64,000 bases of DNA from assembly GCA_002083635.1 (NCBI GenBank), contig MSXP01000005.1, positions 344,592 to 408,591 of the forward strand. Direction: 5' to 3'. The position numbers were made by a program, and so were the translations under genes. The stretch comes from Proteobacteria bacterium ST_bin12 (GTDB taxonomy: Bacteria > Pseudomonadota > Gammaproteobacteria > Burkholderiales > Methylophilaceae). The notes beneath the pieces are model-generated. The model was not told the origin of the DNA, made no database searches, and saw only the letters and a program-made list of their open reading frames with translations. Every line of letters starts with the position of its first letter. Within the stretch, counting starts at the first letter, position 1. Below are positions 1 to 64,000 of this stretch, in pieces.

Positions 1-2543
1 TATAGCAAATTGGCGCGCGGCACATGCGTTGTACACACAGGCTTGCACTTTCCGCAACGCAAACAATCACTTATATCATCTGCAATCTCGCCAATGGCTG
101 ATTGCTCCATGATGATAGATTCTTGCTCTAGTAATCCAAAGCTTGGCGTATAGGCATTCTCAAGGCCAGAACCAGCTAATAATTTACCTTTATTAAAGTG
201 CCCATTTGGGTCTACTTTATTTTTGTACGCGGTAAAGTTATCAATAGTGGCTTTGTCTAGGTATTCCATTTTGGTGATACCAATACCATGCTCACCTGAA
301 ATCACACCGTTTAGGCCTTTAGCCAGCGCCATCACGCGATCCACCGCCTCGTGTGCCTGTTTCATCATGCCGTAATCATCTGAGTTAACAGGGATATTGG
401 TGTGCACGTTACCGTCACCCGCATGCATATGCAAGGCAATAAAGACGCGGCTTTTCAGCACAGCTTTGTGGATTTCATCCAAGCGGGTCAAGATTTTTTG
501 GTATTCACGGCCAGCAAAAATCTCCGCCATCGGGCGTTTCAGTTCGCGCTTCCAAGAGATGCGCAAATCGTAAGATTGCACCGCACGGAAGACATTTTCG
601 TATTGCGTATGCGGCTTGCCTAACTCGCCTAATACGCTCACTGGCTCATCTAGCGTATTTAAAATTAAGCGCCATTTGGCACGCAAATCACGTAATAATT
701 GCAAGGCAATCAATTGCTTAGAATGCACCATTTCCGCATCGGCATTGCCATCTTCGTCAGCTTGCAGCGGCAACTCGGTCTGCATAAACGCCTCTAAGGC
801 ATCTACTAGTTTGAGCTTATTATCAATTGAAAGCTCAATATTAATGCGCTCAATACCATCAGAATAATCACCCAATTTAGGCAATGGAATCACAACGTCT
901 TCATTGATTTTAAAGGCATTGGTATGCTTGGCGATGGCAGCTGTACGCGCGCGATCTAGCCAGAATTTTTTGCGTGCTTCGCCTGAAACCGCAATAAAGC
1001 CTTCACCATTTTTGGCGTTACATATACGCACCATGGCAGATGCCACTTCACCTACGGCATTCTCATCATCAGAGGCAATATCTGCAATCAATACCATCTT
1101 AGGGCGCTGCTGTCTGGCCGCTTTGGTGGCATAGCCAACCGCCTTTATATAACGCTCATCCATATGCTCTAAGCCAGCCATAATTACCGCTGGCCCTGCA
1201 CCATTACTTAAGCCTTTGGCAGTCGCATCCAAATAATCTTTAATCTCAACAATCGCAGGTACCGCGTGTGATACATTGCCAAAAAATTCCAAGGCAATGG
1301 TGCGCACATATTTAGGCATGCGGTGCAGAATAAAGGTAGCGCTGGTAATCAAGCCATCGCAACCCTCTTTTTGAATGCCAGGCAAACCGCTTAAGAACTT
1401 GTCAGTTACGTCTTTACCTAAACCAACTTTTCTAAAGCTAGGGCCAGGTATGCTGATAATCTCAGGCTCACCAAGCTGCGTTTTCATATCAATATCAAAA
1501 CGGCTGATTTTGAAGCGCGCCATGGCTATATCGTGAATTTTGCCTAGGTTATGATCCAAACGCTCGACTTCAATCCAAGTTGCGTCTGGCGTTACCATGC
1601 GGTATGAAGCCAAGTTATCTAGCGCAGTGCCCCAAAGCACGGCTTTTTTTCCGCCTGCATTCATGGCCACATTGCCACCAATACAACTCGCATCTGCCGA
1701 TGTGGGGTCACAAGCAAATTCAAGACCTGCTTCCGTCGCTGCTTCCATCGCGCGACGCGTCACAACGCCTGCTCCGCATTCGATAGTAGCGACCTGCCTT
1801 GCTACACCCGGCAATGTGCGCATTTGCACGCCTGTATGACGGTCTAATTTTTCAGTATTAATCACCACAGATAGTGGCGTAAGCGGGATTGCACCACCTG
1901 TGTAGCCAGTTCCGCCTCCGCGTGGAATCACTGTTAAGCCCAGCTCAATACTGGCTTTAACCAAAGCGGCGATTTCGATTTCCGTATCAGGGTTGAGCAC
2001 CACAAACGGATATTCCACGCGCCAGTCGGTAGCATCGGTGACATGAGAAACGCGGGCTAAACCATCAAACTGAATATTATCTTTACGCGTGATTTTGCTA
2101 TATTTGCTCAAGGCTTTCTTGCGCAAATCATAGGTTTGGCGAAAATCTTCGGCAAATTTTTCTACGGCTTTTTTTGCAGCAACCACCAGCTTAACCACTT
2201 TATCATTGCCCGCACTGCGCTCATTTATGGCAGCAATACGGTGATAAAGCGCATCAATCAAGGCTTTGCGACGTTTTGGATTGTCTAGTAAATCGTCTTG
2301 CAGGTATGGATTGCGGCTAACTACCCATAAATCGCCCAGCACTTCAAATAACATACGTGCGCTGCGACCAGTTTTGCGCTCGCCACGTAACTCATTTAAA
2401 ACAGCCCAAATTTCTTCACCTAAAAACCGAATGACAATTTCGCGGTCTGAAAAAGAGGTGTAGTTATAAGGAATTTCACGCAAACGTGTAGCAGCTGGCG
2501 CTGGCTCGGTTTGTAAAATTTTGGCGGGTATGGGTGCGTTCAT
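1..2543 (-). CDS. FAD-linked oxidase / Fe-S fusion oxidoreductase with DUF3683-type N-terminus; partial, C-terminus runs off the left edge
   Basis: Missing from the ORF track because there is no stop in the window. My translation of the reverse strand from ATG 2543 stays open for 847 codons to position 1. It starts [40 protein letters not shown]-oxidase motifs are [46 protein letters not shown] and [25 protein letters not shown] cluster motif lies at the edge. Confidence 0.8.
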
Positions 2544-2696
2544 TTAAGCTTTAAAATTTAAACTGAATTCAATAGAAGATTATAACATGCTGTAGACCAG
2601 CAAATAACTGCATGCGTTCTATGGTTATTGCACTTAATTTTATTCAGTATTTTATTAAGCATTTCATTCTAAGATTTCACTAAAAAGCGGTAAAAT

Positions 2697-3200
2697 ATGG
2701 CTATGTCAACGGTTAAAAAATTACTCATCCCAATCGCCTTTTTGGCTTTATTGGTTTTTTTGGGCTTAAGCCTCAGCAATAAATCACAAGCACCTGATAT
2801 CACATTCACCACTATTGAAGGCAAAAAAATCAACATGGCTGATTTAAAAGGCAAAGTAGTGTTAATCAATTTTTGGGCCACAGATTGCCCAGGTTGCATC
2901 AAAGAAATGCCTGACTTAGTTAACACTTACAACACTTATAAATCTAAAGGTTTTGAAATCATCTCTGTGGCGATGCCCTACGACCCGCCAGCACAAGTAC
3001 TCAATTACACGCGCCAAAAGTCGCTACCTTTTCCTGTGATGCATGATGGATTTTCTGAAATGACACAGGCGTTTGGTGGCGTGAACTTAACGCCTACTGC
3101 TTTTATTTTTGATAAAAATGGCAATCGCTTGCAACGCACCATTGGCGAATTAGATTTTGCTAAATTACATCAACTACTGAATACAGAGCTGGCCAAATAA
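2697..3200 (+). CDS. TlpA/ResA-family thiol:disulfide oxidoreductase, membrane anchored
   Basis: 167 aa with an N-terminal hydrophobic anchor and the thioredoxin-fold motif NFWATDCPGC (CxxC). Confidence 0.8.
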   Translation: MAMSTVKKLLIPIAFLALLVFLGLSLSNKSQAPDITFTTIEGKKINMADLKGKVVLINFWATDCPGCIKEMPDLVNTYNTYKSKGFEIISVAMPYDPPAQVLNYTRQKSLPFPVMHDGFSEMTQAFGGVNLTPTAFIFDKNGNRLQRTIGELDFAKLHQLLNTELAK

Positions 3201-3610
3201 TGTTGTGGATTAAAGCGCTACACATTATTTTTGTTACCAGTTGGTTTGCAGGCTTATTTTATTTGCCGCGTTTATTTGTCAATCACGCCATGGTGATCGA
3301 TACAGCCACGCAAGAGCGACTGAGCTTAATGGAACATAAGTTGTATCGCTTTATGCTACCGCTGGCTGTGCTGGCTTTGGTATTTGGTTTATGGCTTTGG
3401 TTGGGTTATGGCATTAGTGGTGGCTGGATGCATGCCAAACTGCTGTTGGTCGCTGGTTTAATTGGCTATCATGTTTATTGTGGCAAATTGATGCGTGATT
3501 TTAAATCTGGCAAAAACACACATAGTCATGTGTGGTATCGCTGGTTTAATGAAGCGCCTGTATTAATACTATTTGCTGTAGTCATTTTAGTTGTTGTAAA
3601 GCCATTTTAA
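3200..3610 (+). CDS. hemJ: protoporphyrinogen IX oxidase HemJ
   Basis: 136 aa with 4 TM segments. The N-terminus MLWIKALHIIFVTSWFAGLFYLPRLFVNHA is typical of the HemJ family. Its start overlaps the upstream stop by 1 nt (TAATG). Confidence 0.8.
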   Translation: MLWIKALHIIFVTSWFAGLFYLPRLFVNHAMVIDTATQERLSLMEHKLYRFMLPLAVLALVFGLWLWLGYGISGGWMHAKLLLVAGLIGYHVYCGKLMRDFKSGKNTHSHVWYRWFNEAPVLILFAVVILVVVKPF

Positions 3611-3632
3611 TATTGAATCTACAAGGCTATTC

Positions 3633-4427
3633 ATGAATATTTTAGATGCAAATTTGCTGAACTCGGATTGGCTCATTTATATGCTAAAAAAATCCAGCAA
3701 TAAACCCAGCGCTCGACTATTAAGCCTTTTTGACATATTAGAAGATTGGCTAGACGCGCCAGTAATACATGAACAGTTGACCCAACAATCATTTGGTCAT
3801 GCTCAAGTCGTTAATCACAAATTACAAGATTTCTTGACATTAGAGGCCGCTAAGGCAGGTGCAGTAATGCCAGAAATGTTAGCCAGCCAGCTCTACTTTA
3901 TGGCGATTGCCGCTAGCCAAGAAAAATTGAATATAAACCCTGAATCTGAAGATCCGTTCGCGCACAGTTCAAGCTTAATGCATGCAAAAAGCGCAGCCAA
4001 AGCCCTCATTGCTGCACAAACCACCCCCGAGTATCGCATTAGCAAAACTTCAGCTTACGCAATTGCTGCCAGCTGTATGGGCGCTTTAGTTGTTGCGTGC
4101 AGCTTATTTATATTTAACCAAGCAAGCCCAAATATTGCGCCGCAAGTCGCCTATGTAGAGCCAGTAAGCGCCGAATCCAATGTGAGCTTGATTGCAAGCG
4201 CCGAACAAACCTCTGCTTTAATTGCCCAAATCAATCAAATGCGCAAAGGCAATTGCCAGCTAATTGAGGCATTACAACTGCCCGACTCATATAGAAAAGT
4301 GTATTTTGACAATATCGTGTCGGGGCAAATCTCAACGAATATACATGATCAAAAATTAGTACATGAGATTTTGCAGAAAGTGCGCTGTAATTACACGCCC
4401 ATGTTAATGGCTAACTCAGTTAATTAA
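3633..4427 (+). CDS. membrane-anchored protein; N-terminal ~125 aa resemble the C-terminal ligand/dimerisation domain of the adjacent TetR regulator but lack the HTH
   Basis: 264 aa. KPSARLLSLFDILEDWLDA, LASQLYFMAIAASQEKL and HAKSAAKALIAA align with KPADKIQYLFDYIEEWVNS, LALQLSLLFEGAAQAEQM and YAKKAAKILIDG of ORF 4585-5151. One TM segment (AYAIAASCMGALVVACSLFIF, about residues 141-161) is followed by a ~100-aa C-terminal domain. Confidence 0.6.
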   Translation: MNILDANLLNSDWLIYMLKKSSNKPSARLLSLFDILEDWLDAPVIHEQLTQQSFGHAQVVNHKLQDFLTLEAAKAGAVMPEMLASQLYFMAIAASQEKLNINPESEDPFAHSSSLMHAKSAAKALIAAQTTPEYRISKTSAYAIAASCMGALVVACSLFIFNQASPNIAPQVAYVEPVSAESNVSLIASAEQTSALIAQINQMRKGNCQLIEALQLPDSYRKVYFDNIVSGQISTNIHDQKLVHEILQKVRCNYTPMLMANSVN

Positions 4428-4548
4428 TTATCAGACTGCTACTGCATATACTTAACAGTATAAAATAGCCGAAAAATCATTATATTTCTCTATTTTAATT
4501 AATAGCTTACTAATAAATTGTGGCCAAAGATATTACCTTTCAGTCTAT

Positions 4549-4578
4549 TTACAAAGAGCATTAATCTCATGCTATACT
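4549..4578 (+). promoter_or_regulatory. candidate sigma-70 promoter of the TetR gene, giving a leaderless or near-leaderless mRNA
   Basis: TTACAA (4549-4554), 18-nt spacer, TATACT (4573-4578). The ATG at 4585 starts 7 nt after the -10 and no SD is present. Confidence 0.35.
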
Positions 4579-4584
4579 GATTTT

Positions 4585-5151
4585 ATGAGCGTGTTAAAAG
4601 ACAAAATTTTAGTAGTCGCCACTGATTTATTCCACACTAGAGGCATTAATTCTACTGGAGTCGATACCATTGTGGCTGTTGCTGGCACAACCAAAATGAC
4701 CTTGTACAAGTATTTCAACACCAAAGAACAGTTGATTATTGAGGTGCTGCAAAAAAGTCAGCAAGACTTTCAAGCTTGGTTAGATGAAAAGCTCAATGCC
4801 AACACCAAAAAACCTGCAGATAAAATCCAATATTTATTTGACTACATTGAAGAATGGGTTAATTCTTCTGCCTTTATTGGCGTTGGTTTTATTAAAGCGT
4901 CAGCTGAGTTCCCCAACGAAGAAAACGCGATTCATAAATTATCTTCACAGCAATCGCGTGAATTTAGGCAATTTATTAGCAAATTGGCGACCGAAGCGAA
5001 TATCAAAGATGCTGATGGTTTGGCATTGCAATTATCATTGTTATTTGAAGGTGCTGCCCAAGCAGAGCAAATGAAACGTGGTTCAGGTGCTATTAAATAT
5101 GCGAAAAAGGCCGCTAAAATCTTAATCGATGGCGCAATCAAACAGCCTTAA
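4585..5151 (+). CDS. TetR/AcrR family transcriptional regulator
   Basis: 188 aa with the N-terminal HTH signature LFHTRGINSTGVDTIVAVAGTTKMTLYKYFNTKEQL. Confidence 0.85.
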   Translation: MSVLKDKILVVATDLFHTRGINSTGVDTIVAVAGTTKMTLYKYFNTKEQLIIEVLQKSQQDFQAWLDEKLNANTKKPADKIQYLFDYIEEWVNSSAFIGVGFIKASAEFPNEENAIHKLSSQQSREFRQFISKLATEANIKDADGLALQLSLLFEGAAQAEQMKRGSGAIKYAKKAAKILIDGAIKQP

Positions 5152-5248
5152 CGCCAAAAATCTAACGCATTTAACAGGCTCTCAAAACATTACTTGCCTA
5201 GCACTGCCTTGCTCTAAGATAATGTCGTTTTAAAATATTGACATTATT

Positions 5249-6229
5249 ATGCATACTCTTATTTGTGGCTCACTTGCTTTCGACACCATTATGGTGTTTC
5301 AAGATCAATTCAAAAATCACATTCTGCCAGATAAAATTCACAAGCTCAGCGTTGCGTTTTATGTGCCAGAAATGCGCCGTGAGTTTGGCGGAACTGCGGG
5401 TAATATTGCCTATAACTTGCAATTGTTAGAGGGCAAGCCATTGATTATGGCAACTGTCGGTGAGGATTTTGGCAATTACACCAGTTGGCTCAATAAAAAT
5501 AAACTGAACACATCACACATTAAACAAATTGACGGTAGCTTTACTGCACAAGCTTTTATTACGACCGATATTGATGATAATCAAATCACCGCTTTTCACC
5601 CAGGCGCCATGGTGGAATCGCATCAAAATAGTGTGAAACACGCCAAGGAAGTGAGTTTGGCGATTATTGCGCCAGATGGCCGTGATGGCATGTTTGCGCA
5701 TGCTAAAGAATGTTTTGAGGCAGGCATTCCTTTTATGTTTGACCCTGGCCAAGGTTTACCGATGTTTAACGGTGAAGATTTATTGTATTTTATTGAGATG
5801 GCCACTTATTTAGCAGTAAACGACTATGAAGCGCAGGTTTTACAGGATAAAACAGGGTTAAGTTTAGACGCGTTGGCGCAAAAGGTAAAAGCACTAATTG
5901 TCACTTTGGGCGCGAGTGGTTCGCATATTTATGCTGATGGTCAACGCTTTGAGATTCCATGCGTTAAGGCAGATAAAGTCGTGGACCCAACTGGTTGCGG
6001 AGATGCTTATCGTGCTGGTTTGTTATATGGCATTGCCAACGGCTGGGATTGGGTAACTTGCGGCAGATTAGCTTCTACCATGGGCGCAATTAAAATTGCC
6101 AGCCGTGGTGGCCAAAATCATCGCCCATCCCGTGTAGAAATTGAAAACATTTATGCGCAAGCACTTATAGCTGAGGTTTCAGTTGAAAAGACAGTTTTAA
6201 CAGAGAAGTTGGATTCAACTCAGCATTAA
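5249..6229 (+). CDS. PfkB-family carbohydrate/nucleoside kinase (adenosine-kinase-like)
   Basis: 326 aa. Contains FGGTAGNIAYNL and the C-terminal PfkB signature DPTGCGDAYRAG. Confidence 0.8.
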   Translation: MHTLICGSLAFDTIMVFQDQFKNHILPDKIHKLSVAFYVPEMRREFGGTAGNIAYNLQLLEGKPLIMATVGEDFGNYTSWLNKNKLNTSHIKQIDGSFTAQAFITTDIDDNQITAFHPGAMVESHQNSVKHAKEVSLAIIAPDGRDGMFAHAKECFEAGIPFMFDPGQGLPMFNGEDLLYFIEMATYLAVNDYEAQVLQDKTGLSLDALAQKVKALIVTLGASGSHIYADGQRFEIPCVKADKVVDPTGCGDAYRAGLLYGIANGWDWVTCGRLASTMGAIKIASRGGQNHRPSRVEIENIYAQALIAEVSVEKTVLTEKLDSTQH

Positions 6230-6301
6230 TTCAATACACTGGGTACACATAATTAAGGTTCACTTAATTGTCAATTGTTAGATTATTTAAAGGAATAAAA
6301 A

Positions 6302-6757
6302 ATGACACGAATCTCAAAGTTGTTTGCAATAGTTTTGCTATCAATATTAACCGCGGCATGCGCTAGCTCCAATTCGGGTAGTGTATATAAGCGGGATGAT
6401 GCTAGAAAAGTGCAAACTGTTAAAACTGGCGTAGTAGAAAGTGTACGCACGGTTAAACTAGAAGGTACAAAATCGCCAATCGGCACAGTTGCTGGCGGCG
6501 CAATTGGCGGCATTGCGGGTAGCTCTGTAGGTGGCGGACGAGGAAGCGCAATTGCTGCAGTGATAGGCGCGGTTGTGGGTGGTCTTGCTGGCTCAGCGGC
6601 AGAAGAAGGCATTACCCGTAAAGATGGTCTTGAAATTACAGTTAAGCTAGATGGTGGTGCTCTGATTGCGATTGTGCAAGAAGCGGATGAGCAGTTTAGC
6701 CCAGGTGACAGAGTGCGTATTGTTGAAAATGCCGACACTTCACGTGTTAGTCACTAA
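6302..6757 (+). CDS. glycine-zipper outer-membrane lipoprotein (SlyB/Pcp-like)
   Basis: 151 aa with lipobox LTAAC and the glycine zipper GGAIGGIAGSSVGGGRGSAIAAVIGAVVGGLAGS. Confidence 0.75.
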   Translation: MTRISKLFAIVLLSILTAACASSNSGSVYKRDDARKVQTVKTGVVESVRTVKLEGTKSPIGTVAGGAIGGIAGSSVGGGRGSAIAAVIGAVVGGLAGSAAEEGITRKDGLEITVKLDGGALIAIVQEADEQFSPGDRVRIVENADTSRVSH

Positions 6758-6840
6758 AAGATATGCGCCGTTAATCTAGTGCTTGCATTGTGGCTGTCAT
6801 CATTTAGTCATCTAATTTTCATGATTCATTCATATTAAGC

Positions 6841-6877
6841 ACATAACATCTCTCAAAATATTGGAGAGATGTTATGT
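6841..6877 (+). promoter_or_regulatory. 14-bp perfect hairpin that sequesters the SD and ATG of the olsB-like gene
   Basis: ACATAACATCTCTC (6841-6854) pairs with GAGAGATGTTATGT (6864-6877), leaving a 9-nt loop AAAATATTG. The right arm contains the SD GGAGAG and the start codon at 6874-6876. Confidence 0.5.
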
Positions 6878-7635
6878 TTGATAATGAGTCAGTTCAACAG
6901 CTAGCAGCACAGCCAAGCAGTCAACAAAGAGGCTTAAGCATCAGTCTAGCCCGTAACCCAGCAGAAATAGCAGAAGCGCAACGCTTACGCTATAAAGTAT
7001 TTGCAGAAGAAATGGGTGCGCAAGTATCGGGCACTGGTGGTCTTGACATTGATGGCTTTGATGCGTTTTGTGAGCACTTACTGGTGCGCGAAACTGTGTC
7101 ACACCAAGTTATCGGCACGTACCGTATCTTAAGCCCACAAAAAGCCAACGAAGCTGGCGGTTATTATTCTGCTGGCGAATTTGACTTAACCCGTTTATCC
7201 CATCTATTTAATAGTACAGTTGAAGTCGGTCGTGCTTGCGTGCATCAAAATTACCGCAACGGCGGAACCATTACCATGCTCTGGGCAGGCTTAGCCAAAT
7301 ATATGCAAACACATAACTACGAATACATGATTGGTTGCGGCAGTGTTCCGATTAACGATGGTGGCCATATGGCAGCTAGCTTGTACAACAAGTTGAAAGA
7401 TGAATATTTATCACCTGCTGAGTACCGCGTTTTCCCACGGACACCATTGCCGATACATGCGCTTAATAAAGATGTACAGGTAGCATGTCCACCACTTATT
7501 AAGGGCTATTTGAGATTAGGTGCTTATATTTGTGGCGAGCCAGCATGGGATGCCTATTTCAATACAGCCGATATGCTGGTAATGTTACCGTTATCAAAAA
7601 TTAACGGACGATATGCTTCGCATTTCTTAAAATAA
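6874..7635 (+). CDS. olsB: GNAT-family lyso-ornithine-lipid synthase-like N-acyltransferase (OlsB-like, hemolysin-like family)
   Basis: 253 aa of the acyl-ACP-dependent GNAT type (EAQRLRYKVFAEEMG, YRILSP). It is directly followed by a PlsC-type acyltransferase, as in olsBA operons. Confidence 0.65.
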   Translation: MFDNESVQQLAAQPSSQQRGLSISLARNPAEIAEAQRLRYKVFAEEMGAQVSGTGGLDIDGFDAFCEHLLVRETVSHQVIGTYRILSPQKANEAGGYYSAGEFDLTRLSHLFNSTVEVGRACVHQNYRNGGTITMLWAGLAKYMQTHNYEYMIGCGSVPINDGGHMAASLYNKLKDEYLSPAEYRVFPRTPLPIHALNKDVQVACPPLIKGYLRLGAYICGEPAWDAYFNTADMLVMLPLSKINGRYASHFLK

Positions 7636-8382
7636 TTGGTTCAAGCCAGCTTAGTCACACAAATTTATCGCGTTACACGTGTTTTTTTACATACCCTTAT
7701 CGGCTTAATCATTGCGTCTGTATTTTTACCTTTTTTGAGTAAAAATACTAAATTAGCGTTGATAAAATGGTGGTGCGGGGGTTTGTTGCGCGCTTTTCAT
7801 ATCAAGGTAGTGACATTTGGCGAGTTGCCACCCGCCTCTACAAAAAGTGTTATGTTTGTGGCAAACCATATTTCATGGTCAGATATTCATGCTCTCAACA
7901 GCAAAATTGCTTTACGTTTTATTGCTAAATCTGAGATTAGAAGCTGGCCTGTATTTGGCTATTTAGTCGAAAAAGCCAATACCTTATTTATCGATAGAAG
8001 CAAAAGGCAAGAAGCGGGGAAGATTGTAGATATCACTGCAGCAAGCCTCATATCCGGTGATAATTTATGCTTTTTTCCCGAAGGCACAACAACTGATGGC
8101 CAGCAGGTGCTGCCATTTAAAGGCAGCGTTTTGCAAGCCGCTATTGCTGCTAATAGTCGCATATGGCCTGTCGCAATTCGCTACGTCAATATCGATGGTA
8201 GCATCAATACCAATATGGCTTACGCTGGCGAAACGAGTTTAATCGATTCGATGCATCTGGTAGTTAAACAAAAAAATGCAACTGTGGAGTTGCATTTCTT
8301 AAATCCGATTAATTCAACGGGCAAAGATAGGCGGCATTTAACGCAAGCTGCGTATGACGCAATTGTGACTAAATTAGCTTAA
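7636..8382 (+). CDS. olsA: lysophospholipid (PlsC-family) acyltransferase, OlsA-like
   Basis: 248 aa with a TTG start abutting the olsB stop. Contains the HX4D motif NHISWSD and the FPEGTT motif. Confidence 0.65.
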   Translation: MVQASLVTQIYRVTRVFLHTLIGLIIASVFLPFLSKNTKLALIKWWCGGLLRAFHIKVVTFGELPPASTKSVMFVANHISWSDIHALNSKIALRFIAKSEIRSWPVFGYLVEKANTLFIDRSKRQEAGKIVDITAASLISGDNLCFFPEGTTTDGQQVLPFKGSVLQAAIAANSRIWPVAIRYVNIDGSINTNMAYAGETSLIDSMHLVVKQKNATVELHFLNPINSTGKDRRHLTQAAYDAIVTKLA

Positions 8383-9210
8383 TACTGCATCCCATGCATC
8401 ATGCTGTACTTGCGTAATGACGCCCGTTTCTATGCAAATTGCACTTAATTGTCCACCCCATAAACAACCTGTGTCCAGGCTAATCACACTATTACGCTGA
8501 ACAATACCTAAAGCTGACCAATGCCCGCAGAAAATCCGAGTGCTGTCTGATTGGCGATTAGGGCTATCAAACCATGGGATGTAGCCTATAGGAATATGTT
8601 CAACTTTCCCTTTGAAAGCAAATTCCATTTCGCCACTCGCTTTGCAAATACGCATACGCGTCATAGCATTGGTAATGACCCTTAACCTATCCATACCAGC
8701 CAAATTATCTTGCCAATGGTTCGGTTCGTTGCCATACATATTCGCTAAAAAATAACGATAATCCTCTGCCTGTAATGCAGCGCCAACCTCTTGTGCATAA
8801 CCTAAAGCTAATTCTACAGTCCATTGTGGCAACAAGCCGGCATGCACAATGACATATTCAATCTGTCTTTCATCAGTGTCCGCAATCATCAGTGGCTGAT
8901 ACCGTAGCCAATCCAACAATTTATGCTTATCGGGAGCATCTATAATCGCTTGCAAAGTGTCACTTTTGTGTGCTTTTTTGAGCTCGTGTGCAACCGCAAG
9001 CGCATGCAAATCATGATTACCTAGCACAACCTTAACGGACGTCTGATGTTGATAACACCAACGCAACACTTCAAGTGAACCACTGCCGCGATTAATTAAA
9101 TCGCCAACCAAGCGCAGCTGATCATGCTGTGGGTTGAACGACAGGCGTGCTAATAATGCTTGAAAAGCGTGATAACAGCCTTGAATATCTCCGATTGCGT
9201 AAGTAGCCAT
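8374..9210 (-). CDS. apaH: bis(5'-nucleosyl)-tetraphosphatase, symmetrical (ApaH)
   Basis: 278 aa. Contains MATYAIGDIQGCY, GDLINRG and GNHD metallophosphatase motifs. The 3' end overlaps the convergent olsA by 9 nt. Confidence 0.9.
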   Translation of the reverse strand: MATYAIGDIQGCYHAFQALLARLSFNPQHDQLRLVGDLINRGSGSLEVLRWCYQHQTSVKVVLGNHDLHALAVAHELKKAHKSDTLQAIIDAPDKHKLLDWLRYQPLMIADTDERQIEYVIVHAGLLPQWTVELALGYAQEVGAALQAEDYRYFLANMYGNEPNHWQDNLAGMDRLRVITNAMTRMRICKASGEMEFAFKGKVEHIPIGYIPWFDSPNRQSDSTRIFCGHWSALGIVQRNSVISLDTGCLWGGQLSAICIETGVITQVQHDAWDAVLS

Positions 9211-9227
9211 ATATTGGTTTAATAAAC

Positions 9228-9261
9228 AAAAAAGCCGCTGATGTTAGTTAGCGGCTTTTTT
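9228..9261 (-). terminator. intrinsic terminator after the cytochrome c gene (bidirectional shape)
   Basis: AGCCGCT (9233-9239) pairs with AGCGGCT (9250-9256), with A and T runs flanking on both sides. Confidence 0.75.
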
Positions 9262-9278
9262 ATTCGAAAAAAAATCGA

Positions 9279-9860
9279 TTAGCTAGCAGGTGTCGGCTCA
9301 ACTGCAGGCGCAGCAGCCGGGGTCGTAGAATCTGCGGCTGGTGCAGCCTCTGTAGGCGCTGCTTTTGGCGGTTCAAAATTTGCACCTGATGCATTTGCCA
9401 TATGAGCAACTGCATTTGCAATCTCACCATCTGTTAAGTCTGGGTTACCACCACGCGCTGGCATATTACGAATACCTGCAATCGCATGTTGTACCAATGT
9501 TTCATAGCCTTGCGCAATACGTGGCGCCCATTGTTCTTTATTACCAATAGTTGGTGCTGCCATTAAACCAGCAGCATGACAAAGCGCGCAAACCGCTTTA
9601 GTGACTTCTTCACCACTTTTATCCACATGCGCACCCGTACTTGCTGCCGCCACCTCAACAGTAGCGACTGGCTGAATTGCCTCTTCTACTTTAGCTGAAA
9701 CTTCTGCAGCGGTTGGTGCTGGTGTTGTAGGAGCTTCAGTTTTACCAAAAAAATGCGCTAATAGTGAAATTAACAAAGTAAACGCTAAAATAGTCCCCGG
9801 AATTGCGATAATCAATTGCCAGAAACTAGAACTTGAATAACTATCATCTTTCTTACTCAT
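9279..9860 (-). CDS. membrane-anchored c-type cytochrome (c5-like) with Ala/Pro-rich linkers
   Basis: 193 aa with an N-terminal TM segment, heme motif CALCHAAG, downstream NMPARGG, and AP-rich tails. Confidence 0.75.
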   Translation of the reverse strand: MSKKDDSYSSSSFWQLIIAIPGTILAFTLLISLLAHFFGKTEAPTTPAPTAAEVSAKVEEAIQPVATVEVAAASTGAHVDKSGEEVTKAVCALCHAAGLMAAPTIGNKEQWAPRIAQGYETLVQHAIAGIRNMPARGGNPDLTDGEIANAVAHMANASGANFEPPKAAPTEAAPAADSTTPAAAPAVEPTPAS

Positions 9861-10053
9861 TGCTTTTAATCCCTAAATATTAAAAATAATTAATTATAAT
9901 TTTGCATAAAACAATTATACCTACTCGCCATCAAGGTTAAAAGCATGCAAGTCCAGATAGCACACAAAAACCTTAAAAGTGACACTTAATTACATACCGA
10001 CTTAATACAAAATATCTTAATACCACATGCTTTGTTATAATGCGGCACTACAA

Positions 10054-10130
10054 GCGCCCGTAGCTCAGTTGGATAGAGTGTTGGTTTCCGAAGCCAAAGG
10101 TCGTGGGTTCGACTCCCGCCGGGCGCACCA
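10054..10130 (+). tRNA. tRNA-Arg (anticodon CCG)
   Basis: Folds by hand as a cloverleaf: acceptor GCGCCCG/CGGGCGC, anticodon stem TTGGT/GCCAA, loop TTCCGAA, T-arm GTGGG-TTCGACT-CCCGC, encoded CCA. Confidence 0.95.
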
Positions 10131-10141
10131 AAATATCAATT

Positions 10142-11053
10142 TTATATTTTCCAGTAATGGTCTACCAATAATGCGGCAAAAATAAGTGTTAAGTAAAGTA
10201 TAGAGTACTTGAATGTCGACTTAGCCAAATCATCTGAATATTTTCTATACAAACCAATTACATACCATAAAAATACCGCATTTAATAAAATCGCAGAAAC
10301 CAAGTAAATCAAACCGCTCATGCCTAATCCGTAAGGCATCATTGACACCACAACCAAAATCACGGTGTATAGCAAAATATGCAATAGCGTAAATGCTTCG
10401 CCGTGCGTCACAGGCAACATTGGCATGCCAACTTTGGCGTATTCCTCGCGGCGATACAAAGCAAGCGCCCAAAAATGCGGTGGCGTCCAAGCAAAAATAA
10501 TCAAAAACATGATTAGGGATTCTGGCGAAACGGCATTATTGACTGCTGCCCAACCTAATATTGGCGGCATAGCACCTGATGCGCCACCAATCACAATATT
10601 CATCGGTGTTGCTGGCTTTAAAAACACAGTATAGATAACGGCATAACCCACAAAAGTGGCAAATGTTAGCCACATGGTTAATGGATTAACGAATACATAC
10701 AAAATCAATAAGCCTGTACCGCCTAAAAGTGTGGCGAAAATCGTCGTCTCTGCGTGTGAGACTTGACCAGTCGGCAAAGGCCTGCCGCGTGTGCGCGCCA
10801 TAACCGCGTCGATTTTATGCTCAATTAAACAGTTAAATGCCGCCGCCGCACCAGACGCAAAAGCAATTCCAACTGTTGTAGCCAGCAAAAGCGGCCAAGG
10901 CACCATGCCAGGCGTTGCCAGGAACATACCAATAATGGCGGTAAACACAATCAACATGGTGACACGTGGTTTACACAGGGCGTAAAAATTCTTAAAACTC
11001 GCCACAAAAGCGTGCAAGTGACTCGCTGTGTTTACATTTGATTTAAGACTCAA
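10142..11053 (-). CDS. cyoE: protoheme IX farnesyltransferase (heme O synthase)
   Basis: 303 aa, polytopic UbiA-family prenyltransferase ([15 protein letters not shown]) sitting in the cox assembly cluster. Confidence 0.9.
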
Positions 11054-11092
11054 TTCATACTCACTTTATTTCATTTAATGTGGTTGCAAACG

Positions 11093-12097
11093 CTATGAGC
11101 GATTGACTTTGCTGCCTGTGATTTTTGAATTAAAAATCACTAGAATGACGACCAATAAGGCAGCGCCCAGATTATGTCCCACAGCTAATACCAGCGGCAA
11201 ATGCAATACTAAATTTGCAATACCAAGGCTGATTTGTGCAAATAGCACAGCAATTAATGCCAAGCTAAGGTTTTTTAATTGTGCGTATTTTAAACTATTT
11301 AATGCTAAAAAACCCAAATAAATCAAAGTAATGATGGCACCAACACGATGCGTCCATTGAATAGCCGTCAATGATGCCAGCGTTAAATTGCCGCCATCGG
11401 CACTCTGCCCTAATTCGCGCACCATATGAAATGCGTCTTTGAAATCCATGTCCGGCATCCATGCGCCATGGCAGGTAGGGAAGTCGGTGCAAGCCAATGC
11501 GGCGTAATTGGTACTTGTCCAGCCACCTAAAAATATCTGCATCAATAAAATCACTAATGCAAAACGAATCAAGTTTCGCGAAGCCTTGCTTTGCACAATA
11601 TCAGACGAATATTGGCCCCAGTTTCGATGCGCAATCCAAGTCAGCAAGCCTAAAGTGGTCATACCGCCCAATAAATGTGCGCTAACGATGACTGGTTTTA
11701 ATAGCATGGTCACCGTCCACATACCCAGCGCGGCCTGAAACATAATAATGCCCAGCAACGCAGTGGTAAGCCATGGCGATACTTTGATTTGCTGTGGATA
11801 CTGACGCGCTTTTTTCCATGCCAGAATAAATAGAGCCAACACAACCAAGCCCAATGTGCCTGCCAAATAACGGTGTAGCATTTCTTTCCAAGCTTTACCC
11901 GTTTCAATAATGCTATCAGGGTATATGGTCTGCGCATTTTGAATAGCTGCTTCGCTTTCTGGCACGGTTAATGTGCCATAGCAACCAGGCCAATCGGGAC
12001 ATCCCAAGCCTGCATCCGTTAAGCGCACATAAGCGCCCAAAACAACCACACATAGGGCCATTATTGCGCCCAACATTGCTAAACGTTTAAACAACAT
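11093..12097 (-). CDS. ctaA: heme A synthase (COX15/CtaA)
   Basis: 334 aa, 8 TM segments, contains GLGCPDWPGCYG and conserved His residues. It lies next to cyoE. Confidence 0.85.
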   Translation of the reverse strand: MLFKRLAMLGAIMALCVVVLGAYVRLTDAGLGCPDWPGCYGTLTVPESEAAIQNAQTIYPDSIIETGKAWKEMLHRYLAGTLGLVVLALFILAWKKARQYPQQIKVSPWLTTALLGIIMFQAALGMWTVTMLLKPVIVSAHLLGGMTTLGLLTWIAHRNWGQYSSDIVQSKASRNLIRFALVILLMQIFLGGWTSTNYAALACTDFPTCHGAWMPDMDFKDAFHMVRELGQSADGGNLTLASLTAIQWTHRVGAIITLIYLGFLALNSLKYAQLKNLSLALIAVLFAQISLGIANLVLHLPLVLAVGHNLGAALLVVILVIFNSKITGSKVNRS

Positions 12098-12098
12098 A

Positions 12099-12710
12099 CT
12101 ATGCCGCCCAAGAGTATCTTAAAAGTCTTGCTAAATCTTTACGAATATCCGCTGCCGAAGTGCTGGCAGGATAACTCATCATGATATGACCCAAAGGGTC
12201 AACAAAATACAATCGGTTTGATTGAAAGGCTACTTCGTTCGCGATATTAAACTGCTGACTAAGCTTATCAACATCTACATCAGACTGATTAATGATGTTC
12301 AAATCTGGAAAATCTTTTTTGATTGCTGCAACATCTTGAACATGTGTAATTAGTACACGCTGCGTGCGCGGAATGTCTTTATACATCGACACATGGATTT
12401 GGCGCATATCTTTTAATTTGGCCATACAGCTAGCCTCACACGCGTCTGAGACGTAAACCATAGTCCACTTCTCAGTCCAAAAATGGCTGCTATCTTGACC
12501 ATCACTGTTTTTCAAATTAACTGTTGTTTCAATTAATCTTGGCGGCACCATCAACTCGCCACGGCTTGCGCCCGTAGGCTTAAAGTCGTATTTAAACATT
12601 AATACAACCGCAATAATCGGCACCACAAAAAAAGTCAGCATCATCAAAAACACTGCTCGCCCTTTGCGCTGATTCTCTTGATAAGTAGTACTTGTTTGTT
12701 CTGTTTGCAT
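12099..12710 (-). CDS. membrane-anchored SCO1/SenC-like thioredoxin-fold protein (divergent), cytochrome oxidase biogenesis context
   Basis: One TM segment followed by a CxxxC motif (DACEASC). It sits between SURF1 and ctaA, with its stop 1 nt from the ctaA start. ATG 12710 (SD AAGGTG) is preferred over GTG 12722. Confidence 0.45.
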   Translation of the reverse strand: MQTEQTSTTYQENQRKGRAVFLMMLTFFVVPIIAVVLMFKYDFKPTGASRGELMVPPRLIETTVNLKNSDGQDSSHFWTEKWTMVYVSDACEASCMAKLKDMRQIHVSMYKDIPRTQRVLITHVQDVAAIKKDFPDLNIINQSDVDVDKLSQQFNIANEVAFQSNRLYFVDPLGHIMMSYPASTSAADIRKDLARLLRYSWAA

Positions 12711-12744
12711 AAAATCTTTCACCTTTTCAACTAATCTTTACAGC

Positions 12745-13491
12745 CTAATTTAATTTCTTAATACCCAGATACAAGTAAATCACCAATGTTGCAAATGCAA
12801 AACCAAACCATTGATAGGCATATCCCAAGTGCGTCACAATTCGATCAGCTGACATTTCCCAGTTGCGTACAAATCCGCCTGCAGGACTATCATTATCCAG
12901 CTTTACAATCACTGGTAAAATTTTGATTGGTGCCGTTTTAATATATTTCTGCATATCTAAGTTTTGCCAAACCAACTGCCATGGCAAGCTTTTAGTGCCT
13001 GCCTGCTCTTTTTCTTTCTCTTCAAGGGTAAATATTTTTTTAGTTGGCAACCATGCCATCCCTTTAATTTTTTGCACGCCTTTTGGTGTATCGAAAACAG
13101 GAATATCTGCGCGTGTTTTATTACCTTGAATCCAGCCGCGATTTACCAAAACGTAGGTGTCAGAATTTTGTATTTTGAGCGGCGTGACGACATGATAGCC
13201 AGCCAAACTATTTTCTACTTTATTGTCGATGAGTATTTGAAATGCAGTGTCGTACTCACCATCCACTTCAATTTTTTTAAACTCCAAATGCTCAGAATTA
13301 GATATATAGTCTTTTAAGTTTGGTGTGTTATTTGTATTGGCATGCTCAAAATCCGCTTGAATTTTCTGCTTAAGCGCTGCTTTTTCATATTGCCAAAACC
13401 CCAGTTTGATAAAAATTGGGATACAGATAATCGTAATCAATGTGCCAAGCAGTGTTGGCTTAAATTCTACATTCAGAAATCTAAATTGCAT
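12745..13491 (-). CDS. SURF1-family cytochrome oxidase assembly protein
   Basis: 248 aa with N- and C-terminal TM segments, GFWQYEKA and VNRGW motifs, and cox cluster context. Confidence 0.8.
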   Translation of the reverse strand: MQFRFLNVEFKPTLLGTLITIICIPIFIKLGFWQYEKAALKQKIQADFEHANTNNTPNLKDYISNSEHLEFKKIEVDGEYDTAFQILIDNKVENSLAGYHVVTPLKIQNSDTYVLVNRGWIQGNKTRADIPVFDTPKGVQKIKGMAWLPTKKIFTLEEKEKEQAGTKSLPWQLVWQNLDMQKYIKTAPIKILPVIVKLDNDSPAGGFVRNWEMSADRIVTHLGYAYQWFGFAFATLVIYLYLGIKKLN

Positions 13492-13554
13492 TTATACTAG
13501 ACCAGTCGCATAATTATTTATTACTTCACCATTCAACTTTACTTGGACAAATTA

Positions 13555-13755
13555 ATGTTTATAAAAATTGCAGTCGTATTGGTATTAATTATTATTTTAG
13601 GAAGCTTATTTTCAGCTTTGTTTTTCTTAAATAAAGATAAGTCTGGTAGCGATCGCACGGTTAAAGCACTAACAATGCGTATTGGTTTATCAATCATCTT
13701 ATTTATTGCGTTAATTATTGCTGCTTATTTTGGAAAGCTAGGCCACGCACTTTAA
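13555..13755 (+). CDS. twin-transmembrane-helix small protein (DUF2909-like)
   Basis: 66 aa from ATG 13555 (the track starts at TTG 13543). It has two hydrophobic helices. This kind of small protein typically accompanies betaproteobacterial cox clusters. Confidence 0.55.
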   Translation: MFIKIAVVLVLIIILGSLFSALFFLNKDKSGSDRTVKALTMRIGLSIILFIALIIAAYFGKLGHAL

Positions 13756-13771
13756 CTTTCACCGTTCAAAC

Positions 13772-13802
13772 AAAAAGGGCGATGCAATGCATCGCCCTTT
13801 TT
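13772..13802. terminator. bidirectional intrinsic terminator between convergent genes
   Basis: AAAAAGGGCGATGC-AAT-GCATCGCCCTTTTT, a 9-bp GC-rich stem with A and T runs on both sides. Confidence 0.8.
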
Positions 13803-13813
13803 GTTATGTCAAA

Positions 13814-14695
13814 TTACAGCATGTATACAAATATAAATAAGCCTAACCATACCACGTCTACAAAGTGCCAGTACCAAGCTACACCTTCAAAACCAAAGTG
13901 ATGCTCAGGCGTAAAGTGGCCTTTCATGCAGCGGATTAGTATAACGATTAACATCGTTGTACCAAGCAACACGTGGAAACCGTGGAAGCCTGTCAACATA
14001 AAGAATGTTGCGCCATATGCGCCGCTACCTAAAGTTAAACCCATTTCTGTGTAAGCTTCATGATATTCCATCGCTTGGCAAGCCAAGAAAGTAATACCTA
14101 ATAAAACAGTTAATGCCATGCCGATTACTAATTGGTTGCGCTTATTTTTAATCAAGCCCCAATGTGCCCAAGTAATGGTTGCACCAGAGCTTAGTAACAA
14201 AATAGTATTGATTAAAGGTAAACCGTTCCAGTGCATAGGCTTAAAGTTTGCAGGTGGTACGTACTCGTTACCAAGTACAACTCCGCCTGGACCTAATGAT
14301 GGCCATGAACTCAAGAAATCCTTATAAGGTGTAATGTCTGCGTCGTAGCCTGCTAAATCTGGCACAGACAATACGCGCATATAGAATAAGGCGCCGAAGA
14401 ACGCAGCAAAGAAAGCAACTTCAGAACAGATAAAAACAATCATGCCGATACGAAACGATTTATCTTCCCAGCTTTTGTATTGTCCTGTGATGCTTTCAGA
14501 TATAACCGAACCCATCCATTTAAAGGTCATGGCAATGATAATGGCAGCGCCTAAATACATCATCCACTTACCAAAATGCAGGTTATTCATATTAAAAATG
14601 AAACCTGAAGCAAGAGACAACAAACCTACCGATAATATTGAAGGATATATGCTGCCATGCGGAACATAATATTGATTTTCTGAATGTGTTGCCAT
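13814..14695 (-). CDS. coxC: cytochrome c oxidase subunit III
   Basis: About 293 aa from ATG 14695 (SD GGGAG). A 7-TM protein with HGFHVLLGT and WYWHFVDVVW signatures. Confidence 0.9.
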   Translation of the reverse strand: MATHSENQYYVPHGSIYPSILSVGLLSLASGFIFNMNNLHFGKWMMYLGAAIIIAMTFKWMGSVISESITGQYKSWEDKSFRIGMIVFICSEVAFFAAFFGALFYMRVLSVPDLAGYDADITPYKDFLSSWPSLGPGGVVLGNEYVPPANFKPMHWNGLPLINTILLLSSGATITWAHWGLIKNKRNQLVIGMALTVLLGITFLACQAMEYHEAYTEMGLTLGSGAYGATFFMLTGFHGFHVLLGTTMLIVILIRCMKGHFTPEHHFGFEGVAWYWHFVDVVWLGLFIFVYML

Positions 14696-14830
14696 TCGTT
14701 TACTCCCAAGCACCTAAATTAACTACTTAATTATAACGTTGTATCGCTTTGCTGGCGATACAAGCTCCCTTTTATACTTCAATTTTTAATATCAACTTAA
14801 TATTCATTTCAAGCAATATTAAAATTACTT

Positions 14831-15403
14831 TTATTTTTTTGTCGCTTCAAAAAAAGAATACGACAAGGTCATTTCACTTACATCTTTTGGTAATGCAGGA
14901 TCTATAAAGAATCTCAACGGCATTACTTTTGTTTCACCTGGTTTTAAGCTTTGATTTACAAAGCAAAAACATTCTACTTTTTTCAAATAAACCGACGCAA
15001 TTCCTGGGGTAACACTTGGAATCGCCTGCCCGACTACGACTTGGCCGGTAATATTCTTTGCTTCAAACAATACTGTTTCAATCTTGCCAGGATGTAATGT
15101 AATACTGGCTTGCTTAGGGTAAAAATTCCATCCTAAGCCTGGCATAACTGCAGATGTAAACTGTACAGTAACATTTCTGCTGGTATCTACTTTAGCTTTA
15201 GTTAGTGTTGATGCTTCATTATTAGTCTTACCATTTAAACCAGTAATACTGCATAAAACATCGTACAAAGGCACTAAGGCAAAAGCAAACAGTAAAGAGC
15301 CTGCTGCAACCCATACCATTTTTTTAGCTAACTTAGCATTGGCGCTTTCAAGTTCAGCTTTTGTTTTTGGCTTGAGTGAATCTGTGTTGTCTACAGGTTC
15401 CAT
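14831..15403 (-). CDS. ctaG: cytochrome c oxidase assembly protein CtaG/Cox11
   Basis: Contains LYDVLCSITGLNG and CFCF motifs. ATG 15403 is preferred over the GTG at 15430. Confidence 0.85.
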   Translation of the reverse strand: MEPVDNTDSLKPKTKAELESANAKLAKKMVWVAAGSLLFAFALVPLYDVLCSITGLNGKTNNEASTLTKAKVDTSRNVTVQFTSAVMPGLGWNFYPKQASITLHPGKIETVLFEAKNITGQVVVGQAIPSVTPGIASVYLKKVECFCFVNQSLKPGETKVMPLRFFIDPALPKDVSEMTLSYSFFEATKK

Positions 15404-15504
15404 ATAGTGAACATCGATACCACGTACCACACAAGGGCAACTGCCCCAAATATTAACGCTATTTTTTTACTTCTGTTACGTCTTGCTACTTCTTGGTTTT
15501 CCAT
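15391..15504 (-). CDS. 37-aa cytochrome oxidase small assembly protein-like ORF (below the ORF-track cutoff)
   Basis: My translation is MENQEVARRNRSKKIALIFGAVALVWYVVSMFTIWNL: a basic RRNR head plus one TM segment. Its stop overlaps the ctaG ATG by 13 nt. The SD is weak. Confidence 0.5.
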   Translation of the reverse strand: MENQEVARRNRSKKIALIFGAVALVWYVVSMFTIWNL

Positions 15505-15526
15505 CTATCAAATACTTTCGTTGAAT

Positions 15527-15557
15527 AGAAAAGCCCAATCATGACTTGGGCTTTTCT
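15527..15557 (-). terminator. intra-operon stem-loop / partial terminator between coxA and the assembly genes
   Basis: AGAAAAGCCCAA (15527-15538) pairs with TTGGGCTTTTCT (15546-15557), a 12-bp stem. On the minus strand the GC core is followed by TTTTCTATT. Confidence 0.45.
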
Positions 15558-15565
15558 GAAAATCA

Positions 15566-17158
15566 TTATTTAATAACTGGTTGCTCTGTGAAGCTATGGT
15601 ATGGAGGTGGTGATGGTAATGTCCACTCCAAGCCTTCTGCACCTTTCCACACTTTATCCGTTGCTTTTTTGCCACCTTTTACGCATTTGATAATCACGTA
15701 AACGAATAACAATTGTGATAAGCCTAGAGCAAACGCTGCGATAGATGAAATCATATTGAATTCAGCAAATTGCAATGCGTAGTCTGGAATACGACGTGGC
15801 ATACCAGCTAAACCAACGAAGAATTGTGGAATAAATGTTAGGTTAAATGAAATCGCTGTTAACCAGAAGTGCCATTTACCCAATGTTTCGTCGTACATAT
15901 TACCTGTCATTTTTGGTAACCAGTAATACACGCCAGCCATAATACCCATGATACCGCCAGCAAACAGTGTGTAGTGGAAGTGCGCTACAACAAAGTAACT
16001 GTTATGGTACTGCGCATCCGCAGCAACATCGGCCAATACTAAACCTGTTAAACCACCGATACCGAATAATATAATCCAACCCACCGCAAATAACATTGGT
16101 GTTTCAAATGTCATTGAGCCTTTCCACATGGTTTTAATCCAGCAGAAGAACAATACGGCCAATGGAAGTGAAATGGCCATGGTGCTGTACATAAAGTAAA
16201 GCAAGGCAGGCACTGGCATACCAGCGGTAAAGAAGTGATGCGCCCACACAACTACAGCTAAAGCACCAATCGCCCACAGTGAGTACACTTGTGCTTTGTA
16301 GCCATACATTGGTTTACGTGAGAATGTTTGTAGAATTTGTGGAATGAAACCCCATACTGGCAGTAACAAAATATACACTTCTGGGTGACCGAAGAACCAG
16401 AATAAGTGTTGGAACATGATTGGGTCACCACCACCAGCCGCATCAAAGAAGTGCGTACCGAAATGACGGTCTGTTAGTAGCATGGTTACTGCACCAGCTA
16501 ATACTGGAATAGTTGCTACTAACAAGAAAGCAGTAATTAACCAGCCCCATGCAAACATTGGCATTTTCATCAATGTCATGCCAGGTGCACGCATATTGAA
16601 CAACGTCACAATAATGTTAATTGAACCCATTACTGAAGAAACACCTAACAAGTGGACTGCGAAAATCGCAAAGTCAACACCAATACCACCTTGCACAGAC
16701 AATGGTGGATAAAATGTCCAACCTGTTGCAATCGCGCCATCACCAATACCAAACAAGGCAAGCGTGAACGGCAGTGTTAACAAAATCGCTGAAGGTGGCA
16801 ATAACCAGAAACCCCAGTTATTCAAACGCGGCAAGGCCATATCTGGCGCACCAATTTGCAGTGGAATCATCCAGTTAGCAAAACCAGTCGCTGCAGGCAT
16901 TAATGCCGCGAAAATCATAATCAGTGCATGCACACCGATTAACTGATTGTAAAAATCAGGATTCATTAACTGCAAACCTGGCTGGAACAATTCGGCACGA
17001 ATGCCTAAAACCATTGCACCACCCACTAAAAACATCACTAAAGAAAAGGTCAGATACATAGTACCAATATCTTTGTGATTGGTTGTTGTCAGCCAACGCA
17101 TAATTCCCGATGGATGATCATGATGTACTTCATCATGTGCTACCGTTGTTGTACTCAT
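15566..17158 (-). CDS. coxA: cytochrome c oxidase subunit I
   Basis: 530 aa, 12 TM segments, with canonical heme-copper oxidase motifs (WFFGHPEVYILLLP, HHFFTAG, VAHFHY). Confidence 0.95.
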   Translation of the reverse strand: MSTTTVAHDEVHHDHPSGIMRWLTTTNHKDIGTMYLTFSLVMFLVGGAMVLGIRAELFQPGLQLMNPDFYNQLIGVHALIMIFAALMPAATGFANWMIPLQIGAPDMALPRLNNWGFWLLPPSAILLTLPFTLALFGIGDGAIATGWTFYPPLSVQGGIGVDFAIFAVHLLGVSSVMGSINIIVTLFNMRAPGMTLMKMPMFAWGWLITAFLLVATIPVLAGAVTMLLTDRHFGTHFFDAAGGGDPIMFQHLFWFFGHPEVYILLLPVWGFIPQILQTFSRKPMYGYKAQVYSLWAIGALAVVVWAHHFFTAGMPVPALLYFMYSTMAISLPLAVLFFCWIKTMWKGSMTFETPMLFAVGWIILFGIGGLTGLVLADVAADAQYHNSYFVVAHFHYTLFAGGIMGIMAGVYYWLPKMTGNMYDETLGKWHFWLTAISFNLTFIPQFFVGLAGMPRRIPDYALQFAEFNMISSIAAFALGLSQLLFVYVIIKCVKGGKKATDKVWKGAEGLEWTLPSPPPYHSFTEQPVIK

Positions 17159-17207
17159 AGCGCTCTCCTCATTACCTTTATTTCAACAAATAAATCAAAA
17201 AAATAAA

Positions 17208-18374
17208 CTATTGACGCGCCGCTTTAACTTGCGCTGGCTGCACAATTGGATCAACTGTTGCCGCATTACCAAGCGCTTGGCGCTCATAAGTAATGACCGC
17301 AGCAATTTCGGTGTCATTTAAAGTGGCTTTCCATGCTGGCATGACGCCTTTACCGTTCAGCAAACGATCTAAATGACTATCTTTTAAGTATTTACCATCA
17401 GCGCCAAAAATTGGGCCAAGCGCAATTTTGCTGCCCGTCATTGCTGGGAAAGCCGGCGGCAAACCAGCGCCATTCACTTGGTGACATACTGCACAATTTT
17501 TCTCGTAAACGCCTTTACCTTGCGCAACTAAATCGTCTTTCGTCATTTCTTTAATTTCGCCTGCTTTTGCAATTTCTGCCTTTTTAGCCGCCACCCAAAC
17601 TTTATACTCTTCCATTGGCACTGCATCTACAACCACCGGCATATATCCGTGGTCTTTACCGCATAACTCTTTACATTGACCGCGGTATGTACCCGCCTTA
17701 TCAACCTGCACCCATGTTTCACGAATAAAACCAGGCACTGCTACACGAGATGATCCGAATTGTGGAACCCACCAGTTGTGCAATACATCAGAAGCCGTCA
17801 TTAGAATACGTACTTTTTCGCCTACTGGTAATACCAAGTGGTTATCCACTTCTAATAAATAGTTTTCTTTTTTCTCAGCTACATTGTGTTGCTCATCAGC
17901 TGTTGTTGTTAAATTACTAACAAACTTGATACCTTGCGCTTCACCATCTAAATACTCATATTGCCAGCGCCACTGTGAGCCAGTCACCTTAATTACCATG
18001 GTCGCTTTATCACGTGTATCTTCCATCATTACCACGCTGTGATAAGCTGGAATGCCCATAATCACAAAATCGATCAACAATAAAATAACGAAAGGCACTA
18101 ATACCCAGAAAATCTCTACTGCGGTTGATGGCGCTTTATCTTCAACAGCTTTGTAACCTTTATTTTTACGATGCGCAAAGATTGAATAAATCATAATTGC
18201 TAAAACGACCACGAAAATTACCATAGTGATTAACATAAACTTATTGTGTACATGTAACGTGTCTAACGCCATTGGGGTTACTGGCTCTGGGAAATTCCAA
18301 CTGTAATCAGCAAAAGCATTGAGCGATGCAAGCATTGCTGCAAAACCTAGCCCAATTTTTTTAAAAACTTGCAT
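17208..18374 (-). CDS. coxB: cytochrome c oxidase subunit II with fused C-terminal cytochrome c domain
   Basis: CuA motif HNWWVPQFG...CKELCGKDHGYM, C-terminal CAVCH heme site. ATG 18374 (SD GGAG) is preferred over TTG 18386. Confidence 0.9.
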   Translation of the reverse strand: MQVFKKIGLGFAAMLASLNAFADYSWNFPEPVTPMALDTLHVHNKFMLITMVIFVVVLAIMIYSIFAHRKNKGYKAVEDKAPSTAVEIFWVLVPFVILLLIDFVIMGIPAYHSVVMMEDTRDKATMVIKVTGSQWRWQYEYLDGEAQGIKFVSNLTTTADEQHNVAEKKENYLLEVDNHLVLPVGEKVRILMTASDVLHNWWVPQFGSSRVAVPGFIRETWVQVDKAGTYRGQCKELCGKDHGYMPVVVDAVPMEEYKVWVAAKKAEIAKAGEIKEMTKDDLVAQGKGVYEKNCAVCHQVNGAGLPPAFPAMTGSKIALGPIFGADGKYLKDSHLDRLLNGKGVMPAWKATLNDTEIAAVITYERQALGNAATVDPIVQPAQVKAARQ

Positions 18375-18404
18375 AAACCGCTCCAAGACTTATTAATAAA
18401 TAAA

Positions 18405-18881
18405 CTAATGAATACTTTGTAATTTTTGTTTGAGCTCGCGAGCTAACGCTACCCGCTGCTCATCGTCTATAAAATACTTGCCAAACTCGACTTCTCTACC
18501 GCGCGAACTTATAAACAGCCCGTTCTTACTTGCCAATCTTTTATTATTAGTGACATCACGCACATGTACTTGAGTCCAATAGCGCTGAAACTCAGTAATA
18601 CTTGTTTCTTTAAAATTTCTTTTTTCTACAATTATTTTGTCATCTTGTATTGCAATACTCTCATAATCGCTTGAGTGCTGATAAATATAATAAAAAGCAT
18701 ACGCAAAAGCAGCAAGCTCAAGCCCAGCAAACGGCAACACCAACCAAGCGCCGGCATGACTAAAGCCAATCGCCACTACGAGAGCAATAATCGCAAGCAC
18801 CACCATTAGCTTTAAACTATTTTCTGGCGACAGTGAGTTATTGGGCCTTGCAACAATTTTATAGTCCATTATTGATAGCAT
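18405..18881 (-). CDS. DUF2244-like integral membrane protein preceding coxB
   Basis: 158 aa with two TM helices after RPNNSLSPENSLKLM. The position upstream of coxB is typical for this family. The start could instead be ATG 18869. Confidence 0.65.
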   Translation of the reverse strand: MLSIMDYKIVARPNNSLSPENSLKLMVVLAIIALVVAIGFSHAGAWLVLPFAGLELAAFAYAFYYIYQHSSDYESIAIQDDKIIVEKRNFKETSITEFQRYWTQVHVRDVTNNKRLASKNGLFISSRGREVEFGKYFIDDEQRVALARELKQKLQSIH

Positions 18882-19027
18882 AATTATTTAGGAAATTTTA
18901 TAACCTAAGCCTTAAAGTTCTAATAATGAATAACGACTGTTACAACTTGTTACAAGTTCAATTAATCTAGCATACCTCACCAACCATTTCAAGCTTGAAC
19001 CAAGAAGCTTTAAGCCTAATTTCGATT

Positions 19028-19114
19028 TGGTGCCGGGAGGGGGAATCGAACCCCCACGTTGTCGCCAACGCGGGATTTTGAGTCCCGTGCGTCTACCAAT
19101 TCCGCCATCCCGGC
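19028..19114 (-). tRNA. tRNA-Leu (anticodon CAA)
   Basis: The reverse complement GCCGGGATGGCGGAATTGGTAGACGC...CGGGACTCAAAATCCCG...TGGGGGTTCGATTCCCCCTCCCGGCACCA has a long variable arm, acceptor GCCGGGA/TCCCGGC and encoded CCA. Confidence 0.95.
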
Positions 19115-19159
19115 ATGAGGTATAATGTCAACTTCATTATTATAACAAGTTTTTGTCAG

Positions 19160-20224
19160 ATGCGAACCCAAGATTTTGACTTTTATTTACCTGAAGCACT
19201 CATCGCACAGCACCCCACAAGCTCCCGCAACGCTAGTAAGTTACTTTATGTTGATGGTCAATCTGGGATTTTAAGCGATAAACTATTCATCGATTTTGCT
19301 AGCCTTTTAAAGGCAGATGATTTATTGATTTTTAACGACACTCGCGTAATCAAAGCGCGTTTATTCGGAACAAAGGCAACTGGCGGCCAAGTTGAAGTTT
19401 TAGTAGAGCGGGTACTAGATAATCATCATATCCTGGCGCATATACGTGCATCGCGTGCGCCAAAAGCAGGTAGCACCTTGCGCTTAGCCGATGCATTTGA
19501 TGCTCAAATTGTTGGTCGTGATGACGATTTATTCCACGTACATTTTTTAGGTGATATTACTGTACTAGACTTACTAGAACGCTACGGTGCACTTCCATTG
19601 CCACCTTACATTACGCATGATGCAGGTGTTCAAGATGATGAGCGCTATCAAACCGTGTATGCCAAACACGCAGGCGCTGTGGCAGCCCCGACCGCAGGCC
19701 TACATTTTGATGAAACCGTATTAAATGCTCTAACGGCAAAAGGTGTGAAAATCGCTTACGTCACATTGCATGTTGGCGCGGGTACTTTTCAACCCGTGCG
19801 TGTGGATAACATTAAAGACCATAAAATGCATAGCGAGATTTATCATATTTCCGCTGAAACAGTTACGGCAATTAATAACGCCAAGCAAGCGGGTAGAAAT
19901 ATAATTGCGGTTGGCACCACCAGCTTACGCGCATTAGAAAGTGCAGCACAAAAAGCATTAAGTGAAAGCAAAGCTGACGCCTTAATTGCAGCAGGTAGCG
20001 GCGAAACGTCTATTTTTATCACGCCAGGCTTTGACTTTAAAATTGTTGACAAGCTTCTGACTAACTTTCATCTACCAAAAAGCACATTATTAATGTTGGT
20101 ATCAGCGTTTGCTGGATTTGATGCCATTAAACAAGCATACGCACATGCCATACAAAAAGAATACCGTTTTTTTAGCTATGGTGATGCGATGTTTCTTGAA
20201 AAGTCGAATCATGCAGAAAACTAA
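19160..20224 (+). CDS. queA: S-adenosylmethionine:tRNA ribosyltransferase-isomerase
   Basis: [19 protein letters not shown] is the canonical QueA N-terminus. The track start at 19115 abuts the tRNA and spans a TATAAT (19122-19127), so it is not used. Confidence 0.9.
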
Positions 20225-20328
20225 GCCTAAATAGATGCCTTATGCATGACTTTGAACTAGAATCGTCAACACATAGACTAAATAACACGTTACTTACCAG
20301 TTAGTTAACAAGAAAGCACTTTCAACAT

Positions 20329-21210
20329 ATGCAATTTATTAAACCCTTATTAATTGGCAGCCTCATTTTTTCTGGCCTAGCTATAACAAACACAGTAACA
20401 GCAGAGGTGCTACCTACTGCTACGATTGGCATTAAAATCACCTTAGCTACAAAACCCACTTCACGCCCAATGACGGTGGCGTATATTCCACAACTAAAAC
20501 ATTACTATATTGCAGATGGTGGTTTAGCGCCTTTGGCAACTGAGTATGAAGCAGCCGTATCAAAATCGCAGATTCATGCTTATGACGATACGGGTAAATA
20601 CATTAATTCTGCTAAACCTGGTTACGATAATCGTTCTATTTATTACAATCCAAACACTGCTAAACTAGAAACCGTTACCTACAATGTTTCTAGTGATGTG
20701 GGCTTTTCGCCCAACACCGGTATTTATGCGCTAGATGTGGCCGAGAATGGCGAAATAAAAGACAGCTCAAATGAATTATTTTTGTTTAATCCTGCGTTTG
20801 GCGATTCAGCCACTATGCCGAGTTATGACGCTGAAAATAATCGATACTTTGCCAAGCAAGAGCGTAGCAACAAAGTGTTTATCGTAGACCCAAAACAACG
20901 CGAAAAAATTGGTGAAATTTCGCTGGATTTTACCAAGGCTGCTGTATTGCATGATGATATTAGCGACCACTATATTGCTTATACTGGTGTTAAAGGTGAA
21001 GAGTTGGTGCTACTAGATGTCGACCATAAAGCAGCATTAGTATTTGACTTAACCGGTAAATTTGTGGCAAAAAGTGAATTGCCAAAAGACCTAAAATTAC
21101 GCTCTCAAAATCATTTTAATGGCTTGGGTTATGCAAACGATATGCTATTTGTATATCACGAAACCGAAGGTGAGTTTGGTACTTATTACGGCTTTAAAGT
21201 GGTTAAGTAA
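20329..21210 (+). CDS. secreted hypothetical protein
   Basis: 293 aa with signal peptide MQFIKPLLIGSLIFSGLAITNTVTA. I recognise no motif. Confidence 0.55.
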   Translation: MQFIKPLLIGSLIFSGLAITNTVTAEVLPTATIGIKITLATKPTSRPMTVAYIPQLKHYYIADGGLAPLATEYEAAVSKSQIHAYDDTGKYINSAKPGYDNRSIYYNPNTAKLETVTYNVSSDVGFSPNTGIYALDVAENGEIKDSSNELFLFNPAFGDSATMPSYDAENNRYFAKQERSNKVFIVDPKQREKIGEISLDFTKAAVLHDDISDHYIAYTGVKGEELVLLDVDHKAALVFDLTGKFVAKSELPKDLKLRSQNHFNGLGYANDMLFVYHETEGEFGTYYGFKVVK

Positions 21211-21224
21211 GCACTTTAAAAAAT

Positions 21225-21254
21225 AAAAAACCGCATACCAGATGCGGTTTTTTT
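21225..21254. terminator. intrinsic terminator (bidirectional shape)
   Basis: AAAAAACCGCAT-ACCAG-ATGCGGTTTTTTT. Confidence 0.85.
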
Positions 21255-21267
21255 GAGTCGCAATTAT

Positions 21268-21771
21268 TTATTTGCCAATCGCACCTGCAAGTTTGCCAGA
21301 AGCCATACCAAACAAAGCACCCAATACGACAGAAATAATCACCAGTAATACAGGGTTAGTCAAGTTCATCATGGCAGTATTGCCAGCACTACCTGCTGTT
21401 AGCGCTAATCCTGCTGTAGCTGCATATCCATAAACGTTTGCTGGTACAACTGACAGAAAATTAACGCTAGCGATGATAACAAGTGCAAATACCGTAACGG
21501 CAATAATCACAGGGGCAGCCAGCACACCCAAAGCGCCTAGCATGCCAAAACTGACTAAGTACAAAGCAACGCCAGCAATCACCGCGCCGTAACTCATGCC
21601 TGCAATGGTTTTTTGTAGCGCCGCAGAATCAGCACCCGAATGGAAATAGCAACCCCAAGCAATAAAACCAACCCATACCAATGTTGCGCCAGCCAACGGA
21701 TTTAACGATAAAAATGCCCAAACGCCACCTAAAACCGCGATACTCACTGCCAATGCTGTTAACTTCGACAT
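21268..21771 (-). CDS. small polytopic inner-membrane protein, possibly DUF1097 (YcdZ-like)
   Basis: 167 aa, 4-5 TM segments. The match to YcdZ is by remembered pattern only (WVGFIAWGCYFHSG, FLSVVPANVYGYAATAG). Confidence 0.5.
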   Translation of the reverse strand: MSKLTALAVSIAVLGGVWAFLSLNPLAGATLVWVGFIAWGCYFHSGADSAALQKTIAGMSYGAVIAGVALYLVSFGMLGALGVLAAPVIIAVTVFALVIIASVNFLSVVPANVYGYAATAGLALTAGSAGNTAMMNLTNPVLLVIISVVLGALFGMASGKLAGAIGK

Positions 21772-22038
21772 ACTTTTCTCCCAAAATTAAAAGGTAAAAC
21801 TCTTATAAAAATAATGTTTTTGAGTATTACAGCCAATTAATTCAGCGACTTAGAACAAAGCGTTAAAACAAGAACAGTGACAATATGACGACGCTTTTAA
21901 CCAGCCTCAACCTAATTGACTAGGCGTAGTCTAGACTTATTTTTGTCATATTGCCAAGTATTTTTATTTGGTTTAGCGCACAACTGCTAGATTTTGATGT
22001 GCCTTTACAAACAATTTGAGGCGTTACAAGATAACGAA

Positions 22039-22650
22039 TCAGAATCTATTGAGTGGATACTGCCAGTGCTTTTTCCATGCACCCACCACTAAATTGGGAT
22101 ACTGCGGCTTACCCAAACTGCCATTGTAACGACCGAGTGCGCGGTATAAATCACCACGTTCTATATCTAAATAGTGGCGCAAAATGGTACAGCCATAGCG
22201 CAGATTAAGCCGCAAATGGAACAAATTATGCTCAGGATTGCCAATACTTTTGACCCAAAACGGCATCACCTGCATATATCCGCGCGCGCCCACGCTAGAA
22301 AAAGCGTATTTTTTAAAACCACTTTCCACTTGAATTAAGCCTAAGACCAGCTGCGGATCTAAGCCTGCGCGGGTGGCCTCATAGTGCACAGACCTTAAAA
22401 AATCTTCTCTGTAAGCTTGATCTGGTATGCGCTTTTGCAGGCGTTGCGACATATCGGCTAGCCAAGCATTACCTTCTTCTTGGCTGGCAAATATCAACTT
22501 GGGTGAGCCTAAATCGCTAATCGATTTTTGCATCAGCGCTTTAACCGAATTTGAAAGCGGCTCTTCGCGTTGATTGCCAGCAAAGCAGATTGACGCTGTG
22601 CCAAGTAATGTCACGCCTAATAAATAAGCTAGAAATAGTTTTTTCAGCAT
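22039..22650 (-). CDS. SLT-domain lytic transglycosylase
   Basis: 203 aa with a signal peptide and the catalytic motif LIQVESGFKKYAFSSVGARGYMQVMPFW. Confidence 0.8.
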   Translation of the reverse strand: MLKKLFLAYLLGVTLLGTASICFAGNQREEPLSNSVKALMQKSISDLGSPKLIFASQEEGNAWLADMSQRLQKRIPDQAYREDFLRSVHYEATRAGLDPQLVLGLIQVESGFKKYAFSSVGARGYMQVMPFWVKSIGNPEHNLFHLRLNLRYGCTILRHYLDIERGDLYRALGRYNGSLGKPQYPNLVVGAWKKHWQYPLNRF

Positions 22651-22656
22651 ATTGAT

Positions 22657-24375
22657 TTAGTTATTTAACACGGCACTCAAATGACTCACAACGCTCTTCA
22701 AAGCAATGTTGTGCGCTTCCGCATGACTACGCGATTTATACTCCACTTTACCTTCTGCCAAACCACGGTCGCCTATTACAATGCGGTGCGGAATGCCCAT
22801 TAAATCGCTTTCTGCAAACATGACACCAGGCCGCTCGCCTCTGTCATCAAATAACACATCAATGCCTGCTTTTACGCAATCCGCATAAAGTTGGTTGGCA
22901 GCATTTTTCACTGATTCACTTTTATCCATGCCAATTGGGCAGATAACGATGGAGAAAGGTGCCATGCTTAATGGGAAAATAATGCCTTTGTCATCATTAC
23001 CCTGCTCAATCGCCGCGCCAACAATACGCGATACGCCAATGCCATAGCAACCCATTTCCATTACTTGCGATTGACCATTTTCATCCAAGTACGTTGCATT
23101 CATGGCTTGAGCGTACTTGGTGCGCAATTGAAAAATATGCCCGACTTCGATACCACGACACAAACTTAATGTGCCTTTGCCGTCAGGGCTGGCGTCACCA
23201 TCGACCACATTTCGAACATCTGCCACCAAGCTCGGCTCTGGCAAATCGCGGCCAAAATTCACGCCGCTTAAGTGATATTTAGGTTTATTAGCACCACAAA
23301 CAAAATCGCTCATATTAGCCACTGTTTTATCAGCAATCACAGAGACATTTTTACCTACATTGACTGGGCCGATAAAGCCAGGTGGGCAATTCAAGTTGCT
23401 ACGGATTTCTTCTTCTGTAGCAAATCTAAACTCACCTAAAGCCTTACCCGTTTTCACCTCATTTAAGTTGTGGTCGCCACGCAATAAAACCAAATAGAAC
23501 TGTTCTTTTCCGTCATTTTTTACCATTAAGGCAATCGACTTAACCGTATTTTTGACTGAAATTCCTAACAACTTTGCTACATCCTCACAAGTGGTTTGTT
23601 TTGGCGTTTCCACTTCGGTTAAGTTTTGGCTGGCAGTCGCTCTTGTTTTGCTTTCTGGCAAAGCCTCCGCCAGTTCCACATTCGCCGCATAATCCGAATG
23701 TTCGCAATAAGCCAGCGCATCTTCACCGCTATCGGCCAACACATGAAACTCTTGCGAACCATCACCACCAATCGCGCCAGAATCGGCTTTTACGGCTCGG
23801 AATTTCAGCCCTAAGCGTGTAAACACATTGCTGTAGGCTTGATGCATTTCTGCATAGGTTTTGCTTAACGATTCAAAATTAGTATGAAATGAATAGGCAT
23901 CTTTCATCATAAATTCGCGTGCGCGCATCACGCCAAAACGTGGGCGAATTTCATCACGGAATTTAGTTTGAATCTGATAAAAATTCAGCGGTAATTGCCT
24001 ATAGCTATTGATTTCGCGGCGCGCAATATCGGTAATCACCTCTTCATTCGTTGGGCCAAAACAAAAATCTCTATCATGTCTATCTTTAATTTTGAGCATC
24101 TGTGGCCCAAACACTGCCCAGCGACCTGTCTCATCCCACAGTTCTTTTGGCTGTACGGCTGGCATTAACAATTCTAGTGCACCCGCTTTGTTCATTTCAT
24201 CGCGCACGATATTTTCTACTTTACGTAACACACGCAAACCGAGCGGCATCCAGCTATATAAGCCGCTACCCAGCTTTTTAATTAAGCCTGCGCGCACCAT
24301 TAATTTGTGGCTGACTAACTCAGCATCGGCTGGGGCTTCTTTTTGAGTGGCGATAAAAAAATGGGATGCGCGCAT
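22657..24375 (-). CDS. proS: proline--tRNA ligase
   Basis: 572 aa bacterial-type ProRS with editing domain ([47 protein letters not shown]). Confidence 0.95.
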
Positions 24376-24416
24376 GAGAATATTAACGAATAAAAATTGA
24401 AACCGAATTTTAACGT

Positions 24417-24447
24417 TAAAAACGCATTAAGTCAGTAATGACTTAAT
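24417..24447 (-). terminator. weak AT-rich intrinsic terminator
   Basis: The minus strand reads ATTAAGTCA-TTAC-TGACTTAAT followed by GCGTTTTT. Confidence 0.4.
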
Positions 24448-24458
24448 ATGCAGCTTAT

Positions 24459-25121
24459 TTAATTTTCCGGCCTAGGATGGTCAATTGGCGTATCAGCAGG
24501 TCGATAGCCCGCTTTCCATTCTTTAAATGGCACAATCACAGGCGGTACGCCGTTATCATAAAACCAGCTATCCACTGCAAAACGAGTGCTGGATTTAGCA
24601 TCACGAATCACTGCTGTAGAATGCGGCCAGCCATTAAAAAAGAAGTTACGCGTGCGTGTATCTTCAATTTCATGCCACTTTATCAAACCCGCTTGCTGCA
24701 TTAAACGCATATAGGTTGTGGTATTAATGGCTTCGTCATTACAATCTAGCTGACCTGATAAACGGCCTTCAAAGAAAGTACCAGCCAAATCATTTGAGGT
24801 ACCAATTTTTTCACCAACAATGATTTCTAGTTGCGCGATTGCTTTAGCGATTAATTCACGTTCTTGCGCGGCATCAACAGGTGCATTATTAAATATAGCA
24901 CTGACTTTTTGCCATTCTTCAGTAGTGAGTACTAGCGGCCTTATTTCAGCACAGCCGCCGCCAAAGCAGACTTCAAACGCAGATAAGCTCGGGGTTTGGC
25001 GAAAAATACGCGACATATCGGATAAATCCGCGCGGGAACTTAACGCTGTAATTAGCATTAAAAATCCGGCTAAAGTATTGATTAATCGACTAAAGAATAA
25101 TCGGGGTGTTGGGTAGTTCAT
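24459..25121 (-). CDS. secreted hypothetical protein, apparent fourth gene of the LemA-TPM operon
   Basis: From ATG 25121 (MNYPTPRLFFSRLINTLAGFLMLITALSSRA looks like a signal peptide). It overlaps the upstream TPM gene end by about 32 nt. No recognised motif. Confidence 0.5.
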   Translation of the reverse strand: MNYPTPRLFFSRLINTLAGFLMLITALSSRADLSDMSRIFRQTPSLSAFEVCFGGGCAEIRPLVLTTEEWQKVSAIFNNAPVDAAQERELIAKAIAQLEIIVGEKIGTSNDLAGTFFEGRLSGQLDCNDEAINTTTYMRLMQQAGLIKWHEIEDTRTRNFFFNGWPHSTAVIRDAKSSTRFAVDSWFYDNGVPPVIVPFKEWKAGYRPADTPIDHPRPEN

Positions 25122-25611
25122 TGCTGTTTTCACCATCCGCAGGATAATGCTTTTGCAGTAAATGGCTAATTTCACTTAAACCTTGCAATACACCCGCTTC
25201 AAAATTACCCTGCCTGAATTGAATTTCCATGGTATGACAAATTGCATCCCAGCCATCGTTACCCACATGTTGGTGAATGCAGCGGTCGGCCACAATTTCG
25301 ACGTCCCTATCGGCTAATAATAGATAAATCAGTACGCCATTGTTTTGCGCCGTATCCCAAATATTAAAGCGGCCAAATAACTCTAAGGCACGTTTTTTTG
25401 GCATTTTTTTATATAATATTTCCAGCGGATGCAAGCACGATTCCACTACAAAACGAATTTCGCCTGTATGCGTTTGCTCGCTAGCCTTAATCGCTTTTTC
25501 AATACGATTGAGCGCGCTATCTGAAAAGTGTTTTTGCACTTGCCAGCTAGTCGGCCAAGCTGCGCTGATTAAGTGTTTTAAAAACCGAATAATTGGGTGT
25601 CGACGTTTCAT
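25090..25611 (-). CDS. TPM-domain protein (TLP18.3/Psb32/MOLO-1 phosphatase family)
   Basis: 173 aa. Contains HTGEIRFVVE and NGVLIYLLLADRDVEIVADRCI, and sits third in a LemA-TPM-TPM arrangement. Confidence 0.7.
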   Translation of the reverse strand: MKRRHPIIRFLKHLISAAWPTSWQVQKHFSDSALNRIEKAIKASEQTHTGEIRFVVESCLHPLEILYKKMPKKRALELFGRFNIWDTAQNNGVLIYLLLADRDVEIVADRCIHQHVGNDGWDAICHTMEIQFRQGNFEAGVLQGLSEISHLLQKHYPADGENSNELPNTPIIL

Positions 25612-25634
25612 GATTTATCTATTTTAGCCTACGC

Positions 25635-26489
25635 TTACCAATCGCCAGAGGCTCCGCCGCCGCCAAAATCACCACCACCACCGCCCCAGCTACTCGATCC
25701 ACCGCCACTCCAGCCGCCACCCATCGGAACGCCGCCATAACCACTCATGCCGCGACCGCCCATCATCATAGTAAAAAAGAAGGCCACAATAGCAAAAATA
25801 ACAGCGGCGCCCAAAGCCAACCCTAGCAACCAAACGGCCGCACCAACTAGACCACCATTGACTGCACTGCCACCGAATGTGCCAAAAATATTGCGTAGAA
25901 ACAAACCTGAAATTAACCCGCCAAACAATAAAATAGGTAATAAGTTTTCAATAGCGTTACCACTAATAGCGCTGGCTTTGTTTTCAGGCAAGGCCTCACC
26001 GTGAATCAATCCAATTAACTTATCAACGCCTGCATCTAAGCCGCCATAAAAATTACCTTGCTTAAACTGCGGTGAGATAATTTCGCTAATCACGCGCTTG
26101 GCAATTAAATCAGGAATCGCACCTTCTAAACCATAGCCCACTTCAATACGGATTTTTCTGTCATCTTTAGCGACTAAAATAAGCACGCCATCGTCAATTT
26201 TTTCGCGCCCGATTTTCCATTTTTCGACCACTCGAATCGAATACTGCGCGATATCTTCTGGTTGCGTAGTGGATAGGATAAGCACCGCTATCTGGCTGCC
26301 TTTTTGTTGCTCAAAGGCAGCCAGTTTAGAATCAAGTTGGGCATGCTGATCTGCGGATAAAGTTTGGGTTAAATCGGTAATGCGCGATTTAAGTTCTGGA
26401 ATGGCAACCAAATCGGCGCGCGCTATGCCTGATGCAAACACTAACATCACGCATAGCGCGTACAGGCTGGCTCTAAAGTTGGAAAACAC
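25635..26489 (-). CDS. TPM-domain protein, YgcG-like, with TM segments and Gly-rich tail
   Basis: 284 aa with a signal peptide, GSQIAVLIL and DDGVLILVAKDDRKIRIEVGYGLEG motifs, and a GGGWSGGGSSSWGGGGGDFGGGG tail. Confidence 0.75.
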   Translation of the reverse strand: MFSNFRASLYALCVMLVFASGIARADLVAIPELKSRITDLTQTLSADQHAQLDSKLAAFEQQKGSQIAVLILSTTQPEDIAQYSIRVVEKWKIGREKIDDGVLILVAKDDRKIRIEVGYGLEGAIPDLIAKRVISEIISPQFKQGNFYGGLDAGVDKLIGLIHGEALPENKASAISGNAIENLLPILLFGGLISGLFLRNIFGTFGGSAVNGGLVGAAVWLLGLALGAAVIFAIVAFFFTMMMGGRGMSGYGGVPMGGGWSGGGSSSWGGGGGDFGGGGASGDW

Positions 26490-26545
26490 TGTTAAAGTTA
26501 ATATTAAGTTAAAAATTAAGTGAATTTCAGTGTTAACTTAACTGA

Positions 26546-27142
26546 TTATTTATCCCCAAAATCGACTTTAGGTGTCACAGAAATGGCTTTTTCATTTTCT
26601 ACTGTGAATGATGGTTTGGTTTTATAGCCAAACATCATGGCAGTTAAGTTGTTAGGGAAGCTACGCACCGCCACATTATATTCTTTGATAGTGGTGATGT
26701 AGCGATTACGCGCAACCGTTACGCGGTTTTCTGTGCCTTCTAACTGCGCTTGCAAATCTCTAAAGCCCTGATCGGCTTTTAGATTAGGATAATTCTCCGC
26801 CACCGCCATTAAGCGCGATAGCGCGCCTGTTAACTGACCTTGCGCGGCTTGAAAACGTGCAAATGCTTCTGGGTCATTCAATAACTCAGGCGTGACTTGC
26901 ATGCTACCCACTTTTGAACGCGCATTTGCCACATCGGTCAGTACTTCTTGCTCATGTGCGGCATAGCCTTTTACCGTTGCAACCAAATTAGGCACCAAGT
27001 CTGCGCGACGCTGATATTGGTTAAGCACTTCTGCCCAGCTGGCTTTTGCTTCTTCGTCTAAGCTTTGAAAAGCATTGTAGCCGCAGCCAGATAAACTTAA
27101 CACTAAAATCAACGGTAAAAATTTCTGCCAAAAATTACGCAT
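26546..27142 (-). CDS. lemA: LemA family protein
   Basis: 198 aa. LSGCGYN lipobox-like anchor, WAEVLNQYQRRADLVPNLV and ENRVTVARNRY motifs. Confidence 0.85.
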   Translation of the reverse strand: MRNFWQKFLPLILVLSLSGCGYNAFQSLDEEAKASWAEVLNQYQRRADLVPNLVATVKGYAAHEQEVLTDVANARSKVGSMQVTPELLNDPEAFARFQAAQGQLTGALSRLMAVAENYPNLKADQGFRDLQAQLEGTENRVTVARNRYITTIKEYNVAVRSFPNNLTAMMFGYKTKPSFTVENEKAISVTPKVDFGDK

Positions 27143-27212
27143 TTAAAACTCCTTAAAAATCATTATCTCTTTTAAAATTGGGCTAAATACACTTATTTTC
27201 AAGCGTCCGCGA

Positions 27213-27767
27213 TTAATTGCTTATCGCCGCTAATGCATTGCACAAATCATCCCACGTTTTTGCTTTATTAGGTAAATGCTGTAATAACTCATTTGGATGG
27301 TAGGTCGCAATGAGTTGCTGTCCGTTTATTAGATGCACTTTACCGCGCAAACTTTCTAATGATTCAGTTGTAGCTAGTAGCTGCTGCGCTATCACTTCAC
27401 CCATCGCAACAATAACACCGGCATTTAAGCTAGCAATATCTTGTGCTAACTGCTGAGTTTGGCTAGTTTGCGTTTTGTTGATATGAAGCGCACGTAAAAT
27501 ATTGTTAATCAAATCGGCCGCCTGTCCAGTTAGCTGTTCTGGCAACACAAATGCCCATTTTTTATCGTCTGATATAACCAATACTGCATGGCTAATAGCG
27601 GCTTGTGGGGTTTCAATCACGGCTTTTTCAGTCACAGCATCTTCAAGAGTTGCAACTAATGCTGGCTGTGTCATTTCGGCGATTGGTGGCATAAGAATTG
27701 GCGCGCGCAATGTCCAAACTGGTAGCAGCTCCAATTCGCGCAGAACGTCTTCACGTGTCATGCTCAT
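27213..27767 (-). CDS. uracil-DNA-glycosylase-superfamily-like protein lacking the family-4 catalytic and Fe-S motifs
   Basis: 184 aa. The N-terminal LRELELLPVWTLR and C-terminal RGKVHLINGQQLIATYHPNELL resemble family-4 UDGs found after rimI. The position of GEAPG reads ISDDKK, and only one Cys is present. Confidence 0.45.
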   Translation of the reverse strand: MSMTREDVLRELELLPVWTLRAPILMPPIAEMTQPALVATLEDAVTEKAVIETPQAAISHAVLVISDDKKWAFVLPEQLTGQAADLINNILRALHINKTQTSQTQQLAQDIASLNAGVIVAMGEVIAQQLLATTESLESLRGKVHLINGQQLIATYHPNELLQHLPNKAKTWDDLCNALAAISN

Positions 27768-28243
27768 AGCGCAAGCCCCATTAAAACAGCATCTTCACGG
27801 CCATTATGCGCTGGATAATAACCACGGCGTACCGCCATTTCGCAAAAGCCCATATTTTCATACAAGGCGATGGCTGAAATATTACTAGGGCGCACCTCTA
27901 AAAACATATTGGCAGCCTTGTGATTTTTAGCGATTTGTAGCATATGTTCCAATAGATAGCGCCCTAAACCTTGTTTTTGCTGATCTTTTGCAACACTTAA
28001 ATTAAGCAGGTGCGCTTCATCTAGCACCATCATTAATAGCGCATATCCAATAATTGTTTGATTGGACTCTAATACCCAAGCGCTGTAGCCCGAATTGATT
28101 GAATCGCTAAAATTGCCGCGCGTCCACGGATGCGTATAAATCGTTGGCTCAATCGCCATCACGACATCCAAATCAGCCATTTGCATAGGCCGAAGTTGAT
28201 AATTAGGTTTCAAGCTTACTGCTTGGTCAAACATGGCACTCAT
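27764..28243 (-). CDS. rimI: ribosomal-protein-alanine N-acetyltransferase
   Basis: 159 aa GNAT (QKQGLGRYLLEHML) with 4-nt overlaps to tsaB and the downstream gene. Confidence 0.85.
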   Translation of the reverse strand: MSAMFDQAVSLKPNYQLRPMQMADLDVVMAIEPTIYTHPWTRGNFSDSINSGYSAWVLESNQTIIGYALLMMVLDEAHLLNLSVAKDQQKQGLGRYLLEHMLQIAKNHKAANMFLEVRPSNISAIALYENMGFCEMAVRRGYYPAHNGREDAVLMGLAL

Positions 28244-28953
28244 AATCGCAAACCTTGTTCGCGTTCCGCAGTGGTTAATGCCACACGATTACGCACATAA
28301 ATCGGCATCGCTTCTATTGCTGGCTTTGCCTTTCCAGATTCAAAAATAGGTTGCGCCAAGCGCAAAATCGCTTCGGCAGTTGGCGTGAAATCGCCCAAAA
28401 TATTCGGCAGACCTTCGTTTAAGTCTTGGCTTAAATTTTGCCCATAAATAAGTGTTAAGTCTTCCATATAAACCGCCCAACCGCTGCCTACGCCAAACCA
28501 ATCTTCACCCTCTAATGTTGGCGCATTCTGCGGTTTGCACACTTGCGTTTCGCTGATTTCAACCCAAATACCGTCTTTTTTAGCCAAAGCAGCGTGATAA
28601 ATCTCGCCCATGCGCGCATCTAAACAAGCAATCACCTTTTGTTTCCCGCTGGTTTCAGCCAAAGCCGTTAATGTGTTGATACCCACCACTGGCAAATTAG
28701 CACCAAAACCCAAACCTTGCGCTACGCCACTGGCAATACGCACGCCGGTAAACGCGCCTGGCCCTGCCCCAAATGCAATGCCGTCTAAATCTTTGAGTTT
28801 CATGTTGGCGCTATTCAGCAAAACTTGAATTTGCGGCAACACCAATTGCGATGCCGCCGAGCCAGCAGCTTGATAATGCGTAAAAAATTTATCGTTAAGC
28901 GTTAATGCTAACGATAAAAACTCAGTAGAAGTGTCCAGTGCCAGTAGATTCAT
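28240..28953 (-). CDS. tsaB: tRNA t6A biosynthesis protein TsaB
   Basis: 237 aa. Contains MNLLALDTSTEFLSLAL and GPGAFTGVRIASGVAQGL. Confidence 0.85.
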   Translation of the reverse strand: MNLLALDTSTEFLSLALTLNDKFFTHYQAAGSAASQLVLPQIQVLLNSANMKLKDLDGIAFGAGPGAFTGVRIASGVAQGLGFGANLPVVGINTLTALAETSGKQKVIACLDARMGEIYHAALAKKDGIWVEISETQVCKPQNAPTLEGEDWFGVGSGWAVYMEDLTLIYGQNLSQDLNEGLPNILGDFTPTAEAILRLAQPIFESGKAKPAIEAMPIYVRNRVALTTAEREQGLRL

Positions 28954-28968
28954 GCTGTAAGTGTTGAT

Positions 28969-29367
28969 TTAGTCAGCCGCTATTTTACCGCGCAATTGCT
29001 TCACGTGGCTGCGAATCGTCTTACCTTGTAATCGCCGTTGTTTCGAGCCATAACTCGGCTTAGTCGCATAACGCGTTGGCTTAACTTGATTTGCCGCATT
29101 CACAATCTCATGCAAACGCTTGATTGCGTCTTTCTTATTCGCTTCCTGCGTACGAAATTGCTGCGCTTTTAATATCAGCACGCCTTCATCTGTAATTCGG
29201 TTATCCTTGCTTTGAATTAACTTTTCCTTCAACCAATCGCTCAAACTGCTGGCGATAATATCAAAACGCAAATGAATCGCGCTCGAAACCTTATTCACAT
29301 TCTGTCCGCCCGCCCCTTGCGCTCGAATGGCGGTGAGTTCGTATTCGGATTCTGCGATAACACTCAT
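28969..29367 (-). CDS. arfB: alternative ribosome-rescue factor ArfB (peptidyl-tRNA hydrolase, YaeJ family)
   Basis: 132 aa with the GGQ motif in TAIRAQGAGGQNVNKVSSAIHLRFD and a basic C-terminal tail. Its ATG shares one nucleotide with the yoeB stop (TAATG). Confidence 0.85.
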   Translation of the reverse strand: MSVIAESEYELTAIRAQGAGGQNVNKVSSAIHLRFDIIASSLSDWLKEKLIQSKDNRITDEGVLILKAQQFRTQEANKKDAIKRLHEIVNAANQVKPTRYATKPSYGSKQRRLQGKTIRSHVKQLRGKIAAD

Positions 29368-29621
29368 TAGTAGTGATAGCGTAACTGTGCAATCAACAAT
29401 TCATCGTTTTCAACCTTATAAACGATTCGATGTTCATCATTAATGCGACGCGACCAATAACCGCTAAGCGCATGCTTTAAAGGCTCTGGCTTACCAATAC
29501 CAGTAAACGGCTCGCGTTGAATTTCTTGAATGAGTTGATTGATGCGCTTAAGTATTTGCTTATCTTGCTGCTGCCAATACAAATAATCTTGCCAAGCATG
29601 CTCAGCAAATATCAACATCAT
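29367..29621 (-). CDS. yoeB: type II toxin YoeB (Txe/YoeB family mRNA interferase)
   Basis: 84 aa. AWQDYLYWQQQDKQILKRINQLIQEIQREPFTGIGKPEPLKHALSGYWSRRINDEHRIVY is characteristic of the family. Confidence 0.9.
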   Translation of the reverse strand: MMLIFAEHAWQDYLYWQQQDKQILKRINQLIQEIQREPFTGIGKPEPLKHALSGYWSRRINDEHRIVYKVENDELLIAQLRYHY

Positions 29622-29884
29622 TTAGCCAGACTCTCTTCAATGAGCGTTCTTTCTGTACCCTTACCCGCATTCAACTCAATCACCGCGTCCATCAAGCGTT
29701 TAGCATTATTCGGACTACGTAATAAATAGGCGGTTTCTTCCAAAGCTTGATAATCTTCAAGCGAAAGCATCACCACCGACTGCTCGCGATTGCGCGTTAT
29801 AATCAGTGGTTCGTGATTTTGACACACGCGATTCATATTGCTTGCAAGCTGTGCACGTGCCGCTGTGTAAGTAATTGCGTCCAT
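29618..29884 (-). CDS. yefM: type II antitoxin YefM (Phd/YefM family)
   Basis: 88 aa. Contains ITYTAARAQLASNMNRVCQNHEPLIITR and LEETAYLLRSPNNAKRL, with a 4-nt overlap to yoeB. Confidence 0.9.
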   Translation of the reverse strand: MDAITYTAARAQLASNMNRVCQNHEPLIITRNREQSVVMLSLEDYQALEETAYLLRSPNNAKRLMDAVIELNAGKGTERTLIEESLAK

Positions 29885-29905
29885 TTCAACACCTTTATAA
29901 TTTTA

Positions 29906-29944
29906 TGTACAAAAAATTGTACATATTTTGGGTGTAAATGTACA
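29906..29944 (-). promoter_or_regulatory. yefM-yoeB operator: three TGTACA core palindromes
   Basis: TGTACA occurs at 29906-29911, 29918-29923 and 29939-29944, with centre spacings of 12 and 21 bp, directly upstream of the yefM ATG. The E. coli yefM-yoeB operator likewise uses paired TGTACA-core palindromes. Confidence 0.6.
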
Positions 29945-29976
29945 TTACAATTTTGATTAGCCCGAACGGGCTATTG

Positions 29977-29986
29977 CCCCCCCCCC
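29977..29986. repeat. homopolymeric C10 (G10) tract
   Basis: Ten consecutive C residues in an otherwise AT-rich divergent intergenic region, preceded by the hairpin TAGCCCG-AA-CGGGCTA (29958-29973). Confidence 0.95.
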
Positions 29987-30032
29987 GCGATTTAATCACT
30001 ATTTGTTGCTAAATTATTAACGAGAGATATTT

Positions 30033-30686
30033 ATGAAAATCCTTATTGCTTTGCTATTAATATCGTTAGCGCAGAATGCTATCGCTGAAACTGTCACACT
30101 TGATTTTGATGACTTAACATCGCCTTTAGAGCAGGATTTGGCTAGATACAGTTCAGATGGTTATAAGATTACATCTAGTGTAAATGCATCAAACGCTTTT
30201 TTAGCGTGGGGCAGTACTAGCACATTCTATTCAGGCAGTGCTGCGTTAGCTGCCGCCAATTTTAATGCCTTAATTACATTAAGCAGAGCAGATAATGCTA
30301 TTTTTGATTTTACATCGATTGACGTAGAAACCTTATTTACTAGGCAAAACGGTTTTAATTCTTTAATTGCACCTGCTGACATTACTTTTACAGGCGTTAA
30401 AAGCGACAATAGCTTAGTAACTCAAACCATTTCAATTTCACCAGTTACAGCTATAAGCGAACTTACAACTTTCGCGATTCTAGGATTTGACGATATCACA
30501 AGCGTTTACTGGGCTCAAGGAGGCTTTATTCCCGCAACTCCTTTTGATATAAACCAACGACATCAGTTTGATAATATTGTAGTCAGCACTAATGATGTTA
30601 ACGCAGTGCCTGTCCCCGCCGCCGCATGGTTATTTGGCAGTAGCTTAATAGGCTTTGCTGGTTTGCGCCGTAAATTCAAAGTTTAA
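30033..30686 (+). CDS. secreted protein with VPLPA-CTERM-type (PEP-CTERM variant) sorting signal
   Basis: 217 aa with a signal peptide. The C-terminus reads NAVPVPAAAWLFGSSLIGFAGLRRKFKV (motif, TM segment, basic tail). Confidence 0.7.
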   Translation: MKILIALLLISLAQNAIAETVTLDFDDLTSPLEQDLARYSSDGYKITSSVNASNAFLAWGSTSTFYSGSAALAAANFNALITLSRADNAIFDFTSIDVETLFTRQNGFNSLIAPADITFTGVKSDNSLVTQTISISPVTAISELTTFAILGFDDITSVYWAQGGFIPATPFDINQRHQFDNIVVSTNDVNAVPVPAAAWLFGSSLIGFAGLRRKFKV

Positions 30687-30746
30687 TTCAGCACAAGTAA
30701 CAGTTGTCAATTTTAAAAGCCGTTCAGTTAAAACTGTGCGGCTTTT

Positions 30747-32675
30747 TTATTTCTCTCTTGCAAAAAACGCCTCAACATCCACTAAATTTTTAGTCCTTTT
30801 AAACGGCGGCAAGCTTTGCCAAATGCGTTTTCCGTAAGGCTTTGTAATTAAACGTGGGTCGCAAATCACCAGCACACCTCTATCGGTTTCATCGCGAATC
30901 AATCTGCCCGCGCCTTGCTTCAAGGTAATCACCGAGTATGGCAATTGATATTCCATAAACGCATTTTTGCCTTCTTGATTCATTTTATCAATGCGCGCAG
31001 ACAACACTGGGTCATCTGGCGGGGCGAACGGCAGTTTATCGATAATCACGACTGAAAGCGCTTCGCCGCGCACATCCACGCCTTCCCAAAAGCTTTGGCT
31101 GCCCACTAATACTGCGTTGCCATGCGCGCGAAATCGGTCTAATAATTCCGTTCTCGTGCTTTCGCCTTGCATCAATAATGGGTATTCCATGCCAGCAGTT
31201 GCAAAAGCCTCTTTTAACAATGCATGCACTTCGCGCATGGCTTTTAGCGATGTGCACAATACAAATGCACGGCCAAGGCTTGCTTGAATCACAGGCAAAC
31301 TCACTGCGGCTACTGCGGCGGCATACGCACTATTATTGGGGTCTGGCATATTGGGTGGGGCATACAACAAGGCTTGATTGCCATAATCAAATGGGCTTTC
31401 CCAAAAGCCTGTTTCGGCGGCATGCAAACCCATTTGTGCAATGTAATGACTAAAGTCGCTCTTCACCGCTAAGGTCGCAGAAGTAAAAATCCAAGCGCGT
31501 GGTTGCGCATTGAGTTGTTTGCTAAATCCATCCGCCACACTGAGCGGCGTGGCGTGCAATTGCACTGATTGCGTAAACACTTCTACCCACCGCACCAGAT
31601 TATTATTTTCTGCCTTAAACCAAGCGTTAAGTTGCTGTTTTAAAGCCTCACCGCGTTGCCAGCATTTTTCCAGCATTGGGTCGCGCGCGGCTTGGCTTTC
31701 TAACACTTTTGTCAATTGACTTAACGCTGTTTGCATGTCAATAAATGCAGCTTCAAAATTCTTCAGTGCCAACGCTTTTTGCACTGGCATGCGTGAGCCT
31801 TCATACTGAAAAACCAGCCGAAAATCTTTGCAGGCTTTTTCTACAATCGGAATACTTTCGCCCAGCGCCACGCAATCTTTTGCCAGTGTTAAATGCGCGG
31901 CAGTGCTGTCGCGGCAAAGCTCTACCAGTTGCGAGGTTGAAATATCTTCGCCAAAAAATAATCCTGCCACTTCCGGCAATTGGTGCGCTTCATCAAAAAT
32001 AACGGTGTTGGCGCTTGGCAAAAGCTCTGCCACACCTTCGTCGCGCAACATCACATCGGCAAAAAACAGATGATGATTCACCACCACCACATCTGCCGCC
32101 AACGCCTTTTTGCGCGCTTCCATCACAAAACATTCTTTATAGAAATTGCAATCTTGGCCTAAACAGTTATCGCGCGTACTGGTGACGTTTAGCCAAATGG
32201 TGGCGTTTTCGGGCACTTCAGTTAACTCACTTTTATCGCCTGTTTTTGAGTTTTCGGCAAAATTTTTGATTAAGTGCACATATTTTGCATCCTCACGCGA
32301 GGCGAATCGACCGCTTTGCGTGGCAGCTTCTAAATGATAATGGCACACGTAATTAGAGCGGCCCTTTAGCATGGCAACCGTCACAGGCACTTTTAGTGCA
32401 TCACGCACATTGGGTAAATCGCGGTTAAAAAGCTGGTCTTGCAGCGTTTTTGTTCCAGTCGAAATAATCACTTTTCCGCCAGATAGAAGCGCTGGCACAA
32501 GGTAAGCAAAGGTTTTTCCCGTGCCAGTACCTGCTTCTGCCACCAGTTGCTTATTATCTTTGATGGCGGCTTCTATGGCCAAGGCCATCTCAAGCTGCTG
32601 TGGCCGCTCGCTATATCCAGCGATGCTTTCTGCTAATTGACCATTTGAAGCAAAGAAATTTTTTAATGCTGTCAT
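30747..32675 (-). CDS. dinG: ATP-dependent DNA helicase, DinG/YoaA (XPD-like, Fe-S) family
   Basis: 642 aa. Walker A AGTGTGKT, DEAH box (FDEAHQL), and a Cys cluster (CHYH, CLGQDC, YKEC) between the helicase motifs. Confidence 0.85.
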   Translation of the reverse strand: MTALKNFFASNGQLAESIAGYSERPQQLEMALAIEAAIKDNKQLVAEAGTGTGKTFAYLVPALLSGGKVIISTGTKTLQDQLFNRDLPNVRDALKVPVTVAMLKGRSNYVCHYHLEAATQSGRFASREDAKYVHLIKNFAENSKTGDKSELTEVPENATIWLNVTSTRDNCLGQDCNFYKECFVMEARKKALAADVVVVNHHLFFADVMLRDEGVAELLPSANTVIFDEAHQLPEVAGLFFGEDISTSQLVELCRDSTAAHLTLAKDCVALGESIPIVEKACKDFRLVFQYEGSRMPVQKALALKNFEAAFIDMQTALSQLTKVLESQAARDPMLEKCWQRGEALKQQLNAWFKAENNNLVRWVEVFTQSVQLHATPLSVADGFSKQLNAQPRAWIFTSATLAVKSDFSHYIAQMGLHAAETGFWESPFDYGNQALLYAPPNMPDPNNSAYAAAVAAVSLPVIQASLGRAFVLCTSLKAMREVHALLKEAFATAGMEYPLLMQGESTRTELLDRFRAHGNAVLVGSQSFWEGVDVRGEALSVVIIDKLPFAPPDDPVLSARIDKMNQEGKNAFMEYQLPYSVITLKQGAGRLIRDETDRGVLVICDPRLITKPYGKRIWQSLPPFKRTKNLVDVEAFFAREK

Positions 32676-33026
32676 TACATTGCAACAAAAGATGAGCCAG
32701 CAGGACTAGATAGAACTATAAACGAATGAATCATGATGTCATGTTGCCAAGATAAAGTGTTGTGTGTGAAACGTTAGTGAACTATTTTGAGTGTTATTTT
32801 TGACCTCGCACACAATTTTATACGGAAACCAACCCATTAAAACAATTGCGCTGTAAATTTAATTTTTTAACTAGTTTGAGTTTATAAACACTTTTTTAAC
32901 GTATCAATTAATCATCGATTAAAAATTGATGATTAAAAAATTTTACTAATCGTGATTTAAAAGTTATGAATGTTCGATTAGTGTTTTGAATAATTTTAAA
33001 TTATTGCTATTAACTTGGAGAGTCAG

Positions 33027-33914
33027 ATGAACGGTTATAAATTACGAACGACGATGGGCGTTGCAATTGCAGCTGCTTTATCGATTTTTGCTGTTAGCGC
33101 AAATGCTGTTAGCTTAGTGGCTATTAATAGCAGCAACCAAATTGGTCTTTTTGATAGCAGCAATGTAGCAGGCGCTGTATTTAATACCATTTCGGGCGAT
33201 GCATTTGGTGAAAGATTTATTGGTATCGACTTACGCCCATCAAACAATTTGGTTTATGGCTTAACGCGTTCAAATAATATTTACACAATTGATGCAACAA
33301 CTGGAGCTAGCTCTTTTGTTGCTGCATTAAGCAACCCAGTGATTACATTAGGTAATTCTTACGGTATTGATTTTAACCCTGTAGCTGACCGTGGCACAGG
33401 TGCATCATTACGATTGATAAGCTCTGCTGGCGACAATTATGCGATTAACGCAACTACTGGCGCTGTAACTACTGCAACATCAATCGCTGCTGGTTTTAAT
33501 GCTGTTGCATACACGAATAGCGACGCTAGCGCGCCAACCACCACCCCTAGCTCAACAGGTTTATACTACATCAACAGCACAAACGACACTTTGTCATTTG
33601 CAGCAACTGCTTTTAACGCACCAACGATTAACCCTGTTGGCGCACTTGGCATTGATATTTTAAGTGCAAACGGTTTTGAAGTTTTGGCAAATGGTATTGG
33701 TTATGCCGTAATTAACGTTGATGATGGTTTATTTCAATCTAAATTAGTCACTATTAATACTGCAACTGGTGCGGCAACAGTGGTAGGTACATTTAATGGC
33801 ACGATTAACGGCTTAGCAATTGCGCCAGTACCAGAGCCAGAAACTTATGCAATGCTAGTTGCTGGCTTAGGTTTAATTGGCGCTTCATCACGTCGCAAAA
33901 ACAAAAAAGCGTAA
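33027..33914 (+). CDS. DUF4394-like secreted protein with PEP-CTERM anchor
   Basis: From ATG 33027 (SD GGAGAG). Signal peptide ending AVSANA, GIDLRPSNNLVYGL and GIDFNPVADR repeats, C-terminus VPEPETYAMLVAGLGLIGASSRRKNKKA. Confidence 0.7.
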   Translation: MNGYKLRTTMGVAIAAALSIFAVSANAVSLVAINSSNQIGLFDSSNVAGAVFNTISGDAFGERFIGIDLRPSNNLVYGLTRSNNIYTIDATTGASSFVAALSNPVITLGNSYGIDFNPVADRGTGASLRLISSAGDNYAINATTGAVTTATSIAAGFNAVAYTNSDASAPTTTPSSTGLYYINSTNDTLSFAATAFNAPTINPVGALGIDILSANGFEVLANGIGYAVINVDDGLFQSKLVTINTATGAATVVGTFNGTINGLAIAPVPEPETYAMLVAGLGLIGASSRRKNKKA

Positions 33915-33973
33915 TTAAAACTTCTTCATAGATAATTGTTTTAAACAATTATTTAGATTAATTTTTAGCTTTT

Positions 33974-34012
33974 AAAAATGCCATATTCTTAATCGAATGT
34001 GGCATTTTTTTT
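33974..34012 (+). terminator. intrinsic terminator
   Basis: AAAAATGCCATA...TGTGGCAT followed by T8. Confidence 0.7.
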
Positions 34013-34084
34013 GTAAAAGCTTGTCATCTAAAGCATAGCCTGTTACGGTAATCATATTAATAAGCTTTAGTTTTGCATACTTTT

Positions 34085-34648
34085 ATGAAATTTTTTGTCA
34101 GTTTTTTAATGGTTTTGATCAGCATTTGTTTAAACGCTAATGCAGAAGAATCGTTTTTAGAAAATGCCGCTGGCGTTATGTTACACAACGTTGATGAAGG
34201 CGAAAGCACTGGTAATCAAAGCGAAACTGCAAGTTGGCAAACACGCGCACAAGACGTGCTTGTTAACGCGCTGAGTTTGACGGGTATTCAATATAAATAT
34301 GGCGGTAAATCGCCAGAAACTGGTTTTGATTGCAGTGGTTTTGTGCGATATGTTTTTAGCCAAGCTACCAATTTAACACTGCCGCCAACCGCACGCGCGA
34401 TTGCACAAATTGGTAAAACGGTGAAAAAAGAAGAGTTACAACCGGGCGATTTGGTTTTTTTCAATACTTTGAAATCTGCTTTTTCGCATGTGGGCATTTA
34501 CATGGGCGATAATAAATTTATTCACGCACCCAGCGCTGGCAAAACGGTACGTGTTGAAAGTATGAAAGATGGCTATTGGGCAAAGCGTTTTAACGGCGCG
34601 CAGCGACTAGATAAAGAAGTTGAAAAGTCGGCTGCTAATGCGAACTAA
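34085..34648 (+). CDS. NlpC/P60 (C40) peptidoglycan endopeptidase
   Basis: Signal peptide MKFFVSFLMVLISICLNANA plus catalytic motifs GFDCSGFVRYVF and HVGIYMGDNKFIHAPS. Confidence 0.85.
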   Translation: MKFFVSFLMVLISICLNANAEESFLENAAGVMLHNVDEGESTGNQSETASWQTRAQDVLVNALSLTGIQYKYGGKSPETGFDCSGFVRYVFSQATNLTLPPTARAIAQIGKTVKKEELQPGDLVFFNTLKSAFSHVGIYMGDNKFIHAPSAGKTVRVESMKDGYWAKRFNGAQRLDKEVEKSAANAN

Positions 34649-34665
34649 GTCGTAATATTTATCAT

Positions 34666-34692
34666 AAAAAAGCGGCATATGCCGCTTTTTTT
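34666..34692. terminator. bidirectional intrinsic terminator
   Basis: AAAAAAGCGGCATATGCCGCTTTTTTT lying between convergent genes. Confidence 0.85.
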
Positions 34693-34747
34693 ATAAAACT
34701 TAACCCTATTTATTGGTTAAATTTTGATTGCCTTATAAAACTTTGAT

Positions 34748-35215
34748 TTATTCGTGGAATTTAGCAATCTCACCTGGTTTACGCAGCATTTTATCGACTT
34801 CGCCGGAATGTAGTTCCTCTTGATAAATCATCTCACGCGCATACTCTTCTAGCATCACTGATTCACCTTCAACCAATTTAAGAAGCGCTCTGTAAGCGTT
34901 TAATGCTAATTTTTCGTGCGCCATTGATTCGCGTAAAATATCACCAATATCGTGATTATGTGTTTCAAGCAATGGACCAATCGACAGTGATGGATGACCG
35001 CCCAAATGGGTAATTAGCTCGCCTGCTTTATCGGCGTGCGCTAAAGACTCAGATGCTTGGCTACGCAACCAAGAAACAATTGGAATACGGTTATAACCAA
35101 ACACCATTAATGCGTAATGCGTATAACGCACTACGCCCGCTAATTCCAGCTCTAAAATAGTGTTAAGTGCTTTGGTAACGGGCGTATCGACACCATGATT
35201 ATCTGACATTTTCAT
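34748..35215 (-). CDS. ferritin-like / bacterioferritin-family protein (no obvious heme-ligand Met)
   Basis: 155 aa four-helix-bundle pattern (LELELAGVVRY, SESLAHADKAGELITHLGG, EEYAREMIYQEELH). The position matching Bfr Met52 (EMKHAD) reads SLAHAD. Confidence 0.6.
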   Translation of the reverse strand: MKMSDNHGVDTPVTKALNTILELELAGVVRYTHYALMVFGYNRIPIVSWLRSQASESLAHADKAGELITHLGGHPSLSIGPLLETHNHDIGDILRESMAHEKLALNAYRALLKLVEGESVMLEEYAREMIYQEELHSGEVDKMLRKPGEIAKFHE

Positions 35216-35223
35216 TCTCCTAA

Positions 35224-35264
35224 ATTGAGTAAAATTGAGTAATCAATCATTACTTTGTTACTCA
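35224..35264 (-). promoter_or_regulatory. candidate operator (Fur-box-like core and TGAGTAA repeats) upstream of the ferritin-like gene
   Basis: ATTGAGTAA direct repeat at 35224-35232 and 35234-35242. Palindrome AGTAAT-CAATC-ATTACT at 35238-35254 contains AATCATTA. Inverted TTACTCA at 35258-35264. Confidence 0.3.
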
Positions 35265-35354
35265 GCTGGGCGCAGTTTAACCTAATTAAAAATGGCTTGC
35301 AGAATTGCAAATAGTTCGCATTGTCACTATCACATAGATTGTGAGTAGGGAAAA

Positions 35355-35660
35355 TTAAGGAGATTCTTTTTTATCGCTGTGGCCTAAATTACGTGTGGGG
35401 TCAATCACATCGCGAATCAGCTGTTTTAATTCTTTTGATTCTGGAAATCGGCCATACTCTTTGCGATTAAATAGTGCGGCATCATTTAAACTCACTTCGA
35501 ATATGCCGCCCGTACCAGGTTGCAAACTCACTGCTTTTAATTCATCTTCAAATGTTGTTAATAACTCTTGCGCCAACCAAGCTGCGCGAAGTAACCAGCG
35601 ACATTGGGTACAATATTCTATAGTCACAATATATGTTTTAATTGTGTTTGTATCTGACAT
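35355..35660 (-). CDS. SelT/SelW/SelH (Rdx) family thioredoxin-like protein
   Basis: 101 aa with a CxxC motif in IEYCTQCRWLLRAAWLAQELL and GGIFEV further on. Confidence 0.7.
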   Translation of the reverse strand: MSDTNTIKTYIVTIEYCTQCRWLLRAAWLAQELLTTFEDELKAVSLQPGTGGIFEVSLNDAALFNRKEYGRFPESKELKQLIRDVIDPTRNLGHSDKKESP

Positions 35661-35830
35661 TTTTGTATGACTCTTTCAGCGAAAGTAGTGTTTTAAGCTA
35701 TTCAATTGACTTGAAATAGCGCAAAATGAACCTATTGTTTTATTGTAAGCTCTTAGTTAGGTGTTGGCAGTATTTGTGCGTACTTAATTTTTGTTGCCTG
35801 TTACAAATTATTTTATTGAAAAGGGTTTGC

Positions 35831-37276
35831 ATGCGTTCTTCTTTTGAAAAAATGGGCTTAATCGGCTCTGGCGTTTTAGTCGGCGTTTTGATTAGCCTAA
35901 ACTTTTCGGCACTAGCCGAAAAAACCAGCGTATCGCAATTGCCATTAGACGATTTGCGCGTATTTGCTGAAGTGTTTGGCAAAGTAAAAAGTGATTATGT
36001 GGAACCTGTTGAAGACAAAAAGCTCATCAACGAAGCGTTAACCGGCATGCTAGCTGGCTTGGACCCACATTCTACTTTTATGGATGCTGATGGATACAAA
36101 GATTTACAAGCTGGTACGCAGGGCGAGTTTGGTGGTTTAGGTATTGAAGTCGCTATGGAAGACGGCTTAGTGAAAGTGGTAACGCCGATTGAAGATAGTC
36201 CAGCTTATAAAGCAGGCTTAAAAAGTGGTGATTTAATTTCAAAATTAGACGACACACAAGTGCGTGGTATCAGCCTAAATGATGCCGTTAAAAAAATGCG
36301 TGGTAAACCAGATACGGATATTGTGTTAACCGTGTTGCGCAAGGGCGAAACGAAGCCTTTAACTTTTAAATTAACGCGCGCTATTATTAAATCGCAAAGT
36401 GTTAAAAACAAATATATTGAGCCAGGTTTTGGCTACGTGCGTATTACCCAATTCCAAGAACATACTGGTGAAGATTTAGCCAAGGCTTTAAAAACTTTAC
36501 GTGAGCAAAACAAAGGCCCGTTTAAAGGCTTGGTTTTAGATTTACGCAACAATCCTGGTGGTTTATTGGATGCGGCTGTTGGCGTGTCGGCAGCTTTCTT
36601 GGCTAAAGATGAATTGGTGGTTTACACCGAAGGCCGCACAGCTGATGCTAAAATGCGTTTAAATGCTGCGCCATTAGATTATGCGCGTCGCGGTAAATCA
36701 GATTATTTAAAAGATGAAGCTGCTGATTACAAAACGACACCAATCGTCGTGTTAATTAACAATGGCTCCGCATCGGCTTCTGAGATTGTGGCGGGCGCGT
36801 TGCAAGACCACAAACGCGCCACTATTTTGGGCACACAAAGCTTTGGTAAAGGCTCAGTGCAAACGATTTTGCCAATGAATAATGGCAGTGCAATCAAACT
36901 AACCACAGCGCGTTATTTCACGCCAAAAGGTCGCTCCATTCAAGCCAAAGGCATCGTGCCCGATATTATTGTGGAAGATGGTTTTGATCAATCGAACAAT
37001 ATTCGTGAAGCTGATTTAGCCAAACATTTATCGAATCCAAAAGAAACAGAAGCGCCCGCTAAAACAATCGATGCTGAAAAAGCAGCGGCTATACAAAAAG
37101 CAAATGAGAAAAAATTTGCTGAGCAAAAAGGCCCAATCGAGCCAGCTAGCAAAGATGATTTCCAATTTGTGCAAGCGATGAATGTATTAAAAGGCTTGCC
37201 AGTTGAAAAAATGCCTGAAGTAAAAGCAGCAGAAGCAACACCGGTAACAGAAAAAGCACCAGACGTTAAAAAATAA
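35831..37276 (+). CDS. ctp: S41-family carboxy-terminal processing peptidase
   Basis: From ATG 35831. PDZ region GIEV...SPAYKAGLKSGDLI, plus LDLRNNPGGLL, GSASASEIVAGALQD and SFGKGSVQ motifs. Confidence 0.85.
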   Translation: MRSSFEKMGLIGSGVLVGVLISLNFSALAEKTSVSQLPLDDLRVFAEVFGKVKSDYVEPVEDKKLINEALTGMLAGLDPHSTFMDADGYKDLQAGTQGEFGGLGIEVAMEDGLVKVVTPIEDSPAYKAGLKSGDLISKLDDTQVRGISLNDAVKKMRGKPDTDIVLTVLRKGETKPLTFKLTRAIIKSQSVKNKYIEPGFGYVRITQFQEHTGEDLAKALKTLREQNKGPFKGLVLDLRNNPGGLLDAAVGVSAAFLAKDELVVYTEGRTADAKMRLNAAPLDYARRGKSDYLKDEAADYKTTPIVVLINNGSASASEIVAGALQDHKRATILGTQSFGKGSVQTILPMNNGSAIKLTTARYFTPKGRSIQAKGIVPDIIVEDGFDQSNNIREADLAKHLSNPKETEAPAKTIDAEKAAAIQKANEKKFAEQKGPIEPASKDDFQFVQAMNVLKGLPVEKMPEVKAAEATPVTEKAPDVKK

Positions 37277-37290
37277 ACGCGATTGCTCAC

Positions 37291-37341
37291 AGCCCTGCTA
37301 GAACTATGCTAATCACGTAGCTTCTAGCAGGGCTTTGTTTT
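37291..37341 (+). terminator. intrinsic terminator with 13-bp stem
   Basis: AGCCCTGCTAGAA (37291-37303) pairs with TTCTAGCAGGGCT (37322-37334) and is followed by TTGTTTT. It overlaps the track's TTG start at 37335. Confidence 0.75.
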
Positions 37342-37352
37342 ATGATGATTGT

Positions 37353-38546
37353 ATGTCTCTAAATATTCAACAAATTATCGCAGAGGCCGATCGCTGCGTC
37401 GCTTGTGGCCTATGTTTGCCGCACTGCCCCACTTATTACAAAACGGGTTCTGAAGCCGACTCTCCGCGCGGCCGTATTCAATTAATGAGCGCAGTTGCAC
37501 GTGATATTCTGCCTTCAAATGAACGCTATCAGCAACATATTAACGGCTGCTTAAGTTGCCGCAATTGTGAAACTGCTTGCCCCAACGGGGTAAATTATGG
37601 CGGCTTAATCGATAGCGCGCGCGCAGGTATTGCCAAACCAGTCAACTTAACACATAAGTTAACCAATATTTTGGTTCAAAAACCAGCCTTAATGGGCTTT
37701 GCAGGCAACGTATTAAAATTAGCGCAACAATTGGGTTTACTAAAAGTGATTAGTGTATTGATACCTGCACTAAAAAAACCAATCACATTATTACCTCAAT
37801 TACCTAATCAACAAAACTGGCTTGATTTGTATCGCACCAATCAAAGCAAAAAAGGCGATGTCAGTTTGTTTTTAGGTTGCATCAGCAATACATTCGACAC
37901 TGAAACGCTGCGTGCCAGCGTATTTGTGCTCAATCACTTAGGTTATGATGTGCATATTCCCAAAACCCAGGCCTGTTGTGGCGGTCTGGCGAGGCAGCAA
38001 GGCAACGCTGAACTAGCTAAAGATTACATCGAAAAAAATAATACGGCATTTAGCAAGGCAAACCCTGTAATAACGGTTGCAAGCGGCTGCGGGGCAGGTT
38101 TACAGGATTACGCTGATTTACCAATACAAGATATCAGCGCTTTTTTAATCCAATGCGATTGGCAAAATATATCGCTACAGCCGATTGATGCAGATATTGC
38201 ACTGCATGAGCCATGTACTTTGCGCAACGTACAAAAATCGCATGCCAGCGTAATGGCGTTACTTAAAAAAATACCATCAGCCAATGTGCAAAACTTAAGT
38301 GGAAATGCGCAATGTTGCGGTGGCGCAGGCGCATATATGCTCACGCAGGCTGATATGGCAGATGCCTTATTAAATGACAAGTTAGCCGCCATTGATAAAA
38401 CCAAGGCTACGCTATTAGCAACTAGCAACATCGGCTGTGCTTTGCATATTGCGGCGGGTTTACGCGCACAAAATAACTCTGTAAAAGTAATGCATCCAGT
38501 GACAATTATTGCAAAGCAATTAGGATATACTGGATTCATTGATTAG
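37353..38546 (+). CDS. GlcF-like (Fe-S)-binding oxidoreductase subunit with CCG domains
   Basis: Two ferredoxin-type motifs (CVACGLCLPHCP, CLSCRNCETACP) and two CCG repeats (ACCGG, QCCGGAG). Confidence 0.7.
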   Translation: MSLNIQQIIAEADRCVACGLCLPHCPTYYKTGSEADSPRGRIQLMSAVARDILPSNERYQQHINGCLSCRNCETACPNGVNYGGLIDSARAGIAKPVNLTHKLTNILVQKPALMGFAGNVLKLAQQLGLLKVISVLIPALKKPITLLPQLPNQQNWLDLYRTNQSKKGDVSLFLGCISNTFDTETLRASVFVLNHLGYDVHIPKTQACCGGLARQQGNAELAKDYIEKNNTAFSKANPVITVASGCGAGLQDYADLPIQDISAFLIQCDWQNISLQPIDADIALHEPCTLRNVQKSHASVMALLKKIPSANVQNLSGNAQCCGGAGAYMLTQADMADALLNDKLAAIDKTKATLLATSNIGCALHIAAGLRAQNNSVKVMHPVTIIAKQLGYTGFID

Positions 38547-38551
38547 GAAAA

Positions 38552-39178
38552 ATGATGTCTATTGATAAATTAATCACCACTTTTGATAAGGGCTTACGCA
38601 CCGTATTTACGCAGGCCAATGCTAGTCGGCAACGTCCTGATGCGCAGATTGAAGAATCAACACTCACAGAAACTGAAAAAAATCAGGCTGCCGCCTTAAT
38701 GCGCATTAACCATGTAGGCGAAGTATGCGCGCAAGCTTTATACAGCGGGCAAGCCTTAAGCTCACGTAACCCACAAATTGTGCAAAGCCTGCAAAAAGCC
38801 GCAAATGAAGAAACTGACCACCTAGCGTGGTGTGAGGCGCGAATTAACGAGCTGGGAGGCCGTAAAAGCTGGTTGAACCCAGTGTGGTATGCAGGGAGTT
38901 TTGCCTTAGGCGCGGCAGCTGGCGCGCTTGATGATAAATGGAATTTAGGTTTTTTAGCAGAAACTGAACATCAGGTATCGAATCATTTGCAAAGTCACTT
39001 AACTAAACTGAGCGACTCAGATACTAAAACGCGTGCAATTATTGGCCAAATGCAGCAAGATGAAGCAGCACATGCGCTAGAAGCTAAAGAGTTAGGCGCA
39101 AGCGACTTGCCACAGCCAATTAAGGCTGGCATGAAACTCGCTTCAAAAATAATGACTTCAACCGCTTATTATGTATAA
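38552..39178 (+). CDS. coq7: demethoxyubiquinone hydroxylase Coq7
   Basis: 208 aa di-iron carboxylate protein. Contains LMRINHVGEVCAQALY, EETDHLAW and QDEAAHA. Confidence 0.9.
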   Translation: MMSIDKLITTFDKGLRTVFTQANASRQRPDAQIEESTLTETEKNQAAALMRINHVGEVCAQALYSGQALSSRNPQIVQSLQKAANEETDHLAWCEARINELGGRKSWLNPVWYAGSFALGAAAGALDDKWNLGFLAETEHQVSNHLQSHLTKLSDSDTKTRAIIGQMQQDEAAHALEAKELGASDLPQPIKAGMKLASKIMTSTAYYV

Positions 39179-39229
39179 CTTATTTTATCAATCGACAGCA
39201 TCAAATGAGCAACAAACGGGATAACTGAA

Positions 39230-39547
39230 ATGCAAAAATTTAGCGATGTATTACTCACTTTAGACAGCGTTGATGACGTGAAAAGGATTGAGCTATTTTT
39301 TGAAGATGGCACGCCTGCTGGTGTCATTGAGAACAAGCCAGGCAGCCAAGGCTCAGTCAAAGTATTTAATCACTTATACAAAATGTTTGGTGGCATTACG
39401 CTAGACGCGGCAGTAGAGGGATTAGCTTTATTTGCAGAGCACACCGAAGATGCTGAAAACTGCCCCGGAAAGCACCCTAATGTGGATCGATTATTGAATG
39501 TGCTAGAAAACGAAGAACCACTCAACGTGACGATTATTACGCAATAA
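39230..39547 (+). CDS. small conserved hypothetical protein
   Basis: 105 aa soluble protein with no motif I can name confidently. Confidence 0.5.
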   Translation: MQKFSDVLLTLDSVDDVKRIELFFEDGTPAGVIENKPGSQGSVKVFNHLYKMFGGITLDAAVEGLALFAEHTEDAENCPGKHPNVDRLLNVLENEEPLNVTIITQ

Positions 39548-39554
39548 AATTCTC

Positions 39555-39956
39555 TTACATTTTGCCCGATATGGGCGGATGATAAATCAGCTCTAACAAA
39601 TGCCCTACGCTGTCTAAACAATAAAATCCACGTGAGCCATCTCTGTGTGTTTTTGGTGCTTCAGTAATTTTGACACTATTCGCCACAAAATACGCATGCC
39701 AATTATCGACATCTTGCGGTGTTTTGAGCACAAATCCAATATGATCCAAACGCTGCTGCGCTTGTGGCACATAATCCACGCGATGCAATGCAAACACATC
39801 ACCATCATTGGTTAAGTACACGTTATCTGCATCTGGCTGCCATTCAATTTTCATGCCCATCAGCTGCGTATAAAACTCCACGGCCGTTTCAAGCTCTTTC
39901 ACAAACAAAGCCACATGGCGTATGCCTAACATACCTGCTGGTTGAGGTTTTTGCAT
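39555..39956 (-). CDS. VOC-family (glyoxalase/bleomycin-resistance/dioxygenase) protein
   Basis: 133 aa. Contains GIRHVALFVKELETAVEFYTQLMGM, LDHIGF and GHLLELI. Confidence 0.75.
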   Translation of the reverse strand: MQKPQPAGMLGIRHVALFVKELETAVEFYTQLMGMKIEWQPDADNVYLTNDGDVFALHRVDYVPQAQQRLDHIGFVLKTPQDVDNWHAYFVANSVKITEAPKTHRDGSRGFYCLDSVGHLLELIYHPPISGKM

Positions 39957-39959
39957 GCT

Positions 39960-40379
39960 CTACGCTACCGACTTAACCACATAATCGTGGGTAATTTCTA
40001 CCGATTTGGCTAACATAATCGATGCTGAGCAATATTTTTCGGCCGATAGCTTCACTGCGCGCTCAACTTGAGTTTCATTTAAATTATCGCCAGTAATCAC
40101 AAAATGCACATGAATTTTAGTAAACACTTTTGGCACTTCATCCGCGCGCGTTGCATCAATTTCTGCCACACAATCCACAATCGGCTGACGCGCTTTTTTT
40201 AAGATAGTCACCACATCAAAAGAAGTACACGCGCCCATGCCAATCAATAGCATTTCCATGGGGCGCATGCCAATATTGCGGCCACCGTTTTCTGGCGCAC
40301 CATCTAACACAACCGCATGCCCAGTCTCAGATTCACCCACGAAACTGACATCTTCAACCCATTTAATTCTTACTTTCAC
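39960..40379 (-). CDS. OsmC-family protein
   Basis: 139 aa with the two conserved Cys contexts GMGACTSFDV and AEKYCSAS. Confidence 0.8.
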   Translation of the reverse strand: MKVRIKWVEDVSFVGESETGHAVVLDGAPENGGRNIGMRPMEMLLIGMGACTSFDVVTILKKARQPIVDCVAEIDATRADEVPKVFTKIHVHFVITGDNLNETQVERAVKLSAEKYCSASIMLAKSVEITHDYVVKSVA

Positions 40380-40416
40380 GATTTATTCCTACTTTACTTT
40401 TAAACGTTACTAACTT

Positions 40417-40541
40417 AAAAATTATCAGTTTCTAAGCCAAACAAGGCGCAAGGTCGAAAAAGCGTGCGCAGCATACAAGCAGTATGTAAGCGCGATTTTT
40501 CGACCTTGCAACACCGTATGGCGACGAAAATGATGATTTTA
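40417..40541 (+). repeat. extended imperfect hairpin element, family copy A
   Basis: Outer arms are 40417-40432 and 40526-40540. Inner arms are GCAAGGTCGAAAAAGCG (40448-40464) and CGCGATTTTTCGACCTTGC (40491-40509). The apex is CATAC-AAGCA-GTATG, flanked by AGGCG and GCAACACC. Confidence 0.6.
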
Positions 40542-41015
40542 TTTAACGTCTAGGAGCTCTACGTCAAATATAAGTGTGGCATTCGGCGGAATCGCACCAC
40601 CTGCACCGCGTGCGCCATAACCCATTTCAGATGGAATAATTAAGGTGCGTTTACCACCAATTTTCATGCCAGCAAATCCCTCATCCCAGCCTTGAATCAC
40701 TTGGCCACCGCCCAAAAAGAAATTAAATGGCTGTTTTCTATCTAGGCTGCTATCAAACTTTTTGCCTTTTTTGCCTTCTGCCGCTTCATCGTATAACCAG
40801 CCTGTGTAATGCACGGTAACATTAAAACCCGGCTCTGCCTCGCGGCCTGTGCCTACTTGTGTGTCAATTTTTTGTAATTCGGTAATGGTTGCAGTCATTG
40901 CTGTTTTTTCCTGTGGTGGTGAATTAGATTCGGCTTGGCAGCCTGATATTGTGATTAATAATAATGTTAATGTACTTATATAAAATCTTTTGCTAATCAA
41001 TTTTTGCTCCCTCAT
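40539..41015 (-). CDS. FKBP-type peptidyl-prolyl cis-trans isomerase lipoprotein
   Basis: 158 aa with lipobox ITISGC and FKBP motifs (VHYTGWL, FDSS, FFLGGGQVIQGWDEG, YGARGAGGAIPPNATLIFDVELL). Confidence 0.85.
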   Translation of the reverse strand: MREQKLISKRFYISTLTLLLITISGCQAESNSPPQEKTAMTATITELQKIDTQVGTGREAEPGFNVTVHYTGWLYDEAAEGKKGKKFDSSLDRKQPFNFFLGGGQVIQGWDEGFAGMKIGGKRTLIIPSEMGYGARGAGGAIPPNATLIFDVELLDVK

Positions 41016-41077
41016 TTACAAACCAACATCATACTTTAATTTAGTTTTGATTCATCACCTGCACATTTAAAGACCAT

Positions 41078-41110
41078 AAAAAAAGGCGATGGTTTTCACC
41101 ATCGCCTTTT
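41078..41110 (-). terminator. intrinsic terminator
   Basis: The minus strand reads AGGCGATGG-TGAAAA-CCATCGCCT followed by T7. Confidence 0.85.
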
Positions 41111-41126
41111 AAACTTAAATACTGAA

Positions 41127-41678
41127 TTAATGCATTTTACGACGCAAACCCATTAAACCAATTAATACTGAACCAAATAACCAACCTGCTGCTGGCAATG
41201 GAACTGCATTTACACCACCTGTATAAGTACGATAGTTACTTAAACCATTGGTTAAATTGGTCAAAGTAAAACCTGTGATAGGTGTGCTAAATTGAAAAAA
41301 CAATTCATTAGAACCATAATGAAGAGCTAGATAATTAAAAGCAGCTAATCCACTAATAGTAAACAAATCTGAACCCTGTCCTTCGTTTTGAGTAGTAATA
41401 TTAGCCTGTTGTAAAAGATTTAAATCAAAATCTAAATCAAACACTTGTTCCATATAATTACCAATATCTTCTGCAGCTTGAGGAGCCACGTTATCAGATG
41501 AAAAACATGTTACTAGTGGTGATGGATTAATAAACGTTTGATTATTAACATCAGTAAAATTAAAAATTGTGACTTTATTTTGTTGAACACGCGTAGCGTC
41601 GTTACAAGTTGTCGCAGAAGATACAGCACTAAAACCAAGTAGCGCAATACCGAGTAATATATTTACAAATTTCATCAT
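41127..41678 (-). CDS. secreted protein with VPLPA-CTERM-type sorting signal
   Basis: 183 aa with a signal peptide. C-terminus NAVPLPAAGWLFGSVLIGLMGLRRKMH. Confidence 0.7.
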   Translation of the reverse strand: MMKFVNILLGIALLGFSAVSSATTCNDATRVQQNKVTIFNFTDVNNQTFINPSPLVTCFSSDNVAPQAAEDIGNYMEQVFDLDFDLNLLQQANITTQNEGQGSDLFTISGLAAFNYLALHYGSNELFFQFSTPITGFTLTNLTNGLSNYRTYTGGVNAVPLPAAGWLFGSVLIGLMGLRRKMH

Positions 41679-41788
41679 TATTCCCCTATTTATGTAGCAA
41701 ATAGGTTTTACAAGTATATATTATGGCTGTTTGAATAACTATTCAATAGCCCAAATGGGTGTATCACTTAAAGTAAATTCTAGAATAA

Positions 41789-43219
41789 TTAACCGTTAAC
41801 TTGACTGTAAACCCATTCAATCAAGGCGTCTTGCGCGGTTTTACTGCTTGCTGATTTGTTGTGGTTAACCATCATAACAATAGCATGGCGTTTATTTTGT
41901 GCATCCAATACGTAGCCTGCAATCGCGCTCACGCCATCTAACGAGCCTGTTTTTAAATGTATGCGGCTGGCACTTAAACTGGTTTTTAGGCGCTTTGCGG
42001 TGGTGCCATCTAAACCTAATATAGGTAATGATGCGATTAATTCTGGCATGATTGGGCTGTAGTAAGCGCTTACTAACATTCGACCTAAATGCGCGCTATT
42101 CATGCGTTCTATGCGCGATAATCCAGAGCCGTTTTCAATCACTAATTCTTGCGCGTCTATATTTTTTGATTGTAGCCATCGCTGAACGGCTAATGCACCT
42201 TTAGCTTGCGTTGCCGGCACGCCTTGCTTTTTTGCGCCTAAGGTCAGCAATAATTGTCGCGCGGTGAGATTATTGCTCCACTTATTCATATCCCGTATGA
42301 CGTAGCCCAGCGGCTCGGATACGTGCTCAATCACTTTTGTTGAATCTTTGGCTAGTGGCTGAATTTTTAGATTGCCGTTAAAAACGCCGCCTAGCTCGCG
42401 CCACAGTTTTTTAAAGGTATAAAACGCATATTGTTCATCATTTAATACGCTTAACTCTAAATAACGCTCGCCACAATCAGGTGAAAGCATGCCTTCAAAT
42501 GTCACAGTAGCGCCATTGGTTTTAGGTTGAACCGTATAGTCAAAACGGCTACGCCAATCGCCGCAAGGCGTTTGACTTAACTGTATTTTATTCACGATTT
42601 CTATTTCACTTAACTCAAACTCTTGGTTTATATTCACAAGCTTATCTGTTACGCTAAATCTAAAACTGGTATGTCGACCGTTAACCAAAAACGCACTTGG
42701 CTGTGCGTTATAAGCTCGCCAAACTTCACTATCAAACGCTAGATTTGCGGGATTTTCGGCAAAAAAACTTTTATCAATAATCAAATCACCTTTAATTTCT
42801 TGAATGCCCGCTTGTTGCAATCGCATTAACAATCGCCAAAACTCTTGCGCTTTAAAACTGGGGTCGCCATAGCCTTTGATGATGAGATTGCCATTTAACA
42901 CACCATCTTTCACTTCACCATCGCGATATACTTCTGTTTTCCAGCGATAAGCAGGCGTTAATAAATCCAGCGCCGCATTGGTTGTTACTAGCTTCATCAC
43001 GCTGGCTGGGTTAAGGCTTTGATCGGCGTTATGGCTGATTAATGGCGTGGATGAATCTACCGCTTGCACATATACAGCGACATTAGCCTGCGGAATACCT
43101 GCTTTTTTGAGTGCATCCGCCACCATAATCGGTAGCTCTGCGAAAGCATTTGTGCTGACTAATAGACTCATCAGCATACTTAACATCAAAAAACTGAGGA
43201 AAATCTTAGTTTTTTTCAT
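41789..43219 (-). CDS. dacB: D-alanyl-D-alanine carboxypeptidase/endopeptidase (PBP4, S13 family)
   Basis: 476 aa with a signal peptide, SxxK motif (PASVMKL), SNN (KWSNN) and KTG (LKTGSL). Confidence 0.85.
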   Translation of the reverse strand: MKKTKIFLSFLMLSMLMSLLVSTNAFAELPIMVADALKKAGIPQANVAVYVQAVDSSTPLISHNADQSLNPASVMKLVTTNAALDLLTPAYRWKTEVYRDGEVKDGVLNGNLIIKGYGDPSFKAQEFWRLLMRLQQAGIQEIKGDLIIDKSFFAENPANLAFDSEVWRAYNAQPSAFLVNGRHTSFRFSVTDKLVNINQEFELSEIEIVNKIQLSQTPCGDWRSRFDYTVQPKTNGATVTFEGMLSPDCGERYLELSVLNDEQYAFYTFKKLWRELGGVFNGNLKIQPLAKDSTKVIEHVSEPLGYVIRDMNKWSNNLTARQLLLTLGAKKQGVPATQAKGALAVQRWLQSKNIDAQELVIENGSGLSRIERMNSAHLGRMLVSAYYSPIMPELIASLPILGLDGTTAKRLKTSLSASRIHLKTGSLDGVSAIAGYVLDAQNKRHAIVMMVNHNKSASSKTAQDALIEWVYSQVNG

Positions 43220-44577
43220 ATCACCTTTTGCAACACTTTAACGGTAGCCGCAATCATCAAATCAATCTCTGATTCTGTGATGGTATACGGTGGCATAAAA
43301 TAAATAGTGTTGCCAATGGGGCGAATCAGCAGGCCATTGCTTAATGCGGCGGCATAACAATCTTTAGCGAAATGTGGATTTTGCGTGACCACATCAAATG
43401 CCGATATCATGCCTTGATGTCGTAAATTTTTGATTGGAAAGTGAGTAAGTGCTTGCATTTTTGCTTGAATATAAGCAGTTTTGACTTTGTTAGATTCTAT
43501 GACATTATCCGATTCGAATATCGCCAACGTGGCCAGCGCGGCGCTACACGCTAGCGGGTTGCCTGTGTAGCTATGGCTATGCAAAAAACCACGCGCGGTG
43601 CTGTCATCATAAAACGCTTGGTAGATTTCATCTTTAGTTAACACGCAAGATAAGGGCAAATAGCCGCCAGTAATGCCTTTGGATAAACAGATAAAATCGG
43701 GGCGGCAATCTTGTTTTTTGGTGCAGCTTTCAAATGTACAAGCGGCATCACAATCGTTATAACTGGCAAATAAGCTGCCGGTACGACCAAAACCAACCGC
43801 AATTTCATCTGCAATTAAATGCACATTATATTGTGTGCAAATTTTGCGCGCACACTGTAAATAGATAGGGTGGTACATGCCCATGCCTGCTGCGCATTGC
43901 ACTAGCGGCTCAATAATAAACGCGGCTAGCTGCGCATGGTGCGCGCTGACATATTCTTCTAAAGCATCCGCACAGCGCAGCGCAAAATCTTCCGCACTTT
44001 CGCCTACTTCGGCCAGCCTAAAATCTGGGCTTGGCATTTGTGCCGATTGCATCAATAGCGGCGCATAAGTATCTTTAAAAATCGCCACGTCGGTAACGCC
44101 CAGCGCGCCAAGCGTTTCGCCGTGATAACTATTTTGCAAGCTAATAAATTGGGTCTTTTGTGGCTTACCGCTATTGCGCCAATAATGAAAGCTCATTTTC
44201 AGTGCAATTTCAGTGGCACTTGCGCCGTCTGACGCATAAAACGCATGCCCTAAACCTGTTAACTTAGCGAGTTTTTCTGACAGCTCAATCACAGGCGCAT
44301 GCGTAAAACCAGCCAGCATGACATGCTCAAGCGTATCCAATTGTTGCTTAATGGCATCCTTTATGCGCGGGTTGTTATGCCCAAATAGATTCACCCACCA
44401 ACTACTAACCGCATCCAAATAACGATTGCCATCGGTATCCACTAACCAAATACCATCGCCTTTTTGAATAGGGATTAAGGGGAAATTTTCGTGCTGTTTC
44501 ATCTGTGTGCAGGGGTGCCATACAGATTTTAAGCTACGCGTTAATATTGATTGACTGTCTGACATATTAAAAAACAT
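43216..44577 (-). CDS. bioA: adenosylmethionine-8-amino-7-oxononanoate aminotransferase
   Basis: 453 aa class-III aminotransferase (VWHPCTQMK, ADEIAVGFGRTG, LSKGITGGYLPL) with a Cys-rich insertion. The start may be the internal ATG (MSDSQS). Confidence 0.9.
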   Translation of the reverse strand: MFFNMSDSQSILTRSLKSVWHPCTQMKQHENFPLIPIQKGDGIWLVDTDGNRYLDAVSSWWVNLFGHNNPRIKDAIKQQLDTLEHVMLAGFTHAPVIELSEKLAKLTGLGHAFYASDGASATEIALKMSFHYWRNSGKPQKTQFISLQNSYHGETLGALGVTDVAIFKDTYAPLLMQSAQMPSPDFRLAEVGESAEDFALRCADALEEYVSAHHAQLAAFIIEPLVQCAAGMGMYHPIYLQCARKICTQYNVHLIADEIAVGFGRTGSLFASYNDCDAACTFESCTKKQDCRPDFICLSKGITGGYLPLSCVLTKDEIYQAFYDDSTARGFLHSHSYTGNPLACSAALATLAIFESDNVIESNKVKTAYIQAKMQALTHFPIKNLRHQGMISAFDVVTQNPHFAKDCYAAALSNGLLIRPIGNTIYFMPPYTITESEIDLMIAATVKVLQKVI

Positions 44578-44592
44578 TGATGCACAGCATTT

Positions 44593-45762
44593 TTATTCGC
44601 CTAATGAAATACCAAAACCCAGCACATTTTGCACATGATTATAATCAAGCAGTGTTTCACCATAGCCTGTAGATGCCATCAAATGTAGCTTGATATAAGG
44701 ATTATTAAACACGCGCTGTTGTACGCTCAGTTGTGCAAAGCCTTTGTTATCGCTTCTTAAATTATTGCGCAATAGCACTGATACTGCCGTTTTACGGCTT
44801 TCAGTTTCCCAGCGTACCGTCATATCGCCATAACCTAAAAATTTCTCAATATCAGGGTTATCGTCTTCTCTATCATTTTCTGGTATGCGCCACCAAGGGC
44901 GCACCAGTAAAGAAATTCTGTCAGTCAGCTCAAATCCGCCCTCTAAATATAGTCGATTCCAGCTTCTTGAAAGCGGATTATCGCGACCATTTGATTGATG
45001 CACCAGTCCCAAATTCAGCATTCTGGGGATGTAATCTTTTTTTACGCCATTTACTTCATTATCAATACCCAAAGACAGAATCAATTCTGGTTCGTAATTG
45101 TTTTCACGTAACGGCCTAGACGCATTGGCATTGAAAATTTGCCAGTAAGATTGTTGTGTGTAAGCGCCCCATAAGCGCGAACTGGTGACATAAGGCAAAT
45201 CTCGAATCAGCGGAATGTTGTTCAATAATTCTGATTTCAAGCTTACTTGAAATTTAATATCGTTAGCGTGTAAATTACGGTCACTTGTATTAAGTCGGCT
45301 GGGGCTTTGTGGAGTGTTGTTAACCTTATTTGTATTGGTTACTAGTAAATAATTTGATTTATACGTTTCAAAATCGCTAATATCCCAATCGCCCTCTGAA
45401 GTTAATCGCCACTTTCTCTCTAAAAAGCTCAAATCGGCATTGGGGTTTTTTACAGCAGCAGCACCTACTTTTGCGGGTATTTTTTCGGTTAAGTGCTCAG
45501 CCGTCAATTTTTCACTGGCATGTATATCTGCTGCGGTATTTTCTGTGACGGTTTCAATCGCTGGCGTGCTAATACTATCAAAGCAAGCAAGCCGCTTTTT
45601 AGATTCAAATTGTGAGGGATAAGTGGTTTTGCAGTGGTACATGGCTTGCTCAACCGTTAATACCTCATTGGCTTGTAGGCAATTCGATTGCAGCAATAAT
45701 CCTATTACGCTTAAGCCAGCCCCGCGTAAAACACTATGTAAAACATTTTTTCGTTGGTGCAT
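44593..45762 (-). CDS. pldA: outer-membrane phospholipase A (OMPLA)
   Basis: 389 aa. Contains YEPELILSLG, the catalytic HQSNG and LSRSWNRLY, plus a long N-terminal extension. Confidence 0.8.
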   Translation of the reverse strand: MHQRKNVLHSVLRGAGLSVIGLLLQSNCLQANEVLTVEQAMYHCKTTYPSQFESKKRLACFDSISTPAIETVTENTAADIHASEKLTAEHLTEKIPAKVGAAAVKNPNADLSFLERKWRLTSEGDWDISDFETYKSNYLLVTNTNKVNNTPQSPSRLNTSDRNLHANDIKFQVSLKSELLNNIPLIRDLPYVTSSRLWGAYTQQSYWQIFNANASRPLRENNYEPELILSLGIDNEVNGVKKDYIPRMLNLGLVHQSNGRDNPLSRSWNRLYLEGGFELTDRISLLVRPWWRIPENDREDDNPDIEKFLGYGDMTVRWETESRKTAVSVLLRNNLRSDNKGFAQLSVQQRVFNNPYIKLHLMASTGYGETLLDYNHVQNVLGFGISLGE

Positions 45763-45816
45763 TAATCTTCCTTATTCACTGCTTTTTTTAAATTGGGTGC
45801 TTTTAAATAAGGCGCG

Positions 45817-46875
45817 CTAGGGCGCAGGATTAGTATAACGTAAGTGAATCGCATCAATTTCTTTTAAAATTTCAGCATTAAGTGGCTTGCCGTAAGCCTG
45901 TATATTCTCTTGCAATTGCGCCATACTGGTTGCGCCAATAATCGTGCTGCTGACACACCAACGATGATACACAAAACTCAGCGCGAGCTCTGCCGGCGTA
46001 AAGCCATTTTGCATGGCTAATTGCGCATAAGCCGCACTGGCAAGCGCAACATTCGGTTTGGTGTATCGCTGCGCATAACCTAAAAATAGCGTAACACGGC
46101 CTACTGTGTTTGGATTAGCCAGATATTTTCCAGTTAAATGCCCAAATGCCAATGGCGAATAAGCCAATAAGCTCAAGTTTTCACGATACAAAATCTCAGA
46201 CAGTCCAAAATCGATACTACGATTCATTAAGTGATAGCTATTTTGCAAAGTGGCAATGTGCGGCAAATGATATTGTTTGGCGATACGCAAAAATTCCATC
46301 ACGCCCCACGGTTGCTCGTTGCTTAAGCCAATCGCGCGAATTTTTCCCTCTTGCACCAGCTCACTAAGCGCTTCTAATTGCTGATGAATGCTTTCAAAAT
46401 GTTTCTGTTGACCATCTGCATCTAATTCATTATTTGGGTCGAATTGATATTGCCCAAATATCGGCACATTACGTTCTGGCCAATGAATTTGGTATAAATC
46501 CAGATAATCAGTCTGCAAACGCTTGAGCGAATCATGCAATGCGCTGCGAATCGTTTTGCGGTTTAGCGAAAAATCATTGTTGCGTATCCAACTTAACCCT
46601 CTGCCAGGCCCAGAAATTTTGCTGCCTATAATCACTTTATCGCGCTGCTGATTTTTGAGCCAAGGCCCAATAATGGTTTCGGTGCGGGTAAAGGTTTCTG
46701 CCTTTGGCGGCACGGGGTACATTTCTGCGGTATCAATAAAGTTAATGCCACTGGCAAGTGCAAAATCCAACTGTTCATGCGCTTCTGCCTGCGTGTTCTG
46801 GTCGCCAAACGTCATGGTACCCAAACAAATTTTGGATACATTCAAATCACTTTGGCCTAACTGCACATATTCCAT
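45817..46875 (-). CDS. NADP(H)-dependent aldo/keto reductase (Tas-like)
   Basis: 352 aa. Contains LGTMTFG, INFIDTAEMYP and LDLYQIHWP. Confidence 0.85.
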   Translation of the reverse strand: MEYVQLGQSDLNVSKICLGTMTFGDQNTQAEAHEQLDFALASGINFIDTAEMYPVPPKAETFTRTETIIGPWLKNQQRDKVIIGSKISGPGRGLSWIRNNDFSLNRKTIRSALHDSLKRLQTDYLDLYQIHWPERNVPIFGQYQFDPNNELDADGQQKHFESIHQQLEALSELVQEGKIRAIGLSNEQPWGVMEFLRIAKQYHLPHIATLQNSYHLMNRSIDFGLSEILYRENLSLLAYSPLAFGHLTGKYLANPNTVGRVTLFLGYAQRYTKPNVALASAAYAQLAMQNGFTPAELALSFVYHRWCVSSTIIGATSMAQLQENIQAYGKPLNAEILKEIDAIHLRYTNPAP

Positions 46876-46892
46876 AAATTAAACAAGCTCCA

Positions 46893-47468
46893 TTAATGCA
46901 GTATCTTTTTTTCATCTACCTGAATAGTAATCGGGCTTTGCACTGGCGCAACCGCTGTTGCATTAATCGCCCAACCCGCCTCTTTTGTGGCCAGTTGCAA
47001 CATATTACACATAGCTAAAGTGAGCTCTGGGTTTAAGTTGATGCGCACCGAAATGCCCTCTAAACAAGGCAACTCCAAACTGGGCTGTTGATTGCCAGCA
47101 CGAATTAGTAAAGCATTTACCGCCAACATTGCGCCATCATTGCGCACCTCTGGGCGAGGCTGATATTCGGTTTTAAAATCCATTTTCTGCAAAGCATCAG
47201 CTGCTTGCATTTCTTGTTTAAATTGCTCCACGGCTTTCTCTGGTGGCGTTTCTGCTTGAATGGAATCTGCCGTTGGCAAGTGCGCCTCGCCTGTCAGCAA
47301 TGTCCACAATAATTGCGTAATACGGCTGGTTAACCAAACCAATAGTTCAGTGTTATCACTAAGCCCAACGCGAAAAAGCAGACGGTCTTGCTCGGCGTTG
47401 TAGCCCAAATTAATTTGCTGTATGGCTGCCACTTGCTGATGCGCAATTGGCTCTGTTTTTGATGTCAA
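46893..47468 (-). CDS. hypothetical protein
   Basis: 191 aa soluble protein with no recognised motif. Confidence 0.5.
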   Translation of the reverse strand: MTSKTEPIAHQQVAAIQQINLGYNAEQDRLLFRVGLSDNTELLVWLTSRITQLLWTLLTGEAHLPTADSIQAETPPEKAVEQFKQEMQAADALQKMDFKTEYQPRPEVRNDGAMLAVNALLIRAGNQQPSLELPCLEGISVRINLNPELTLAMCNMLQLATKEAGWAINATAVAPVQSPITIQVDEKKILH

Positions 47469-47511
47469 AATAATCTTTCTAAAATTTTTTTATACTTAAT
47501 GCATAAAAACG

Positions 47512-47540
47512 CTTGAAAAAAACAAACCTAATCGCAATAT
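47512..47540 (+). promoter_or_regulatory. candidate sigma-32 (RpoH) promoter of groESL
   Basis: CTTGAAA (47512-47518), 14-nt spacer, CGCAATAT (47533-47540), compared with the consensus CTTGAAA...CCCCATNT. Confidence 0.4.
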
Positions 47541-47566
47541 TAGCAATCAAGGCATGCGAGTGCTAA
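47540..47566 (+). promoter_or_regulatory. CIRCE element (HrcA operator)
   Basis: TTAGCAATC-N9-GAGTGCTAA has one mismatch to the TTAGCACTC-N9-GAGTGCTAA consensus and lies about 80 nt upstream of groES. Confidence 0.85.
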
Positions 47567-47647
47567 AATATTGCATTGCCTATGCAATTTTATCAACTTT
47601 ATACTTTGTTCACATGAAACAAAAGCATAACCATTAGGAGAAATTGA

Positions 47648-47935
47648 ATGAAAATTCGTCCATTACACGATCGCGTGATTGTAAAACGCTCTGAAGAAGA
47701 ACGCACAACAGCATCTGGCATTGTCATCCCTGATTCTGCCACAGAAAAACCAGATCAAGGTGTAGTGCAAGCAGTGGGTAACGGTAAACGTGATGACAGC
47801 GGCAAAATCAATGCATTAGACGTTAAAGTTGGCGACAAAGTTTTATTCGGCAAATACGCTGGCCAAACCGTAAAAGTTGACGGCGAAGAGCTGCTAGTGA
47901 TGCGCGAAGAAGACATCATGGCGATTGTTGAATAG
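47648..47935 (+). CDS. groES: co-chaperonin GroES
   Basis: 95 aa. Contains [14 protein letters not shown] and [15 protein letters not shown]. Confidence 0.97.
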
Positions 47936-47981
47936 TTTAGTATTTAATTAAATATTTTTATTTATTAATTTTTAATAGTAA

Positions 47982-48104
47982 GCAAAACATCCGAGCGATT
48001 GAATAAGTAGGCGCAGAAAAGCTTAAAAGCCGGAGTTTACAAATAGTAAATGAGGATTTTTAAGCTTTGAATGCAACACCCTTATTCAGAGCGAAATGTT
48101 TTGC
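47982..48104 (+). repeat. extended imperfect hairpin element, family copy B, inside the groES-groEL spacer
   Basis: Paired arms are GCAAAACAT/ATGTTTTGC, TGAATAAG/CTTATTCA and AAAGCTTAAAA/TTTTAAGCTTT. The apex is TTTAC-AAATA-GTAAA, flanked by AGGCGCA (48009-48015) and TGCAACACC (48072-48080). Confidence 0.6.
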
Positions 48105-48112
48105 CACAATAG

Positions 48113-49765
<1,653 letters not shown>

Positions 49766-49784
49766 TTCCATTCCTCACTTCTTC

Positions 49785-49873
49785 GGTGATGCGTTGTTGG
49801 TTTCATTATTTTTTCCTTGCCGTACTTAACGTACTGTCTGCGTCAAAAAATGATTTCACCGCCTAGCCTCACC
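49785..49873 (-). repeat. extended imperfect hairpin element, family copy C (inverted orientation), in the groEL 3' region
   Basis: Reverse strand reads GGTGAGGCTAGGCGGTGAAATCATTTTTTGACGCAGACAGTAC-GTTAA-GTACGGCAAGGAAAAAATAATGAAACCAACAACGCATCACC. T6/A6 arms pair, outer GGTGA/TCACC pair. Confidence 0.5.
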
Positions 49874-49914
49874 ATCGAATTGAAGCTGGAATGCGATCAG
49901 TAGCATTCAAAAAC

Positions 49915-49940
49915 AAAACCTCGCTTCGGCGAGGTTTTTT
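49915..49940 (+). terminator. groESL intrinsic terminator
   Basis: AAAACCTCGC-TTCG-GCGAGGTTTTTT (GC stem, tetraloop, T6). Confidence 0.9.
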
Positions 49941-50037
49941 ATTATTTCTTCTAGATTATTATATAGTCAAAAAACTTAACACTACTTGCTTTCTGGAATA
50001 ACAAAATCCATAATCGCTAAAATAGGATTTCAAAAAA

Positions 50038-50307
50038 ATGAAAAAAATTTTACTGACTGGCCATGAGTTAGTTGAGCGCGCTGCCCAGCTCGGCGTATCA
50101 ATATATCGCGATGATGCAAATGTACCAATTGGCACCAATCCAATTATGGCTCCTGTAGTTTCTGAATATGAGATTCAGCGTCGAGTTATAGAAGCAGAAA
50201 GGCATATCAGCGAGCACAAACTTTGGATTATTGCTGTTATTTCAACAGCAATTGCTCTCATCAGTGCATTTGCAGCTTGGGCTGCGGTAATAAGTAAGTC
50301 CTGTTAA
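50038..50307 (+). CDS. hypothetical tail-anchored small membrane protein
   Basis: 89 aa. A soluble helical N-terminus is followed by one C-terminal TM segment (LWIIAVISTAIALISAFAAWAAVI). The locus is AT-rich. Confidence 0.5.
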   Translation: MKKILLTGHELVERAAQLGVSIYRDDANVPIGTNPIMAPVVSEYEIQRRVIEAERHISEHKLWIIAVISTAIALISAFAAWAAVISKSC

Positions 50308-50327
50308 TTACTGAACTGGAGAAAATC

Positions 50328-50759
50328 TTGAATGGTTGGAAGAGAATTGGTGTGGTACTGTCAGTAATATGGGCTTTGATGGTCATTACATATGCTATTT
50401 ATGAATACTCCAAGTTTCCACTAGAGCCATTTACTACTTACCTAAGTCCCCCAGATTCTGTAACCAACGAACAAGCTAAGAATTTTTATTTTGTTGTCAT
50501 TCGCGGAGAATCTGGACTGGAGGCAAAATCCAGTGCTGAACTCGCCTTATACGAAGAGCTGATTCGCGTGGCTCCAACTGAATCTGATCGTCAGTTACAA
50601 ATTGCAGCACGCGACCTTACTGAGTATTCTTCTGGTGTAGCTTGGATGACTTTTTTAATGTCTATTCTATTACCAGTTGGACTAATTTGGGGACTAAGTT
50701 TAGCTGGCTACCGCATACTATTATGGATACGTAAAGGCTTCAATAACGAGCAAGCGTAG
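50328..50759 (+). CDS. hypothetical membrane protein (N-terminal TM, two C-terminal TM)
   Basis: 143 aa with a TTG start 6 nt after GGAG. No recognised motif. Confidence 0.5.
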   Translation: MNGWKRIGVVLSVIWALMVITYAIYEYSKFPLEPFTTYLSPPDSVTNEQAKNFYFVVIRGESGLEAKSSAELALYEELIRVAPTESDRQLQIAARDLTEYSSGVAWMTFLMSILLPVGLIWGLSLAGYRILLWIRKGFNNEQA

Positions 50760-50763
50760 TAGG

Positions 50764-50783
50764 GTGGGTCACTTGTGACCCAC
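50764..50783 (+). terminator. stem-loop, possible terminator of the two-gene membrane module
   Basis: GTGGGTCAC-TT-GTGACCCAC, with only a distant T-run. A related GCGTGGGT word recurs at 50812-50819. Confidence 0.3.
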
Positions 50784-50846
50784 GCATTGCAATTTTCAAT
50801 ATTCCACATCCGCGTGGGTTCGAGAACTCACCTTACGAAAATATAT

Positions 50847-50875
50847 TTGACACGCATATTGAATACGCATATAGT
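50847..50875 (+). promoter_or_regulatory. sigma-70 promoter with ACGCATAT repeats (likely CcdA/CcdB operator)
   Basis: TTGACA (50847-50852), 17-nt spacer, TATAGT (50870-50875). ACGCATAT is repeated inside the spacer, with TGCGCATA downstream. Confidence 0.6.
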
Positions 50876-50901
50876 TTGCGCATAAAAGTGAGGTACACAA
50901 T

Positions 50902-51147
50902 ATGCAAATTAGTTACGACACAGAAGCCCCTAAACGCGCCAAAAATTTGAGTATTAATGGTGATTTATTGAACCAAGCACGCGCGCTGAATATCAATTTA
51001 TCTGCCACTTTTGAAAAAATGCTAGCAGATTTGGTTAAAACCAAGCATCAGCAAGCTTGGTTGGCAGAAAATCAGCAGGCAATTGATGCTTATAATCAAC
51101 AAGCAGATGCAAACGGTATATTTAGCGATACTTTGCGGGTATTTTAA
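50902..51147 (+). CDS. ccdA: type II antitoxin, CcdA family
   Basis: 81 aa. Contains KRAKNLSINGDLLNQARALNINLSATFEKML and WLAENQQAIDAYN. It overlaps the CcdB-like gene by 1 nt. Confidence 0.8.
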   Translation: MQISYDTEAPKRAKNLSINGDLLNQARALNINLSATFEKMLADLVKTKHQQAWLAENQQAIDAYNQQADANGIFSDTLRVF

Positions 51148-51464
51148 TGGCGCAATTTAGTGTGTATCACAATAAAAATAAAGCGACACAAGCACGCTAT
51201 CCATTGTTACTTAACATTCAAAATGATTTGCTCGCCAGCATGCAAACCTGTGTTGTAGTGCCGCTGACCAAAGTAGATATTATGGCGCACAGTCCTTTGA
51301 GCAGGCTCACTCCAATCTTACCTGTGCAAGGACAAAACTATTGCATGATGACGCCTCAACTTGCAGGTATTCATAAGCGTGAATTAGGTGCCGAAGTTGA
51401 AGTACTGACTGCGTATCAGCACGATATTATCGCCGCAGTCGATTTCTTGCTAAGCGGTGTGTAA
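51147..51464 (+). CDS. ccdB: type II toxin, CcdB family (gyrase poison)
   Basis: 105 aa. MAQFSVYHNKNKATQARYPLLLNIQNDLL...VVPL...MMT parallels CcdB [25 protein letters not shown]...VIPL...MMT. Confidence 0.85.
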   Translation: MAQFSVYHNKNKATQARYPLLLNIQNDLLASMQTCVVVPLTKVDIMAHSPLSRLTPILPVQGQNYCMMTPQLAGIHKRELGAEVEVLTAYQHDIIAAVDFLLSGV

Positions 51465-51516
51465 TCAATTAAAAGCGTATGTTTTGTAGATACCGTTATA
51501 GATTAAAGTTGTTTTG

Positions 51517-52200
51517 ATGACACAACAAAAACCTGGTCAACTTCATTCTACATGGCTTGCAGTCATTGGCGATGAGCTTGAAAAGCCTTATATGCAGGCA
51601 TTGCGGCATTTTCTGAAAGCCGAAAAAGCGGCTGGTAAGGTGATTTTTCCGCCTAGCCCTTTGATTTTTAATGCATTTAATCACACGCCTTTTGAACAAG
51701 TGCGGGTGGTGATTATTGGGCAAGATCCTTATCACGGGCCTAATCAAGCGCATGGACTCAGTTTTTCGGTGCCAAATGGCGTTGCATTGCCACCCTCTTT
51801 AATGAATATTTTTAAAGAAATTTCGACTGATTTGGGCGTTAAGATAAGTCGAAATGGAGATTTAACGCCTTGGGCAAACCAAGGTGTATTGCTGTTAAAT
51901 GCAACATTAACTGTAGAACAAAGTAATGCGGGTTCGCATCAGGGCAAAGGGTGGGAAGCGTTTACTGATGCGGCGATTACGGCATTAAACGCGCATCGTG
52001 AAGGTTTGGTGTTTGTGTTATGGGGCAGCTATGCGCAGAAAAAAGGGGCATTTATTGATGAAAGCAAACATTTGGTTTTAAAATCGGTACACCCATCACC
52101 ACTATCCGCACATCGTGGTTTTTTTGGCAATCGCCAGTTCTCTAGCATTAACCAATATCTGATTCAGCAAGGCCAAACGCCGATTAATTGGCAGATTTAA
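51517..52200 (+). CDS. ung: uracil-DNA glycosylase (family 1)
   Basis: Contains [31 protein letters not shown] and HPSPLSA. ATG 51517 is preferred over TTG 51514. Confidence 0.9.
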
Positions 52201-52365
52201 GGTTTTAACCTTTTTTAATCTGTTAACTATTATTTTTAGGCAAATTTTAGGGGTTAACTTAACCCTTAAAAACACCCAATAACTCAGTTACTATCATAAA
52301 TTGCTTGCTATGCAGTTACAACTTCTTTACACTTTGCATCAGTTAGTTACAAACTAACGCAAGTC

Positions 52366-52535
52366 AAAAAAAACCCCTATTAAGGGGAATAAATCGGGGT
52401 AAAAGGCCTCATTGTCTAAGGCTTCCGCTCAGGGAGGAAAGAAGCGGAAAGAAAACTAAGCGTCAACTTAGCTTTCATGGTAATTCTGACTAAGGCTTAT
52501 TCGCTTAGTTCCAAGTTTTTGAGACTTTTTTCTGC
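52366..52535 (-). ncRNA. candidate small RNA (strand and 5' end tentative)
   Basis: The minus strand ends in CCCCT-TAAT-AGGGG plus T8 (52366-52387). Upstream is the hairpin TTCCGCT/AGCGGAA (52423-52449), whose minus-strand loop reads TCTTTCCTCCCTG (anti-SD-like). Two further CTAAG/CTTAG hairpins follow. No promoter was identified. Confidence 0.3.
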
Positions 52536-52570
52536 CGCAACAAGCCAGTCAGCCATGCGATAATAGCAAT

Positions 52571-54775
52571 ATGCATACTCAAGATTCACTTCTCACTGGC
52601 CTAAATAACAAACAATTAGAAGCCGTCACACTGCCGCATCAATCTGCACTTATTTTGGCGGGCGCTGGCAGCGGTAAAACGCGCGTACTCACAACTCGCA
52701 TTGCTTGGTTGATTCAAACAGGGCAGATTTCGCCCATGGGTTTGATGGCGGTGACGTTTACCAATAAAGCCGCCAAAGAGATGCTGACGCGTTTGACCGC
52801 CATGTTGCCGATTAATACGCGCGGCATGTGGGCTGGCACTTTTCATGGGCTGTGTAATCGCCTGTTGCGCGCGCATCATCGAGAAGCGGGTTTGCCCTCT
52901 ACGTTTCAAATTTTAGATACGGCCGACCAATTAAGTAGCATTAAGCGCTTAATGAAGTTGATGAATATAGACGATGAAAAATACGCCCCCAAGCAAGTGC
53001 AAGGCTATATTAATAGCTGCAAAGAAGAAGGTTTAAGGGCGAACAAAGTAGATGCTTACGACGGCCACAGCCAAAAACTGTGTGAGATTTATGAAGAATA
53101 CGATAAGCAATGCAACCGCGAAGGCGTGGCGGATTTTGCTGAATTATTATTACGTTGTTATGAACTATTAAATCGTGATGAGCGCATTCGCAATCATTAC
53201 CAAAGCCGCTTTCAATATATCTTGGTCGATGAGTTTCAAGATACCAATAAGCTGCAATATCAATGGCTTAAGTTGCTGGCAGGTAAAGAGAATTGCTTAT
53301 TTGCAGTGGGTGATGATGACCAATCGATTTATGGTTTTCGCGGTGCGCGTGTGGGCAATATGCGCGACTTTGAAACCGATTTTAATGTACAAAATATCGT
53401 TAAGTTAGAAGAAAATTATCGCAGCCATAGCAATATCCTGGATGCTGCCAATGCCATCATCTCGCACAACAAAAACCGTCTTGGTAAGAATTTATGGACT
53501 TCGGCAGGCGCAGGTGAGCCTGTGAGGATTTATGAAGCCTATAACGATAATGATGAGGCGCAGTTTATCGTCGATGAAGTGAAAATGCTGCAAAGCGAAG
53601 GCACGCCGCTGGCGGATATGGCCTTACTGTATCGTAGCAATGCGCAATCGCGTGTGTTGGAACATGCCTTATTTTCCGCCAACCTACCTTACCGCGTATA
53701 TGGCGGTTTACGTTTTTTTGAACGTGCCGAAGTAAAACATGCGCTGGCTTATATGCGATTAATGGCCAACGCCAATGATGACACGGCTTTGTTGCGCGTG
53801 ATTAATTTTCCTGCGCGTGGAATAGGCGCGCGCAGCCTTGAGCAATTGCAAGAAGGCGCGCGCCAAAACGACTGCAGTTTATGGCAAGCGGCATTAAATA
53901 AAGTGGGTAATGGCGCCTCTTCTACCCGCGGTGGTGACCGCGCAGGCGGCAAAGGTCTAGAAAGCTTTGTACATTTAATCCGCGAAATGACAGACCAAGC
54001 TTATGGCATCACATTGCCAGAAGTGGCTGAGCTAGCCACCACTTTTTCTGGCTTAAAAGCGCACTACCAAAATGACAAAGATGGTGAAGACCGTATTGAA
54101 AACTTGGAAGAATTGGTCACCGCCGCGGTTGCCTTTACCAATCAATCTTTTGGCAACCATAACAATGTGGATGGCGACACTGAACAAGATTTGATGACAC
54201 AATTCTTAACGCATGCGAGTTTAGAAGCAGGCGACCATCAAGCGACGATTGGCTACGATGCGCTGCAATTAATGACGGTGCATGCCGCCAAAGGCTTGGA
54301 ATTTAAAGCAGTTTTTATTAGCGGCTTAGAAGAAGGCCTTTGCCCGCATGAAAATAGCCTAAGCGAAAATAATGGTTTAGAAGAGGAGCGGCGCTTAATG
54401 TATGTGGCGGTAACGCGCGCGCGCCAACGCTTATATTTAAGTCATGCGCAAAGCCGCATGCTTCATGGCCAAGTGCGTTATGGCATTCCATCGCGCTTTT
54501 TAGATGAGATTCCAGAAGGTTTGTTAAAACGGCTCAATAGTAAACCGATGGCAAGGTCTGGCAGCAATTATGCTGAAAGTTACGCTGCACCAGCAGCGCA
54601 AAACACCAATAACTACCCCTACAAAATTGGCCAAGGTGTGCGTCATAACAAATTTGGCGAAGGTGTTGTGGTGAGCTATGAAGGCAATGCCGCTAACTTG
54701 GTAATTAAAATCAACTTTGGTAGCAACGGCTTAAAAACTTTGGCGATGGAATACGCTAAATTAGAAAAAATTTAG
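52571..54775 (+). CDS. uvrD: DNA helicase II (UvrD)
   Basis: 734 aa SF1 helicase. Contains AGAGSGKTRVLTTRIA, VDEFQDTN, YRSN and VHAAKGLEF. Confidence 0.88.
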   Translation: MHTQDSLLTGLNNKQLEAVTLPHQSALILAGAGSGKTRVLTTRIAWLIQTGQISPMGLMAVTFTNKAAKEMLTRLTAMLPINTRGMWAGTFHGLCNRLLRAHHREAGLPSTFQILDTADQLSSIKRLMKLMNIDDEKYAPKQVQGYINSCKEEGLRANKVDAYDGHSQKLCEIYEEYDKQCNREGVADFAELLLRCYELLNRDERIRNHYQSRFQYILVDEFQDTNKLQYQWLKLLAGKENCLFAVGDDDQSIYGFRGARVGNMRDFETDFNVQNIVKLEENYRSHSNILDAANAIISHNKNRLGKNLWTSAGAGEPVRIYEAYNDNDEAQFIVDEVKMLQSEGTPLADMALLYRSNAQSRVLEHALFSANLPYRVYGGLRFFERAEVKHALAYMRLMANANDDTALLRVINFPARGIGARSLEQLQEGARQNDCSLWQAALNKVGNGASSTRGGDRAGGKGLESFVHLIREMTDQAYGITLPEVAELATTFSGLKAHYQNDKDGEDRIENLEELVTAAVAFTNQSFGNHNNVDGDTEQDLMTQFLTHASLEAGDHQATIGYDALQLMTVHAAKGLEFKAVFISGLEEGLCPHENSLSENNGLEEERRLMYVAVTRARQRLYLSHAQSRMLHGQVRYGIPSRFLDEIPEGLLKRLNSKPMARSGSNYAESYAAPAAQNTNNYPYKIGQGVRHNKFGEGVVVSYEGNAANLVIKINFGSNGLKTLAMEYAKLEKI

Positions 54776-54787
54776 CGTTAATCTAAT

Positions 54788-55585
54788 TTAGGCCTTATCA
54801 ACACCAGCTGCGCGAAATACATCACGGTAGCTCACATATTGAAACGCTAGCATTAAAGTCGTTGCCAATAACAAGCATCCAAACACCAATAATGAAGTGA
54901 GCATTTGGCCAAGCAATGGCACAAGGCTACCGATAATACCAACCACAATACCTACTGCTAACATGGCGCCAACAATGCCCGCTGTTAGCAATAACCAAGA
55001 CGCGCCTAAAGCAATCATATATTGCAATGAGCCTGCAATGCTGGATTTAATGGCTTTAACTACGCTGTAGTTATTAAACGCAATCAACATTGGCGAAAAC
55101 CAAGTCGCCATCATTAGCGGTATCAGCATTAAGCTTAATTTAAGCAGCAAAGGAATCATCGCTTGCATCATTTGCATAGCTTGCGATTCGGTCATTTCGG
55201 CTTTGCCTTGCGTGAATTTAAGCAAGCCTTCAATATCGCTATTTAAAATAAAGCTCACCACAATGCCATACAGCAAACATATGCCACCCAGCGCCATTAG
55301 CATGGGGATTTTAGGTTTAATCAACTGAATCACTTCGCTCACCGTTTGCTGTTTTTGCATATCTGCATTGCGATATAGCGCGATAGCGATTGCCAAAAAC
55401 ACTGGCCACAATAAAATTGAGAAAAAGGCAAAAAACTGCAAACCAGGCACAGATGGCAACATCATAAATAGCCCCACATAAGCCAAGCCCAGCAACAGCC
55501 ATTTACGCGGGCCAGTTTTAAACAATGCCACGCTTTCTTTTACCCAACTGATGCCTGTTTTAGTACGCGATTCTAAGATTGCCAT
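54788..55585 (-). CDS. polytopic integral membrane protein of unknown function
   Basis: 265 aa with about 6 TM segments and no catalytic motif recognised. Confidence 0.55.
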   Translation of the reverse strand: MAILESRTKTGISWVKESVALFKTGPRKWLLLGLAYVGLFMMLPSVPGLQFFAFFSILLWPVFLAIAIALYRNADMQKQQTVSEVIQLIKPKIPMLMALGGICLLYGIVVSFILNSDIEGLLKFTQGKAEMTESQAMQMMQAMIPLLLKLSLMLIPLMMATWFSPMLIAFNNYSVVKAIKSSIAGSLQYMIALGASWLLLTAGIVGAMLAVGIVVGIIGSLVPLLGQMLTSLLVFGCLLLATTLMLAFQYVSYRDVFRAAGVDKA

Positions 55586-55602
55586 GATGATTTCCTTTGC
55601 GA

Positions 55603-56550
55603 CTATTTAGATGAGGCCGCAATATGTTGCTGTAATATGTTTTTAAAATGATTAGGGTCTTTGGTGTGCGTTAATGCGCCATCGGCAGGGTAATAAAAAT
55701 CGTATAAGCGCGATAACCAAAAGCGCAATGCAGCACGGCGCAATAATGTTGGCCAAAGTTGCTGCTCTGCCTCTGTAAAGGGTTTTACACGTTGATATTC
55801 GGCCAAGAAATGGTTTAACTTTTCATGGTCGATATTGCCTAAATCGCTACCATTATGGTGCAGGCACCATTCGTTTACCGCAATCGCCACGTCATATGCC
55901 AACACATCGTTACAGGCATAATAAAAATCGATAAAGCCGCCTAATTGCGCATCGTCAAACAATACATTGTCGCGAAACAAATCGCCATGCACCACACCGC
56001 GCGGCAAATCACTGGTATCAATGCTTAATTGGTACGCCAACTCGGTTTTAAGTAATTCGCTATCCGCCGTAATCGCTATTTTGGGCAGCACTTGCTGTGC
56101 TGTTTTAACAAACCAATCTTGCCCGCGTTGGTTATGCCCTTGCTGATTAAATTGCTGACCTGCTACATGCATATTGGCTAATGTAGTTGCCACCTGACCC
56201 AGTTGCGCTAAATCGGGTGTAGCAATATCTTTGCCTTTAAGGCAACTGACCATTAAGGCAGGCTTGTTTTTGAGTAAATGCAAAGCAACGCCATTTTTAT
56301 CTAAAATCGGTGCTGGGCAAAGTATGCCGTGTTGCGCTAAATGCGCCATTAAATCGACAAAATAAGGTAACTCTTCTAAAGTATTTTTCTCGAAAATAGT
56401 GAGAACATAGCGATTATTTTGGGTAATCACAAAGTAATTAGTGTTGGTAATACCAGCGGCAATGCCTCTTAGCTCTACAATTTCATCAAGCTCAAAATCG
56501 CGCAACCAAGTGCTTACTTCTTCTAAATTAAGGGTGGTAAAAACAGACAT
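55603..56550 (-). CDS. thrB: homoserine kinase (APH-fold, Pseudomonas-type ThrB)
   Basis: 315 aa. Contains GIAAGITNTNYFV and VVHGDLFRDNVLF. Confidence 0.85.
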   Translation of the reverse strand: MSVFTTLNLEEVSTWLRDFELDEIVELRGIAAGITNTNYFVITQNNRYVLTIFEKNTLEELPYFVDLMAHLAQHGILCPAPILDKNGVALHLLKNKPALMVSCLKGKDIATPDLAQLGQVATTLANMHVAGQQFNQQGHNQRGQDWFVKTAQQVLPKIAITADSELLKTELAYQLSIDTSDLPRGVVHGDLFRDNVLFDDAQLGGFIDFYYACNDVLAYDVAIAVNEWCLHHNGSDLGNIDHEKLNHFLAEYQRVKPFTEAEQQLWPTLLRRAALRFWLSRLYDFYYPADGALTHTKDPNHFKNILQQHIAASSK

Positions 56551-56626
56551 TTCGCTCTACATAAAAATTAAGAGGGCTATGCCCTCCTAACATATCATTA
56601 AATATGGATCACACAAACATGACAAA

Positions 56627-57004
56627 CTAAAATCTAAAGATAATCCATTTGGGCACACTTAATGGTGGATTTGGCCCAATATTTACCCAGCCGCCATTTG
56701 AATCTTCTTTATGCAAATAATAAGGCACGCCATGCTCGGGCGTTACTTTCATCATATATATCTCACCATTGATACGATATTCCTCAATCGTTTCTGCGCC
56801 TTTCTTGCGAATGGTGATTTGAGGCTCCAAAGCAGGGTCTTCTAAAGCTTCACCATCAATCACTTTTGGTGGCGGTTGCACTTGCTCTAGCAATTCTAAA
56901 TCATTGGGTTGCGCGGCAGAGCTTATACTGGCGGCAAGTGACAGTGACATAGCAACAACTAGCAATGTGGTTAATTTGATGTTTTGCTTCAATGTACTTT
57001 TCAT
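56627..57004 (-). CDS. secreted small protein, DUF2782-like
   Basis: 125 aa with a signal peptide. Its position between thrB and polA matches the neighbourhood I recall for DUF2782 in pseudomonads. Assigned from memory only. Confidence 0.5.
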   Translation of the reverse strand: MKSTLKQNIKLTTLLVVAMSLSLAASISSAAQPNDLELLEQVQPPPKVIDGEALEDPALEPQITIRKKGAETIEEYRINGEIYMMKVTPEHGVPYYLHKEDSNGGWVNIGPNPPLSVPKWIIFRF

Positions 57005-57093
57005 TGCTGTGCTTTCTATGTTGCTGCTAGTTAAATTGAATTAATTCATTCTAACAAAAGCCCGCTAAAAAAACAGGATAAAACAGTTGTTGC

Positions 57094-57816
57094 TTATAAA
57101 TATAGCTGAATTTTGCGCTCGGCTGGGGTTAGCTCAAATCCTGTTAATTCATAATGTTTAAATATCGCCTCAACAATTTCTTTAGGCTCGTCAATCATTT
57201 GAATCAAATCCATATCTTGTGGAGATGCCATGCCTTCTAACACCAACGTATTTTTCAGCCAATCCACCAAGCCCGCCCAAAAATCCTTGCACACTAAAAT
57301 AATCGGAATTTTGCGCGATTTACCCGTTTGCACCAGCGTAATTGCCTCCATCAATTCATCCAATGTGCCAAAACCACCTGGCATCACCACGTAAGCGCTG
57401 GCGTATTTCACAAACATCACTTTGCGCATAAAAAAGTATTTAAAGCTAATATCAATATCCTGAAAAGGATTCCCACTTTGCTCAAAAGGTAACTGAATAT
57501 TTAAACCTACACTTGGGCCAATACCGGCAAAAGCGCCTTTATTCGCGGCTTCCATAATGCCTGGCCCACCGCCAGAAATCACGCTAAATCCTGCATCCGA
57601 TAATAATCGAGCGATTTCTTCGGTTAACTGATAGTAAGGATGCTCAGGCTTGGTGCGCGCGCTACCAAAAATAGAAACCGCAGGCGTAATTTCTTTTAAC
57701 TTTTCGGTAGCAGACACAAATTCTGCCATAATCTCAAAAGCATGCCAGGCTTCAGTTTCTGTGCTTGCGCCATTCAGTAACTCGGGTTCGGTTATTTGTG
57801 GTAATTTTTTAATCAT
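57094..57816 (-). CDS. LOG-family (TIGR00730) Rossmann-fold nucleotide-binding protein
   Basis: 240 aa. Contains SGGGPGIMEAAN and PGGFGTLDEL. Confidence 0.8.
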   Translation of the reverse strand: MIKKLPQITEPELLNGASTETEAWHAFEIMAEFVSATEKLKEITPAVSIFGSARTKPEHPYYQLTEEIARLLSDAGFSVISGGGPGIMEAANKGAFAGIGPSVGLNIQLPFEQSGNPFQDIDISFKYFFMRKVMFVKYASAYVVMPGGFGTLDELMEAITLVQTGKSRKIPIILVCKDFWAGLVDWLKNTLVLEGMASPQDMDLIQMIDEPKEIVEAIFKHYELTGFELTPAERKIQLYL

Positions 57817-57869
57817 TTGATTGACTCAATAAAATTCTGTTTATTAACTAAATATATCATCTATCGTCT

Positions 57870-60722
57870 ATGAAAACGCTACTGCTTGTTGATGGTTCTT
57901 CTTATTTGTATAGGGCTTTTCATGGCTTGCCCGATTTACGGAGCAAAGCCAATGAGCCGACTGGCGCGATTCGTGGCGTATTGAGTATGCTACGCAAATT
58001 GCACAAAGATTACCCTGCCGATTATAGCGCGTGCGTGTTTGATGCAAAAGGCAAAACCTTTCGCGATGATATTTACCCTGAATACAAAGCGAATCGCCCT
58101 AGCATGCCAGATGATTTGCGTACCCAAGTTGAGCCCTTGCATGAGGCGATTAAAGCGATGGGCTGGCCATTGATTATGGTGGACAATGTGGAGGCTGATG
58201 ATGTGATTGGCTGTTTGGCGAAACAAGCCGAAAAACAAGGTGTGCGCGTGATTATCAGCACAGGCGATAAAGATATTTCGCAATTGGTGAACGAGCATGT
58301 GACTGTGATTAACACCATGCCAAACGCGTTTAGAAAAGGCGACGAAATACTGGATATTGCCGGGGTTGAAGCAAAATTTGGCTTAAAACCAGCATTGATT
58401 GTGGATTATTTAACGTTGATTGGCGATAGCGTAGACAACGTGCCAGGCGTGGAAAAAGTAGGCCCAAAAACCGCGGTGAAATGGTTACAGGAATATGGCT
58501 CGCTAGATAATATCATCGCGAATGGAGATAAATTTGGTGGTGTTGTGGGTGAAAACCTACGCAAAGCTTTGGATTGGCTGCCGACTGGACGTGAGCTGAT
58601 TACCATCAAATGCGATTTAGACAAATTTGACGGCATGCCCGAAACGTTTGAATCACTCAAATTGCAAACGCAAGATAAATCCAAATTGGCCGCATTATAT
58701 GACCGGTTTGATTTTAAAACTTGGCAACGCGAATTAGCGGTTGAAACGGAAACTGAAACGCCAAAACCCGAAATAGCGAATGGCGAAACGGGCAATTTAT
58801 TCGATTCGCCGAATAAAAGGCCAGAACTTAACACTCAAAATCACTCAAAAAATTCCGCAACTCCTGCAATATCGCCTGTGATTGAATATCAAGCGATTAC
58901 CACGCGCAATTTTGAAACAATACTAACGAATGAACAGCTGGATAACTGGCTAGCGAAATTGCAATCTGCTCCATTGATTTGTGTGGATACTGAAACCACT
59001 TCTTTAGAACCGATGACCGCTAAGATTGTTGGCTTATCGTTTTCGGTTGAGGCTGGTAGCGGCGCTTATTTGCCGTTAACACATGATTATTTTGATGCGC
59101 CAGAGCAACTGAATTTTGCAGAAACGCTCGCCAAAATCAAACCGATTTTAGAAAACCCTGATATTAAAAAAGTTGGCCAAAACCTTAAATACGATCAGCA
59201 CATTTTAGCCAATCATGGCATCGCATTAAACGGCATTGCGCACGACACACTGTTGCAATCTTATGTATTTGAAGCGCATAAATCGCATGGCATGGATGCG
59301 TTAAGTGAGCGCCATTTGGGCATTCAAACCATTACGTTTGAAGATGTAGCAGGCAAAGGCGCCAAGCAAGTGAGTTTTAACCAAGTAACGGTAGAAGTGG
59401 CCGCCGAATATGCCGCAGAAGATGCTGACATTACTTTGCAATTGCATCACGCCATGTATCCCAACATTCAAGCTGACGCCAAATTAGATTTTATTTACAG
59501 CCAGATTGAAATGCCCAGCTCGCAGATTCTATTCACGATTGAGCGCAACGGCGTGCTGATAGACCGCGATATGCTGAACGTGCAAAGCAATGAAATTGGC
59601 GCAAAATTAGTCGCGCTTGAAAATCAGGCGTATGAATTGGCTGGCCAACCTTTTAACTTAGGCTCGCCTAAGCAGTTACAAGAAATCTTATTTGATAAAT
59701 TAGGCATTAAACCCACTAAAAAAACACCTTCTGGCGCGCCGAGTACTGATGAAGATGTTTTGCAGGAATTAGCGCTAGACCATCCGCTACCCAAAGTGTT
59801 GCTGGAATATCGCGGTCTGGCAAAATTGAAATCCACTTACACCGATAAACTGCCGCGCATGATAAACGCACAAACGGGGCGCGTGCACACCAGCTACAAC
59901 CAAGCCGTGGCGATTACTGGCAGATTAGCCAGTTCAGACCCCAATTTGCAGAATATTCCTGTGCGCAGCGCAGAAGGCCGCCGCATACGCGAAGCGTTTA
60001 TTGCGCCAAAAGGTTCGCATATCGTTTCTGCCGATTATTCTCAGATTGAGCTGCGCATTATGGCGCACCTTTCTCAAGACGCAGGCATGCTGGAAGCCTT
60101 TGCCAATAACGAAGATATTCACCGTGCCACCGCTGCCGAGATTTTTGGCGTAGAACGTAGCGCCGTGGATAACGAACAACGTCGCTATGCAAAAGTGATT
60201 AACTTTGGCTTGATATATGGCATGAGCGCTTTCGGCTTGGCGCAAAACCTGAATATTGAACGCAGTGCGGCGGCCAGCTATATTGAGCGCTATTTTGCCC
60301 GCTACCCCGGCGTACGCGAATACATGCAAAACACCCGCGAAATCGCTAAAGCGCAAGGCTACGTAGAAACCTATTTCGGCCGCCGCTTATGGGTGCCAGA
60401 AATCAACAGCCCCAATGTGCAAAGAAGAAACGGCGCCGAACGCGCCGCCATCAACGCCCCTATGCAAGGCACGGCGGCAGATTTGATTAAACTGGCCATG
60501 ATTGCGGTGGATAAATGGTTACGGGAAGAAAAACTGAACGGTCATCATTTGAAATCGAAATTGATCATGCAAGTGCATGATGAATTGGTGCTAGAAGTAC
60601 CTGATGGCGAACTTGAATTGATTAAAAACACGTTGCCAACATTGATGCAAAATGTGGCGAAATTATCTGTGCCGCTATTGGCAGAAGTGGGTGTAGGTAG
60701 TAATTGGGAAAGTGCGCATTAA
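57870..60722 (+). CDS. polA: DNA polymerase I
   Basis: 950 aa with a 5' nuclease domain (LLLVDGSSYLYRAFH), 3'-5' exonuclease domain (DTETTSL) and polymerase motifs (SADYSQIELRIMAH, QVHDELV). Confidence 0.97.
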   Translation: MKTLLLVDGSSYLYRAFHGLPDLRSKANEPTGAIRGVLSMLRKLHKDYPADYSACVFDAKGKTFRDDIYPEYKANRPSMPDDLRTQVEPLHEAIKAMGWPLIMVDNVEADDVIGCLAKQAEKQGVRVIISTGDKDISQLVNEHVTVINTMPNAFRKGDEILDIAGVEAKFGLKPALIVDYLTLIGDSVDNVPGVEKVGPKTAVKWLQEYGSLDNIIANGDKFGGVVGENLRKALDWLPTGRELITIKCDLDKFDGMPETFESLKLQTQDKSKLAALYDRFDFKTWQRELAVETETETPKPEIANGETGNLFDSPNKRPELNTQNHSKNSATPAISPVIEYQAITTRNFETILTNEQLDNWLAKLQSAPLICVDTETTSLEPMTAKIVGLSFSVEAGSGAYLPLTHDYFDAPEQLNFAETLAKIKPILENPDIKKVGQNLKYDQHILANHGIALNGIAHDTLLQSYVFEAHKSHGMDALSERHLGIQTITFEDVAGKGAKQVSFNQVTVEVAAEYAAEDADITLQLHHAMYPNIQADAKLDFIYSQIEMPSSQILFTIERNGVLIDRDMLNVQSNEIGAKLVALENQAYELAGQPFNLGSPKQLQEILFDKLGIKPTKKTPSGAPSTDEDVLQELALDHPLPKVLLEYRGLAKLKSTYTDKLPRMINAQTGRVHTSYNQAVAITGRLASSDPNLQNIPVRSAEGRRIREAFIAPKGSHIVSADYSQIELRIMAHLSQDAGMLEAFANNEDIHRATAAEIFGVERSAVDNEQRRYAKVINFGLIYGMSAFGLAQNLNIERSAAASYIERYFARYPGVREYMQNTREIAKAQGYVETYFGRRLWVPEINSPNVQRRNGAERAAINAPMQGTAADLIKLAMIAVDKWLREEKLNGHHLKSKLIMQVHDELVLEVPDGELELIKNTLPTLMQNVAKLSVPLLAEVGVGSNWESAH

Positions 60723-60734
60723 TAAAAAAACTTT

Positions 60735-61511
60735 ATGTCAAAAATTATCCTATCCAAGTTAGCTGATAATCTTGAAGGCTTAAAATCTCAAGAAGAACAA
60801 ATACGTATTGATTCTTGCTTATTAATTAACTCGGATCAAAAATTACAAGAACATATCAAGTTAATTCACGCTAGCATGGATGCGCTCATGTGGATGTATA
60901 AGCGTACGGATAATATAAAAAATAATCAGCTAATTGCCCTTACTAGTCTGAAAATTAGATTATTTAATTCAATATCTTGCTGCTTAAAACTTCTGCTTTC
61001 TGGCTACTATCAAGGCGCAATATCACCAATAAGAGATGTTTTAGAAATCACATTTTTATTAGATTACTTCACGTTGGACAGTGAATCAATTGAACGATGG
61101 GTAGCAGATTCTAACTCCAAAGAGTTTAAACAAGTAGCTATCAGGGAAAAATTAGACGATAGAGATGGCTTACATGAAATGAAAAGAAAGTATAAATATC
61201 AGTTATTAAGCACTTATGGCACTCATGCTACTTTTGACGGTAATAAACTTTATAACAACAATAATTTATTAACTTTAGGTCCATTCTTTAATCAGAAGTT
61301 TTTAGAGAATATTCTTTTTGAGCTAGCCGTTTTACAACCTGAACCGATTCTTTCATTGATGTCATTTGAATCGAATCTCACAATTTCAGACTTTCATCTC
61401 AAAAAAGAATTTTTAATCAACACGCAATCTTGGTGGAAGTCTAATATGAATGAAGATTTTCATGATTCGCAATTAGATGAGATTGATAGGTTACTAGGGT
61501 ATGCGACATGA
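60735..61511 (+). CDS. hypothetical helical protein in an AT-rich islet; weak resemblance to AbiV/DUF5677-type proteins
   Basis: 258 aa, starting 12 nt after the polA stop with no intervening terminator. The LLLSGYYQGAISPIRDVLEITFLLDYF pattern recalls AbiV-like families, from memory only. Confidence 0.45.
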   Translation: MSKIILSKLADNLEGLKSQEEQIRIDSCLLINSDQKLQEHIKLIHASMDALMWMYKRTDNIKNNQLIALTSLKIRLFNSISCCLKLLLSGYYQGAISPIRDVLEITFLLDYFTLDSESIERWVADSNSKEFKQVAIREKLDDRDGLHEMKRKYKYQLLSTYGTHATFDGNKLYNNNNLLTLGPFFNQKFLENILFELAVLQPEPILSLMSFESNLTISDFHLKKEFLINTQSWWKSNMNEDFHDSQLDEIDRLLGYAT

Positions 61512-61522
61512 AACAAATGCAT

Positions 61523-61556
61523 ATCACATTATTAATCGCATGGTATATAATGTGAT
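61523..61556 (+). promoter_or_regulatory. 10-bp perfect inverted repeat overlapping a TATAAT: likely TA operator/promoter
   Basis: ATCACATTAT (61523-61532) and ATAATGTGAT (61547-61556) are separated by 14 nt. TATAAT lies at 61546-61551, about 30 nt upstream of the antitoxin ATG. Confidence 0.5.
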
Positions 61557-61582
61557 TAGTTAATCCTTAGGATAAGATAGTC

Positions 61583-61867
61583 ATGCAACAAATCACCGCA
61601 AACGATCTAAAAACCAAGGGCATTGCTGCCATTGAAGCCTCTCTTGAAAATCAGCCAGAAGCTATTATTTCTGTGCGCGGTAAGGATAGCTTTGTGGTGA
61701 TGGATTTAGCGCATTATCATTATTTGCGTGAGTGCGAGTTAGAAGCGGCATTGGCGGAAACGCGTGCCAACTTGGCTGCAGGCGATTTTTTAATGGAATC
61801 CCCAGAAGCGCATTTGGAACGACTGGAACAAATAGAGCTAACAGAAAAGCCTAAATTAAGACCTTAA
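61583..61867 (+). CDS. type II antitoxin, Phd/YefM-like
   Basis: 94 aa. ITANDLKTKGIAAIEASLENQPEAIISVRGKDSFVVMDLAHYHYL, placed immediately upstream of a RelE-like toxin gene. Confidence 0.7.
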   Translation: MQQITANDLKTKGIAAIEASLENQPEAIISVRGKDSFVVMDLAHYHYLRECELEAALAETRANLAAGDFLMESPEAHLERLEQIELTEKPKLRP

Positions 61868-61881
61868 ATTAGGTTTCTTCC

Positions 61882-62157
61882 ATGGCTTATTCACTCCTTA
61901 TCACACAACAATACACAAAGCGCGCCGCGCGTTTTATTAAACGTCACCCCGAATTAAAATCGCAATACTTAAAAACGTTGCAATTATTGGTCGCCAATCC
62001 CTTTCATCCATCGCTACGTTTACATGCGCTTAGTGGCAAACTAACTGGCTTACACTCAGTCTCTATCAATATATCTTATCGCATTACTTTAGAACTGCTG
62101 ATTAAAGATGATCAAATTATCCCAGTCAATGTGGGCGACCACGATAGCGTTTATTAA
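61882..62157 (+). CDS. type II toxin, RelE/StbE (ParE-superfamily) mRNA interferase-like
   Basis: 91 aa. The pattern LRLHALSGKLTGLHSVSINISYRITLELLIKDDQIIPVNVGDHDSVY fits the family. Confidence 0.7.
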   Translation: MAYSLLITQQYTKRAARFIKRHPELKSQYLKTLQLLVANPFHPSLRLHALSGKLTGLHSVSINISYRITLELLIKDDQIIPVNVGDHDSVY

Positions 62158-62185
62158 GCTATCAATTTAACTCTAAATTTCAACC

Positions 62186-62962
62186 ATGCAAAACTTCGGC
62201 ATTTACATCATCGGCGATGAAATTCTTTCTGGAAAACGGGAAGATAAGCATCTGACGCAAGCCATTCAAATATTGAAAGCGCGCGGCTTAACGTTGGCTT
62301 GGGCAGAGTATTTGGGGGATGACCCATCGCGGATGATTGCGAGTTTTAAGCGCAGTTTTAGTAGCAATGATATTGTTTTTAGCTTTGGTGGTATTGGCGC
62401 AACACCAGATGACTATACGCGGCAAGCGGCGGCTGATGCACTTGAAGTGCCCATTGTGCGTCATCAAGCAGCTGTAGCAGAGATTGAAGCGCAGTTTGGT
62501 GAGGGGGCTTATCCCAAAAGAGTCATCATGGCCGATTTTCCGCAAGGTGCGGGGTTAATTCCTAACCCTGTGAATCGCGTTGCAGGCTTTTCGGCGGGCT
62601 TAGAAAATAAAAAACAGCCCAACCAGAAGCACAATCACTATTTTGTGCCGGGCTTTCCTGACATGGCGCACCCTATGATGGAGTGGGTATTAGATACGCA
62701 TTACAGCCACCTTTTTCATCAGGCAGAATACTCAGAACAATCCATAATCATTGAAGACGGCATTGAAAGCCAACTAATTGATTTAATGAACAAAACATTG
62801 GCCGATTATCCTGATATAAAAGTATTTAGCCTGCCCAAATTAAAGCCTAATCGACAAGTGGAATTGGGCGCGAAAGGTGAGCCAGAGCAAGTTAAGCTGG
62901 CCATGCAGGATATTAAAATCGGGGTGAGCAATATTGGCTTTTCTTGGGTAGATGGCGTTTAG
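62186..62962 (+). CDS. CinA-like molybdopterin-binding (MoCF_BD) domain protein
   Basis: 258 aa. Contains [19 protein letters not shown] and [14 protein letters not shown]. Confidence 0.7.
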
Positions 62963-62967
62963 CGTTT

Positions 62968-63222
62968 ATGGAATGCAGACCAAACTGCGGCGCTTGTTGC
63001 ACTGCCCCATCTATCAACAGCCCTATCCCCGGTATGCCGAATGGTAAACCCGCTGGGGTTAAATGCGTGCAATTACTTAACGACTTTAAATGCGCCATTT
63101 TTAATCAGCCAGAACGGCCTGCGTTTTGTGCCAGCTTAATGCCAAGTGAAGAAATGTGCGGCGCAACACGCAATCAGGCGATTGTTTGGCTCACCACGCT
63201 AGAGCAATTAACCGCACCATAA
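62968..63222 (+). CDS. YkgJ-family cysteine-cluster (zinc/iron-chelating) protein
   Basis: From ATG 62968: [16 protein letters not shown]...KCVQL...KCAIF...FCASL...MCG. Confidence 0.65.
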
Positions 63223-63253
63223 AAACTTAACCCTTTTTTTGGGTTAAGTTTTT
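63221..63253. terminator. bidirectional hairpin terminator
   Basis: AAAAACTTAACCC-TTTTTTT-GGGTTAAGTTTTT lying between convergent genes. Confidence 0.7.
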
Positions 63254-63266
63254 ATTAAATCAATCA

Positions 63267-64000
63267 CTATTGCGCTGAAAATATTAAATTATCGGCTTTA
63301 GCATGCAGTTTTTCTGGCGCGGTTATTGGTGTTGAACAGGCATGATTCACACAAATAAATGCTGCCGCTTTAGCTAATGTTGGATATTGCACATCGGGAT
63401 TTGGCATTTTGCCCTCAGCCGTATCCCACCATTCAATACGCCGATATACCACAGGATATTGCAGGGCTTTTCGATACAGCGCTTGCGCCGCCGCGTCCGA
63501 CTTGCTGCCCACAATAGTGATATGTGCTGGGTCTGCTGCCAACTCATCTGCCGCCATTAATGGCCCAACCAAATAGCGGACGTTATCAGGATTATCTAAG
63601 GTCACAAGATATTGCATGGCGTGTGATGCAGTTTTTTTATAATCTTGGTTGCCCGTGTAATGTAGTAATTTATTCGCCAAGCGCGCGATACTCACGTTCG
63701 CTTCCATCTGCAATAACGGTTGTTGAAACACGCCTTTGCTGTTTTTAGGGATAGCCGCAGCCGCAAAACCAATAGTGGATTGAAAGTTTTTCTCAATAAA
63801 AGCCATGCCTGCGCGTGATTTTTCCAGCCACGCTCTGTCACCTGTAGAAATATAAAGCGCCAGATAGGCCTCGGCCATTGCTAGCGTATCGGCTAAATAA
63901 GGCCCTGCGCGGTCTTTTTCGCCGTGTTTAAAACCGCCATCGCCTAAGCCTCTATTGGCTTCTACCCAATTAGCGGCTTTAATCGCGCGATTCAATACAA
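63267..64000 (-). CDS. C-terminal part of a thioredoxin-domain (DUF255/YyaL-like) protein with six-hairpin glycosidase-like domain; N-terminus off the right edge
   Basis: The frame is open to the window end. GDGGFKHGEKDRAGPYLADTLAMAEAYLALYISTGD resembles the alpha/alpha-toroid part of YyaL-type proteins. Confidence 0.6.
   Translation of the reverse strand, partial: VLNRAIKAANWVEANRGLGDGGFKHGEKDRAGPYLADTLAMAEAYLALYISTGDRAWLEKSRAGMAFIEKNFQSTIGFAAAAIPKNSKGVFQQPLLQMEANVSIARLANKLLHYTGNQDYKKTASHAMQYLVTLDNPDNVRYLVGPLMAADELAADPAHITIVGSKSDAAAQALYRKALQYPVVYRRIEWWDTAEGKMPNPDVQYPTLAKAAAFICVNHACSTPITAPEKLHAKADNLIFSAQ

Follow-up and report, generated by a model that had tools for sequence, protein, structure and literature searches.

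Three intergenic hairpins, here designated A, B and C, were found in the window, that is, in the whole 64-kb stretch of DNA analysed. With a probability of about 0.8, we regard them as members of the ERIC/IRU superfamily that are old and have diverged from one another, namely non-autonomous imperfect palindromes of ~125 nt that were inserted into intergenic spacers within transcription units. They share the architecture of ERIC and belong to its superfamily, but they are not ERIC by sequence. Judged from its GroEL homologues, the host of the window is a Methylotenera (Betaproteobacteria), and what is new here is a host lineage for a known kind of repeat, together with a superfamily breadth that is absent from the searched literature. 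Read from the outside inwards, the layout consists of a lineage-specific outer stem that ends in TA where its ends are readable, an asymmetric (A)AGGCG / YAACRC loop with a distance of 70 nt between its two words, a main stem that varies, a purine loop (GAG/UGA, with tandem G.A), and an apex stem of 6 bp, with a conserved G.U as its first pair and TAC/GTA at its end, which closes a loop of 4-5 nt.

Three hairpins of one layout in the window

Element A, an imperfect hairpin of ~127 nt (125-127), occupies 40415-40541 on the + strand and both starts and finishes with TA (TAAAAAT...ATTTTA). It fills the spacer of 159 nt that separates an FKBP-type isomerase gene (40539-41015, - strand) from an OsmC gene (39960-40379, - strand), with its motif strand antisense to both, and no terminator-like site was called in this spacer. 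Its core (40444-40515, +) is composed of AGGCG, a stem, a CAG/UAAG loop, a GCATAC-AAGCA-GTATGT apex, a stem and CAACACC. Element B (47982-48104, +, 123 nt) lies within the spacer between groES (47648-47935) upstream and groEL (48122-49765) downstream, sense to the operon, and its 3' end is 5 nt upstream of the groEL Shine-Dalgarno sequence AGGAG (48110-48114). The B core (48009-48080, +) contains AGGCG, a stem, a GGAG/UGAG tandem G.A loop, a TTTAC-AAATA-GTAAA apex, a stem and CAACACC; among the window copies, its apex type is the nearest to that of E. coli ERIC (GGAGCTTAC...GTAAGTGA). Element C (49769-49889, -, ~121 nt) is located downstream of groEL, past the stop of this gene (49765) and ahead of its intrinsic terminator (49915-49938), with its motif strand antisense to groEL and a core (49793-49864, -) that reads AGGCG...GCAGACAGTAC-GTTAA-GTACGGCAAG...CAACAAC. 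The three elements represent three different apex subtypes; the span from AGGCG to CAACA is exactly 70 nt in each of them, and the offset of the apex varies by 1-2 nt between them.

The original prediction of three hairpins sharing one layout proved to be real: all coordinates and words that it quoted are present in the sequence, and the ~121-127-nt elements do carry the 70-nt AGGCG-CAACA span around an nnTAC-N5-GTAnn apex. Its core positions hold, but A and C reach slightly past the ends that it gave, and the three are not equal copies, because C has retained the layout in a partly decayed form. The words AGGCG and CAACA(C/A)C indeed occur in all three, yet they generalise across the family to (A)AGGC(G/T) and YAAC(R)(A/C). 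Tabulation against transcription revealed no fixed orientation, A and C being antisense and B sense.

Over the spans first proposed, the RNA folds of A and B are far more stable than those of shuffled sequences, with -56.0 kcal/mol (z -9.2) on the + strand and -50.4 (z -8.2) on the - strand for A, and -44.1 kcal/mol (z -8.1) on the + strand and -37.4 (z -5.8) on the - strand for B. The 89-nt span first proposed for C folds weakly (z -3.1 on + and -1.3 on -), and its extension to 49768-49890 gives a 123-nt rod with a layout like that of A and B (-29.2 kcal/mol, z ~ -2).

A regular-expression search for AGGCG..TAC-N5-GTA..CAACA gave exactly three matches in the 64 kb, namely A, B and C, and a relaxed scan of the same window found no additional copy. 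The covariance model R1, built on 84 non-redundant cores from other genomes only, clearly recovered B (53.2 bits, E 1e-13), A (47.7 bits, E 5e-12) and C (34.4 bits, E 5e-8), with no other match above 13 bits in the window. An AGGCG-N5-CAACAAC string at 63719-63735 was considered as a further copy and was taken as chance (E 0.12). That A, B and C are merely three coincidental hairpins is hardly credible. There are just three copies in 64 kb and C folds weakly, as coincidence would allow; however, the significant scores come from a model built on other genomes, the 70-nt span is identical in all three, and more than 200 relatives are present outside the window, in genomes and metagenomes.

Gain, loss and paired change among relatives

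Seven related loci were obtained via GroEL homologues with 97-99% identity. The groES-groEL spacer is 186 nt long in the window, where it holds B, versus 53-58 nt and empty in five of the seven; in L146 it contains a different, C-type copy in the orientation opposite to B, and in L148 an unrelated palindromic repeat. Downstream of groEL, C is common to the window and L145 (L145:11672-11742, nearly identical), another ERIC-like copy is present in L148 and L149, and three relatives have a different hairpin. Element A is identical in L147 and L149, has orthologous variants in L059, L143 and L145, and is absent from the FKBP-OsmC spacer of L148. Beyond these spacers, the Methylotenera metagenome-assembled genome (MAG) L105 holds an exact copy of A, and the apex subtype of C is present twice in another Methylotenera MAG, L024, with wholly different stems. 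These filled, empty and replaced spacers indicate that elements were gained, lost and replaced at all three sites among the seven relatives, which is the positional variability expected of ERIC, and that they drifted after insertion with their arms changing together. No clean target-site duplication was readable for B or C, as the filled and empty spacers have diverged too far to fix the ends.

This turnover overturns the original leaning towards an RNA or protein-recognition element over mobile DNA, because the B site is empty in most relatives and other elements stand at the same spacers elsewhere. It also leaves very little room for a locus-specific cis-regulatory RNA, in which the hairpins would serve as a groESL processing site, stabiliser or thermosensor and as an FKBP-OsmC regulator. 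Such a role would suit the sense placement of B in a heat-shock operon directly before the groEL ribosome-binding site, the position of C in the groEL 3' untranslated region ahead of the terminator, and the high stability of the hairpins. However, a spacer that is empty in five of seven relatives, holds an opposite-orientation copy in one and an unrelated repeat in another is not what such a role predicts; in addition, the motif strands of A and C lie antisense to the transcripts that host them, and the element type adjoins unrelated genes in hundreds of loci. Neither at the gathering threshold nor with E up to 5 did Rfam 15 return a match to A, B or C in the window, and 18 loci of other taxa, E. 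coli ERIC included, had none at the gathering threshold. With A-C read as ERIC-type repeats, no new RNA gene has to be invoked for the FKBP-OsmC spacer, the groES-groEL spacer or the 3' region of groEL.

The orthologues of A reveal that this element is old and has been evolving by paired compensating changes plus one internal inversion. In L059 a 5-bp block is swapped on both arms (GGTCG/CGACC to TATAA/TTATA), and in both L143 and L145 one C-G pair is replaced by T-A. The L143 apex has decayed, and L145 carries its inner 60 nt in the reverse orientation with respect to the AGGC/CAACACC flanks (50/60 matches when reversed, 44/61 forward). The expectation of common loop motifs with differing but compensating stems was thus borne out, in the copies as well as in the A orthologues. 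Covariation in a DNA palindrome can, however, arise without selection, by arm-to-arm templated repair, and the L145 inversion demonstrates that such events occur. The A orthologues, being intact, block-compensated, internally inverted or decayed, form a natural time series that separates selection on structure from palindrome-templated DNA repair.

Relation to ERIC and occurrence across bacteria

ERIC, also called IRU or RU-1, was reportedly described by Sharples & Lloyd in 1990 and Hulton et al. in 1991, and to our knowledge its mover and function have been unsettled since 1990. It is a co-transcribed, 127-bp MITE-like element of Enterobacteriaceae and Vibrionaceae with TA at its termini (PMC10969869, PMC2229807, PMC3184786, PMC2267715). 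The original prediction did not recognise the present elements as ERIC, which proved wrong: they match the ERIC/IRU architecture point by point and are tied to bona fide ERIC by one descriptor and one model.

The link runs through a Buttiauxella copy (L115) that was retrieved by the window-derived descriptor and contains AATCCCCAGGAGCTTACAT...AAGTAAGTGACTGGGGT. Used as a query, this copy had matches of 80-84% identity in every one of the 5,426 complete E. coli genomes, at a median of 9 places in each. One of the E. coli copies, between sltY and ettA (L142), contains the exact ERIC2 primer and the reverse complement of ERIC1R, both primer sequences being confirmed as printed in published papers. 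The E. coli copies read GAAGGCG ... GGAGCTTAC-ATAA-GTAAGTGAC and, in the yeiL-psuT copy, GCCAACGCAC; this corresponds to AGGCG-N25-TAC-N4-GTA-N25-CAACG (N4 being ATAA in L272), the same 70-nt span as in A-C. When the folds of E. coli ERIC (130 nt), A (125 nt) and B (123 nt) were set side by side, the succession of helices and loops was identical: outer stem, AAGGCG/CAAC loop, main stem, purine loop and apex.

The covariance models are consistent with this picture. R1 scored 29.6 bits (E 1e-6) on E. coli ERIC, 59.3 bits on Buttiauxella (itself an R1 seed) and 54.0-63.4 bits on Providencia (two of the three copies being R1 seeds). The model R2, built without the ERIC-like gammaproteobacterial seeds, still gave 50.5 bits for B, 45.4 for A and 39.1 for C in the window, as well as 40.6 bits for Buttiauxella and 36-52 bits for Providencia; its match to E. 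coli ERIC was weak (8.7-14 bits) but aligned in register, so that the E. coli link rests on R1, on the Buttiauxella and Providencia intermediates and on the architecture. With blastn (word 11, E up to 10), A and B had no match in the 5,426 E. coli genomes, and the words common to A/B and E. coli ERIC are only the short AGGCG, GGAGyTTAC, GTAArTGA and CAAC. Homology with ERIC is therefore a matter of architecture, shared motifs and intermediates rather than of sequence identity.

Compared with ERIC/IRU, A-C have in common the imperfect palindrome of ~125-127 nt in intergenic DNA in both orientations, the AAGGCG...CAAC(G/A)C internal loop with its words 70 nt apart (AAGGCG...CAACGCA in E. coli), the GGAG/UGA purine loop, the nnTAC-loop-GTAnn apex and the outer stem; TA at both ends, as in ERIC, is readable in A. 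Their sizes (A 125-127, B 123 and C ~121 nt) agree with the ~127-bp imperfect palindrome of ERIC, and all three are placed between genes within predicted transcription units, in either orientation. In contrast, their stems and termini have no sequence-level similarity to those of ERIC, the apex loop is 5 nt rather than the 4 nt of E. coli ERIC, and the copy number is low (three in 64 kb) with three apex subtypes, unlike ERIC. Their host, a betaproteobacterium (Methylotenera, Methylophilaceae), falls outside the Enterobacteriaceae/Vibrionaceae range that reviews give for ERIC.

The family extends well past that range. The pattern AGGCG-N24-26-TAC-N5-GTA-N23-25-CAACAMC, applied to bacteria and archaea with one genome per species, identified at least 120 loci, and 94 of the 126 matches listed, in bacterial genomes, form a single hairpin with the motifs at corresponding places. 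About 20 further copies outside the pattern were present within the same 8-kb loci. Viral contigs served as a gauge of chance: none of their 17 pattern matches is a comparable hairpin, and chance pattern matches score below ~21 bits with the models. Among the matches listed, the family is seen in at least six bacterial phyla, several single genomes contribute many copies, and the non-proteobacterial records are mostly MAGs. Going by record titles and taxonomy, the hairpins fall in Gammaproteobacteria (Endozoicomonas, Ca. Endonucleobacter, Providencia, Buttiauxella, Pseudomonas, Thiomicrospira and Ca. Poriferihabitaceae), Betaproteobacteria (Methylotenera, Methylophilaceae), Thermodesulfobacteriota (Desulfuromusa, Geobacter, Desulfosarcina and others), Bacteroidota (Tidjanibacter, Alistipes, Bacteroidaceae) and Bacillota (many Clostridia, Peptococcaceae, Phascolarctobacterium and the isolate Emergencia timonensis), and also in Patescibacteria and Nitrospirota. 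A metagenome search with the B-type apex alone (CCGGAGTTTAC-N5-GTAAATGAGG) gave 145 copies with 47 different stems. The flanks of these copies, which had not entered the search, carry (A)AGGC(G/T) at -19 to -21 on the 5' side and YAAC, with a peak at +16/+17, on the 3' side, and often read AAGGCG...CAACGCAG, like ERIC. In the searched literature, we found no paper on ERIC-like elements outside Gammaproteobacteria and none that prints the apex words.

A conserved interior and its possible readers

Across the 84 cores, 86.5% of cells pair versus 62% after column shuffling, a value reached in 0/500 shuffles, and versus 30-40% with slid partners; 11 of the 15 modelled pairs change on both sides. 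The proposal of a structure-constrained family is thereby upheld on 84 independent copies. In 62/84 copies the first pair of the apex stem is G.U, and GA both before and after this stem gives tandem G.A pairs. The motif strand is more stable than its complement by a mean of 6 kcal/mol, in 88% of seeds (p 1.6e-13), in a set that was itself selected by folding; in a set chosen by the apex word and not by folding, the flanks likewise favour the motif strand, by -3.8 kcal/mol (p 6e-4). The outer stem is family-wide: the 35 nt on each side of the core pair in 92% of copies (z < -2), with a median z of -5.9, and with these flanks paired the whole element measures ~125-145 nt.

The termini, on the other hand, are lineage-specific and, where sharp, begin and end with TA. 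They read TATACCC...GGGTATA in Endozoicomonas, TATACTC...GAGTATA in E. coli ERIC, TAGACCTC...GAGGTCTA in a metagenomic organism (Ga0210402) with 83 near-identical copies in 215 kb, and AAAAAAGTCAT... in Tidjanibacter; TA ends are clear in Endozoicomonas and the Ga0210402 organism, and tandem arrays were also seen. The claim that the elements are not recent MITEs is thus correct for the copies in the window, which are no near-identical burst, but not for the family, which elsewhere forms near-identical bursts with TA-flanked terminal inverted repeats and is MITE-like by the condition that the original prediction had itself set. What is conserved across phyla is the strand-asymmetric interior and not the termini, a feature that is apparently unreported in the searched literature. 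Such an interior, kept while the ends change, points to recognition of a folded single strand by a putative factor. The opposing view is that the fold is a mere by-product of long inverted ends and palindrome repair.

That opposing view takes its full form in an ordinary cut-and-paste MITE, for which a deleted IS (IS630-like, for instance, with a TA target) would have left its two long terminal inverted repeats joined head to head; the single-strand fold would then have no role, and the stems would compensate via co-evolution of ends and transposase plus self-correction of the palindrome. We consider this unlikely, while taking it seriously. It accounts well for the TA at both ends and the inverted termini in Endozoicomonas, E. 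coli ERIC and the Ga0210402 organism, for near-identical bursts and tandem arrays, for the tolerance of either orientation, and for orthologous copies that decay (L143) or invert internally (L145). However, termini that differ by lineage around an interior kept across phyla are the opposite of terminal-repeat recognition, and the conserved words AAGGCG and YAACRC are not mutual inverted copies. The conserved G.U pair, the tandem G.A pairs and the better folding of the motif strand likewise suggest a constraint on one strand. Moreover, neither a parent IS nor a multicopy ORF was present even in the 215 kb of the burst organism with its 83 copies.

The ERIC-superfamily reading may be carried further. 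It is possible, though we hold it only tentatively, that ERIC is one branch of a pan-bacterial, structure-defined class of ~125-145-nt rods, ranging from Pseudomonadota to Bacillota, Bacteroidota, Thermodesulfobacteriota, Nitrospirota and Patescibacteria, which would be read as one folded strand by a widespread trans factor and would keep AAGGCG/YAACRC, the tandem G.A, the G.U, the TAC/GTA apex and the 70-nt span while stems and termini vary freely. If true, this class would represent a mobilisation or RNA-protein pathway undescribed for MITE-like repeats. Within the ERIC-superfamily reading itself, copies would spread through recognition of the folded, single-stranded motif strand, as ssDNA or RNA, by a factor that acts in trans from a gene elsewhere; this would account for conservation of the interior in place of the termini. 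Against such a step stands the finding that no transposase or other linked gene was present in ~240 loci, an all-against-all ORF comparison of the 120 genome loci having returned only generic families (response regulators, ABC-F, EF-G, GGDEF/EAL). Once inserted, copies would drift, and selection and hairpin-templated DNA repair may each contribute to the continued complementarity of their arms. The cross-phylum structure model permits phylogenetic profiling for the partner of ERIC.

A role at the RNA level is suggested by Yersinia, in which the ERIC RNA hairpin alters mRNA decay via RNase E in an orientation-dependent manner (PMC2229807, PMC3184786, PMC10969869). By analogy, inserted copies of the present family would be co-transcribed and may alter mRNA stability or processing according to orientation; B might separate groES from groEL in mRNA processing or stability, and A and C might act as hairpins at 3' ends or between cistrons. 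Among dispersed copies that lie between co-directional genes, antisense outnumbers sense by 54:26 (~2:1; 24:12 in genomes and 30:14 in metagenomes, from crude ORF calls), so the mRNA mostly contains the complement, which is less structured than the motif strand, and this is awkward for an RNA-level role of the latter. The same bias would suit independent transcription, that is, dispersed genes for a small trans-acting or protein-binding RNA whose motif strand is transcribed on its own and bound by a widely conserved protein. The strand asymmetry of the fold and the conservation of the purine loops and apex across phyla would fit as well. Nevertheless, we give this little credence: in a consensus scan, none of the three elements is adjoined by a terminator-like site, the motif strand has no promoter-like site by A or B, and the sole such site near C (49970-49941, -) lies ~80 nt upstream and fits the consensus weakly. 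Furthermore, orthologous copies decay, the Ga0210402 burst organism is biased in the opposite direction (17 sense, 6 antisense), and the tandem arrays and TA-flanked ends are characteristic of mobile DNA.

Other known hairpin repeats resemble the family in part. Correia/NEMIS elements have 26-nt conserved terminal inverted repeats and are confined to Neisseria. Like the RUP of Streptococcus pneumoniae, they are small TA-flanked, hairpin-forming intergenic repeats; by description, however, both kinds are defined by conserved terminal inverted repeats and are genus-restricted, whereas the present family has variable termini and a conserved interior. Both are co-transcribed and affect mRNA processing, according to reviews. 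On these descriptions, host and variable termini argue against membership of A-C in Correia/NEMIS. With integron attC sites the family shares fold-based recognition, variable stems and strand specificity. attC sites need complementary R''(RYYYAAC) and R'(GTTRRRY) boxes, and inspection of these boxes led us to reject an attC reading: AGGCG and CAACAMC are not complementary, so the flanking words of A-C do not pair, GTTRRRY is matched on neither strand (the reverse strand reads GTTGCAA, GTTGCAT and GTTGGTT), and no integrase gene or cassette array is present.

The nearest model for strand-specific hairpin recognition is provided by REP/REPIN with RAYT, likewise structure-defined palindromes, which are thought to be processed as single-stranded hairpins by a domesticated HUH enzyme (RAYT, a Y1 transposase). 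REPs are 20-40 nt long with a GTAG or CGTC head, whereas A-C have no GTAG head. A RAYT (Y1_Tnp) gene near groEL in L146 (L146:12601-13149) was considered as a possible partner and set aside, as it is flanked by classical GTAG REPs (GTAGGGTGGGTCAC...) and not by repeats of the A-C type. The REP that flanks this gene is also present in the window itself, separate from A-C, at 50759-50785.

The groES-groEL spacer as an insertion site, and a burst of B-type elements

Methylotenera has a hot spot for insertions in its groES-groEL spacer, where three lineages hold three different palindromic elements: the ERIC-type hairpin element B in sense orientation in the window (47936-48121), a copy with the apex subtype of element C (C-type) in antisense orientation in the related Methylotenera locus L146 (L146:9834-10000), and, in a further such locus, L148 (L148:9791-10000), an unrelated repeat whose ends are CCACAGAGAACACAGAG. 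In five other Methylotenera the spacer is empty and measures 53-58 nt. When mapped on this empty form, the L146 insertion point falls within the loop of a short palindrome, TTTGGT-TTA-ACCAAA.

We found 83 near-identical copies with the apex subtype of element B (B-type) in the 215 kb examined of an organism from metagenome Ga0210402 (GC 40.6%), about one per 2.6 kb, on burst contigs that include L153, L183, L185, L186, L190, L193 and L214, among others. Many of these copies are arranged in tandem at a spacing of 115-145 bp, and their ends are TAGACCTC...GAGGTCTA. No multicopy ORF was detected near them in the same 215 kb.

Inversion and outer arm of element A

In the orthologue of element A, the ERIC-type hairpin of the FKBP-OsmC spacer, at L145:3183-3254 (GCA_000799165.1), the inner 60 nt are inverted relative to the AGGC/CAACACC flanks, with 50/60 matches in the reversed orientation against 44/61 in the forward one. 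This inversion is a trace of arm-to-arm template switching or of recombination inside the hairpin.

The 3' outer arm of element A (window 40516-40541), CAACACC-GTATGGCGACGAAAA, resembles the 3' end of the E. coli ERIC, which has GTATGACGAG. It is also nearly identical to CAACACC-GCATGGCGACGAAAAG of the L126/L128 elements, a subfamily in sponge-symbiont gammaproteobacterial hosts (Ca. Poriferihabitaceae).

A second repeat family and RNA genes

A classical REP with a GTAG head, GTAGGGTGGGTCACTTGTGACCCAC, lies at window 50759-50785 (+), and the same REP flanks a RAYT-like Y1 transposase gene at L146:12601-13149 (Pfam Y1_Tnp, E 6e-6). The GTAG REP of the window is a second repeat family, without relation to the ERIC-type elements.

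Two tRNA genes of the window (Rfam RF00005), at 10054-10127 (+; 67.7 bits) and 19031-19114 (-; 60.5 bits), have no connection with the hairpin elements. At 52366-52450 (-), anti-hemB (Burkholderia RNA 7; Rfam RF02837), a betaproteobacterial sRNA family matched here in Methylotenera, scored 51.8 bits, above its gathering score of 49.5, with the UCCUCCC loop and the terminator both present.
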